A stretch of 64,000 nucleotides of DNA from Lepidodermella squamata (Eukaryota; Animalia; Gastrotricha). The notes below the pieces were generated by a model that ran no database searches, was not told the origin of the DNA, and saw only the letters and a program-made list of their open reading frames with translations. Position numbers and translations under genes: made by a program. The stretch spans positions 1,426,001-1,490,000 of the forward strand of contig JBLDXI010000009.1 of assembly GCA_047495785.1 (NCBI GenBank), given 5' to 3'. Below, piece by piece: positions 1-64,000 of this stretch. The number at the start of each line of letters is the position of its first letter. Position 1 is the stretch's first letter.

Positions 1-1618
1 TTATGACTGCCCGATTCCAAGTCAACATCGTAACCGTCAGGAAGCGAAAATTTGAACCGATGAAGCATAGCTGTCATGAAAATGAAAAATTCTAATCGAG
101 CCAGTTGTTCGCCCAGGCAAACACGAGGACCAACACCGAAGGGCATGAAGTAGTTAGAATGCGACAACAACCGGCCATCAACAGGGTCGATCCAACGCTC
201 GGGTCGAAATTCGTCCGGGTCTTTCCAGTAATTCACGTCGTGATGTAGGCCCCATATGTTGTAGCTGATCATTGTATAGGGTGGTATATCGAAGCCATTT
301 AAAGTCGTTGCTTCACTTAATGATGCGTGAAATAAACCGCCGGGCGCAATTGTCACATGCCGAAAAATTTCGCACATAACAGCATCGATATAGACTAAAT
401 TATCGCGATCTTCAGGCGTCGGTAGCCGGTTAGTCTTAATCGCCCGATCTATGCTTTCGTGGCATCTCACCTGAATTTCCGGCCACTTGCACAGGTAAAG
501 GATCGCCCATGTTAGAGCACTTGCTGTTGTTTCAGTGCCGGCGCCAAACATGTCACGGATGACTGGGTAAAATATTTCCTCGGTTAAAGGGTCGTTATTC
601 GAATTTTCCTGAGCAGCGATAAATAAATCTGGAAAATCGCGAATGTTATCCGCGTTAAAATCGCGCCGGTGTTCATTTATCGCTTCGTTTAAATAATTTC
701 GTATGAGATCACAGATTGGAAGAGCATCTTTAATCTAAAACAAAAATATTGGGAAATTTCAATAAAAAAAATGAAAAATACTCACCAGAGGCGGTTGTGT
801 CAACCGACCCAAAATAGGAAAGACGAAAAACAAAGCGTTTTCGTTGAAAGGCCTCGCCGTGAGTTTGTACATGAGATTGAGTAAGAGAAGGAATTTTTCG
901 TCGTTATAATTAAACCTGAAAAAAATTGAAATTCGCAGTTGCATAAAATGAAATTAATAAGGCACCTTTTCCCAAACGCTAGCGAGCATATTACGTTAGC
1001 AACCGCGTTTGCCATTAGTCGATCGATGTCAAAAAATTCGTGTTGCAGCTCGATTTTGGAGTCGAGCTCAGCGATAAGATGATCGACTTCGTCGTGAATT
1101 TTCGCAACCATTGGCATTTTGCCCATGCCAAAGTCTCGCATAGCTTTCTGGCAAAATCGCCGCTGCTGTTGCCACAATTCGCCATTTGCAGACAGCAAGC
1201 CGTAAGGATAGCCATTAAAGCCGGGCATAAAGCATTCTGGCCGGTTGCTGAACACACGTGCCTGGGTGACAAGGGCTTCTCGAATGAGATTGGGCCCATT
1301 TATGCGGATGATACGATATTGCCCGAAGTAGAACGTAAAAATCGGCCCGTATTCGTCAGCAAGTTTAGTCAAAACGCGCCAAGGCTTTTGCTTTTTGTTA
1401 GTCCCACGGCAGAGTCCACCTTAAAAAATATCGAGTAGGGCGTTGATTAACACGCGAAATATTTCCTTACATTTTCTTAGTAAAAATCTCTTTTGTGTGC
1501 CAATAAATGGCCAGGGCAGTGGGCCAGGTGGCAAATTGTAGAGTAGCCTATCCAGGATGTATACTTGACAGCCATAAGCCAGAAAAATCAGGAAAAAAAT
1601 TAGCAAAAATATAACCAT
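1..1618 (-). CDS. Cytochrome P450, CYP2 clan; multi-exon, 3' end runs off the window start
   Basis: N-terminal TM segment plus PPGPLPWP hinge (ORF 1421-1618), WQQQRRF C-helix, AGTETT I-helix, EIFR K-helix and heme motif FGVGPRVCLGE read at about 146-110. The frame is still open at base 1. Confidence 0.93.
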
Positions 1619-2089
1619 AACCTAGAGCATCGATTTAAAAATGCATTTCATTAGTTCTGGCTATTTTGTACAAACTTACGGCCACGACAGCTCGCATGTC
1701 TTTGCTGTAATAAATGATTCGTTTGCGTCCGATGAGACATCTGTATGAGAGAAATCGATAATGACGCGCGTGCGCCTTAACGCACTCGCGTATATTAATA
1801 GTGCGCGCAAACATACGCATGTTTAATTTATTCCGCGCCTTCTGTCTCGCAGAGTGGGTAGGGCATGCGAGCTGTTATGTAGACTGTTACTTCCGCTCAC
1901 TTAATACTAACAAATAGTTATTGACAAAGGCTGTCGGGGTCACAACACCCGGCTGCTATAACCCTTAATTTCAAAGCGCGAAAATGTATAATATAGCAAA
2001 ACAATATTTTATTTAATATTTAACATGAAATAATACAACTATATCGGAAACTATGAATAGTTTAATGTTAGTGTTTTTATCACGGCAAA

Positions 2090-3768
2090 TTAAGAACGGC
2101 GCGAGCAAATGACTTCATACTGAGGAGGTGAATGAACGGCGCCTTGAACGCTGTCACGGAAATCGACCGGTTCTTTAAGGCTGAACTTGAAACGATGCAA
2201 AACCGATGTCATAACAATAAATAGTTCGACTTTGGCGAGGGCTTCACCGAGGCAGATTCTCGGACCAATGCCGAATGGGAGAAAGTTCGACGAGTGAGAC
2301 AGCAGTTTTCCGTCAGCGCCAATCCATCTATCCGGGTTGAATTTTGTCGGCTCGTCCCAGTACTTTTCATCGTAATGCAGAGCAGCGACACTGTAGACGA
2401 CAATCGAGTTGGGCGGGCAGTCATAACCGCCAATTTTCGCTGGCGTATCTAGGTTGGTATGAGTCAGAGCTCCGGGCAGAAGGCTGCAAATTCGAAGAAC
2501 TTCGCAGATGACTGCTTCAATGTAGACGAGTTGAGCCCGGTCGTTCAAGTTCGGAAGGCGATCTGTGTCAATAACGCGATCGATTTCTTCGAAGCAACGG
2601 TCCTGAATTTCAGGAAAAGTCGAGAGATAGAGCAAGGCCCAGCTCATTGTTGTCGAAGTGGTCTCTGTTCCGGCGATGAACATGTCGGCCATAAGCAGGC
2701 CGTACTCATCCAGAGTCATCGCGTCGTCGGTTTTCTCAGCCTGAATGAACAAATCAGGGAAGTCTCTAATAGCATCGGGCGCGAAGTCTTTGCGGTGGTC
2801 TTCGACCGCTTCCCCCAACATTTTCGTCGTCAGTTGTTGAATTCCGATCCAGATTATCGAAACTTTCGATCGTAAAAAGAATCGCAAAGCCGGAAAAGCG
2901 AAGAAGGGGGCATTGCGGCGGTAGGAAAGAGTCGTCAATGTCTCGATTTGGCCCAATAAGTCGCGGAATTGCGAGTCATCATAGTTGAATCTGAAGCGAA
3001 AAAGAATCATATTTAGATTAAGAAATCGCCTAAAAATGACAATTTTTACCGTTTTCCGAAGACCATGGAACAGATGACGTTCGATACAGCGTTGGAGAAG
3101 ATACGCCTGGCGTTAAACGGTTTGCCATCGGTGCGTTTGTCAATTTCAGCTATCAAATGGTGCACCTCATCGTGGATATGGTGGATCATGCGATCTTTGC
3201 CCATGCCGAAGTCTCGCATGCCGCGCATTCCGAAGCGGCGCCTCTGACGCCACTCGTCGTGGTTCGCCATTACTACGCCGGCCGGCATTTCGAACCCGGG
3301 CAACATTTGGTCAATGCGCCAGCTGAACGTTTTCGCATCATTGACGAGCGTCTCTTGAATCAAGGCCTTGTCGGTTAAGATGAAAGCTCGATATTGGCCG
3401 AGGTAAAACGTGAAGACAGAGCCATATTCCCTGCCAAGTTCGACGTATTTCTGCCAGCCTTTCTTCTTGTCCTTACCAGGCAGGAGAAGCGGAATATTGC
3501 CGAGGAAGGGATACGGAGTTGGACCTGGAGCAATTCGGTAGAAGAGCTTGTCGCGGATGTAAAACATCCAGCCGTGGACGAAGAATAGAACAATTGCTGT
3601 CGCAATCCAGCCTAGGTAGCTCATTTGAAAGAGGTAGCCCAGTATCAGGTTGCTAGGCCCGCTTGGAATTGACGAGTTGTTGCTCGACATAGCTAGCGTG
3701 TCTACTGAGGTAGATACCGGAGAGCAAGTGGTAGAATTAACAGACTGTAATAAATTTGCACAGCTCAT
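2090..3768 (-). CDS. Cytochrome P450, CYP2 clan; tandem paralogue with 2 exons
   Basis: APGPTPYP hinge, WRQRRRF, AGTETT, EVLR, FNPDRW and FGIGPRICLGE. One short intron joins FGKR|FNYDD near 3000-3050. Start ATG uncertain because of an N-terminal extension. Confidence 0.95.
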
Positions 3769-4775
3769 TTTTTTGTATTAGTTAGCGCTCGCAAAAAACT
3801 GTCGCAGTTTTGGGTGATTTGAAAAATATCGGGCTAGGGCCTCATTTAAGTATAACCGGTGCAATCGCAGTCGTGCTGTTCCGCCGCGCCAGAAGATAAA
3901 TTCATCACGCCGCCTCTGGTTTTTGCGTAGGTTGCCGCTGATGAAAGCCGCCAGTCGTGTCTTGGCGGATCGCCGTCATTCGAGATGATAAGATAAAATA
4001 ACTGAATTTCGTTCATAAACAGTCTGAAATGCGTAAAAAACTGGCGTGGTAACTTTGTATCAACACCTGTCCCCGTGAAGCTTGTAAACTGCACCGAAAG
4101 TAGACGGGGCTTTAGGCTATGTAAATTTTAAGTGATTCTTGTAATGTACCACATTTTTTACTCCAGCATGAACACGTTTTTCCAAATTATCCGAAACTGG
4201 TGTGTCATATCAGCACCTTCTCAGAACAACAATGGGCGTAATTTAGGTTATATGTGTTATCCTCATAATAAAATTAATCAACGTCCGGGGTCCGTGCAAA
4301 AACAGCACGCCTAATTAGAGAAAAAGGCGGGGAATAAATTCCATATCAGCATTGCACGGGAATGGTGGAATTAAGGCTATGTACATTTTTAGTAAAATCC
4401 CATTTGTACCCAGATCTAGGGCAAGTTGACATTTCATCTCATTTTTTGGCAATTGAAGATGCGTTTTGGTTGAAAATTTTCAGTATTCTTTGCTCTTTTT
4501 ATTTTGAAATATCAAAATCGAAGCTCATGTTCGGAAATAAATTCAAGTTCTATATTACCTACCTTATAATGATCGAACAATAAAACTGAATTGACGAGGA
4601 AGTCTTCAGGAGCTGTGACCATTTTTCGAAAAGATCAATATAATTTCCATTCATGTAACACGATTCTCTTATCTTCCAGGCAGCAGAGGAAGAAGAGATA
4701 ACATCAGAAACAGGCATAAGGTTTTATCGAGGACTGCAGATGTCGTGTTTATGAGATATCCTAAGCTGAATACTG

Positions 4776-7057
4776 ATGCTGGAAACTAACAGATACAGTT
4801 TTAGACGTTACCTCCCAGCGGCTATAATTTTATTGATAGCTGCGTACCAAGCTCTTTTCAAGGGAACTCTCGGCTCGAGTGATGGCTTCGGAGCTTGGGA
4901 TGCCGTCGTAAGGCTGGTCTATCTATTTACCGCCTTGTTTTGCTTCATTCTATCAGCAATCATCTTTCGATTGGCTTTCCACCCGATTTCCCGGCTTCAT
5001 AATGCTTCAACAGCCCTACTACACTATACAGATAATGTTTTGATGTATGCCGCAGGCTTGATCGCTAGGAGAGATGCTGTTCGAGCGACAGAGAACGTAC
5101 GTAAGACTCAGGAAAAAGTGGTAGCTTGGCTGATCAACGAGAATAAGGACACTGAATTCGGCAGAAAAATGAACTTCGCATCAGTTAAAACTCGAGAGGA
5201 CTATCGAGAAAAGGTGCCTCTATCAACCTACGGTGACTACAAATCGTACATAGATCGTCTTGAATCAGGTTAAACTGATAAACCCTTTAGGAAAAAATAA
5301 CAATAAGGTTTAAATTTATAGGAGAGAATAATCTTCTTACTAAGGCCCCTGTTCTAAAATTTGGAGTTTCATCTGGGACGACAGGAAATTGCAAACTTCT
5401 GCCGTGTACAAAGTATCAGCCTATAAATTTTCTCTGGTAGATAACAAAGCCGATTCACTTTATCATCATCTAACAATAATTTTTTGAAATAGGGGCTTCG
5501 TGTTACCAACCTTCTACCGAGATTATCATCGTCCCAATCCACCTTTGAAAAATTTCGAATTAACGTTCACGCCGAAATGGAGATATTCCAAAGCTGGCCT
5601 GCTGATTGGGCCCGTAACTGGGAACCCTGGAAAGCCGCCGCTTTTTCTCACCTTGAGCCGAGCAACGCCAGCTAATGCTATTGATTTCATGCCAGAACCT
5701 GCTCAACTGTAATAATATTCGTAAATTATCAGAATTTAAAATTTTTAAAGTCCAGAAATTGATAGTTACATCCACTGCTTTTACGGGCTCTACGATCCTG
5801 ATTTGATAAGTCTAGCAACTCCTTTCGGCGGTGCTATGTTAGCGCTGCTGGATTTTTTGAAGAGCAACTGGGAGCTGCTGGTCGAAGACATACGGCTGGG
5901 CAGAATCAGCAATCATCACGGCATACCACCTGAAATATATCAACGAATTCTCAAGGCAGATCGCGATATCAAGCCAGATCCGATTCGAGCCGTGATCATC
6001 GAAAAAGAATGCTCGAACGGTTTCGAAGGTATTGTGAAAAGACTTTGGCCGAGAATAGGTTAGAAATTGTCAGCTTGGATCTTTTAATGAGTCTAAAAAT
6101 GAGAAATGTTTCAGAAAATGTGTTCACGGTCGTGACCGGTTCACATGCGATTTACAGAGATCGGCTGAGATACTATCTCGGCCAAAACATCCGGCTACTT
6201 TCGCCTGTTTACGGCGCGAGTGAAGCTCAAGTAGCTGTTAGCATGGACGAAAAGCAAGACAGCGACTTCACTTATACGATATTACCTACCTGGACCTACT
6301 TTGAGCTGATACCCGAGGAAGAGATGGCCTCCGAAAAGCCTAAAACTATCTTTCTAGAGCAAGCCGAACTTGGAAAGCGCTACGAGTTGGTTGTCACGTC
6401 ATTTACTGGGTTCTATCGCTACCGGTTAGGCGACATTGTAAAAGTTGTTGACTACTACAACCAGTCGCCTGTGATTGACTTTGTCTCTCGAACTGGAGCA
6501 ATACTGGACGTCAGAGGAGAAAAAACTACAGAGGCGAGCTTTATTACAAAAATTCTTTAATCATTATAGATTGTTGATTTTTACAGGATATGGTTATGGC
6601 TGCGATGAAAGATACCAAATGGCCGGACGGGGATTCCGTCTTAGATTTCACGACAACAGACTGCATTTCGATGGAGACTGCTTGTCCGGATAAAGTCGTT
6701 CACGGAGAAGGTCTCTACTACGTCGTGATTGTGGAGTTGGCAAAGTTGACACGAGCTTTGACCAGCGAAGAATCAGATGCCTTCGATCGAGCTTTATGTG
6801 AGCTTAGCTACCCTTACAAGTCTCTGAGGGCAAAGAACGCTATTCGCAAGCCAAAGGTATTCAACTTGTGACGATACAACTCGGTTTCGAATCTTCCCAT
6901 TTTCCAGGTACTAGCAGTTCAGCGGGGTGCCTTTGAAGAATTGAAGTCGTTCGTGCTTCATCGGAACAATGCCGTCAGTTTACAGTACAAAACGCCGCAT
7001 CATACAACAAATGGCGAGATTTTGCGCCTTCTCTCCAACCTTGCCTACCCAAGTTAG
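4776..7057 (+). CDS. GH3-domain protein (GHDC-like, ANL adenylating superfamily) with N-terminal hydrophobic segments; multi-exon
   Basis: NKDTEFGR...VPLSTYGDYKSYIDR, SSGTTGNCK (exon starting about 5322), YGASE and YRYRLGD are the GH3 motifs. Stop TAG at 7055-7057; start uncertain. Confidence 0.88.
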
Positions 7058-7210
7058 CAAGGCTTCAAAATCAGCAAACTATCTTGACCTTTATTCTTTT
7101 ACTTAAATAAAATGTGTTATTATACTTTTCCATCTCGTGTAGCTCTTCAGTTACTAGTAAATAAACTTCAAGTATTAGGAAAGTCCAATAAATCAAGTTG
7201 CTTCAAGCGT

Positions 7211-7994
7211 TCAAGGTAGCACCGCCTTAACAAGAAAGGTTCCGGCGACCAGCATGGTAATACTGCTTGACTGTAAGATGAATGCTGAACTCGTGAATTT
7301 CCGAATTTCGTGCTTGAAAACTTGGCTCCATTGAAAGGGCGTCACTTGTAAACCCCGACCTTTTATCCAATCGAAATTGCCGCCTGCGAGTTCTGCCGTA
7401 GCGTTGGTCACCAGAGCTTGAAAAGCTTCCATAGTCCAATCGGACTGGGGTTTGAATAGATTTGTATCGTTTGCAAACGTGAACGGCGTAACGTATTCTA
7501 CCGCCGTTCCAGTTTTCGGCATGATATCGTCCTGTCTATAGCCTGAAACTACCGTACCCATAGACTTTTGATCCCCGCCAATCGTTTGGTAAAACGCCAA
7601 TAACTATTCGATAGGTAAAGATTATCCTAATCTGGGAAGTAGTTCAGAACTTACCAGTACCGTGATTGACTTGGACAACTGAGCGTAATCGTCAGAGCTA
7701 GGATTGCTGAGTAAGCTGCTCGGCCAATAGACATCATTTTTCGGTATTGCTGGCGATTTGTTGGCTAAAAGTATCGTGCCATTGATGTGAAGGGTTCCAT
7801 AAGCTTTAGGAATAATTTTAAAAATTCAGAAAGGAATTTTAGAGGAATTTAAAAATACCTGTATATTGTCGGCCGGCCAACTTGTATACCGTGCTTGTAA
7901 CCGCTGCTACAATTTCAGAACTTTCAACCCGGTTGATGTTGCAGAGCAGGCCCAACAGTGCCAAAACGTGTAACACAATATTCAGCGCAGACAT
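7211..7994 (-). CDS. Secreted, probably GPI-anchored SEA-like protein, paralogue 1 (3 exons)
   Basis: Spliced translation MSALNIVLHVLALLGLLC... (signal peptide), YGTLHING...YWPSSLLSNPSSDDYAQL...LLAFY, PFQWSQV and a hydrophobic C-terminus. Confidence 0.75.
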
Positions 7995-8205
7995 GTCAGG
8001 GCGTTTTCACTCGTTAAAAATGTCAAACAGGAGATCTACTTTCCGATAACACAATGTTTATTTTCAATCACTTCTACTGCGAGAAAACAAACACAATTTG
8101 TTGGATGAAAAAATTAACAACTGAATGAAAAAATACGAAATTTATAACACTGAACATTTAGGAAAAAAATGGGGGAAAAAATCCTTATAAGAATAAGAGC
8201 AGCAG

Positions 8206-9056
8206 TTAGTACGAGTTGGCGATGATCATCATAGTGATTGTCGAGAAAACAGCCAGAGGTGATGGCAGCAGCGAATTAGCGGCTGAGAACGACGTGACAA
8301 TTGTTGCCGTGACCTGGTTCCACTCGAATGGCTGCACGAAGCCGCTTGCCAGATCAGCTTTAATAGCCCCAAGTGCCAATTGAGAGGTCGCATTGTTGAT
8401 CATAGCTTGGACCATCGGCAGCGTGTAGTTGTTCTTGTTGCGCTCCAACATGAGCATGTTGGTTATGTTCATGAAGCGAAACGTTGCCGAGAAGTCAATC
8501 GCTGTTTCATTGGCATCGCTGCCCATTCGGAACTGATTGATGTTAATGGTTGTCCAGATGTCGTTGCAGCCCAACAGCTTGAAAACGCTTTTCAACTAGC
8601 GATGAAATGTCATTGCTCAGATCAAAAAACTTATATAAGTATATTAAACTTGCCATTGTAATAACAGAACCGGTCAGCTCTGGGTTCCCCTGGGCGTTAG
8701 GGCTGCTGAGTAAACTATTAGGCCAATATGGCGTGTCCTTAGTTGGAACTGGCCCGACAAGGGTTTGGGTAGGCAGCTTGAACTGGGGTTTCACATACAT
8801 CGTAGCATTTGCTGTATATTAAGTAACTTCGTCATTCCCTCAGAAATCAAAATATATAAAAACTCACCTTTGTATTGGGTTCCAATTACAGCATCCCAAA
8901 AGGCATTTACCACCGAATCAAATAGCCCTGCCATGATTATAATTAAATGAATTCGGATTTCTCTATAACGAATAAGATCATCTAACCGGCTTCGGCCTGA
9001 TTGGTGATGCCGTCGAGGGCCAATACTATGAATACCAGCAAAACAGCTTTGGCCAT
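8206..9056 (-). CDS. Secreted, probably GPI-anchored SEA-like protein, paralogue 2 (4 exons, one GC-AG intron)
   Basis: Signal exon MAKAVLLVFIVLALDGITNQAEA from 9056, YWPNSLLSSP, PFEWNQV and a hydrophobic C-tail. Intron phases match the neighbouring paralogues. Confidence 0.72.
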
Positions 9057-9178
9057 AGCTTGGAATTTTTCTAGACTCGTAGAATGATTTCACCTTTCAA
9101 TCGGATTAAAACTGCGCAAAGTATGATTTTCGCTTTTTTTTATTAATATTATACCTCCAAAGGCTGAGTTTTATTTGC

Positions 9179-10115
9179 TCAACATTTAATTAAAACGGAG
9201 TCCCCGGAAGAAGAAAATAACATGGCGAATGACGAAGCAATAATTGCAAGCAGTAAAACAAGCGCGTAGGAGCGTACTGCGGATTCTGTGTTTGGTTAAA
9301 AACAACGATGATGAGTAAAAAAATCGAAAATCCTTCCAGAGAAAGAACTTACCACCCCCAGAGAATGACCGTATCTCGTGCCTTACGACTTGCCGCCACT
9401 TGAAAGGTGGAACGTAATTAGTCGAATTCCCCAGGTCGTTTCGAAGGGTGCAAATCGCAGCTGTTTGAAGGTCAATTAGTCGCTGGAAGGTTTCTCGATT
9501 TAAAGATTCGTTCGCTTTCAAGTCGAAATTGATCCTGGTAACAGCCAACGAAGGACTTTTTCGGTCGAATGCAACCATATAGTCGATATCAGTTGCTGTC
9601 GAAAAATTGGTACAAGGCCGGTAGCCCAAGATCGATATACCAGGGTTCGAAATTCCTGTTGCCATGTAAAATCTCAACAACTAGGCCAAACGGAAATTAC
9701 AATTTTATCTCTCTAATATTGACCAATGCGGGAATTCACCATGGCGTGTAGAGAAATTGAGACGTTGGTAAACGCAGGGCTGCCTGGGAAGCCCAAGCTG
9801 TTGGGCCAATAAACGCCATCGATTGGCAAAACGATCGACCCATTTGACTGATAAATAGTTCCATTAACATGAAGCGTTGCTTGTACTGCGGTTTCAATAG
9901 TACGTGATTACGTCAATTAATTGCTGATTTACCTGTATATTTTGCCCATCCTACAGCGCCGCCTAAAACGTTGGACACGATGTCGAGGAGATCTAACAAA
10001 AAATCGATAATTTTAAATTGGTCTTCTTTGTTCGTTTTTTTTTACCGGCAGCGCATCTTGTTTGCAAAGCCAAAAAAGCCAAAACAAACAGTAAAGCGGC
10101 TTTGTTTGATTTCAT
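9179..10115 (-). CDS. Secreted, probably GPI-anchored SEA-like protein, paralogue 3 (5 exons)
   Basis: Signal exon MKSNKAALLFVLAFLALQTRCAA, ATLHVNGT...YWPNSLGFP, LLRFY, PFKWRQVVRHEIR, and a last exon ESAVRSYALVLLLAIIASSFAMLF. Confidence 0.72.
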
Positions 10116-10561
10116 TTTACAATAGTAAACACAGGTATAGGGAGTCTCCGCGAGGCAAGGTGAGGATCCACCTGCGGGATTTTAATTGCCACAGGTGGTG
10201 AGTCCTGTGTTACCGAACAAATTTTTTATTACATGTTGCTTTTTTATTTCACAAGCCTTGCTGCATAAATAATTTCGCAGCAGGTGCAAAGTCGCTTTCA
10301 CGCCTCGGATAGGATCGGATTCGATGTAAATGAATGTTAAATTTACAATGTGTCCTGATTGGCGACAGTAAATTGTTGATGGTGATCAGTTCCTTTGAAG
10401 TCCAAGAATTCAAATCCTTATCCGTTTTTGTATAATGCCGTTAAACACCTACGAAGTTAAGGATAGTCCGATATGAAGGGACGCACGCGCGACCAAGTTT
10501 ATCGGCGGAAACTGTTATCAACAAAGCCGCGATAAAAAGTAGCCGCTCTCAGGAATAATTA

Positions 10562-10571
10562 CCAAATAAGG
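10562..10571 (+). promoter_or_regulatory. CArG box (SRF site)
   Basis: CCAAATAAGG matches CC(A/T)6GG, about 90 nt upstream of the actin-like ATG. Confidence 0.6.
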
Positions 10572-10661
10572 TCATTTCACGTGTATGCATCATGAGCGAT
10601 TATTAATCGTAAAACCCACCCACTTAAAATAATTCCAACGTTTCAGCTTTTGGCAAAAAAA

Positions 10662-11842
10662 ATGGCGGAAGAAGTGGTTACAGTAGTAATAGACAACGGC
10701 AGTGGTACGTGCAAAGCCGGTTTCGGCGGCGAGGACATGCCGCAGGCCGTATTCCCGTCCATCGTCGGCCGGCCGACGCAGAAGGACGTCATGGTTGGCA
10801 TGACGCTCCGTGACTGCTACATCGGCGATGAGGCGCAGGAGAAGCGCGGCATTCTCGCCATTAGCTACCCGATTTCGCGCGGCGTAGTCACTAATTGGGA
10901 CGATCTGGAAAAAATATGGCACCACGCCTTCTATCACGAACTTCGCGTCGAACCTGAGGAACACCCTACACTCCTAACTGGTATGCCGTAAATTAATTAC
11001 CCGAAATTAATTTTAAATATCGGCCTTTTTTAGAAGCGCCCATGAACCCGAAAGACAATCGAGAAAAAATGACGCAGATCATATTTGAAAGCTTTAAAGT
11101 TCCCGCTATGTTCATCTCTTGTACCGCTGTTCTGTCGATTTATGCTTCAGGACGTACGACGGGCATTGTCTTAGATTCAGGGGACGGTCTTAGTCACATT
11201 TACCCGATTTATGATGGGTATGCGTTACAGCACGCGGTAACTCGAGTCGAATATGCCGGTCAAACTCTGACCGACCACCTGGTCAGGTTGATGACTGAAC
11301 GCGGTTTTTCCTATACTACGTCAGCCGAACGTGAGATGGTGCGAGATGTTAAGGAACAGATGTGTTACGTTGCTGAGGATTACGAGGCTGAACTTCTTAG
11401 GGCACAAAACGAACCGGGAGAAGTCGAGAAAACAATCGAGATGCCGAATGGAGAGATTGTAACCATCGGGAACGAGAGATTTCGATGCCCGGAAATACTG
11501 TTCCAGCCCCACATGATCGGCATGGAATCGCCCGGGCTACATACGGCAACGTTTCAGTCGATTAAAAAGAGTGATGTTGACATCAGGAAGGAGCTGGCGA
11601 ACAATATTGTGCTATCTGGGGGTACAACGCTGCTGCCGGGTCTTGAAGCACGTCTCAGGAAAGAAATCTCCGCTCTAGCCCCAGCGTCGATGAATGTTAG
11701 GGTTTTAGCGCCGGACGAGCGACGCTATTCCGTATGGATTGGCGGTTCGATTTTGGCTTCGTTAAATTCCTTCCAGCAAATGTTGATCACAAAAAGCGAG
11801 TACGACGAAGTAGGCGCCGGAATCGTTCACAGGAAATGTTGA
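10662..11842 (+). CDS. Divergent actin (actin-like), 2 exons
   Basis: [35 protein letters not shown] and IVHRKC. Intron at about 10982-11033 joins LLT|EAPMNPK. Many substitutions relative to conventional actin. Confidence 0.93.
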
Positions 11843-12004
11843 TCATTTTCGAAATTTGGAGCCATTATATTGACCAAGCAAATAAACAAAAAAAATTACT
11901 TGAAAAACCAAATTTTTTATTTCTGAAATCAAATGCAACAAGATTTTGATAGAATTCGTTCACTGTTATAGAATAAAAAATATATAATTTTGACATAATC
12001 GCTC

Positions 12005-13723
12005 TCAAATTAAATGCCGTTTTATATACGCATTGATATCTTCCGGGGTCAACGCGTCTCTCAAGCATGCGGTTGAAGGTGACAAAAGGGGCGTGAAAAG
12101 CGCGCGAAGACCGCAGAATTTTGAGACGAAAGATCGGTCATCCGAGGCGTGGTAACTGACGAGGGCACAATCGGCTGGACGGCTTCGACTGCCGTCTAGT
12201 AAAACCAAGCCAACAGGAAACACGAATTGCTCTATAAAAAACATTAAAATTAATAATTGAATTTTTCATGAATTTTTTTCATACCTGCTAGGTGGTTTGG
12301 CAAGACTAGTCTGCTAGAATTGAAAACTTCTTCGTTGACATCAAGCTTGCGACTAATGAAAACAGTGCACATCGACGATAGATTGTTAGTAATGCCGGTT
12401 ACAGCTCGTAGTAAAACAAAATGAGCGCTGTATTTCATCTTGATATCAGGCCTAAAAAATTAAGCCAATTATTTTTCAGTTAAGGTCTCTCAAAATTACT
12501 TCTGATTTTGGCGAAACTTTCCGACCTGAACAGTGGTATGGATGACAGTCAAGTAGTAGATGTGGTTTTCGACGCCAGCAACAAATTCGTTGTTTATCTG
12601 TTGGCTTTTATGGTAAGCGATCAGAGGCGATCCGCCGCGCATGATCAGTTGGTCGTTTTTCATTTTTTGAACATTAGGCGAACCGCGCGCAGGTAGCAGA
12701 TTTCCGCGTGGTTCGTCGATAACAAAGCGGCAAGGAACCTGGGAAGCGGTCCCGATATCACATTGAAGAACACGCAGTGGGTTGAACATGTAAACGTAAT
12801 GCAGGCGGCCAGCTAAATCGAACGGAGCCCAGTTCGATTCAATTTTCGCCGGGACGAAATTTTCTACCCTGAAAATTAGGGAAAAATTAAGAATTGTTTT
12901 ACTTAAATTTCGGTTTCACGTACTTTGGTTGGAGTAATCTTCGCTTTACTGTGTCCCACAAAAACATTCGGCCTGCCATTTCGCGGTTGTCTCGTAACAT
13001 GTAAAAACTGACAAAGATTGAATTTCCGATCTAGGAAGATAAAGTCAAAGGTTAAATCAACCTTTTCAAAAAATGGCTCACTTGAAGCACCCTTGGGTCA
13101 GATGGGCCACCGCCACTGAGAAATTGAATCGGTGCGGCGATTGGCATCAAAGAGCCAGGCATTTCCTCTCGTTTAAAATCGGCCGATAGCAGTTGTTGGT
13201 ACAAATAATTTTCTTGATATTCATTCTGCCATTGGGCTTTTGCGTCGTTTTTGAACCAGATTCGCATGACGACAAGGTAACGCTTGTTCGGTAATTTTAC
13301 CAAGCCAGGGCTGAGAAGATGCATCTGACGTCGTGGTGCATCTTCGTTGGTTTCGGATATGAACACCTGTTCGCGAATTTTATCGTCCAACTGCGGCGAA
13401 AACGCGTGCACGAGCCACGTATCGATGACAGCACTTGGGCGCCAGGACTGCGGGTGGTGGGTCGACGCAGTCAAGGCGATACCAGTCAACTTATAAGTAA
13501 AACGATGCGGGTCAAATTCGATCGGTTTAACCGAACTTGCGGTGATGTTATCGATGCTGGCGTATTTGACATTTTTCGTGTTGTTATTGTTAAGGCGGAT
13601 TGGGTGATTAGAACAAATTTCCACCCCGTTATTCAATAACGTATTGTCGCCCAGTGTGAGCAATGAAGCATAAATTGTGATATCCAAGAGACAGCCGATG
13701 AGAAGCAAAAGCCTCAGCATCAT
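12005..13723 (-). CDS. Signal-anchored putative 5-bladed beta-propeller glycosyltransferase/glycosidase-like protein (GT91/GH130-like), 5 exons
   Basis: Hydrophobic N-terminus MMLRLLLLIGCLL; spliced motifs GPSDPR, IESNWAPF, VYMFNPLRVLQC, MRGGSPL, FVFPVGL and VSYHASD. Confidence 0.6.
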
Positions 13724-14924
13724 TTGAAATCGAAATATCTCAGGATAATGAATAGTGTCACATCGCCCCAAGAATTTCAGGTGAGATTTTTATTGAATTT
13801 TTAATGAGCCCCTAAAATGCGAGATATGTAAATTTTAAATATTGAACTATTATGTAGCGTTAGCTGCACGGATGTCCCTACTTCTCAGCTATTAACAATA
13901 TAATACCGTCTTCACTCTTGAGTTGATGAAATGCTTGAAAATTTGTTTAACACAACGGCGTAATTTAATATTGATGGGCCAAACCTTGTGTGTGTGTCTG
14001 CCAAGTTTGCAGGTTGTTTGATGGCCAAGGTATTTGCCCTCAGGGGCCAGCGCAATATCGCCAAGAAGTGATAAGCTCGCGCATGGCGTCGCCGCTCGCC
14101 CCCTGTTGTAGAAATGAGGAGAGAATACAATTTCAATTGTCTGCGCACACTAAACTTTGCCGAGTTTAAGGTCACGCGCTAATAGCGACGAAAACGACAA
14201 ACCAGCAAATACAATAAGTGGGCGCAATAATAATTCTTTCCACAACGACAGATGTCTGGTGGTTTTCACGTGCGCCGCATAAATCGTGCGAATTACGTTT
14301 TGAACTAATACGCAAGTCATACCTCAAATTAATTTTCAAGTTTTACGAAAAAAATCGCATTTTATATTCAGAATTAAGGAAGTCTCTTGCCTGCGATATT
14401 TACTCAGCAGCTCTTGTTATTGTTTATGTCGATCAAGCAGTTTTCAATCAAGCCTAATTGACTGACAAACAAAAATGCCGTTGTAAATAAAATATTGGTT
14501 GTGCCTGTTAAATTTCTCTGTTTTTTTCACTCTTTTCCCGAAATTGGCACTAATATATTGATTATGGTAGACGACCATTGCCAGCTCGTATCAGCATTGC
14601 CTATCTGCTCGGCGTTATCAAAACCCGAAATTTAGCTTCGACCGCCTATTTCTTGGGCCGTCGAATCAGATAAAACAACAAAATAATTCTGCGATGACCA
14701 GCGTGTTAAAAGGACAGTTTTCTAGAAGTATTTTTCGGCTTATATGGTTATCACCCCAAATTAGCAGAGATATGGAGAGAAATAAATTGATGTTGAATAA
14801 GTCAGCCGGTTAAAACCCGCCCTGTCTCTTATCATTCGTCGAAATTTGCCGTATACGTACCGATGATAAGAATTTGTCTTGCTTGCGTTGGTGTTCGCCG
14901 GAACTTGCGAATAACCTATATTGC

Positions 14925-14934
14925 CCATATAAGG
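14925..14934 (+). promoter_or_regulatory. CArG box
   Basis: CCATATAAGG about 135 nt upstream of the actin ATG. Confidence 0.65.
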
Positions 14935-15051
14935 CAAAAGTAGCCGCCATTTTATCACCGCCGTTTGTTGACTCAACGTTTATAGCTGCAAGACACAGGC
15001 CGGCTGACATTATACCAGTTTCACGCGTGTCGGTAATTTTCCGTGTAATAA

Positions 15052-16200
<1,149 letters not shown>

Positions 16201-16774
16201 ACACGCGAAAACGATCGACTGGTTGAGATATAATAATATAATTATTGATTCGTTTTTTGTCTTATTTCTATGTTTTGTGTACACCCTGTTTGATTCGATA
16301 AACCTAAGGATGGTAGTATAGAGGCGAAACAATCCCTTCAATCGAGATTATTTCACTTCATGTTATCTAGAATTTTTAGATTGATTGTTCATCTTTGAGA
16401 TCAAAATAAAAGAAGAGCCTTTGTGAACTTATTTCTTTGTTAAACCTGTTATACCTGTTACAACTACAACGTATTACCTATGATGAACCCGGAACCTGAT
16501 GACACCGCAGAGGATTAATTATTGCCGAAGCTTCATATAACAGCAAGATCAGCGCCTGATCATTTCTACAATTCGATTGCCAATTGCCTAAAATTAGTAC
16601 ACGTTTCAAATCCCTTAGTTTTAAATTGCTAAAAATCAGGTAAAATAAGGAAAATTTCAAGGAAAATTTGCAGGAATATTCGGAATGACCTCAACAACCT
16701 TGAATTTCAAATTTCAGAATTATTTTGTAGTGAAAAGCTTATTTTCAATTTTCGAAATCGCTGTTTTATTTCAC

Positions 16775-17114
16775 CGTACTGCCCGAAAAAATTGTCAGCC
16801 TCGAATAAATGGCAGCCTCAAATAAATTTCAGAGGTCAGAGGTCGTTCGAAAAAGATAACGTCAGGCTAGTGGCGGGGACAATATCACAATGAATATGAC
16901 AATGAAGATCACTAATGAGGTCATTTTCAGCCATTCTGGTTGGATATAATTTCTACTCTTTGCACTTAGAAAGGTCAGGGACCAATATTTAGAGCCCAAA
17001 TACGTAGAATCTCAGGGAAATGTGTGCCTCTTCGGCTGGATCAGGTAAATAAATGTCAGGGCTTCATCAACGTTTGAAAAAAGAAATGGCATGGTTATTT
17101 TTCTGGGCAGTACG
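16775..17114. mobile_element. Degenerate MITE (probably Tc1/mariner-pogo-like)
   Basis: Terminal inverted repeat CGTACTGCCC / GGGCAGTACG followed by A/T runs, internal tandem CAGCCTCRAATAAAT, no ORF, TA on the right flank only. Confidence 0.5.
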
Positions 17115-17254
17115 ATAGCTACCCTTCGTAACGGTATTACCATGGTTTCAAATGGCTGACTGCCAGCTTAATTTGGGGAAAATGAGTGACTCATAAAGCT
17201 ATGAAGCTATGACTCACCTGCTGCGACTGACAAAAGTATAGCCTTGAGAAATGT

Positions 17255-17391
17255 CCTTATATGGCAAGACATTTTCATTCCTTATTTAGAAAAATGCGTG
17301 GGCGTAAACTTTAAATTGATTATCCAACCGAAAAATGAATGCATCTTTATCAGTAGTTCATCCAATCCGCACCTCAATATCCCAAATATGG
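17255..17391 (+). promoter_or_regulatory. Two CArG boxes
   Basis: CCTTATATGG (17255-17264) and CCAAATATGG (17382-17391) upstream of the actin at 17517. Confidence 0.65.
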
Positions 17392-17516
17392 ATAAAGGAC
17401 AAGTTGGTGCTATGTTCAAAAGAGGACATAGATTTCGATGGGCTCGTAATATAAGCCACCGAATTTTCAGCATCGGTATTCCAATTGTCTCATCAGAGTT
17501 ACTTTAGCAACTAAAT

Positions 17517-18650
17517 ATGACACTAAACGAAGATATCGCAGCAGTGGTTATCGACAACGGATCCGGCATGTGTAAGGCCGGTTTCGCCGGAGACGATGCG
17601 CCCCGAGCCGCTTTCCCATCAATTGTCGGACGGCCGCGTCACTCCGGGTGGATGGTCGGTATGGCGGGGAAGGAGTGCTACATCGGCGATGAAGCCCAGG
17701 CTATGCGAGGGATACTTTCGCTGAGGTACCCTATCGAACACGGCATCGTCACCAACTGGGACGATATGGAGAAAATCTGGCATCACACCTTCTACAACGA
17801 ACTCCGCGTCGCGCCTGAGGAGCACCCCGTTCTGCTGACTGAGGCCCCCCTCAACCCGAAGGCTAACCGCGAAAAAATGACTCAGATCATGTTCGAAACT
17901 TTCAACGTGCCAGCTATGTACGTCGCCATTCAGGCTGTTATGTCCCTTTACGCGTCTGGTCGAACAACTGGCTTGGTTTTAGATTCAGGAGACGGTGTTT
18001 CTCACGTCGTTCCGATCTACGAAGGTTTCGCCCTGCCACACGCTATTCAACGCATCGATCTAGCTGGACGTGATTTGACGTCGTACCTGACGAAAATTCT
18101 CACGGAGCGCGGGTATTCATTCGTGACATCAGCCGAGCGTGAAATTGTTCGCGATATCAAGGAGAAATTGTGCTACGTCGCCCTCGATTTTGAGCAGGAG
18201 ATGCAAGTCGCTGCTAGTTCGAGTTCGCTTGAGAAAAGCTACGAATTACCCGATGGTCAAATTATTACGATTGGCAGCGAGCGATTCCGTACTCCGGAGG
18301 TGTTGTTCCAGCCGTCATTTCTTGGCATGGAGTCTGGCGGAATCCACGAAGCAGTATTCAAGTCAATCATGAAGTGCGACATCGATATTAGAAAGAACCT
18401 ATACGCGGATATTGTGCTGTCTGGTGGCACGACCATGTATCCTGGATTGGCCGACCGTATGCAGAAGGAAATCACCGCGCTCGCCCCGCAGTCGATGAAG
18501 GTCAAGATCATCGCCCCGCCAGAGCGCAAGTACTCTGTCTGGATCGGAGGTTCCATTCTCGCTTCGCTCTCCACCTTCCAACAGATGTGGATCAGCAAGC
18601 AGGAGTACGACGAAGCCGGCCCGAGCATTGTCCACCGAAAATGCTTTTGA
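17517..18650 (+). CDS. Act: Actin, moderately divergent paralogue (intronless CDS)
   Basis: 377 aa full-length actin with an altered N-terminus and D-loop ([15 protein letters not shown]). Confidence 0.98.
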
Positions 18651-18839
18651 AAACTGTCAAAAAAATCGAGCGCTTGCAATTTTTAATCGAGATAATTTAC
18701 ATTTTTAAATCAATTTTTGTACAATAAACTTTGCTGATTTTTTTATTACTTTTCTCTCCCTTATGTGAGCAGTGGTATTTCGGAAATACGCCGATTTATT
18801 AAATTATTATGAACTAAGAACACTGTTGCAACAACTTGT

Positions 18840-18855
18840 GGCCCTGAAAAGGGCC
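18840..18855 (-). terminator. Histone 3' stem-loop (H4a)
   Basis: GGCCCTTTTCAGGGCC on the - strand followed by ACAA. Confidence 0.95.
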
Positions 18856-18919
18856 GGTTAGTAGGCTGTTTGATGACACCGGTGTTCGGGTGCCGAATCG
18901 AAACGACGAGAGCAGGCTC

Positions 18920-19285
<366 letters not shown>

Positions 19286-19889
19286 CTAACAACTTTCTGG
19301 CTGTAAAACTCGTGAATTTAAAGCCCTGCTTTCGCGCGCTTTCTCCGCCATATTGATAATGCCACGTGTTTCACTGGAAGCGTGTCATAATTTCCCGCCA
19401 GACATGTGCACTATTCATTTTATATGTCATTCACCTTCTTACAGTGAAAAAGGCGGTTGGAAAAAAATTATTAAGCATATTTCATAATTAGTTTTTGATT
19501 TCTTGGTAAATCAATTGTCAAGAGCTATATAAAACGTACGGCCAAATTATCACGGCTTCGGCTATCATCATCTCAAATGACCCCACTTTCGATGTTCTTT
19601 ACTAAATTTGTGGACATCCCAAATCTACTCAATGCTTTTGAAAACGGAATTTCCGGCCGGTGAACGGTATTTTACAGAAAAAATCGAATAGAGACACGTT
19701 TTAAGCAGTGAATATTTTATTGCTTTTCGAGCATTTTATAAAAAAAAATCACGCATCATTTGTCAAATGAAACTCTTTCCAAAGCTCCATGTTCAAAATA
19801 GAAAAAACTGTTTATCTGAATTTTTTATTTATCCCTTTCAGCCTTGGAGAAAACATCCACTTCATCGTATATCATCGGAATATCGATAT

Positions 19890-21711
19890 TCAATTGCAAC
19901 ATTCATAAGCTAAATGAATATGCTGCACTTCAGACATCGTTTTAGGATAGACCAATCGAAGCTTGACAGTCATACTCTCAATCTTCACGTCACTGGTCCA
20001 ACATTGAGACATCGCCCCATCGAGATACATCGGACGCAAATAGTGAACACTTTGATGCAAGAAGTGAATTGTACACTGCAACGGAGCGGTCGGGTCGCGA
20101 TAAATTCGTTTGACGCTTTCTGAGCCGCTGATGAAATTGAGGACGAATTCAACCGTAACATCGAGAGCAAGTGGGAAGCCTTGATCGCTACACGTATGGC
20201 CGATTTGATAACCAATGGCCAATTTTGGAACGTAGCCATATTGGCTTGAGCACGGCATATCACCTCTGTTGACCGAGAAGTCGTTCTCGTTGAAGTGAAA
20301 TTTCGAGTAAGCATCCATTGACGATAGGTAGAAGTACAGAAGATATTCGCCTGATGTTACCTTATGCTTCTTCCGTCGATAATTAGCCAAAAATACTTTA
20401 CCAGTGGAGGAGCCGGCGGGTGATTGATCAATCAACGCATCAAGAAGTCGGCTGTCTTTGACAAATGGCCGATTCATAGCTAGGAAACAATCAGCCGAAC
20501 TAATTTTCGAAGTGTTTGCCAAGGGCGGAAAATTGTCGATGCTATAAGAAACTTCTCTGCTCAGTGAGGTTATGTAGGCTGAGGCGCGACTCGGGTTTCC
20601 TGAAATTTCATCCGCAAGAAGCTTGACAGATTTTTGCAGATAAAAAGCGATGCCATTCACAATTTCAGCATGCATAAGCCAAGATGGGTGAAAATTATCT
20701 TCGGGCGTTATGTAAGTTCCTGTTACAAAGATGGTTTTAGTCTAGTCTTGAATGCGTGGAAAACTCACTCCTGATGGAATCCATCTGGGAAGTCCATGTA
20801 GCATTGTGATAGTAGTCGCAAATTCGATGATGCCACTGAATAGTCGTCAAGTTGTAGTGCTCAGCCACCCGTTTGAGAATATCTTTGAACGGCCACAAGC
20901 AGGATGGAGCTTTGACAACGACGTTATGCACATCAGGAAAGGCGATCAGCATGATATCGGTTGTCGGGCTTTCCCTTCTTAAGACACGAATGAGCTGTTC
21001 TAGATTATGCCCATCGTTGATTAAATAATCATCCATCATTTGTATTACTGCAGCGTTTTCATTAACCATCTCGTCGATGAATAAGAGATCGATTTCGGTC
21101 AAATTCAGGTGATTTTTCACGCAGCCAGTGTAGTAATTTGCCGTCGCTCCTCCGACTCCAGCGTTGTAAAATTCTACATGAATGCCGACTTCAGCCAGCC
21201 AAGGTCTCATCCATTTTGCCAGGTAAGCGATGTAAACTTCGAAATCTTTGATGCCATGACCTGCAGTGATTGAACCTCCGATAGCAGCCATACGAAATGT
21301 CCGTTTTCCGCCTTTTCTGAGCAGCAGTTCGAGCAGCCTGATATGAAAACGGCTCGGAGATCCTAGCGTCCATATCGACTGCTCATCGAGATAACCCGCT
21401 GAGACGTTCGGGTTAGCTTGCTGGATCAAATTTAACAGAAATTTCGACTCGTTCGGTTGGTCTAGCAGGGAGTGATTTGCGAGTAGGCGCAGGCTTTGAA
21501 GGATCGATTTCACGTCATCTGAAGAAACATATATGTGCCACAGGGCCTTTCTCCCTTGTAATGGAGTTACATTGGTTCGCACTGCCAATGAGCGTATAAC
21601 ATCTGCAGTGCCCAACAAGTCAAAGCCCAGATTAGCAATGCACGTAATCACTAAGATTATTGTCACCGCAAAAAGCAATGAGAATAAGCGTCCATTTGAG
21701 GGTCCTCGCAT
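19890..21711 (-). CDS. Type II membrane SGNH/GDSL hydrolase-family protein, 2 exons
   Basis: N-terminal TM segment; block I AAIGGSITAG, block II NAGVGGA, block III FIDEMVNE. Removing intron 20720-20768 gives RTYITPEDNFHPSWLMH (block V DxxH). Confidence 0.8.
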
Positions 21712-22727
21712 GGCCAAATTTTATTTGAAAATTGAAATAATATGTCAACGAAAATGCTCGTGGATATGCCAACGTGACAATAATTTTTTATTTGGATGCA
21801 TTTTGTCAAAGGGCGAGCGACGAACGCGTATATTAAATCAACGAATTCAAACTTCAATACTCAAATCGCCGTGCTTGTTAGCATTTTTGGCAAAAAAAAG
21901 TCAAATTGAGCAGTTTTGCTTATTTGAATTTGACGAGACCCTAGATAAATAAAGAGATCCGATACGGTGATTTTCCTTTATGTGTGCCGAAATGGTTCAT
22001 CAATAGATTTTGCTTTCTTGGTTGCGCGAGACAATAAAATCGATCGCCAAGAGTTATATAAAAGTACGGCCAAGTCAGCATAACTGACAAGTGATTTCGG
22101 GTGGCTACTTCACCTCAATTTATTCGATTTTGTTTTCATTTATTTTAGCCATGCATGGGTTATGCATGTTTCTAATCCGAGTTTTCACCGGCTTCGCGTT
22201 AATTTTCTGGAATTTTTCAAATTCTCCAGAATGTAGCTATAAAAACGGCGCAGGCTTATATTGCTAGCTTGGTAGTATTATAATCATAATTTATGCACTT
22301 GACGTCGTAATTCATCAAACGATTTTTGCGAAATGATCGAAAAGCAACAGAGCATCACTGAGCACAAGCTGCTCTCTCATCGATTTCTTCTACCGAACAC
22401 TTTCACTGGCAGAAATTCGTTAAGCGTTTTGTGCGAAGGGAGATATGTATGCTCTGATTTTTCAAAAAAAGTCTAAGGTGGAGACATTTGAGATCAATTG
22501 AGGTGAAGTGAAAAAACACCTCTTTTTCTTCTAAAAACGGCTTTTTGCGGCTTTATCATCTTACAGGTAGTTTCAATTATTTTTTATCAGCTTCATATTC
22601 TTGTCACTGAATCTGCACCTGCATCTGCGCATTATTAATAAAATCATGCGAGAAATTTAAAAATCATTCTTTGAAATTGGCCCGAAATTCATTAATTAAT
22701 GATCGAAACACTGTTGCAATAACTTGT

Positions 22728-22743
22728 GGCCCTGAAAAGGGCC
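22728..22743 (-). terminator. Histone 3' stem-loop (H2A)
   Basis: GGCCCTTTTCAGGGCC on the - strand. Confidence 0.95.
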
Positions 22744-22776
22744 GGTTCATGCTTGTAGGCAACAAATGGGCGTCGT

Positions 22777-23220
22777 CTACTGAGACTGGCTAGCGGCGGC
22801 CTTCTTCTTGCCACCAGAAGCCGGCTTGGCAGCGGGTGCCTCGGCCGTTTTCTTGGGCAGGAGGACGGTCTGAATGTTGGGCAGAACACCGCCTTGGGCA
22901 ATAGTAACGTGCGACAGCAGCTTGTTCAACTCCTCGTCGTTGCGGATAGCCAGTTGGATGTGGCGAGGCACGATACGCGTCTTCTTGTTGTCGCGAGCCG
23001 CGTTTCCGGCCAACTCGAGCACTTCAGCAGCCAGGTACTCCATGACGGCGGCGAGGTAGACAGGCGCACCCGCACCGACACGCTCGGCGTAATTACCGCG
23101 CTTCAACAGACGCGTAATACGACCGACCGGGAATTGAAGACCGGCGCGGGACGACTTGGTCTTGGCCTTCTGGCGATTGGCCTTGCCACCTTTACCACGA
23201 CCAGCAGCTGGAGCGGACAT
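22777..23220 (-). CDS. H2A: Histone H2A with an extended C-terminal tail ending SQSQ (H2A.X-like)
   Basis: [37 protein letters not shown] and tail [25 protein letters not shown]. Confidence 0.97.
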
Positions 23221-23509
23221 TGTCAAGTTAGATGGTAGAGATGTTAGAGCGAAAATTAATACTTGAGCACGAACAAATGTGTGGTAGTTAATCCAGGGTT
23301 TAAATAGGCCGGAAAAGGGCGGGAATTTTTAGGCGCGAGATGCCGGTCATTGTTTACCCAGGCACGTGTGGTGAATGCGTAATCGCTAGACAGAGTTGGC
23401 ACTAAGGGCGCGCGCGCTAATGCGAACCGGGCCTATTAATATCGCCGTAAAAACCAGGTTTCATCGTTCGGAAAATTCTACTCATTTTCGCTTGAAATTT
23501 TCATACGCT

Positions 23510-23884
23510 ATGTCTCCAAAAGTCACTGGTAAAGTCGCGTCGAAGGGTTCAAAGAAGGCCGCGAAGCCGAAGACCGCCGGCGAGAAGAAGAAGCGCCATC
23601 GCCGCCGCGAGTCGTACAACATCTACATCTACAAGGTGTTGAAGCAGGTCCACCCGGACACTGGCATCTCCGGCAAGGCCATGGCCATCATGAACTCGTT
23701 TGTTAACGACATCTTCGAACGCATCGCCCTCGAGTCGTCGCGTTTGGCGCACTACAACAAGAAGGCCACCATAAGCAGTCGAGAGGTACAAACGGCTGTG
23801 CGTCTCCTGCTGCCTGGTGAGCTCGCCAAGCACGCCGTCTCAGAAGGCACCAAGGCCGTTACCAAGTATACCAGCTCGAAATAA
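23510..23884 (+). CDS. H2B: Histone H2B, divergently transcribed from H2A
   Basis: [21 protein letters not shown]...[16 protein letters not shown]; ATG at 23510. Confidence 0.99.
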
Positions 23885-23924
23885 GCGCCTGAAGACCCAG
23901 TCATCGTCTTCTCACATCCGAACC

Positions 23925-23940
23925 GGCCCTTTTCAGGGCC
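23925..23940 (+). terminator. Histone 3' stem-loop (H2B)
   Basis: GGCCCTTTTCAGGGCC. Confidence 0.95.
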
Positions 23941-25061
23941 ACAAGTTGTTGCAACAGTGTTTCGTTTCTCGAATTGTCATCAAAAATAAAATAAAATGTT
24001 CGGGCTGCGTGACAAATTTTGAAGCTCTAAACTGGCTATCAGGGTTGAATGTTATCTTTTTGTTTCTGTCTTTTCTGAAAAATAAGAACGAAACCGACAC
24101 AGCAAGGGACATTTACGCAATTAAACTGAAGGTCACTTTGTTATGGAAGAGTATGAATATCTTGTCCGAAATAAGGCCAAAGAAGCAGAAAATCATATCG
24201 TAACAGCTCTAAGTCGTAGGAAGACTTCGAGGAAGACTCGAAAGAAATATGCAAATCAGGCGATAGATGTGGCTCGGTAGAAAAAATATCTGATTATTTC
24301 CGGGAAAGACAGTTGGCTCGCCAAAAGCAGAAACAAATTCTCTTTTCACTAATGTATGAGCCGCAATGCCCGAGAAAATTCGGCGATGTGAAATCGAGCC
24401 ATTTCTAAGACCAGGCCGAGAAAAACATTGAATTCATTCCGAGCTGGAGCCGAGGTCCTTCTCCGTTGGTATTTGCTTATCAGTTTTATATCGTCTTCCT
24501 GAATCAGTCACCCTTGAAGTTTAATCGGACCTGATCGTTTTTTCGAATTTTAACATTATTTGATTTTTTCGTCAGATGTCAAGTACATCCTCTTCCCTCC
24601 AGCAAAAGTTAACAACTCATTTCGAAACATTGGAAAAGACGTTCAAATTTATTTCGTGAATGGTCTCGCAAAACTCGCTATCGAAGGGCGAAAAATATTA
24701 AAAATAGAACAGGGAACATCGGCGGTCATCACGGTGAAAATGTTCACTAAACTTCGCAAGAAGCTTGGAGAAGATATAGATGTAATTCCTGTTTTTTCGT
24801 CGTCAGTCGTCAGACGTCCTATGCGTTACCTTGCCAGGTTTAAAGCTTAGCAGTGGTTGTTCGGTTTTACTGGCGTGATCAATAGGTTGGCGGTATTAGT
24901 GCTTCTGACAAACTTTGGCGGCAAAACCAATGCAAAATAATTATTTTATTACTATCATGACTCAAAAATGAAAAACCAGGCCGAAAATGAAAATCCTACG
25001 ACTAACAATTTATTACTATCAGCAGTTTTCGTGAGAGATAAACACTGTTGCAACAACTTGT

Positions 25062-25077
25062 GGCCCTGAAAAGGGCC
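25062..25077 (-). terminator. Histone 3' stem-loop (H4b)
   Basis: GGCCCTTTTCAGGGCC on the - strand. Confidence 0.95.
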
Positions 25078-25141
25078 GGTTAGTTGGCTGTTTGATGACA
25101 CCGGTGTTCGAGTGCCGAATCGAAACGACGAGAGCTGGCTC

Positions 25142-25480
<339 letters not shown>

Positions 25481-25741
25481 TCAAACAGGAAATTACAAAT
25501 GAGCCACTAACAAATTTTACGACGTTTCAATTGAGCGTTTTATACGTCCGCTTCCCGCCATATGGGCGCCATATTTGCGTGAGAGCGCGTGCCTCGATTA
25601 TGATTGGCCGGGAGATGGCGCGCTTACGACTTCCGCTGTGCACGCCCTGGCATAAATACCATGCGTAATCGTGGCCTAAGTGTCGGTTCAATAAACTAAA
25701 TTTCGCATTCTCTGCTCTGTTCCATCGTTCATCTGCTCTAA

Positions 25742-26158
<417 letters not shown>

Positions 26159-26222
26159 ACCATCAGTCGTCAAGCGCTTTGAACAAAATCGCCTCTGCTG
26201 CCATCATGCAGGCGTACCGACC

Positions 26223-26238
26223 GGCCCTTTTCAGGGCC
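26223..26238 (+). terminator. Histone 3' stem-loop (H3)
   Basis: GGCCCTTTTCAGGGCC. Confidence 0.95.
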
Positions 26239-26524
26239 ACAAGTTATTGCAACAGTGTTTATTTTTTCATTGATTGTTTTCGAGTAAAATAAAAAGTTTC
26301 AGAGGTCTCATTGCGAACTTTGAATGACTTCACACCTTGCAGCAGAATTGAAGGGCATCATCCGATAGCTATTAAAATAACAAATGAAAAACCGATGTAT
26401 CGAATGAGAAGATCGTAAATTGATTTCTGTTGCGCCAATTTTTCGTCAATTGGGATCACATCAACAGGGAATATCACAGCCGCACACCGAGGCACAATTG
26501 CACATCGAGATTTTGGGGCAAATA

Positions 26525-26937
26525 CAGTGAAAGTTGCCTAAAACGCACGTTTTCGGATGGTTCGATCCAAAAGTGCAAACTTTTAATTATAATTTTACCA
26601 GTCTAAACCGGACTGGTGCCATGAAAAAGGTAAATCTTGCGGCGGATTTGGAGAAAAATGTAGGCACATGCATGAGACACCTCGAAAAATTTGAAATTTT
26701 TCAATCGGCCAATTATCCCGGATCTAGAATCTAGGGTCTATGTAGTTCAATTAGTTAAATGGAAAGGTATGACTTGAATTACTTCGATGTTCGCAAAATT
26801 TAAAAAAAAAATCTGAAGTTATACTTCCCTTATATTTCCTAAGCCGGACTCAGTCTGGTATAAAACAATACAGAATTCGTCTAAACCGGCCCATTTTGCC
26901 TGGCGCGACCCGAGTCTGGTACAGACAACTTTCACTG
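26525..26937. mobile_element. MITE, Tc1/mariner (pogo/Tigger-like), with TA target-site duplication
   Basis: TA|CAGTGAAAGTTG ... CAACTTTCACTG|TA, internal repeats of TAARCCGGAC and AGTCTGGTA, no credible ORF. Confidence 0.8.
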
Positions 26938-27190
26938 TATTTCGAAGCAATGTCCAGCGCTATTAGCTTTCAATTTTCTGGATCGGAATAACTTGCACGT
27001 ATTCGCTGAATTTCTCAACATTTCAACCCAATTAAACTCAAATTCTTCGGCTTCAAATTCAACAATTTTTTATTTCATCTAGTCAAACATCACGCGGGGG
27101 CCAAGTGCTTCTGAATAATAAGCGGCAAAATGTTGTACGTAGTATAAAAAAGTGCATCATTATTATCATCATCACCATTATTATCAACAA

Positions 27191-29080
27191 TCAGCTGTCG
27201 AAAAAAGCTCTATTAATAATATCTAAAATAGACGTATAAACAGGACAGGACCGATCGGCGGGTTTGCACGTCGACATGTGATCGACTTTCATCGGCATCT
27301 GCCGCCCACAGCCGGCTCCGAACGCCGAATGCTCCGGCACAACAACAGCCGCGAGAGGCCGCAGTCCGAGCAGGTAAGTCGGCTCGCTTTCACTCACGCT
27401 GAATACTTGGTAATCGAATTTAGCCGTCAACTCAATGAAAGCGCGGCGCAGTTGTAGCAAATGCGGCGAATCCGTTCGAATCTCCTCGAGCTCGGACGAC
27501 ACAAGGCCGAGAATATTGGCGTATTTAGCCGGTTGGTCCGCAATCGGTGAGCCCACGTGGGGTGTGCTCAGGAAAACTACAGCCTTCGTATTTTCCGCAA
27601 ACTTATCGTTTTGAAGTAACATCGATTTAACGAAAATTCCTGATTAAAAAATCCAGCTTAAAAATTTGAATTAAATATTTTTTTTATAAAACACACCTCC
27701 GAATGAATGAGTAATCCAAACAATGGCATTATCGCCCAAACCCGACATTTCCAGATCGAGCATGAGATGGCGGGCCCTGAAAGCTAGCGGCTCGGCACAG
27801 TGGCTCAATCCAGGAAGCACTGAGTGGTACTGCACGCCAAAAAAGCGCGTTTTCCCGATCAGTCTCGAGTCGACGTCATATGGAAGCCAATCAGCTGGCC
27901 AACAGGCGCCAGGGCTAGCGTGCGTATCGCCGAGTTGGCGCCACGTAAAAATCGCACCGCCTTGAATGCCATGCACGAAAACCACGTCCAGCTTACGAGA
28001 AGGCTTATCATCGTCATCCTCGTTATGATAGACATTTCGCCAAACAGGGTAATACAACCCAACAGAGCTTTTCAGTTTCGGAGCGAAGAACGGGTCCAAA
28101 TTTTTGAGAGCACGAATCGCTTCGTAAGAAACTGATCGATTCATCGCAGAGTCTAGCGCCCAATTTTGTAAAATGGATAAAAAGCCGCGTTCGAAAATTG
28201 ATTGACGCTGCCGTTTCGAAAACTCGGCATTCGTGAATGAAGCAAGATTAGCGAAGATCGCTGAAATTAACCGCCGCGGCGAGTCGGAAATTTCGACAGA
28301 ACTGTCCAGCCGAAGCACTTTTTCAATCAAGTCGAACAAGCCGAGATGCTCGCAAATAGAATTAGCTAGTTCGTGGTCGTTTAAACGGCAAGCGTTTTCG
28401 AGGCCCTTCAAAATGGGCGTGAGAAAAAGCTCCAGTTTTTGAGCGACAATATTTTTGGTCCGATTTTCATTCGTCATCTGGTTCGCTTCTTCAATCGCAA
28501 AGGGCGAGAAGTCCCGTTTTGGCTTGAGGAAATTCAAACTGCTTTTAACTTGGTCATTAATCGCTCGAACTTCATTAAGGGTGTTTTTGATGAAAATCAA
28601 CGAACAAGGGTCGAGCCGCACCTCGGCAGAGCTGGATAAACGATTCAAGCCTTCAACAAAAGCTGCTTCAACTTCACCGAATTCGACATCTAGCGCTAGT
28701 CTGACCGTTGGGAAGAGCAAGCTATTATTTAGCCGGTGGCCATATGACGCCAGGGCAAACGCGCAATCGGGGGACATGGCTCGCCCGGCGAAAATTCGTC
28801 GTTTAGCACTCCAGGTTTTCCAATAAGTAGCAATGAGCCGAACAGCTCTGCTCCGAATTTTGTCGGGCTTATCATTATTATTAGCCAGGCGGACGAGTAA
28901 CTCGAGTTGAGAAGACGGGCGTTGAAAGACGTGGTTCCAAACATCGATAGGACTGACATAGATCAAGTCGTCATCTTTCGGCTTTTTAGCAGGTAAGTAA
29001 TACTGATTGCGCTGAATCGCAACAGATCCGACTCCGAGACCGGTTAACAGACTCACGAGAGCAAAGGATGGCTTTCTCAT
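27191..29080 (-). CDS. SERAC1: SERAC1-like alpha/beta hydrolase, 2 exons
   Basis: N-terminal hydrophobic anchor, ARM-like region, DVVFVHGIQG, CWPADWLP, WITHSFGG, FLSTPHVGS and DHMSTCKP. Confidence 0.88.
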
Positions 29081-29177
29081 GGGTCTCACTCAATTTTAAA
29101 GACGGCATGCTAGCCACCCTAAATATTATAAAAAACGCAGAATTATTAACGTTACTAACAAGAGTATTAATTCAAAT

Positions 29178-30687
29178 TCATTGATGACCAGAAATAGCAA
29201 GACGACGCTCGCTGTCTATATTGCAACGCAATTCTTCATCACATTGAGACAACATATTTTCAACTTCAGAAACTATTTGCGATTTCGGTGGGTAAGCTAT
29301 CGATAAAATTGAGTGCGCCTCCTGCAAATTGCGGAGAGCCCCACCTTCAAGATCGCTGCCTAAAAACAACATAATCTTTCCGATTTTCGCCAATAAAAGG
29401 CCAAGCAACGGGTAGTTTTTTGGTAAGTGTTCGCGGTAGCCTTCCAAGGCCAAATTCGCGTAATCAAGAGCCGCAGACCATTGAGCAAGTGAAATGCAGG
29501 CTTCAGTCGCACAATCAGCCAAAATAGTCACGAATACGTTAGTTTTGTGCAACACGGGTTTGACGCGATCGAGACATGACTTAGCCATGGAAAGCACTTC
29601 TTCAGAAGTATCACTCATTTTCTCCTGGACATCCAATTTCCGAGTTTTAAGTTGTTCAATCGTAAATTGAGCATCGTTCAGGGCGTTTTCAATTTTCAGC
29701 TCGTAATCCGGGCCGAAGTCAGCAGATTTGCATTCAACGCAAGCGTAACCGTTTTCGATTTTCAGACACGCTGAGCCACAATGGGAACAACAGCCAGCGT
29801 TCATTTTAGCATCACCGTTCGATGACTTGTCACAAACCGGGCAATCGCACGTGAAATAGTACTGAGTTCGCAGTTGAGATTGACGTTCTTCCCTTGTTTG
29901 CAGCAGATCTACGTAATTTATCGTCAATTTCTCCTGATCAGTGTCAACAGCGCTCAGCGAGCGAAGCAACAAACGAGTTCCAGCAAAAACAGGCGCGCAA
30001 TTCGGTCGACAACTATGGTCGAGAGCAGACGGCGAGAGATAAATGCCAGTGCCTAATATCGTCATTTCGTCATCGACTATTTTGATGCCATTAATGCAAA
30101 TTATTCCAAATAAAGTCAGCAATAAAGAAGTATCAGGCATTCGAAATTCCACTCCTGTTGAAACTAAAGCATCGACTAGCCGCTTGATTGTAACCCTATG
30201 TAAAAACGACAAAATTTAAGACGCCCACTTTTGCAATGAACAAATTTACTCACATAATATGAGCGAATTGTTCAGATCTCGCCAGATCAATGCGTACGTC
30301 ATCTTTATGAGAACAAAGGTCGAAAGGCGACGTTTTCCATCCCGGATCTTTTTCGTCAATCGAAAGAAGAGATCGATCTAGGTACATTTCCAGCAAATAG
30401 AACAGCAGCCGCACTGTTTCGGTTGGAACCCAATCTTGGGGAGACGATGAAGATTTCGCCAGAGCTTTAATAGCTGCGCATTCGTTGCGGTGAAGCGGCC
30501 AGAGCTTCTGCTGGCAGTCCTTGCCGCAAAAATAAACAACTTTGCATGCGGAACACCGGCTTAACGAACTGCTGCTCGAAGAAGGCAGTTGGAAACAAGC
30601 GTCACATCGCCTTCCTCGGAAATGATTCGCAAGAATACTGCAAATCGGGGCGACATCTAATATTGTTGTTCCAGCTGAATATTTCAT
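29178..30687 (-). CDS. SMYD-family SET-MYND lysine methyltransferase (SMYD3-like), 2 exons
   Basis: MYND CDAC..CSAC..FCGKDCQ..HRNEC, SET GIYLSPSALDHSCRPNC, post-SET YYFTCDCPVC and a TPR-like C-terminus. Confidence 0.92.
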
Positions 30688-30763
30688 TATAAAACAAACC
30701 TAATAATAAATTGAATATCATTAATTTATTTCAACATAAAAAAGTTGCAATATAAATGATTAT

Positions 30764-32298
30764 TTATTCGAAAAAATCTTCAGCCCTCTTAGCCGCCGAT
30801 GAAGGCTTTGACAAGGAAGAAGAAGGCAAGGGCGATGACCTGACGGGGGTGCCTTTGTCCTGCGCTTTTCTCACCAATGAGGGGGTAGACGGTGTCTTCG
30901 GTGAACGCGCGATGGGAGACGGCGTGTATGAGCTTGAAAAGCCAGATCTAACCGATTGGCCTGTTGCGATGCGGTTTACGAATAGTTTTTGAGCTGCAGG
31001 TGACATAGAGGCGATGCGCTGGCTAGGACTTGCATAACGGCGAACCGAATCAGCTGCTGTTTTCAAAGCGGTTTGCTTCTTATCCCGATTGTGCCTGGCA
31101 GCTCGCTCAGCCAAATCAATAGCTATTAGCTCTCGTTCTGGCACGTCTGGAATTTTGAAAGCAGGCGCTGATAAGGGAGTGGCTGACGGATCCACCATCA
31201 CAGGGGTGCTGTCTAATTGACCCCACGTCATGAAAGGAGATTCGCCCATAGCTCCGGGGGCAGGCGATGGGGTTGCAACAAATTTGTATCCGCCAACATT
31301 AGGAGTGTTACCCGATGTTACCTCTCTTCCGTCGACGCCTATTCTGCCCTCGAGTTTATTGCGGAATAGGGAACTACTGGTAGATGGCCTGTTAACGCCA
31401 ATAGTCGTTGATACTTTAAATCTAGTGTTTTCATACACTACAGCTCGAGGTTTACGCGCAGCTTCTTCGAGTTTTTCCTTCTCCGATAGCGGAATACCCT
31501 CAGGGATGAACATTACAGAATTTTGAGCTTTATGGTTCCATGTCACAAGATCTCGATTCGCTTGATTATCGTCTAAAGCAGCAACTTGTCCTGCAGCGTC
31601 CGGAAGCGCCAATAGCTTTTCGGTTTTCTGTCACGTTATCATAAATTACAGCTGAGCTATGTGGTATTTTGGATGTAACTAACCTGCTTCTCCACCAGCG
31701 AGGAATGGTACAGCCACGGTTTTCTGATACGTTTTTGCTTTTCTGCATCATCCATTAAATGGACAAGAGCGGCATCGTCTTCACTGGTGAAGTTTGATAA
31801 ATATTGGTCCAAATGCAAATCTTCAGATGAACGCTCTGCGAAAATGTCATCCAATATGTCTCAAATTGAAGTGAGAAGAAAACAAACTTTTCGGAGGTTC
31901 CGGATTGCTCAAAGCTAAATCATCGCTTTCGAGTGGACGTTTCCCAGAACTCGAAGATGGCTCAGGTGTTTCAAACGATAGCGGTGTTGTGCCTATTATA
32001 AAATATTATCAAATGAGAAGGTGTAATGATCTAAATACTAACCATATTTCAGTCGTTTGGATGAGTCATCCTGCATCTTCATTTGAATTAACCGCAACTT
32101 TGCCACGTCATTGCGTTCGAGTGCTTCATAATATTCCTTCTGTGTTTTCAGTGTTTCCAAATCAGGATAGAAATCTCTTTCGATAATTTTTTCCAGGTCC
32201 TGAAATCAAAATTAGGAGGCGTAAGAGAAAGTAATCCAAGATCCTCGAATTCTCACCTGAACAAACTTGGTTTCACTGAGTGTCTTTCTCGAATCCAT
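30764..32298 (-). CDS. ESS2: Splicing factor ESS2/DGCR14, multi-exon
   Basis: Spliced N-terminus MDSRKTLSETKFVQ|DLEKIIERDFYPDLE, LDQYLSNFTSEDDA, AQNSVMFIP, GYKFVATPSPAPG, SPFMTWGQL and a C-terminal RAEDFF. Confidence 0.9.
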
Positions 32299-33499
32299 CT
32301 ATTCATAATCCTATAATTGAATATAAACAAAATCAGTATGCGTGTCATTAAGCTCAATTGCAGACATGGGAATAACAGAGGATGGCGTAATTGCCAGGAC
32401 CCTTTGAAAATCAGTCATTCAATAAATAAGCTTTTGAAATTAACAAAAACGTGATTGAAATCCCTGAAGATTCGAAAAGCTCGACGATCTGACGATGCTC
32501 AAAATATCATTCAAAACGAATTCCCTTTGATCTTTGAGACTGGGAACATGTGCAATTCTTGTTAATTTTGCACAGTCAGGTAGTAGCGCGACCAACGTAA
32601 TACATTTCTCTGGAGAAGAAAATGTGGTCAACCGTATTTTCAAGCAGGAGTAATTTTGACTTCCCATGGGGTTTTACCCATTTTGTTGTCATTGATGAAC
32701 AAATTAGCTTTGATCAGGATTGGTCTCCAATTACCAAGACTGATACTTCTCCGACAAGGTCACCACACCGTGACTTGCTCGGCAAGGTTTGTGCACCGGA
32801 GTGGACTTATTCCTCAACGCGAACACCACCACTCTTCTCCGCCTGTCATCTGATGCGATTACACACAAATCGGCATAATGTCAAAAGAGCCATTTCGTCC
32901 ATCCATTTCGACTAGACTACATCAATTATATATTTTTTAGGCAAGAAGGAAGCTTTAAAGGTGAATCGAGCTCTTGCTGCTTGGTACCATCAGCTACTAA
33001 AGCTTCACCCCAGCCAAAAGTTCATTTCGAGATCGAAAAATCATTCATTACGCGGGTTATTCACAACTTTTCATCACATAAAATTACGAATTAATTGTTT
33101 TATGTTATAATCTAATTAAGAATTTATAAATCGTTAAACTGATTACTGGAAATGAAAAAATTGGCAATCAGCCGCGTGGTCTCGTCTAGTCCCAGAGCAC
33201 GTGCTCAAAGCGGCAGACGGAGCCGGCAGGGCATTCGAGTACACGTTAACCCCGAAGTGGCCACCGTTCTGCCTTACATTGTCAAAACGAAAGTAAATCG
33301 CAAGCTACACTTTCGAGGTTTGGAATATTTTTTGCGCAGATTATTGCTTTCAAATACTGCTTTGTGGCTCGACTGTTTGCCACCTTGCTCCATCTACATA
33401 CACTATCACATCGTTCCTCGTATCGCTTAGTTCTGAATTCTATTCCTTGATTGAAATTATCTCATCATTAAACATAGAAATGTTTCAGTTAAAGTATAA

Positions 33500-35404
33500 A
33501 TGCCTTTAGAGAGATCGCATGTAATCGTTATATGCTCAGTCAGTCCTTTTATTGTTGGCTTGGCTGCTTATTATTGGTATCGTTCCCGAAGGTTATCTGT
33601 CCCTAACAAAGAAAGTGCGGATTCGACTGCAGCGTCAAAGGTTGATTCAAGTCCTTCGATATCCACCAAACAGGCCGTTTCAAATTTATCAAATACATCG
33701 GAGAAGTCAAACGACATCGAAATGACTCGCCAGAAGCGTGATAAAAATCAAAGTTCCGCCACTGACTTGGCACCTGCTGCCTCCCAAAATCAGCCAGTTG
33801 CTGCAGTTTCATCCAAGGCCGTGGATTGCCAAACAGCCCTTTTACAAAACCGAACAATCGATAGCATCGATGTGAATGAAAATCATATTACCGCTCCGGT
33901 AAAATCATCGGAAGATCTCTCGAATGAAACTCGTGTTCAAGAAGAACATACTATTGATGAAGAGGTTAACGTTGCTCAGTCAGATCATACTAATTCTGAA
34001 CCTGGCTCTTTGGGAGTTCGAGTTGAATCGAATTTTAGTGATACTCATACTGAGGTTTGCGGATTATTTACTGTTCTTAATTATTGTTTATTATTGTCGT
34101 TTCTGTAGGCTGACAGTGGTCTCGGTGGCAATGCTGATAGCATCGTTTTCAAATTTGATTTCCCCAGTGATCTTGTCGGTTTATTAATCGGCAACCATGG
34201 TCGTAATGTAAAAATGCTTCAAGAAAAGTCAGGCGCTCGTGTTAGAATTGAGAGATCCACTTTCTCTTCTCAGTATCAAGTATGCGTCGTCGAAGGTAGG
34301 TTACAAATGACAAGAAAATGTCTCTTATTAACCATATATAAACAGGTGCTTCACACTGTGTCGATGTTGCTTTGGAGTTGATCAGAGATCGCTTCCCACA
34401 CCTTGATCTTAGCCAACTGACGAGCGAACCGAATGCCGCTGCAGAGCTAGCATCTGCTCCAGTTCCGATTCCTCAGGTAATCTCGCATTTTATTTAACGA
34501 CCCAAGCTAATATATCTCTACATTTATAGCTACGGATTCCTCAACATACCTTTTCCGATGTTTGTATTTCTACCATCGTTTCCGCCAATAACTTGTATCT
34601 GCAACAACCCACCCATCCGTACTTTCGCGAACTCGAACTACTCACTCAACAAATGAACGCCGTTTATTCTGATTTTGGTGCCCCTCACCTACCAGAACAA
34701 ATACCCGGTAAGTAGTTCATGAGCAAGAACAATACCTATCATTAGCGCGGAAATAAGCTCTTGCTTCTCGCACACTTCTAATATGGTCAAGCGTTTTAAC
34801 GTACCTTGACCAAGCATTGTGTGCCATATTATTTTCCAAATCACTTTGTGCACTTGGCCGAGTCGTTTATACTTCAGATGTCTTGTGCGCCATTAAGTTT
34901 GGTTACATTTTTTCTTGTTTATTTTCAGTTGGAGTAATTTGCGCAGCACCGTGGATTGATCAAATTGCGTACTGCCGCGCACTCATCCTTTCGGTGAATG
35001 AAAGCACTGGCATTTGTCAAGTACGCTACGTTGATCACGGCAGCACTGTTGAACTTCCTATCTGCAGCTTGCGGCAGATCCGGTATGACTCCCGTTTTAA
35101 TGAGATTATCAATTGATTAAAGTTATCGTTTTGTAGATCTGATTTTCTAAGGTTACCATTCCAAGCGACGGAATGTTATCTTTCTAACGTCACTCCCCTC
35201 GACGGGCAAGACTCATTTTCACCTGAGGCTGCTGCGTTAGTTCAGAAGCTCACAGAAGGCTATGTCCTACTATGTTGGGTTCACGGCTTTGCTCAAGATG
35301 GCAAGCCGATGGTTGAACTGTACCTCCGTCACGGCGCACAAAAAGTATCTGTCAACAAACTGTTGGTTGAAAACGGTTTCGCGAAATGGACGGATAGCGT
35401 TTGA
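33500..35404 (+). CDS. AKAP1: AKAP1/spoonbill-like protein (N-terminal mitochondrial anchor, KH and Tudor domains), 6 exons
   Basis: TM segment with YYWYRSRR, DTHTE|ADSGLG, KH VGLLIGNHGRNVK, Tudor QQPTHPYF, YCRALI, VRYVDHG and LRQIR|SDFLRLPFQATECYL. Confidence 0.88.
34768..34910 (+). ncRNA. Intronic box H/ACA snoRNA in AKAP1 intron 4
   Basis: Hairpin 1: GCACAC/GTGTGC and TGGTCAAG/CTTGACCA around a pocket. H box ATATTA at 34826-34831. Hairpin 2: CCAAA/TTTGG and GTGCAC/GTGCGC around a pocket. ACA at 34905-34907 then TTT. Both pockets are complementary to conserved rRNA. Confidence 0.85.
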
Positions 35405-35682
35405 CAGCGAATGATTCCATATGTATAAACACATAACATGAAATGACATTTAATTAAATGTAACTGCAAGCAAATTTAACAATTCTATTATTTTCTTGGA
35501 CATATATTGAAACGCGTATAGAATGCAAATAACCAATTTGATTGAAATATTGCAACGGCACTCGCAATACTATCTGGCGTCTTTTCTTGCTTTCCCCTCT
35601 CCTTCATTCTTCTTGCTCTTCCTCTCTAGTTTTATGCAGCAACTGTCTTTCGACTACGAATGGCTGCTCACGCGTCTTTTTC

Positions 35683-35702
35683 TTGTTGTTGTTGTTGTTG
35701 TT
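35683..35702 (+). repeat. (TTG)n microsatellite
   Basis: Run of ttgttgttg... Confidence 0.8.
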
Positions 35703-38700
35703 GACTCGTCGGGGATCGAATATTAGTTCAAAGCTCAAGGGTTCTCTTATCACAGGTGTGTGTACAGCTATTATTCATTGAAAATAAAGTGATGGAAAAT
35801 CTTGAAACAGGTTTTGCATGCGGCCTCAGCTACCAATTTCGCCGGACTCAAATAAAGATGATGCATTGTGAATATAACCAGACGTATTATATTTCCGTAT
35901 AAGACAAAATTGTTAAAAAAACAATGCGCATGTTTAGAAATGCTACTCTGTTAATATGTTATCAGATTTCCGATGCAGCCGCGATTGAAGCGACGGCTAT
36001 GCCGCAGTAGCCTCCATTCGCCATTTCCAACACTTTACCCCGGCATCAATCACAATAAATCAACTCTGTTAGCCTAGTATCTCAACAAACCAACAATTGA
36101 ATCAGTGTACATTGAAAATTGAATGTGTAATCGTTTCTTAGTTCCAGAATCCTGTAAATCGAATGAAAGTGTTACTTGCGAAATTACAAGCTTCATCCTC
36201 GATCACTTATTTCTCATTATCCATCTTCGTTTTGTTTTGTTCTCAATGACGATCCGCTGATTATTTTCAGTTTTTAAAATGGATTTGGGTAGTTTTTGCT
36301 GTTTCTTCCACATATGTTGAACTGATAATGCGTGAAAACTTTTAATGTGGCAAATATAATTTAGAAAGAAGTAAAATCAGGATTAAGACTAATTCGTTGT
36401 GTATTTTCCACCATTTTCCGAATGTCATAATATTATGAGTAACTCGAATTGGGAGTTGATTCTCATATCTATACAGGAAAGACCCATGGTATAGCGGGTT
36501 CCGCCGGGTGCTGTGAAATATTAACGGGTATCGAACAGTAAACCCAACTCAACCTGTAGCATACTCGATCATTCAGCTAAACCGAATTCTTGATCTCTGC
36601 CGCCAACGCAGTTCATCATATTGCTGAATGGAATTTTGTCAAGCCCACCTCCCTTTCTCACCTCATACTTAGCTCTTATCGCGCGAGTCGTCTCTGCAAT
36701 TTAACAATATAATCAGATAAAAATACGTAACATACGACGATCAAAAGAACCGCACGGTGGCATTGGTTTGACGCTTACAATTATGTGCTCGCGCGGGATG
36801 ATGCTTAGTTTTTATTTGAAAACCGGATCAGAATGGTTTAATTTTAAGGGGCCTTAAATAATATAGCTCCGTAGAGTAGTCCATGGAATATGAATATATT
36901 TTTCATTTTTATGAGGTGTCTTGAAACTAGTAGAACATTCAGCGGAAAAACAATCAGCGAAAAAATGAATATTAGTCAACGCCTAACTAAAATGAATCCA
37001 AAGCATTTCTTCCAACATTTTCCTTAAAATTTTACTCGTCCTAATTGCATCTGAATATTAATTAGCAACTCATGAATATTCACATTTTTTTAAATCCAGT
37101 CTGTCCGAGTTACGCTTTCTATTATTATTTCATTCGAACCCAAGTTTCGAGCTAATATTAGTTCACGCGCGTGCTTTTAAGTTACAGCTCTTAACTGTGC
37201 ACAACTTCCTCGTAGAAACGGAAAGTCCAGCTTCGCTAAACTCTCGCTGAAACAGGTTTTTGGTAGCGACACTGCAATGTCTCAATGTTTCAAGTCAGGT
37301 CACGGAACTTCGCGCGAACAAATCTAAAAGCTGACGGATAATTGTTTGGCACACGGATCGATCTGCCGTATAATATTATCATTTTCTGTCAAATAGGACC
37401 CAATAACATGCAGAGTATCATGACATTCGACAAATTTCAGGCAGGTTTAAATGCAATTTAGCCCAGGCTATGCCCCATGCATTTGTAAATATCATACTGG
37501 GTTGCGAAAAATTGTCATCGTATGGGAGGATGACAATCATGGTCAAGGCCCGGCCATCTTTGAATCGTACCATGGCGCACTCATGCACGTGACGGACGCA
37601 AAACTACCCCGATTTTAGCCTGAAAATGTTCCGAATATGATAAAAGAAGTCCGGTCCACCGTAAATCAAAATAGTCATTTTTCGTGTTGAAAAGAAACGA
37701 AAAGCTTTTTATTTTGTCCTTTTTTCCAGATAAAACGAACGAAAATGTACAATTTGGAAGGTAAGAAAAAAGGCGCAGGCACATCACGAAAAGGCGCTTG
37801 TCCGGGACAGTGCGCCACACATAACACCGGACGGGCACATACTGAAATTATCACAAGGAGCGGAATTATCAGACACAGCAGAAGACAGAAGGCTAGTGAT
37901 TAGTGGTAGGACAGCAGAGACGGAAGGTAGAGGACGGGAGAAGAAGGAGTTGAACCTGAGGTGAAATTTTGTAAAAATTAACCAGGTTCTTTGAGATCAG
38001 ATATACTTTAAGAATATGAAAACAATTCATGGTGCTGCCATGGTTTATTTTTCGCATACGACATGCGAATCACAGACCAGGGACCGGACTTTTTTGTGAG
38101 TCCATTGTTATAGCGTTTGAATTATCATCAATTGTTTTGATGCAGAGGTCCACATTAATTGTCAGATATTCGTGTTTCCAAGCTCAGGCAAAAAAACCAG
38201 CCCAGTCATGAGACCGCGGTCCACAAATAGGTGCATTACATGACTCGAAAATACTTCCAGTCCCCGACCAATGAACAGGTGCACATGAATGAGCCAGCGT
38301 TCTTTGTTCACGAGCCACATATCAAAGTTCACGGCCTAATAAAGCTGCCGCTAATAAAACTGAATTTAGGTTATAAATTTTTCAAATAAATGATAATTGT
38401 TTTCAAAAATGACAATACTTTCTTAATAAATGATATTTTCTACGTAGCAACGTAGTTAGCAACCACACTTCCCCGGTGCGTGTCTAATCGTCTGCATCGA
38501 CAAGTATTTTCGCGCAGGTTACTTGTTGAGATTACCTGCACTGAACTGTAAATAGAAAAATGAGTGCTTATTTTTTAGGATTATTTCTAGCTGAGAATCG
38601 CTGTATCGCCAAGTATCCTGTATTCTAGATTTTACTCTTCTCTGTATTTGGCATTTCATGTGCTTTTGTAATGCTTTGGTGAAAGTTTGAAATATTCCAT

Positions 38701-38790
38701 CGAAGCGTGTATTCATGTGTTCGAATATTCTTGGCGACTCCTTGCATTTTTCTGTTATCTAGATTTTCTTCTTAATGATGCGAACAGTGA

Positions 38791-41700
38791 ATGGCAGTAG
38801 ATCAAAGATCCAGGCCGCAGTTGACCGAAAATAGCCTCGATTCGTCTATTTTTACTTACCAGCCTAAGATATCTGAGCTATCAAATAAAATCGCCCAATC
38901 ATTGCAAGATGACTTTCTGACTCGTCAGCAGAAGCACGTCGAAAAGCAACGGCAAATCGTTAGTTGCACTGTTTTTACCTATTTGATCATTGCCGTTGGG
39001 GTGAGCCGCATGAGCTCGGAGGAAATTTGACGTACCTACATATTATCACATTCCTCTTTCTTGAAAGACCCTTTAATTCATGTTGGCAGAGTCATAAAAT
39101 GCCATACTCAGCAATTACACGGTCTAGCACGAGTGTTCAGGTTGTTGCACATTTCATATTATTCACTTGTAGCTAGACGTTGACTTGTGGTTCCAAATTA
39201 GTCATGTGCTATCCTGTACGGTTACCTCACTTATGTTCTTGGCATCTTATGCACGTGACCACAGCTAATCGTCAATATTTATATATTTCTTAGCTTCTTT
39301 CTAAGAATCAGGTAAAACACATTGCTGATAGCCCTACACTCACCAGAAGCCTATCATTTTATCTTTTGCCAAATTACATTATGTGAAGTAATTGTTCACA
39401 TGAGATTATAGAAATTAATGAATTTTTGCTCATTTATGCTGAACGCCGTTTCCTTAAACGTTGTCTAGTGCTTGATTTAAGCTTTTACAATATTCATGTT
39501 AAATTAAACGTAGCGTTTTAATTTCAGCGTTATTTACCATTTCGTTTACCCTCCGTCTAAATCTATCATAATATCCGCTCATTTTTGGTTTTATCATTAC
39601 AGTTGGAGCAGGCACTACCACCAGGCTTACGACGCATCAAACTCGCGCCAATCAGCAAACGAAAATCGCTCCCTTCGACGACCGATCTAACTGTTAGTCC
39701 AGTGCTCGCTCACCGAACATATTTTCTTAACTCTTGCATTGTTTTTCTTATTCAGCAAAGCGGAGTTGTTGCCGAGGAGGCAGAAGAAACTGACGACTTT
39801 GACCATTCTCTTAATCCCGGTAATTCTAAATTTTCACCTCGAGAAAACAACGGCAATCAGCAAGAATTGTCGGTCGAAAGCAAAATCAACTCGATGATGT
39901 CTTCAAGTATATTTTTTTGCGATTTTATTGTGCTATTTTAAATATAATTTTTACAGGTCCTTACGTTAGAGATCCTATTGTGCTTAATAAACGGCGCCAT
40001 CAAAGCAAGCCGGATACACAGCGCGCCTCTATGTCTAAATCGATTGCTGCTGTCGATAGTAAGTTGTTAACATGGTTTGTTGATTGCTAGTGAGCAGCAA
40101 ACGAACACCTTCATAATTAATTTACAAACAAAATTACTACCGCGTTATTGATCGGCCTATTTTTTGTTTTTGAAAACATCATTATCAAGAGTATTGCTGT
40201 TCTATTTTTCATGGCATTATGGGTCATCTAGTAGGTATCGCGTTTCTAATTTGATGTGTGATTTTTATTTAAGCAATAGTGACGGCTCGTCGAGAGCGCT
40301 CCGCATCACCCACACTTCGTCCATCACGCAGCCGCACTATGCCTTCATTTACTGCCTCGGCTGTCAACAAGGCAACACGCGAGCCGACTTCCTGTACTCT
40401 GGACCGGCTTCAACGTGCCCACGAAATGGTCCAGCGTGCTATAACCGAGAAGAAGATATTCTGTATCGCCGGCACTTACTACGCTCTTCGAGAGGCTCTC
40501 CGCGAACGGGGTTGGGTCGAAAAGTTCTGCTTCCAAAGCGGCAGTTCGGGCGCCACTTCAACCGATGAAAAGTCAAAATCCAAAGATTCAAAAGATAAAA
40601 CTCGCGGTCAGACAAACCGGCCGAGAACAACTGAATCCAGTGATTCCGATGACGACGGTGATAACTGTGACGCTGATGATTACGACGAAGAGGACAAAAA
40701 TCGAGTGCCGCCTTGGGAGGAAGACGGTGGAATATACGGCGTTATGAGTCGCATGCTCAAGAATCATTTACCAAATTTTATTTTCACAACTAAAACAAGC
40801 ACTATCGACTACAAAATGTTGCAAAAGGATCAAATCGTGAACCACTATTGTAAAAACAGTTGTTTAACGACGAAAAACGGCCTGTGCGTGAACCTGCGAA
40901 ATCTTCCATGGTACGAATCTGTTGATCCTAACGTGTTCTTCCCCCGCTGCTATAAAATAAGCACCGATGACGAAAAGCAGGATTTTATTGACGATTTCCG
41001 GTTGTCAGCTTGCCAAGCTGTTATTCGATGGATCATTGATCGTTTCGAGCCGCGTAAAAGCCGGCCTACGACTGCTTCTTCCTCACCCAATAACGGCGAC
41101 GATAAATCCTCGCCCTCGGCGGACGCGGCCGGTAACTCTGGTGGAGAGGGTTCCAGTTCTGTTTCCCCGCCAGCTGTCCCCATTCAGCCGACCCCGCCGG
41201 CAGTAAGTCGAGCCGCGTCGGCGAATAAGCAGACATCCCAGATTCCTTCGAAATTCTTAGACATTGCCGTTGAGCAGTGTGAGAAGTTTCTAATAGAACG
41301 CGAGCATGGCTTCCTCGATATGATGCGTGAACCCAACACGCTGACCGATTCACAGTGGGACCAGTTTCTCAATTGGTACTATCAGCTTGTGCAGTAAGTT
41401 TTTCAATTTCCGCTAGATTTCGCCTCTAATTACGCGAATTTCAGTCACAATGGGCGACTCCAAGCGATTTCATATTCTTTGGACAAGCTTCGTAATCTGG
41501 CTGCCCGGCTCGAAGCTACTCACCCGCAGCATCGAATGGACGGTACGAAAAATATTTGGATCGTAAAGCCCGGTGCCAAATCGCGAGGTCGCGGAATTCA
41601 GTGCTACGCTCGATTAGACGAGATTATCAAGCTTGTTTCAAGCCAAATGATAAGAGAGGGCAAGTATGTCGTTCAAAAGTACATCGAACGGCCGTTGCTC

Positions 41701-44363
41701 ATCTATGACACGAAATTCGACATTCGCCAGTGGTTTGTAATCACAGACTGGAACCCGCTAACGGTGTGGTTCTACGAGGACTGTTACCTGCGCTTCTGCT
41801 CGCAATTATTCTCGCTTGATAAATTCGACGAATCCGTGCATTTGTCGAATAACTCAATTCAGTGCCATTATTCGAATGCGAAAGAACGGAACAGTCGACT
41901 GCCGGCTGAAAATATGTGGACGTCTGATACTTTCCGAAGCTACCTCGTTAACGAAGTCGGCCAGCCTAATGTCTGGGACGAGGTCATTTACCCTGGGATG
42001 AAAAACGCTGTTATTTGGGCGTGCCAGGCTTGCCAGGATGTGATTGCCCCGCGTAAAAATACCTTCGAATTGTTTGGTGCCGATTTTATGCTCACCGAGG
42101 ACTACCAGCCGTGGCTGATCGAAGTCAACTGCAGCCCTTGCCTGGCTCCGTCAACGGCCGTTACCGCAAAAATGTGTCCTCAGGTGCAAGAGGATCTGCT
42201 CAAAAGTAATCACGATTTACATGAAAAATTCGCTAATAATAATTGATTTATTATTTTAGTCGTTTTGGACCGTCGGGTTGACAAAAATTGTAGCGTTGGC
42301 CGATTTGAACTCGCTTACAAACAGCCCCTTGTGACAGCGCCCAACTACCTCGGATTGTCTCTAGCTGTCGAAGGTCAAAATTGCGGGTGAGTTGGCCCTT
42401 TTCAATCAAAAATCGCCTATAAGCTTTCATTCTTGTCGCATTTCTTTGTGTTTTATCAGCGCTAGATGCTTCAGGGCGTTGCCCTATCTAAAAAAGAAAA
42501 GACGTCGACGACGTTCGATTTTTAGTGCTTGCTCCTGGTAGATGATAGAATTAATAAATTATTATAAATATAATCAATCTTCTTGATACAACACTTTGAA
42601 TTATTAATTAGCCTTGGCATTAGGTGAATTTTAAATCAACTGCATCGACTTGGCGAGACGAGAAATTTTGTATCACGTCTAGAATGAGATTGATTGAAAG
42701 GTCATTGTGATGATCTAATGCCAAGACCTCGAAGAAAATTACTGCACTCCCTTCTTAATTATCGAAGTTTTTTTTTTTCGTTTTTTTTTAATTGGCAGTA
42801 TAGCACTTTTTGGAAAATTATAAAAAATGTCCATTTATTATTTCACAGTCGCCGAATTAAAGCTGCGCCGAACGACGGATATACCCAAAATGGGTCAAAT
42901 ATTCAATCTCGAGCCGTAATGGGTTTGCTGCGTTCGACGAGTACTTCAGACGGCGAGGATGAAAGTGGATCGTCGGAAGAGTCGTCCGATTCAGATTCTG
43001 AGAACACGGCCAGCCGGAGTCACGCTAAAAAGACTGTAAGAAACGCAGCTAGAAACGTCGCCCAACGCAAATCTTTGCCGGTTTCGCTGGCGATGAGCAG
43101 CACTAACATCAAAAAGTTGGACTCGCCTGGGCTGAGAGCCGCTTATCAACAAGCCGCGAAAAGCAAGGCTAAATCTGAAGGTAGGCGCCTGCTAGCTATA
43201 GCGACAGTCAAAATTGGTCGTCGTCTTCTGACAAGGCGAAACTGAATGTAAATAGAATGCAAAATTAACTATATAATAATCGTTGAGAAAAAATGGAAAA
43301 AACTGATCGATCGCATGCGTTATTGTTAATAAGCAGCAGCAAACGAGCCGAGAATATTGAACCTAGCAACGTGCCGCATTGACACGTCCATTTTCGGTAA
43401 CGAGTTTGTTGCAAAAAAATGCCAAACCATATAGGGGCGCTACCTCCGTTTGCTTGTTACGGTTCATTTGCATCGAAAAACCGGCGTTCTTCGTTTTGTG
43501 AACCCCCTAGTGTTATCAGTTTTTTGGCGGCAGGGAATCTCAAGCTCTGATTCAAGCTTCTAACCCAAACCGACACTTTTCACCCCCAGCTTGTTTTGCT
43601 TGTTGATGCTTCCTTCTACTGTTTAGTTTTCTATGCTGATAGCAGTTCTGAAAGGGTGAAATTTCGCCCTTGAGTGAAATTAACGCTTACTAACATTTTA
43701 ATTGCATGCTTCTTTTTTTACCCTAACTCAACAGATTTCGCCGATGTGGCCGTTTCGAAGCGCAAAATGTACTACTTGTACGACGGCGGGCCGAGCGGTC
43801 AGCGGCAAAATTTCCCTATCCGCATACCGCATTTGCCTACTAACGCTCAAGTCGGCGGCTTTCCGTCCAACGTTTTGATCGCCGTTCAGCGAAATAACGC
43901 CAAAAATGAGCAGAAACGGCGCGGCAAAGGCGGGGCCGGGAAGAAGCGAAAGGAAACCGGAGTTTTGGCATTTTCAAACGACCGGCGGTCAGATATTGCC
44001 CTGGGCCAGTTGCCAGAGGACGATGCAAATAGCGTGAACGGGACCAGTTCAAATTTGGCCCCTCGAATGTTGCTGCCGTTGCAAAGTCGAACGCGGCAAA
44101 TCTTCCCACGCCCTATGCCATCAGCTCAGCCGATTCGATCGTCGAATTCCAGCACAGCGAGTGGCGGTTTCAATTGCTCCTCGGTAGATTCTAATGGCGG
44201 CTCGAATTTTGAATCTGCTAACGTATCTTTACGGCCTTTGATGCCGTTTTCTAGTAACGATGGGCCGCGACTGTTTCGCCCGCCGATTATGCGAGAGCTT
44301 GCTTCGATCGACGTTGATCTGGCAAGTGTTGGCGGTAGCAGCGTGCGCAACAGATTAATGTGA
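38791..44363 (+). CDS. TTLL3: Tubulin monoglycylase TTLL3/TTLL8-like, about 10 exons
   Basis: LRERGWVEK, VNHY, LTTKNGL, FFPRCY, NIWIVKPGAKSRGRGI, YVVQKYIERP, KFDIRQW, FELFGADF and WLIEVN. Phase-consistent exons: 38791-38958, 39294-39311, 39603-39692, 39756-39906, 39957-40058, 40274-41393, 41445-42205, 42260-42386, 42849-43180, 43735-44363. The 5' exons are less certain. Confidence 0.88.
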
Positions 44364-45070
44364 TGCTAATAACTGAAATTCTAGCTTCAAATTTAATTTT
44401 ATGAGATAACTCTGAATCGATTGCCTGTAGGCAGTGTGGCTTTTCTGAACTACTACTAATCAAACGCTTCGAATTTATATTTTTCATCTTGCTTTTATAA
44501 CTCCGAATAATGAAGATCGAATGCTTGAAGAGATTCATGGCCGAAAAATTGGGACCTCGTGAAACTGTGGTTAAAATGCACTATATCGAACCAGTAATTT
44601 GAGAAAAAAAATCCTTTTTTACCATCTTTTTCATCCATTTCAATGTTCAAAATAGCGATGGTTGCATGTTCACCCGCGCTAAATTAGCTGAAGTATATCA
44701 AAAAGGCCGAATGACGCTATCTATTTTTGCCGTTATTTTTAAATTGAGGCGTCTTTCAGCGATATGTTAAATCAATTCGTTTCGAGGGAGGGGCTTTTTG
44801 TACTCGTTGTACCAACTGAAACATTATTGTAATTTGCGTAATAATATTTTTTGTTATTTTTGTATTTTCTGAACAAATTGTCTATTTGAAAACGTCGGTG
44901 ATTTTTAACAGCTATCAAAATATTTTTGTCTTATTGTCTTATACTCCCGGCAGTTTGTTGTAGAACGGTAATTCCGTTAGCTAATTAACGAAATTTAAGA
45001 TTAAAAAAGTTGTTGATTGATTTCACTCGTGTTGCTTTTTTTATTCATATGGATTCAATTTTGTTTCAAG

Positions 45071-45855
45071 GTCGGACCGAAACTATTTTGGAGGAGGACG
45101 ATGACATGTTTGTAGATGACGAACCGCCAGAAGTTATGTGCTACCAGCCTGACGATGACTACGAAGAAGATGAGGCGAGTAAAGGTAAATCAGGCAGAGA
45201 AACGCCGACAAACAAAAAACCGGTGGGTTTTACTTCGTTCACATTCACTCGGCCGCAAGAGGAGAGGGCCGAGCTGCATCCGGTTGCGGGTCACAACCAT
45301 GAGAATTTGGCAGCGCGGCGCAGTGTGCCCACTGACCCTCGGCAAACTGTCGCTGAGCAGAACAGGCAAACGGTTGCCAATATTATGACCTACCACCCAC
45401 CTCTACCGTCAAGAAAGCCAAGGACTTTCCTGTCGTATTCTAGTTTTATTCCAAGCCGCATTCTCAAGGGCCCAATGTTCATAAGCAACAACGCTTTGGA
45501 AACAATACTGAATCGAGCTCGGAATACAATCGCGGCTGCTGGCGCCCTTGCCGCAACTAGCGGTGGCATGCCTGTCGGCTCTGCAGAGTACGAACGAGTG
45601 GTTGCATCGTTCAATGCTGGCGCTGCCAGCGGAGTATACTCTGAAGATGCTAAACCGGAGCTTGACGAGATTATTAATAACGAAGATCCGCAAGCCAAGA
45701 TGTACATGTTTCCGAAGCACCGAGCGAAGAAGCCTATCAGAGATCAACGACGCCGCTCTTTTAGCACATTTACCCATAGTGACAATTTAATTTCCCCGGT
45801 TAGACAAGTTGCTTTAGCTTATCAGACAAGCTTTCTCGGTTCGAAGAAAAGCTGA
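45071..45855 (+). CDS. Orphan coding exon, probably an alternative last exon of TTLL3
   Basis: About 260 open codons after acceptor tttcaag| (phase 1), compatible with the phase-1 donor at 43181. Confidence 0.5.
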
Positions 45856-46842
45856 AACCGACAGGATGTCATTATTTTATACCGTTCTTGCGAAATACTC
45901 ATGTTTAATGCCGCGAATGGGTAGCTTTGGCAATGACTCACCGACGAACTTTGGAAGTAATGCGCCAATTTGGCTAGATTAATCGTAACTTTAGTCCTTT
46001 GCAACTAAACTAATTAGAAATTAGCTGATTAATCAAAGTTTATTCCAAGGTCAGTCCATGCTCAAAGCGATCCCAAGTCACGGCAAGCTTTCCTCCCGTG
46101 CGTGCATGTTGTGCTTTATATTTCTTAACTTTAGGATTTGTTGATTCTAAATGCAGTATACGATTGAATAAAATGTATTGTTGTGAATATGGAAAAGCAG
46201 TTACCATTACATAACTCATTATCTTTTACCAACTATTCCACGTGCTGTCATAGAAGCTCCGCAGGGGCTCCGTTTCCACAAAACATAATCAATTTCTCCT
46301 TAAGCATAACACCGTTTTATTACGATAAACAGCAAGCTTCGGTCGCGGTAGAGTTAACTTGCTCCAGCATTATCCACGGCCTGGAACCCATATAAAAGCT
46401 GACTGTATGGTCAAACAATGTCTAACTTTCCGGCTTCGCGCCGAAAAATTCGGTCAAAATTGCTGACAAGCATGAAGCGCGAAGATACGCTATAGCAACC
46501 GTCCACGGGCAATGAATTGAAAATTGGTCGCTTTTTGGTGCGAGTCTAGAATACAGATAGAACACAGTATGAAACCTGAAACCTGGAACTACTTATGAGT
46601 TATTATGTTTGGTCAAGTGCTGCCTCTTTCAAATCAACACGGTTAGATTAATTCCTTTATTTTCCTTTGCATTGGCGGTGAAAGCGATTCAACGGGAAAA
46701 TAAAACGAAAAAGATAATAAATACAAGATCAATTTATTCGAGACTGACTTCTTCAAGATTAAAACGAAATACCAGAAAATAATAACCGGGTGCAAACAAA
46801 AAATAATAACGATTAGGAGACTCGGAATCTCTATGAGAGAAT

Positions 46843-47334
46843 TCACCAAAAGGTCCAACCGCCCGAACCACTGCCCTCCCAGAAATTACTCGGCCGTTGG
46901 GTGACGACGAAATTAGCACCAGGCATTGGGGGTTGGTATTGATAGGGTGTAGCAAACGTTGTTCCAACACCAGGAATATACGTAGGTTGACCAGGCGCCA
47001 CCGGCATGTAACCGCCATACATGGCTGTTTGAGCAGCGTTGGGCTGGCAACCAGGCGGAGGTGGCTGGAATTTTCGAAGAAATTAAAAAAAATTTGATAT
47101 GGATAAGTCGAAGCTTACCGGAACATTCGGACGCGCCGAGTTATCGAACCGGGCACCAGGGTCGAATCCCCCCGGCACATACACAGTAGGTCGAGGTGCG
47201 TACGCCGGTGGAGTCGCCTGGTACTGTTGCTGAGGGGCTACTGGGCGAGGGGGCTGCGAAGACGATGCCACTGCCTGCTCATAGGGTGGAGGCGGCGGCA
47301 AACCGCCCTTGCTTTTATTACCCTTCGAACTCAT
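46843..47334 (-). CDS. DAZAP2: DAZ-associated protein 2, 2 exons
   Basis: PPPYEQ, PPAY, GFDPGARF...VP|PPPPGCQPNAAQ...GANFVVTQRPSNFWEGSGSGGWTFW. Exons 47119-47334 and 46843-47064. Confidence 0.9.
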
Positions 47335-47469
47335 ATTCGAATAAATATCTAAATCGAGAGACGAAAAATGCGGTAAATTCGCAATGTTTTTAACGTCAAA
47401 AAGCGATGATCAAGACTAAATTGGAGCAATTATTGTGATTCAATTGATGATTTGAAAGCCGTGTATGAA

Positions 47470-50400
47470 CTAGCCGCGATACTGCGTGAAAGAAGGCGCA
47501 CCGGCGGGTGGCGACGCGCTCGCTCCGAAAGCACCGGTGCCAGTTGAGGCGAGCGCGGCAAAACCTGATTGCCCGCCGCCGCTACCGCCGAAAATGGAGC
47601 CGCCAGTTGGGGCGGCTGGAGCGGCTGCTGCTGCTGCTCCGAAACCGCCAAAACCGGTCGACGCAGCGGCACCGCCTCCAAATGCGGGTGTTGCTCCGAA
47701 AGCAGGAGCAGAGCCGAAACCAGGTGCGGCGCCAAAACCGGGTGCAGTACCAAAAGCAGGGGTGGCTCCAAAGCTAGGCGAGCTGCCGAAACCAGCAGCC
47801 GCACCAAAACCACTAGGAGCAGGACTCGCAGCTATTTAAGATCCGAAAAAGTATAACTTGTTCACGTCTACTCGAGGTGAGCTTACCTGGCTGAGACGCA
47901 GCGCCAAAAGTAGCACTGCCACCGAATGAAAACGATGACCCGGTCGCGGCTGGGGTAGTTGGGCTGAGTGCTGAGCCGCCGAAAAGGCCGCTACCAGCTG
48001 GTTTCGTAGCGGTAGCTGCAGCCGGAGGGGCGAAACTGAAACCAGTCGACGGCGTGGCAGGAGGCGCTGCGGCACCCCCGAACAACCCACCGCCGGTTGA
48101 AGTAGCCGGGGCGGATGGGGTGGCGGCGGCGGAGAGGAACGACCCGCCAAATGGCCCTGACCCGGGTGGTTTATTCGACTCTGATTTGCCGATATCAGAC
48201 AACGAAGAGGCGAACATGCCTCCGAAAAGGTTGTCCGAGTTTGACTGGGGAGCAGCTGGTTGACTAGTTGGTTGACCGAAGAGATTTGTTGAAGCCGGAG
48301 CGCTCGATGCCGGTGGTGCAAATGAGAACACACTACCGGATGACGACGCTGTCGTCGCAGCAGCGGTCGACGAAGCCGGTGCAGTGAAGCCAAAGACCGA
48401 GGATGAGGCCTTAAATAACATAAAGTTGTCAATTTTAACGCATAAATGCTGGGTTCATTTTGATGAAAAATGAAAAGAGCTCCAAATGTTGTTCAAAAGA
48501 ACGAAATTTAAAAAATTTTAGCCACTGTTTTACGGCTGACGATCTAGGAAAAACTATCGAGACTACCCAAATCTACCATTGAGATCGAGTAGCGGCTTCC
48601 AGATTTTAAAAGCCTTCCAAGTCTCCTACTTGGAACCAGTCTAAAAGCAGAAAGGAGCTACTCGATCTCAATGGTTCATTTCCTAAATCGTCTACCTTAA
48701 CAAAATAGGAAAAAAATTACCTGAGACGGAGCTGAGGTGGTAGTTGCCGGCGCAGCAAAACTGAATGCCGAAGTCGAAGCTGTCGTAGTCGCAGTCGCAG
48801 GGGCCGCAAAGCTGAAGCCCGATGATGGCGCGGATGTAGCCGCAACAGCAGTGGTCACTGGGGCGCCGAATAAATTCGTAGACGATGTGGTTGAGGTGGT
48901 TGAAGCAGACGGGGTCGATGACAGCAAACCGAACAGCGTCGAATTCGAAGATGTTGACCCGCCGAACAAACTTGACGAAGAATTCGTTGTGGTTGACGAA
49001 GTCGGTGTTACGCCGCTGGAAGACATCGCTCCCGTAAACATCGACGGAGCAGCTGATGCGGAGTACGTCGCAGGCGCGAATGAAAAGCCACTGGCCGTCG
49101 CCGGTTTTGAGCTAGACGTCGCTGTTACTACCGAGCTTGAAGCAGCCGAAGTTGAAGCGGCTGGCGCCGTGAATCCAAACACAGAATTTGAGGCAGAAGA
49201 AGTAGATGCAGGCGTAGCTCCGCCCAACGAACTAAACAGCGAAGGCGCGGGTGAGTTTGAAGCTGGAGCACCCAGCAACGCCATCAAACTCGACGGCTGT
49301 GATGTGGCAGTTGAGGTAGCAGGATTAGCCGGCTTGTTTTCGTTATCGTCGGCTAGAAACGACATTAATACAGACGGCTTCGCAGCTTCCGCCGGTTGCT
49401 TCGTTACAGTACTAGGAGTCGGTGCGGCAAATAAGGGCTTATTCTCCGGCGGCTGAGTCGTGTTTTGAGGAGAATTCGCTGGTGCTCCGAAACCAAATCC
49501 ACTCGACCCTGTAGGAGCAGCCATCGAAAACGCGGGTTTTGTTGTAGTAGCAGCAGCAGCAGTTGTAGTTGTCACTGCGCTTTGAGCTGGACTCGCAGCA
49601 CTTGTAGTCGCAGGGGTTGGTGGTTTGAATAGAGAGCTTTGAGCCCCAGGAGCTGAAAACGGAGAGACATTCGGAGCAGAGCCGAATAAATTGCTGAAAG
49701 CACTCGGTTTCGCTTGGTCTTGCTTCCCGGCAGCTTCATTTTCACCGCTTTTCTGGTCAGACTTCGCTGGAGAGTTAGCAGGCGGAAATCCGAAAGCAGC
49801 AACTGGTTTTTGAGCGGTTTGACTGTTAGAAACACCGAAATTCAACGTCGCGTTTGGAGCAATATTTTGAGCAGGAACTGGTTTCGCCTGAGCTTGCGTC
49901 ATATTCACAGGTTGATTCACAACGTTCTCAGCCGGTTTTGCCTCAACTTTCTCAACTGGTTTCGGCTTCGCAGGCTCCGACAGCTGAGGTCCAGGTTGAA
50001 TCTGCGGCTTTGGAATCGAAATTCCTCTCACCGTTGGAACAGCATCTTGCACGACCGGAAAATTAGCACTCGATTGGCTGATCTTGGCATCTTGGACTGG
50101 ATAGTTAGCAGGCAGTGAAATTGGTTGGCTAACTTTTTTGACGGATGGCGGTGGTTTGGGCAAAGTTTTCCCGATTTCAGCAAAACTTGGCTGAGCTGCA
50201 ACGACGATGCAGTTCATGCGGTGAGTCGTCATCAAACAACGCGATAGGCGAGCCGCGTTTTTCAACTGAGCATCGCCGTCATGCGAAAATGAATTCAATA
50301 CAGCCGTTGTAACAACTGGTCTTTTAATCGAGTCATCCAGCGAGACGTGCTGTTTAATCTAAAATTGAAGAAAATATTCATTGATAGAAAATTATAGGTG

Positions 50401-51525
50401 CATTAAGTGGACAAATTTCCCCAAAATATGATTTTTAGATCATAAAAAGGAAATTTGAAATCGCGAAAAAAATCGGAGAAATATAGTGCTGAAAGCTCAA
50501 TTTTGGTGATACAGCGATTCAGACCCGAGAAATGATATTTACTAACCTTGGCCAACTTCTTATGCAATTCGGCGACGAAGAGCTTTTGCAGATGAACTGC
50601 TTTTTGTAGGCCATACGCTGCCTCGTAGATGTTTTTCACCGAAGTCGCGTCTTGTTTCGCTTGATCAGCTCCGCTGCAAGTTCTCGCAACAAGGGCATCG
50701 TAGACGAAATCCAGCGATTTATTCATCTCACGAAGCCGAGTCAGCTGCTGCCCGCAGGCGGCGAATAACTGTTGAGAGACACTAGCGCTTGTATGTTTCA
50801 GCCGATTTCGCAAACTCGGCGAAACAGCGTTGGCCGCCGCTGGATTCGGCATTGGTTTTGGCGAAAGAGTCAATCGCTGACTGGCCGATGTTTGTTTCAC
50901 CGGCGATGTCGGCCCAGCAATTGCAACCCTGGTCTCTTCCGCTCGAGCTAAACCATCAACTAACCTAGCACTCAGCAATTTGAAGCCGCTTTCTAGATCA
51001 GTCAACGAAGCTCGATATTCGTCCAAATGATTGTTGACTTCGGTCAACACTTTTGCAAAATGTTGCCGGTCATTTTCCAACTGGGCGTTGAAAGATTTTT
51101 CATTGTCTAGCAAAGGCTTGACGGTTTTAGCCCATACAGCGTACAACTGGTTGATTCCGACTATTTCCTCGTCAATTTTAGATGCGACGAATGCGTCGAG
51201 TTCTTGTTCAATTTGAGCTTTATTAGGCTGCGCAGGTGACTGGTTTGCTGGGACCTCGGGTTTCAAGACCGGCTTTTGAGGCTGGGCTGGAACCACGGGA
51301 GTTGAAATCACAGCTGGGCTCGGGGCTTTTGCGAATAAACTCGGGATCGAAGCAGCTGCCGGCTGTTGAGGTGGATTAACTGGCGCTTGTGTTTGCTGCT
51401 GGTGTTGCTTCTGTAAAACTTGCTGTTGTTGCTGCAAAATGCTTGACTGAGGAGTCGAAGGCGGGGCGCCAAATAACGGATTTGGCTTATTTTGAACTGG
51501 AGCAACTGGTTGTTGTTGCTGTTGC

Positions 51526-51568
<43 letters not shown>

Positions 51569-53032
51569 GAGGTTGAGCGGGTGTAAAAGGTAGAGCAACC
51601 GGATTCTTATTCAAGACAATAGCATCATTTGCGGAATTGGCAACGCTATAAACCGAAATCATTCCCGTACTAAGAGGGATCAGTAAAAGAGGACTAGGAG
51701 GGACTTTCGCAGCCGCTTGAGGGTCGTCGACCAGATTCGAAGGTATGACAGCCGGATGTTGGGATGACAACGAGATGTTCAACCCAACAGGATAAGACGG
51801 TGACGTCGGATCGGCCGGGAAAGTCAATCGACCTGTTTCGTCTTCAACGATCAACTGTTCCCAGCTCTGTTCAGCCTGATTATACGACAGTAACGATCCT
51901 TCTAGGGCGGACTGGCTAACAGCTAGAACAATCCTCCATTCGTGAATGGGCCAGAAAAAGTACTGGCGAGGGTGAGACAAATCATCGTCAGTTCCGTAGC
52001 AAATATCGCCAAATTCGGTGAAAGCCGGTTGTTCCGCTCTTGTATTCACAAAAATAATTTGTGGTTGTGGGTTTGATCCGTCATTTGCGAGGTAAGCTGC
52101 GGCGTAATTATGGTTGTCAAGCCAAAGTAGGTCGCATACAGAGACGTTTTGCAAAGGAGCAATGACAGTTCCCTTCGGTTTCATTCCAGCAGGTTCAAAT
52201 CGGACTAAACGTCCAGTTTTGTCGCCAATAGCAAACTGCTTGCCTTTCCGACTCCAAGAAACGCATGTAACGCCTGTATTCGCGGGCAGGCTCCCTAAAA
52301 CCATCGGACTTTTCAGCAGCGAGAAATGGCACAAAGAACCATCGCTAAAAACTGCCAAAGCAGACGGAACATCGCCTTCAACGTTAGCCGATCCTGCAGC
52401 AGGAGGACTATCCATGGGTCGAATAGTTACCGATAATAAAGTAACATTCGGTGAAGATGATAAATTTATCCGCCCAATGGGGTTACAAGAACCAGCCGAT
52501 AATTCTGGAACGGAAAACAAACAGGCTGATGGACTTTTTGAATTGGCATCGGATCCACAAACGACCAGAGTAAGCTCATCATCGCTCAACAGAAGGTGAG
52601 AAGGCTCTTCGAAAATAGAGCTTAACGATACACGCTTCGAGTCAAGCGATTGATTATTCAAAATTGTAGCTGAACGCGTCGACTTTGATGCAGCTGAGAC
52701 ATCGATTTTATTCGCTTGGAAAACGACAAGGTCTAAAAATACGTGATTTTATAGGTTAAATCGTGTTAAATTTAGCAGATAGCATACCCTTCGAGACTGG
52801 ATGAGCAACGAAAACATAGCCGTATTTGTTTGAGCAAGCAACTAAATTGAATCTTCGGTTCAAACGAGAATTAAATGACGCCGCCGCTGAATCGAATAAG
52901 GAAAGCTGGCATTGTTCGACAAACTTAACGGTCTGTGTCAGAATAAGCGAATTATTTTTAGGCTAGATATTCAACACAATACTAGCATACCTTTGTCTCG
53001 ACAACTCGACCTTCCTTTTTGTTCACCTCCAT
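47470..53032 (-). CDS. NUP214: Nucleoporin NUP214, multi-exon
   Basis: N-terminal beta-propeller (CSNKYGYVF, CVSWSRKGKQFAIG), coiled-coil middle, long S/T/A-rich FG region and C-terminal SFTQYRG. Confidence 0.9.
48538..48692. repeat. Intronic nested inverted repeat (fold-back, MITE-like)
   Basis: Perfect 19-bp IR at 48575-48593 / 48657-48675, a 14-bp outer IR with one mismatch, and an 8-bp inner stem. Confidence 0.8.
51509..51568 (-). repeat. (CAA)n coding microsatellite giving poly-Q in NUP214
   Basis: About 20 Gln codons, mostly CAA. Confidence 0.9.
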
Positions 53033-53370
53033 TTTAAAGGAAAATCTATCTCAATTTATAAACCCATATATTTATTGCTTTCATTGCTTTCATTGAAGCT
53101 TGCAACGTTCCGCTAAAGGCTGACACTTATTTACCCGATCACATTCGCTCGATCAAACTTGAAGCAGTTTCGCACTAACATAAATTATTTTGGCAAGAGT
53201 ATCAGAATGAACGTTGAAGTGGAACAATAACCGCCAGAAAGAAAGAAACCGCCAATAATCTTAGAGCAAAGAACAGCAGCATCAGAGTAAACGGCATCAC
53301 TTTTCATTTAGTTGACTTCAACAAACATCGCATTTAGAAAACTATTTTTGTTTGATAAAACAGCTCGTGA

Positions 53371-54237
53371 TTACAACTCAGATTTATCAGCATCTTCGTC
53401 GGTTTTCGAATCATTTTCCTTCTCTTCTTTTTTCGGACTAGGTATCGGTGGTGGAATCAACGAATGCGTTAAATCTTCGACTTTACAATAGCCTATGAAA
53501 ATTGCATAAATTATGTAACAGTTGAAATAACGCTCAAATGGTTGACGGATACCTGCTCTCATGACGCAAAGCTCGCGGTCTGCATCAGCAGCAGTGACCT
53601 CCTTCTTAAAATAAGATTCGATCCAATCTTCATGTTCCTCGAGAATATCATCACACTAATTAGTAAATGAAGATATTACAAGGGCAAGCGATAAAAACTA
53701 AGACGTACCTTGTGTTGAAGTTTTTTCTTCGTTTCCTGACTTTTTTCGACAAAATCACTTATTTGCCCGTCAGCAGTTGTTTGGCTGACAAACTGATAGT
53801 TCCGCACTTTATCCGTTTTTCCGATTGGGCTGGAAATGAGCATGCCATAGTTCATCATGCTGTCACAAACTTTCTCCATTACTTCATGAATGTGAAGCTG
53901 TGAGCGCTTGAACTTTTTCTAAGACATGAAATCGGAAGTTTAAAATAAAAATAATACTACTGTGGTGAACAGGGTTTAACCTCGACAGTTTTCTGATTGC
54001 CATTGGGATCAATACGGTAGCTACCCCCAACAGTAGTCCTCGAATCATCAACATGACTGATTTCCTTTGCGATTTCGTGATTCATAATACGACAAGCTGA
54101 AGAAATAATATAATCTATCAAAAATGCTTTCAAATATATAGAAACGAACCTCCACACAACCAATCTCGCTCGGCTTGGCCATTGCAGAAAGGCATCAGTG
54201 CAGCAGCCGCAAGAATGACAAGATTTGCAGTGATCAT
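53371..54237 (-). CDS. CNPY2: Canopy-family saposin-like ER protein (CNPY2-like), multi-exon
   Basis: Signal peptide MITANLVILAAAALMPFCNG, LCG|ACR, GSYRIDPNGNQK, RSQLHIHEVMEKVCDSM and C-terminal KSEL retention signal. Confidence 0.85.
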
Positions 54238-55742
54238 TGGTAAGCAGGTGCAGATTATGTAGGCTTCAATAAATAGTTTTAACAGTCTTTCGATAGATCT
54301 TAATAAGATCTCAGCCAAAACGCGGCACTGAGAGACTAGGTATCCAGGTGTAGGTAAAGCCGAGTATTGCGCAGGCAACGAAGGGACTAGAATCTGACGT
54401 GGCCAACGGCAAAGCTTTCCAGGTGGCAAAACCCCTCCAAAAGATCGAAGAAAGTAGCGCGCTTAGCAAACGGGTTCAAAAACGCAGAAAAATAGTTGAT
54501 AAATATTCAAAAAATAAATAACTGACATTACTTAATGAAAAGTAAAAAATAATTTGTGGATTATAACGCTTAATTTAGCAGCAGGAAAATGAGAACTGAA
54601 AAATTGATATGCTGCGGCTAACTGTGTCATTGAATATTTTAATAACGTTCAATTTTGGATATTTTATTAATTTATATTACAAAATAATTGCGTTTATATA
54701 AAAATTTTGAATTCTCTTTTGCCCGCGACTTTCCATGTCCGCGAGAAAGTTTCGTTTGAGTGACGTTTTTGAAACGCACAGGTGACCGTGGAATCGTCGT
54801 CCAAGAAACGGCTGTCGTCACCCCTTGCCGTTCATCTAATGTCTCGTTTCAACTCAATGGTCACAGGTCTCGAGACCAGCGTTAACCTTGCCAAGGCATT
54901 TACTTTTCTTGAACTTCTTACTTGTTGCTTATTTAAGTTGTTTAGCTAGTGGAGTGTGTGGTTGTGTTTTAATTTTCTTGCTTGCTTTCGAAAAAGCCTA
55001 CCGCACCACCCAAAATAAATCGCTTTTGTTTTTTTGAACGTTCGGGACCCCTCATTATATATCATTTTGGATCATGGACATCGCATATTATTTTGAATAG
55101 TACGCACATATTGTGATATACTCGAATTCCTGCATTTTATACGAGGCTCCCCATTATTATGAGCGTCTGTCTGTCCTCTGTCTTAATTCAGGTAATACGG
55201 TAACTATACCTATCTTAATTTTCATGCAAGCTTAACAAGTTACTACTCCAAAATTATTAATTATTAATGTCAACCGACGGCCGACTAAGGGGATAGTGGA
55301 TATCTCATTCCTTGATTCGTCGAGCGGTTATTTGGTTTTATTTGACCGCTTAGTTATTGCGTCATTTCATGAATGTGTCTTAGTAAATTTGAGTTCCTTT
55401 GGTAAGTGATAAATCCCGAGGCTGAAGCTAGCTTGGAATTCTTCTGACGGGTAATGGATTCCTAGAATTTTTATTTTATAATCGAAACTCGTGAGTTTTC
55501 TAATCTCTGTGAGTCTTTGGTCTTTGGCGACGCATTTTTCTTTTTAATGGTCCTTTTACTTGAAATTGAAGCTCGTGAATTGAAGTTTTTTCTCACCGTT
55601 TTATCTTAGGAATGTAGAGATATCAACGGCATCTGCGTGATGCCGTGAGCGATTGTCAATGTATTTTCCAGCCGATAAAGCGCTTATCAGTTTTATGTTA
55701 ATTTTTGTTTTCCTTTCACTTTAGATTTTTACGCTTATTATA

Positions 55743-58700
55743 ATGCCTCGTAAAGGTAAAACCAAGGATTTTGATAGCGACGATGAGGTTAACGCCATCT
55801 CTGAAAAAGTTGAGAGTTTATCGGTGAAGCCTGAACCCTCTTCCAAAGAATCTGCAAAGCCAAAGAAAAAGCAAGCAAAGAAGAAAGACGACGATGATGA
55901 GTGGGCCGCATTGGAAAATAAAGCTGCTACTGTAGCTGAACCTGTGCCGAAAGCTAAGAGTAAAAGCGCAAAAGGTGGTCGTGGTGGTGGATTTGCTATG
56001 TTAGATGTCGAGGAAACAAACGGCGCCGACGATTCGGACGAAAAATCTGATTCTGAGAAGAAAGGATCGAAGGACGACTCCGCTGTCAAACGAGAAGTTC
56101 AGCAAGCCTTCATCGACAGCGACGATGACGATATGTACGGTGGCAAAAAGGGCAAGAAAGGAAAGAAAGGCAAGGAAAAGGCGAAAGAGAAGGACCCTGA
56201 TCCTCCAGCTGTAGTCGAAAAAGAGGTCAAGCAATCATTTGTCGATGACGAAGACAGCGGCGACGACAAGAAGAAGAAAGGCAAGAAAGGCAAAGGCAAG
56301 GGTGCACCCGAACCTGAACCTGTACCTACTCCGGCTGTGAAGGAAGTGCAGCAGTCATTCATCAGTGACGACGAAGAGGATGACCCTAAGTCTCGCAAAA
56401 AGTCTTCCAAGGGTAAAGGGAAGGCTGTAAAATCCGACGAAAAAGAAAAAGACAAGAAGGCTGAACCCGAGGATAACTCTTCAAAAAAGAAAGAACCGTT
56501 ACCCGATCGAGAAGGTGAGATATTGAGCCTCATATTGTTGTCTCTTCTAATTTTCATTATGTAGATGAAAAGAAAGCCAGTGTTGCCGCTACTAAGCCAG
56601 CTGATGTAGAAGACGCGAAACTTGCCAAGACTAAGACGAAAAAAGGGAAAGGCAAGGAGGACGACTTGGATGTTGAAGAGCGACCTCCTTCACCGGAGGA
56701 GAAACTGGAGGAAAAATCAAAGAAGGGCAAATCTAAAAAGTCAGAGCCTGTTGCCGAGGCCAAACCTAAGAAAGATGCGTCACCGGAGCCACAAGAGAAA
56801 GAGAAAGAGCCAGAAAAGGTAGGTCAAATTTGAATGTATAATTGATAAATATTGTTATTATTTAATTCAAAAGAAGCCGGAACCAGTGGTTGAAACCAGC
56901 AAATCTTCCAAAAAAGACAAGGCGAAGGAACAAACGCCAATAGAAGACGCCAAGGTATTTAGTTTTAATGGTGTTTGTTTTCATTTAATAACATCCTCAA
57001 TCCTTATAGCCTGCTGTGGCTGCTCCTGTAGAAGAGCCTGTAAAAACTAAGAAAAAGAAGTCGAAATTCGACTTTTTGTCAGAAGATAATGAAACTCCAT
57101 CAGCTTCATCTGCATCTGCACCTGCTACATCAACTGCGCATACATCCGCACCAGTCGAGGAAAAATCAGGCAAAAGTGGCAAAAAGGGCCGTAAAGACTT
57201 GGCCGTTGCATCGCCTCCACCACCTCCCCCTCAAGAAGAGGAAGATGAAGAAATATACATTTCAGACGAAGAAGCTGAAGCTGAAGCTAGAAGGAAACAG
57301 AAACAGCAAGAAGAAGATGATAAACCAAAACTGTCTCGAAAAGAAGAGCGAAGGAGGAAACAAATGGAGGAAGCTGGTCTAATCGCTCCAGCAAATTTTG
57401 TTAACCCTGAGATGACTAATAATCAGGGTATTGACCAATTCAGCATTTCTCAAGCTGCTTCTTCCAGCAAAAAAGTCACTCTCGAAACCGACAACATTCT
57501 TGTAGAAAATTTCAACATTTCCGCCCCGGGTCGTGAATTATTTGTCAACGCCACGCTCAAAATTGTAAAGGGCAGGCGCTACGGGTTGATGGGACCCAAC
57601 GGCTATGGCAAAACCACGTTACTGAAACACATCGCGATGAAAGCGCTCAACATCCCCGAACATATCGATGTGCTCCTCTGCGAACAGGAAGTCATAGCTG
57701 ATGAAACCCCAGCTGTAAAATCCGTCATGCAATCTGACGCGAAACGAGAGGCGTTGCTAGCCGAGCAAAAGCGGCTAGAAGTGCTGGTTAAAAAGGGCGA
57801 TATGCAGGCAAACGAGCAGTTGACCAAGGTGTATGACGATCTTCGTTTTATCGGCTCGGATGCTGCCGAGGCGAAAGCGCGTCGTATTTTGGCCGGTCTC
57901 GGCTTTGACAAGGCCATGCAAGACCGTCCGACAAAGAATTTCAGTGGTGGTTGGCGAATGCGTGTGTCCCTTGCTAGGGCTTTGTTTCTCGAGCCGACCT
58001 TGTTGCTACTTGATGAACCTACAAACCATTTGGACCTGAACGCTGTTATCTGGCTCGATAATTATATGCAGGGCTGGAAGAAGACTCTCCTTGTTGTATC
58101 TCACGACCAAAGTTTCATTGACAACGTTTGTACTGACATCATCCATCTCGACCAGCAAAAGCTTTACTACTACGATGGAAATTATACGCAGTTCAAAAAG
58201 ATGTTGGAGCAAAAGCGGAAGGAGCAGCAGAAAGAGTACGAAAAGCAGGAGAAAAAACTCAAAGAGTTGAAACAGTCCGGTAAATCAGCGAAGGCCGCTG
58301 AAGCTAAGCAGAAGGATATTTTATCGAAGAAACAGCAGAAAGGCGCTAAGGGAACCAGCAATACGGTAGAAGAGAGCAAGCCTGTCGAATTGCTCAAGAA
58401 ACATAAAGAATACGTCGTCAAATTCCACTTCCCATCTCCGCCCACGCTCAGTCCTCCGATTCTTGGTGCTTTCCGCGTTTCTTTCGCTTTTCCTGGTCAG
58501 AAAATTTTGTTCGATAATCTCGATTTTGGTATTGACATGGCGTCTCGAATTGCCGTTGTTGGCCCGAACGGTGTCGGAAAAAGTACATTTTTGAAGTTGC
58601 TATGCGGCGAGTTGCAACCGCAGAAGGGCGAGATCAAGAAAAACCATCGCTTACGAATCGGCAAGTACGATCAGCACTCCGCTGAGCAGTTGGACCTGCA

Positions 58701-59145
58701 TCTGACATCAGTCGAATACCTCAACAAACGATTCAATTTGCAACCTCAAGACGCGCGGAGTTTGTTGGGTAAATTCGGTCTACCCGGTTTTGCCCACGTG
58801 ATCAAAATCGCGGATCTGAGCGGTGGTCAAAAAGCTCGAGTCGTCTTCGCAGAACTCTCCCTCATCAGCCCTGATGTTTTGATTCTCGACGAACCGACAA
58901 ATAATTTGGATCTCGAGTCGATTGATGCCTTAGCCGAAGCTATAAATGATTACCAAGGTGGCGTTATCATTGTTACTCACGACGAGCGCCTTATTCGTGA
59001 AACTGATTGCCAACTGTGGGTTATTGAAGACAAGAAGATCGTGCATTTCGAGGGCGAATTTGACGACTACAGAGAAGAAATTTTGGAGCTGCTCGGTGAA
59101 AAAGTTAGCAACCCATCTGTTGCTGCGACAATGGCTATGAATTGA
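55743..59145 (+). CDS. ABCF1: ABCF1 (ABC50), 4 exons
   Basis: Long K/E/D-rich N-terminus and two complete NBDs ([23 protein letters not shown]; [22 protein letters not shown]), with no TM domains. Confidence 0.95.
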
Positions 59146-59378
59146 AATACTTTTATGATAGATGAGGTGATATTTTAGTTCTCGAAATATTCCAGTGCTT
59201 CTCGGTGGCATGAAAAGTGGCAAAACTTGAAATAAAGTATAAAGTATATTGAACGTCGTGCTTTCTGTGAGCGCGGTACCATTCTAGAATATTGAAATAA
59301 ATTGAGGTGGATTCATTTTTGTCTCTAATTTTCTAGAGATCATTGTTATGAAATTTTGATTAACTGATCGACTTCGCC

Positions 59379-61985
59379 ATGGAAGTCGAATTGAAACAGG
59401 AGATATTTTCAAGCAACGATTCGCCGGTCGATTTCTCACTAAAATTCACCGCTGACCATCCTAATATCGAAAATAATGACGCGGAGGACGACGCCAATAA
59501 TGAACACGTCGTCGGCGAGTCGGATACGGAAGATCCTGAGTTGTTGAATCTCAAAATCGAATCTGAGAACGATGTTGATCTGGAAGACCCATTGGACACG
59601 TTGGCGATTGCGGAGCAAGTCAAAACTATCTTATCCGCCCTGAATTTATCGCAGCGTCATTTGCTCACTGTTGTTGACTGCGCTGAAGCAACCTTGAGCG
59701 TCACGCTTCAAAAAGCAGGCCTTCCATGGCGGTGCTTACAACCTGCTAATCGAAAGGCATATCGAGCCCTTTCAGTTTGGGTAAATGCAAATAAATCATT
59801 CGAGTCTTTTCAATTTGAACGGGTCGAGGCTTCATCTTACGAAAATGCCGACAAACAAACTACTTCAAAACAACTAACCGAGCGAAATCATCATCAAAAT
59901 TCGAATACGACCACAATTTCAGGCTTTGTCGTCAAACGAAAACGAGGACGGCCACGGAAAGAAAGGCCGCCTGGTCAGGTTGAGGTGCTACCGAAAATTG
60001 TGCCGCGTAAGCCGACCCCTATCGACCTGGCTAAGAAACCTGGTAAAAACTCGCCAATCCAGCTGAGTTGTTCAAAGAGAAAATCGGTTCGTGATTTCAT
60101 GCAGTCAGCAACCGACTCCGGTATCGTCGATGAACTGGAAAAAACGGCTGAAATCGACATAAAAACGCTGTCGACTAATGTGAAACAAGCGCTATTGGGT
60201 CGGAAAATGAGCCAGGAACAACTAGCCGGCCGTTTAGGCATCCTGTTACCTACTCTAAATCGAATCTTGAACGACGCACAATTGCTGCCTTGGTCGGCAA
60301 TGAGCGACTTTAGAAAGGCGGTTTTTCTAAAATTAACTGCCTGGCTACGCGAAATTGATTTCAAACCATGTGCCAGTGTCGCTTCAAATGTTTCTAGTTC
60401 GATGTCATCGGATGAACAGTCCAAACCGAGTATTGACTCAGCCGCAGCTGATCTTTCTATGAAAGACGAAGATCTATCAAGCTCATCATCGCGACCAGGT
60501 TCCCGAGCCAAGAGATTTTTGCTCCTTTCACCGAGTGCTGATCGTTTGCGAGACATTCAAACCATCGAGGATATTCCTGCCTTCGCAACTCGCCCTGCCT
60601 ATTTAAGGTACGAAATTCGTGAGGGCGAGCTGGTTTGGCCGCACCCTGTCGGCTTGTCATGTACTTGCCCCGATGACCCATTAATCGACGAAGTCATTAA
60701 CATTTCAAACCGTAAGCGGACTTTGATAAATATGTCGAGGTTAACGTTACTTAGCGGTCGGCGTTACGGGTTGATTGGACCGTTGTCATCGGGAAAATCT
60801 GCGATTTTGAAACTGATAAGCTCGAGAAAAAAGTTAACGACTGTCGGTAAAAATCTGGATATTGTTTACTGCGACATGCAAAATTTAACTACCGAATTGC
60901 CGCCAACTTCAAACGCATCGACTAGGGTCATCGAATGCCTGCGCCAGGCTGCGTATGAAGACCCGAATCTACTACTCAGTGCACCGATACATGGAGACGT
61001 GAAAGGCCTGGGTGATTTTCAAGAATTGTGGTGCGGTGTTCCGGAGGCGAGAGCGCGTTTAATCTTGGACGGCCTCGGTTTTTCTCGTGACATGCAAAAT
61101 TCGCCGCTCAAAGACATCAATCAGCGATGGAGGGCCCGATTAGCGCTTGCTCGTGCGTTGTATGCGGAGCCTCAGCTTTTACTGTTGGACGAACCAACCA
61201 CTGGTCTTGACATTGACGCTGTTCTATTTCTGCAAAGCTATTTGCAACGTAGGTCGTTTTGCCAATTTTAATGAGTCGAACGCGATTGACGATGATAAGA
61301 ATAGAGGCTGGAAAAAGGGGCCTCGGACCTAATTTCTTCCAGTGAGGGGTTGTTTTTGTCCTAGGTCTGCATTCTTATGCGCTAATTTTTATGAAAAAAA
61401 CAGGGTTGTTTTCGCAAGTTGCTTGCTCGTGCCTTGAGAGCTGACCATGTTTTAGCATGACAATGACGGGCGTTTTCTCTAGAAAAAATCATGTGATTCG
61501 CAGTTTGACCTGTTAATTGACCACGGCGATTGCAATCTTCCAATTTATTTCAATAAATTGTCGTCAGATCTTTGGAGTTTGACCTTTATTTTAGTTTTTT
61601 CAGGGTATAAAAATACACCCGCCATTGAAACTAATTGCCTCAGTTTGCTAGAAAACTTTTTTTTTCTGCAATTTTTTCACTCTTGAGAATTTATTTTTAG
61701 CCATGTTTATTACTAGTTTTCTCCACAGTCTGTGTAAAAAAATAGCTGTTGCGCAGCGAACTGTCGAGCTTGACCTCTCAAAAGACGTCAGAAATAGCTC
61801 ACATTCTTCCATTTTATTCAAATAATTTTTTCTTAACCTGTTGAACCTGTTCTATTTTTTCAGGGTATAAGAACACTCTCACCATCGTAACTAATTGCCC
61901 TAGTCTGCTGGAGGCAGTGTGTACGGATGTCATCAGGATTGAAAATGAGCAGCTGATCTACTATCCTACCAGTCACCGGCACTAG
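59379..61985 (+). CDS. Chimeric CUT / AT-hook / CUT / ABCF-type NBD protein (gene A); exons 59379-61248 and 61864-61985
   Basis: CUT-like at 59592-59783 and 60153-60347, KRKRGRPRK at 59934-59960. NBD: [45 protein letters not shown] and last exon RYKNTLTIVTNCPSLLEAVCTDVIRI. Confidence 0.82.
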
Positions 61986-62534
61986 TAAGAAGTTTGTGTC
62001 TGTGTTTTGCATTCATCTTTATTGTTGTTTTACAGCTCCATATCTGCATCTGGCCGTTCTACTTTTTGTTGAATTTCTTCCCCTCAAGTAAAACTGTACA
62101 CGTACCTAGTCATCAGTAATGGTGCGTAATACAAACACGCTGCCTGCTCAATGCGGAAACATTGCAATCTTATAGCGGAGTGACAAATCAGCCCGTGTCA
62201 TATATGAAAGTTGTGAAATCGAGTTTTATATTGTTTTAGAAGATGTAAATATAGCCTTTTCTTGCTTGCCTTTTATATGAGAATTAATTTTTAGCTCTGA
62301 TATTTGCTTGCCACCGGTGTTTCATCTGGTCAAAAAACTACTGAGCAATTTGTATCTGAAGTATATTGCCTCTGGTGCATTGTTGCATGTTTATTTCTAC
62401 TTTTAATCTTTCAAACTGAAAAATTGCTCCATTTGAATTCCTGGTAAGCGATAAAACTACGTTTCAGATTCTTGGATCGATCGGATCTAATTTCTAGTTT
62501 TACCCTCGATAGAATATTATTCTTTTGATAACGC

Positions 62535-64000
62535 ATGTCAAACGCTGGTGGTCAAATCGTTTTTCCTAATAATGTCGATGAATCGAAGCCTGCTAGTGAA
62601 GATGGGGAATCTGAGGCTGAGCAGGTATCAGAGTCCAACGAGGCGATACCCCTGGTAACATCTCAAAAAAGGCGATATCCATCTGACGACGAAGCGCATC
62701 ACAATACGTCTGGCAGTACCCATTCTAGTGGCTTCGGCCTTCCTCCGAACATGCCAATAGTGAGCTCAGCTTTCAAGCCCGCTGTTGCTCGTGCTACCGA
62801 CGCCGTGAGTTTTTGATAATAGGGATCGAATATCCGCCACTTAGAGATGAAACGCTATTTTTCGACTGCAAACTTTGTTTGGGGTATTTTAGTTGACAGT
62901 TTTTTGTATTCCCTACAGCCCATTGACACTGAGTTGTTGACTAACGAGGTCAGAATGATGTTGCGACAAAAGGGCATGCGCCAAACTGATCTCGCGCCGT
63001 TCATGGGCTGTCGACCAGGCAGCGTGGCCGGGGTTTTTGCGAAAGCTCATTTGCCTTGGTCTCAGTTGAATGACTTCAATCGAAACGCATTTACGGCGAT
63101 GGCTAGGTGGCTTGAAAATACTAAACTTGAGGTGGCTACACAAGCTGTTTACTCAGTTACCCAATCGTCAATTTCTCCATCGCCATCGCTGCATATACCT
63201 ATCGCTGTGCCTACCGAAACGGTGTCTACGTCGGGTCGCTCACCAGTTATCACCCCACCGGAGCCTCTGCTCCAACCATGGGCGGTTGCCAGCTACTCAA
63301 AGCATCCCGGTTATTTGTTGTTTCTAGAAAACTTGCATATTGCCCTTCCTAGTCGTGGGTTGGTCTTTCAAGGCGCGAACTTATCTCTCGCGCCTGGTAA
63401 AAGGTACGGTATTGTTGGGCCGAGTGAATGCGGCGCGTCAACGTTGATGAAATTCATCGCCGCCAAAGAAGATCTGAACATTCCAGCCGATTTCAGTATT
63501 GCCTATTGCGATCTTACCTCGACTAATGATGGCGGTGACGCTTGTGATGTGCCTGAAAATCAACGGGTAATTGACCATGTTCTACAACTTGAGAAGCGCT
63601 GGACGGCCTTAAAAGCAGAAGAATCGGTGATTGAACCTATGGTGCGTCGGGGTGATCGAGATGCATTTGCGAGACTACGCTTAATTTATGAACAACTTTG
63701 CTTCCTTGGTTCCGGGGTCGGTTTTATTTATCATGCATCGCTCATTTTAAGATCATTTTCATAGGCGGCCGAGGCAAAAGCTCGTCAACTGCTCACTGGA
63801 TTGGGCTTTTCGGTAGAGTCTCAAGAAGGGTTTATGAAAGATCTGAGCTTGCGTGGTCGAAAAGTCATCGGTTTGGCCCGTGCCTTGTTCGCCGAACCTG
63901 CGTTGTTGTTGATTGATAGACCGACGAATTTGTTAGACGTCGAATCTATCGCCTGGCTTGAAACGTATTTGAAAAGTGTGTCCTTTCTCATTAATTCTCG
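62535..64000 (+). CDS. Chimeric CUT / ABCF-type NBD protein (gene B); exons 62535-62804, 62919-63716, 63765-63975, continuing past the window
   Basis: CUT-like IDTELLTNEV...LPWSQLNDFNRNAFTAMARWL at 62922-63113. NBD: GKRYGIVGPSECGAS, AAEAKARQLLTGLGF and LARALFAEPALLLIDRPTNLLD. Confidence 0.8.

What the first reader, a model, noticed from the sequence alone, without database searches (positions are those of the whole stretch)
59379..64000. Possible new gene family: CUT DNA-binding domains fused to an ABCF1-derived ATPase domain, in tandem behind ABCF1
Seen: two same-strand genes immediately after ABCF1 end in a domain that aligns by eye to ABCF1 NBD1 ([15 protein letters not shown] vs GRRYGLIGPLSSGKS vs GKRYGIVGPSECGAS; [15 protein letters not shown] vs VPEARARLILDGLGF vs AAEAKARQLLTGLGF). 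Their N-termini carry about 65-aa units (LDTLAIAEQV...SQ...ATLS...LPW..L...RKAYRALSVWV; IDIKTLSTNV...SQ...LPW....FRKAVFLKLTAWL; IDTELLTNEV...RQ...LPWSQL...RNAFTAMARWL), and gene A has an RGRP AT-hook between its two units. Established: this pattern is the CUT domain of ONECUT/CUX/SATB, normally paired with a homeodomain, while ABCF1 is a translation factor. No homeodomain is visible in gene A. Inference: a local ABCF1 duplicate captured CUT domains and then expanded, giving a lineage-specific chromatin or transcription regulator with a nucleotide-binding or dimerisation module. Long intact frames despite strong divergence argue for purifying selection. I know of no described CUT-ABC architecture.
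Basis: partly seen in the sequence, partly recalled or inferred. Interest (0 to 1): 0.92.

Follow-up and report, generated by a model that had tools for sequence, protein, structure and literature searches.

The report
CUT domains fused to dead ABCF1 domain
A small invertebrate, probably a gastrotrich, has expressed and conserved genes that join DNA-binding-type CUT domains to a catalytically dead copy of one half of the translation factor ABCF1, a combination I found described nowhere, though what it does is still untested.

Summary
Gene A (59379-62072, three exons, 675 aa) encodes two CUT domains, an AT-hook and one ABC-F nucleotide-binding domain (NBD). Exon 1 alone, one open frame, carries both CUT domains, the AT-hook and most of the NBD. 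Pfam scores are CUT 44 bits and ABC_tran 47 bits, both above cut-off. Gene B (62535 to beyond 64000) is an old paralogue with one CUT unit.

Contigs of an RNA-like run show all four predicted GT..AG splices. A second species, known only from ENA metagenome contigs, has a collinear orthologue: 40% identity, the same two introns, again just downstream of ABCF1.

Allelic differences are mostly synonymous (A 12:2, B 6:1). The domains are better conserved than the linkers.

The NBD groups beside ABCF1 NBD1 with moderate support. Its best structural match is human ABCF1.

It is not a working ATPase of the usual kind. The signature motif is lost in all three proteins. The H-loop histidine is lost in A and its orthologue. 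B also lacks the Walker A lysine and Walker B glutamate.

The CUT units have the CUT fold but lack the conserved Ser/Thr-Gln-Gly residues that read DNA bases. No homeodomain is present in A.

This is a real, lineage-restricted, apparently undescribed architecture. The regulator function is inference. The scan flagged a third copy elsewhere in this genome.

The parts
55743..59145 (+). ABCF1 gene (start approximate). The last large exon, about 57016-59145, holds both NBDs: NBD1 at about 57466-58215 and NBD2 at about 58423-59115.
   Evidence: Pfam ABC_tran 164.6 bits in two stretches, plus ABC_tran_Xtn. It is 81% identical to the ABCF1 next to the orthologue in L001.
59379..61248 (+). Gene A exon 1. 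It encodes an acidic N-terminus, CUT1, the AT-hook, CUT2, a Ser-rich linker, a conserved pre-NBD motif and most of the NBD, all in one open frame.
   Evidence: ORF list. Pfam. GT..AG joint 61248>61864 in RNA-like run X1. Start region (ME.., P-x-DFSLK) shared with orthologue P0127.
59586..59795 (+). Gene A CUT1 (aa 70-139).
   Evidence: Pfam CUT best stretch at aa 70-139. 46% identical to the orthologue's CUT1.
59934..59960 (+). AT-hook KRKRGRPRK (aa 186-194).
   Evidence: Read directly from the sequence. The orthologue has two such motifs, KRKRGRPPG and KRKRGRPPK.
60153..60353 (+). Gene A CUT2 (aa 259-325).
   Evidence: Pfam reports two CUT stretches in gene A. AlphaFold model has pLDDT 81. 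Best structural matches are CUX2 CUT domains and ONECUT2, TM 0.68-0.72, rmsd 1.7-1.8 A.
60591..60689 (+). Family-specific motif just before the NBD (..REGELVWPHPxGLSC..).
   Evidence: 64% identical between A and its orthologue, the best-conserved segment of the protein.
60690..61248 (+). Gene A NBD, exon-1 part. Walker A is GPLSSGKS. The signature motif is replaced by INQRW. Walker B is LLLLDEPT.
   Evidence: Pfam ABC_tran at aa 454-608. Motif alignment. Top PDB match of the model is human ABCF1 5zxd, E 3e-9, 33-34% identity.
61595..61652 (+). Decayed duplicate of the splice acceptor and start of exon 2, lying inside intron 1. It is not used in the spliced contig.
   Evidence: Direct repeat D1, 81% identical to 61855-61912. 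The RNA joint skips it.
61864..61984 (+). Gene A exon 2, the end of the NBD. The H-loop SHD is replaced by TNC.
   Evidence: Joints 61248>61864 and 61984>62036. Translation RYKNTLTIVTNCPSLLEAVCTDVIRIENEQLIYY aligns to ABCF1. Both intron positions are the same in L001.
62036..62072 (+). Gene A exon 3: a short coding tail and the stop codon. A 3' UTR follows to at least about 62468.
   Evidence: Joint in X1 with an in-frame 6-nt allelic difference. X1 contig covers 62048-62468. Translation.
62535..62804 (+). Gene B exon 1 (acidic and Ser-rich, no recognised domain).
   Evidence: ORF. GT..AG joint 62804>62919 in X1. No Pfam hit.
62919..63716 (+). Gene B exon 2. It holds the CUT unit (about 62922-63128) and the first half of the NBD (from about 63318). 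Walker A is GPSECGAS, with Lys replaced by Ala.
   Evidence: Pfam CUT 23.4 bits and ABC_tran 23.4 bits. BLASTP to gene A, E 4e-15. Motifs.
63765..63976 (+). Gene B exon 3, the second half of the NBD (AAEAKARQLLTGLGF..LLLIDRPTNLLD). It ends at a phase-1 donor at the same position as gene A's intron 1. The gene runs off the window.
   Evidence: Joint 63715>63764 (cut +1) in X1. Pfam ABC_tran 19.5 bits. Sequence.

Best explanation
Genes A and B belong to a lineage-restricted family, seen so far in this probable gastrotrich and in one related species. In this family, divergent CUT-type helix-turn-helix domains are fused to a single NBD descended from the first NBD of an ABC-F protein, most likely ABCF1. 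The A type also carries AT-hooks.

Shown:
- The genes are intact, transcribed and spliced.
- They are conserved in architecture and intron positions across two species.
- They are under purifying selection.
- They are linked to ABCF1.
- There is no homeodomain in gene A.

Inferred:
- The N-terminal half (CUT-like domains plus RGRP AT-hooks) tethers the protein to DNA or chromatin. Its specificity is probably non-canonical, perhaps AT-rich or structural, because the usual base-reading Gln-Gly is missing.
- The NBD no longer works as an ATPase motor. It serves as a folded non-catalytic module.
- In the A type the NBD may still bind nucleotide, since the Walker A lysine and Walker B Asp-Glu are kept.
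- In the B type it probably cannot bind nucleotide, so there it would act only as a protein-protein interaction surface.
- The family most likely arose from a tandem partial duplicate of ABCF1 that acquired a CUT exon. It then duplicated into A and B types before the two sampled species split.
For: Architecture in one ORF:
- Searches show CUT and ABC_tran in a single open frame of gene A.

CUT homology:
- A profile built from the three units finds genuine CUX/SATB-type proteins, for example Branchiostoma cut-like 1 at E 3e-20.
- The model's best structural matches are solved CUT domains.

NBD homology:
- 36-40% identity to the local ABCF1 NBD1.
- Top PDB match is human ABCF1.
- In the tree, A, its orthologue and B form a clade (97/93) that sits beside ABCF1 (90/84).
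- Placement with ABCF3 is rejected (p 0.027). Nesting with the lineage's own ABCF1 is not rejected (p 0.38).

Expression:
- Four GT..AG joints appear in run X1 and not in the DNA-like run X2.

Conservation:
- Orthologue P0127/P0271 is 40% identical over 620 aa.
- It has the same two intron positions.
- It lies 182 nt downstream of an ABCF1 that is 81% identical to the local one.
- Identity by segment: domains 45-64%, linkers 23-34%.
- Allelic differences are synonymous-biased: A 12:2, B 6:1.

Shared history of A and B:
- They share a phase-1 intron at the same NBD position. The local ABCF1 lacks this intron.

Motif states:
- See the alignment.
Against: - No direct evidence of DNA binding, nuclear location or nucleotide binding.
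- The Ser/Thr-Gln-Gly at the start of CUT helix 3 is replaced in all five family units by LLP, AEA, RPG, PSN and TEE. In SATB1, mutating these residues lowers DNA binding 10- to 50-fold (PMC1976457).
- B has no AT-hook in the part visible here.
- Origin from ABCF2 is not rejected (p 0.15). The A-B clade joins long branches.
- B's NBD is closer to ABCF1 (40%) than to A's NBD (about 25%).
- No single RNA contig spans both CUT and NBD. The contigs are broken at heterozygous sites.
- Run X1 is only guessed to be RNA by the tool.
Confidence: 0.6

Rival explanations
1. The CUT-like domains no longer bind DNA. The protein acts with ABCF1 or the translation machinery, for example as a regulator or decoy that pairs its NBD1-like domain with ABCF1's NBD2. 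It would be made from the same transcription unit as ABCF1.
For: - The canonical base-reading residues of CUT are lost (PMC1976457).
- Tight linkage to ABCF1 is conserved in two species: 233 nt and 182 nt between the genes.
- The NBD and its pre-NBD motif are the best-conserved parts of the protein.
- A keeps the Walker A and B half of one composite ATP site but lost its signature half. This resembles degenerate sites in asymmetric ABC dimers (established knowledge).
Against: - RGRP AT-hooks, which are DNA minor-groove motifs, are conserved in A and duplicated in its orthologue.
- The Gln corresponding to SATB1 Gln390 is kept in four of the five units (Glu in the orthologue's CUT1), and the Pro-Trp in four (Thr-Trp in its CUT2).
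- B has lost even the Walker A lysine, so ATP-dependent pairing cannot be the family-wide function.
- The inter-NBD linker that ABC-F proteins use on the ribosome is absent.
Confidence: 0.2
2. The NBD is still an active ATPase. It dimerises on ATP and drives a DNA transaction, in the manner of DNA-acting ABC ATPases such as SMC, Rad50 and UvrA.
For: Walker A GxxxxGKS and Walker B DE are retained in A and in its orthologue. ABC ATPases that act on DNA exist (established knowledge).
Against: - The signature motif needed to clamp ATP across a dimer is lost in all three proteins.
- The H-loop His is replaced by Asn in A and its orthologue.
- The Q-loop Gln is lost in A and B.
- B lacks the Walker A Lys and the catalytic Glu.
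Confidence: 0.06
3. The genes are decaying or neutral chimeric duplicates of ABCF1, or an assembly chimera, with no function of their own.
For: - They evolve fast: 40% identity between orthologues against 81% for ABCF1.
- Catalytic motifs are degenerate.
- A decayed exon duplicate sits in intron 1.
Against: - The frames are intact and collinear in two species, with conserved introns.
- Variation is synonymous-biased.
- Domains are more conserved than linkers.
- Spliced transcripts exist.
- The same single-ORF architecture appears in three independent metagenome assemblies and in an independent DNA run.
Confidence: 0.04

Closest known systems
CUT-class homeodomain proteins (ONECUT, CUX, SATB, COMPASS)
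   Same: They share the CUT-domain profile and the five-helix fold. Tandem CUT units occur as in CUX and SATB. SATB combines CUT domains with AT-rich DNA binding and a separate oligomerisation domain, which is a possible analogy for the NBD here.
   Different: Gene A has no homeodomain. The conserved Ser/Thr-Gln-Gly base-contacting residues are missing. The partner domain is an ABC NBD, which I found in no CUT protein other than the orthologue.
ABCF1 (ABC50) and other ABC-F translation factors
   Same: The NBD is homologous to ABC-F NBD1. It sits closest to the ABCF1 clade, and its best structural match is human ABCF1 5zxd. It is chromosomally adjacent to ABCF1.
   Different: There is only one NBD. 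There is no inter-NBD linker or ABC_tran_Xtn, and no second NBD. The signature motif and H-loop are lost, so it is not expected to hydrolyse ATP. Mammalian ABCF1's reported transcription role uses its N-terminal low-complexity domain (PMC8555894), which is not the part retained here.
Metagenomic multi-CUT proteins without a homeodomain (P0121-P0126, P0128 and others; 3-7 Pfam CUT stretches each)
   Same: They are the top hits of the family's CUT profile (E down to 3e-35). They likewise lack the SQG motif and a homeodomain. At least one lies on an animal contig.
   Different: They have no NBD and many more CUT repeats. Their organism is unknown. They may represent the donor lineage of the CUT units, but this was not tested.

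Membership tests
CUT domain (Pfam PF02376) | Match to the family profile above the curated threshold | tested here: met
   Gene A scores 44.2 bits against a cut-off of 24.4, in two stretches. Orthologue P0127 scores 39.2 bits. Gene B scores 23.4-23.8 bits, just under the cut-off, but aligns to A's units.
CUT domain (Pfam PF02376) | Helical fold superimposable on solved CUT domains | tested here: met
   The model of A's CUT2 has pLDDT 81 and four predicted helices. Its best TM-scores are to CUX2 CUT domains 1wh8 and 1x2l (TMq 0.72, rmsd 1.7-1.8 A) and ONECUT2 8t0f (0.68). Foldseek E-values are weak, as expected for an 80-residue helix-turn-helix domain.
CUT domain (Pfam PF02376) | Conserved base-contacting Ser/Thr-Gln-Gly at the N-cap of helix 3 (SATB1 Thr401-Gln402-Gly403) | tested here: not met
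   The five family units have LLP, AEA, RPG, PSN and TEE at these columns, where CUX-type hits have SQG. The importance of these residues is taken from PMC1976457.
CUT-class homeobox proteins | A homeodomain C-terminal to the CUT domain(s) | tested here: not met
   Pfam finds no homeodomain in exon 1 of gene A, 630 of its 675 residues. The remaining exons align to the end of ABCF1 NBD1 or form a 13-residue tail. The stop codon is supported by a spliced contig. Gene B's C-terminus lies outside the window and was not tested.
ABC-F proteins | Two tandem NBDs joined by a linker (ABC_tran_Xtn / PtIM), with no transmembrane domain | tested here: not met
   Gene A has one NBD and then ends. The local ABCF1 shows two ABC_tran stretches plus ABC_tran_Xtn.
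ABC-F proteins | NBD sequence groups with ABC-F NBD1, specifically ABCF1 | tested here: inconclusive
   The best tree places the family beside ABCF1 (90/84). ABCF3 is rejected at p 0.027, but ABCF2 is not (p 0.15). Long branches are involved and only one animal-type ABCF2 sequence was available.
Catalytically competent ABC ATPase | Walker A GxxxxGK[ST], Q-loop Gln, LSGGQ-type signature, Walker B hhhhDE, H-loop His | tested here: not met
   The signature motif is lost in A, its orthologue and B. The H-loop is His to Asn in A and its orthologue. The Q-loop Gln is lost in A and B. B has Walker A Lys to Ala and Walker B Glu to Arg. A and its orthologue keep Walker A and Walker B.
AT-hook | Arg-Gly-Arg-Pro core flanked by basic residues | tested here: met
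   KRKRGRPRK in A. KRKRGRPPG and KRKRGRPPK in the orthologue. The motif definition is from established knowledge. Pfam's short AT_hook model did not report it.

The most novel reading that the evidence does not exclude
A translation-factor ATPase domain has been exapted into a new class of chromatin-bound proteins. The nucleotide-binding but non-hydrolysing NBD of the A type would sense ATP or pair with ABCF1. It would be co-expressed with ABCF1 from an operon-like unit. That would couple gene regulation directly to the state of the translation machinery in gastrotrichs.
Probability: 0.12. Interest if true: 0.8.

Novelty: new variant of a known kind. Interest (0 to 1): 0.58.

Why it matters
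This is a clean, expressed and conserved case of a new protein architecture built from two very old and well-studied modules not known to occur together: a CUT-type DNA-binding domain and half of an ABC-F translation factor.

It shows three things. CUT domains can persist without a homeodomain and without their canonical base-reading residues. An ABC NBD can be kept under selection after losing its catalytic motifs. And gene birth by tandem partial duplication plus domain capture can be traced at a locus that still sits beside the parent gene.

It also gives the poorly studied gastrotrichs a lineage-specific candidate regulator family that can be tested directly. Its reach is limited by the narrow taxonomic range seen so far and by the lack of any functional data.

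Tried and rejected
Searches that found no further family members:
- Word-indexed protein search with gene A, with its CUT region alone, and with a family profile gave only ABC-F proteins or nothing.
- The profile search did not return P0127, although P0127 is in that collection. These blanks therefore carry little weight.
- The ESM Atlas feature search gave only generic bacterial ABC clusters.
- Two scans of JGI metagenome contigs with family-specific peptide patterns found no relative.
- P0272, first suspected to be a B-type relative, is the first exon of an ordinary ABCF2-like gene. I used it as the ABCF2 reference in the tree.

Literature:
- Searches on CUT plus ABC, gastrotrich CUT or homeobox genes, and the L. 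squamata genome paper found no description of this architecture.

Readings considered and rejected:
- A canonical CUT homeobox gene with a hidden homeodomain exon. The stop codon is supported by RNA and no homeodomain is found.
- An ABCF1 read-through or fusion transcript. No joint links ABCF1 to gene A.
- An assembly chimera.

Not attempted:
- dN/dS between the orthologues, because synonymous sites are likely to be saturated at 40% protein identity.
The model covers the exon-1 part only, with mean pLDDT 66.
Full report
**What is there**

The + strand of 55.7-64 kb carries three consecutive genes.

ABCF1 ends at 59145. Its last exon holds two ABC_tran stretches and ABC_tran_Xtn.

Gene A starts 233 nt later, at 59379.
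- Its first exon is a single 1870-nt open frame.
- Pfam finds two CUT stretches in it (44.2 bits, cut-off 24.4) and one ABC_tran domain (47.2 bits, cut-off 25).
- Because CUT and NBD lie in the same uninterrupted ORF, the fusion does not depend on any splicing model.
- Between the CUT units lies KRKRGRPRK, an AT-hook.
- No homeodomain is detected.

Gene B runs from 62535 to beyond 64000. It has one CUT unit and an NBD split by a 48-nt intron. Its Pfam scores are just under threshold when the exons are scanned separately. It aligns to gene A across CUT2 and the NBD (E 4e-15) and to ABCF1 NBD1 (40% identity).

**Gene models and expression**

One public run (X1, 2015) is flagged by the tool only as probable RNA. 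Its contigs contain GT..AG joints at 61248>61864, 61984>62036, 62804>62919 and 63715>63764. A second run (X2) covers the same introns at even depth and shows no joints.
- X1's depth drops in gene A's intron 1.
- I therefore read X1 as RNA and X2 as DNA.
- Both genes are transcribed and spliced as predicted.

Gene A is 675 aa in three exons.
- Exon 2 supplies the end of the NBD (RYKNTLTIVTNCPSLLEAVCTDVIRIENEQLIYY). This aligns to ABCF1's ..[33 protein letters not shown].
- No single contig spans both CUT and NBD. The contigs break at heterozygous sites.

**Relatives**

I built a profile from the three CUT units and searched it exhaustively against 1.84 billion representative proteins. It gave 332 hits.
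- The hits include genuine CUX-type proteins, which confirms CUT homology reciprocally.
- The top ranks are metagenomic proteins with three to seven Pfam CUT stretches and no homeodomain.
- Of the best 150 hits, exactly one also has an NBD: P0127.

P0127, with its cluster-mate P0271, comes from three ENA metagenome assemblies.
- It is collinear with gene A at 40% identity over 620 residues.
- It has CUT1, two AT-hooks, CUT2, the same conserved motif before the NBD (REGELVWPHPxGLSC), and the NBD.
- In its contigs it lies 182 nt downstream of an ABCF1 that is 81% identical to the window's ABCF1.
- Both gene A introns are at the same positions and phases there.
- No B-type gene follows it.

Earlier notes of this scan report a third CUT-ABC-F gene on another piece of this genome (s1-395146), which I could not read. 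They also suggest the organism is a gastrotrich, probably Lepidodermella squamata (s1-421969). I did not test that identification. The window's GC of about 44% fits the 43% published for that genome (PMC11660948), which is weak support.

**Selection**

- Between A and its orthologue, identity by segment is: CUT1 46%, CUT2 45%, pre-NBD motif 64% and NBD 52%. The inter-CUT spacer is 23% and the Ser-rich linker 34%.
- Among the differences that the reads tool listed between the window and the two runs, gene A has 12 synonymous and 2 non-synonymous. Gene B has 6 and 1. ABCF1 has 10 and 0. This is a subset, because 44 further sites were not shown.
- Together with the intact frames, this argues for purifying selection on both domains.

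**Origin of the NBD**

In a maximum-likelihood tree of NBD1 regions, A, its orthologue and B form a clade (97/93). That clade is sister to the ABCF1 clade (90/84). AU tests give the following:
- Placement with ABCF3 is rejected (p 0.027).
- Nesting with this lineage's own ABCF1 is not rejected (p 0.38).
- Placement with the ABCF2-like group is also not rejected (p 0.15).

The branches are long. B's NBD is closer to ABCF1 (40%) than to A's NBD (about 25%). A and B share a phase-1 intron after ..YLQ/..YLK that the local ABCF1 lacks. Together with the shared CUT unit, this favours one fusion followed by duplication. The conserved position next to ABCF1 supports a tandem-duplication origin. I rate 'ABCF1-derived' as likely, not proven.

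The AlphaFold model of the exon-1 part of the NBD has mean pLDDT 66, and about 80 in the core. Its best PDB match is human ABCF1, 5zxd (E 3e-9).

**What the domains can and cannot do**

The motif alignment shows the following for the NBD.

| Motif | ABCF1 | Gene A | A orthologue | Gene B |
|---|---|---|---|---|
| Walker A | GPNGYGKT | GPLSSGKS | GPSGCGKS | GPSECGAS (Lys lost) |
| Q-loop | CEQE | CDMQ (Gln lost) | VDQQ | CDLT (Gln lost) |
| Signature | FSGGW | INQRW | VPLRV | LSLRG |
| Walker B | LLLLDEPT | LLLLDEPT | LILDEPT | LLLIDRPT (Glu to Arg) |
| H-loop | SHD | TNC | TNC | outside the window |

A lone NBD without a signature motif and an H-loop should not hydrolyse ATP in the canonical sandwich dimer. 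This follows from established ABC mechanism. The A type may still bind nucleotide. The B type probably cannot.

For the CUT units, the model of A's CUT2 (pLDDT 81) superimposes best on solved CUX2 and ONECUT2 CUT domains (TM 0.68-0.72, rmsd 1.7-1.8 A).
- The Ser/Thr-Gln-Gly at the start of the recognition helix is replaced in all five family units.
- PMC1976457 calls the Gln-Gly pair perfectly conserved among the CUT domains it compares, with Thr or Ser before it. In SATB1, mutating the Gln or the Gly cuts DNA binding about 50-fold or 10-fold.
- The same motif is also missing in the metagenomic multi-CUT proteins that are the family's nearest CUT relatives.
- Canonical sequence reading therefore cannot be assumed.
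- The conserved AT-hooks are the best sequence-level argument that the A type contacts DNA.

**Mechanism**

I commit to the following reading.
- The protein is a DNA- or chromatin-tethered protein.
- Its C-terminal NBD is a non-catalytic folded module. It may be nucleotide-binding in the A type and purely an interaction surface in the B type.
- The shown steps are architecture, expression, conservation and motif states.
- The inferred steps are DNA binding, nuclear location and the role of the NBD.
- The main rival is that the protein acts with ABCF1 or the translation apparatus rather than on DNA. The conserved operon-like linkage to ABCF1 and the strong conservation of the NBD keep that alive at about 0.2.

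**Novelty**

I found no protein outside this family with CUT plus an ABC NBD, and no paper describing one. I could not query InterPro architectures. Only the best 150 of 332 CUT-profile hits were visible. The word-indexed searches proved insensitive here.

I class it as a new variant built from known kinds of domain.

Noticed in passing
window 61595-61652: Gene A's 615-nt intron 1 contains a decayed duplicate (81% identical) of the splice acceptor plus the first about 50 nt of exon 2. The spliced contig skips it. The orthologue's intron is only 52 nt.
   Followed up: partly
P0121-P0126, P0128, P0129, P0131 (loci L005, L006; JGI metagenome 3300045973): These metagenomic proteins have three to seven Pfam CUT stretches, no homeodomain and no SQG motif. 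One lies on a contig beside a Cys-loop channel gene, so it comes from an animal. They are the nearest relatives of the family's CUT units and may mark an undescribed multi-CUT family.
   Followed up: partly
window 59146-59378; L001 1830-2011: The intergenic gap between ABCF1 and gene A is very short in both species (233 nt and 182 nt). A polypyrimidine-AG acceptor lies just upstream of each ATG, which looks operon-like. Earlier notes report spliced-leader operons in this genome. No leader-bearing read was available here.
   Followed up: no
window 62042-62047: An in-frame 6-nt difference (one copy of a near-tandem ATCTGC/ATCTGG pair) lies in gene A's last exon in the RNA-like run. It removes two residues of the C-terminal tail.
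   Followed up: no
window 50403-52661 (- strand): A large ORF has a NUP159/NUP214-type beta-propeller (Pfam 49 bits), a 23-residue polyglutamine run and a Gln/Pro-rich middle. It is probably the NUP214 orthologue.
   Followed up: no
L001 4609-10511; L002 3416-9318: In the related species, the gene A orthologue is followed by a tandem array of about five acyl-CoA thioesterase (4HBT_3) genes rather than by a B-type gene. The neighbourhood downstream of gene A is therefore not conserved.
   Followed up: no
window 61268-61811: Low-depth X1 contigs (depth 2-6) show several 'opposite strands' joints inside gene A's intron 1. They are probably palindromic library or assembly artefacts, or a small inverted repeat. 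Only one 16-nt inverted pair was found.
   Followed up: partly
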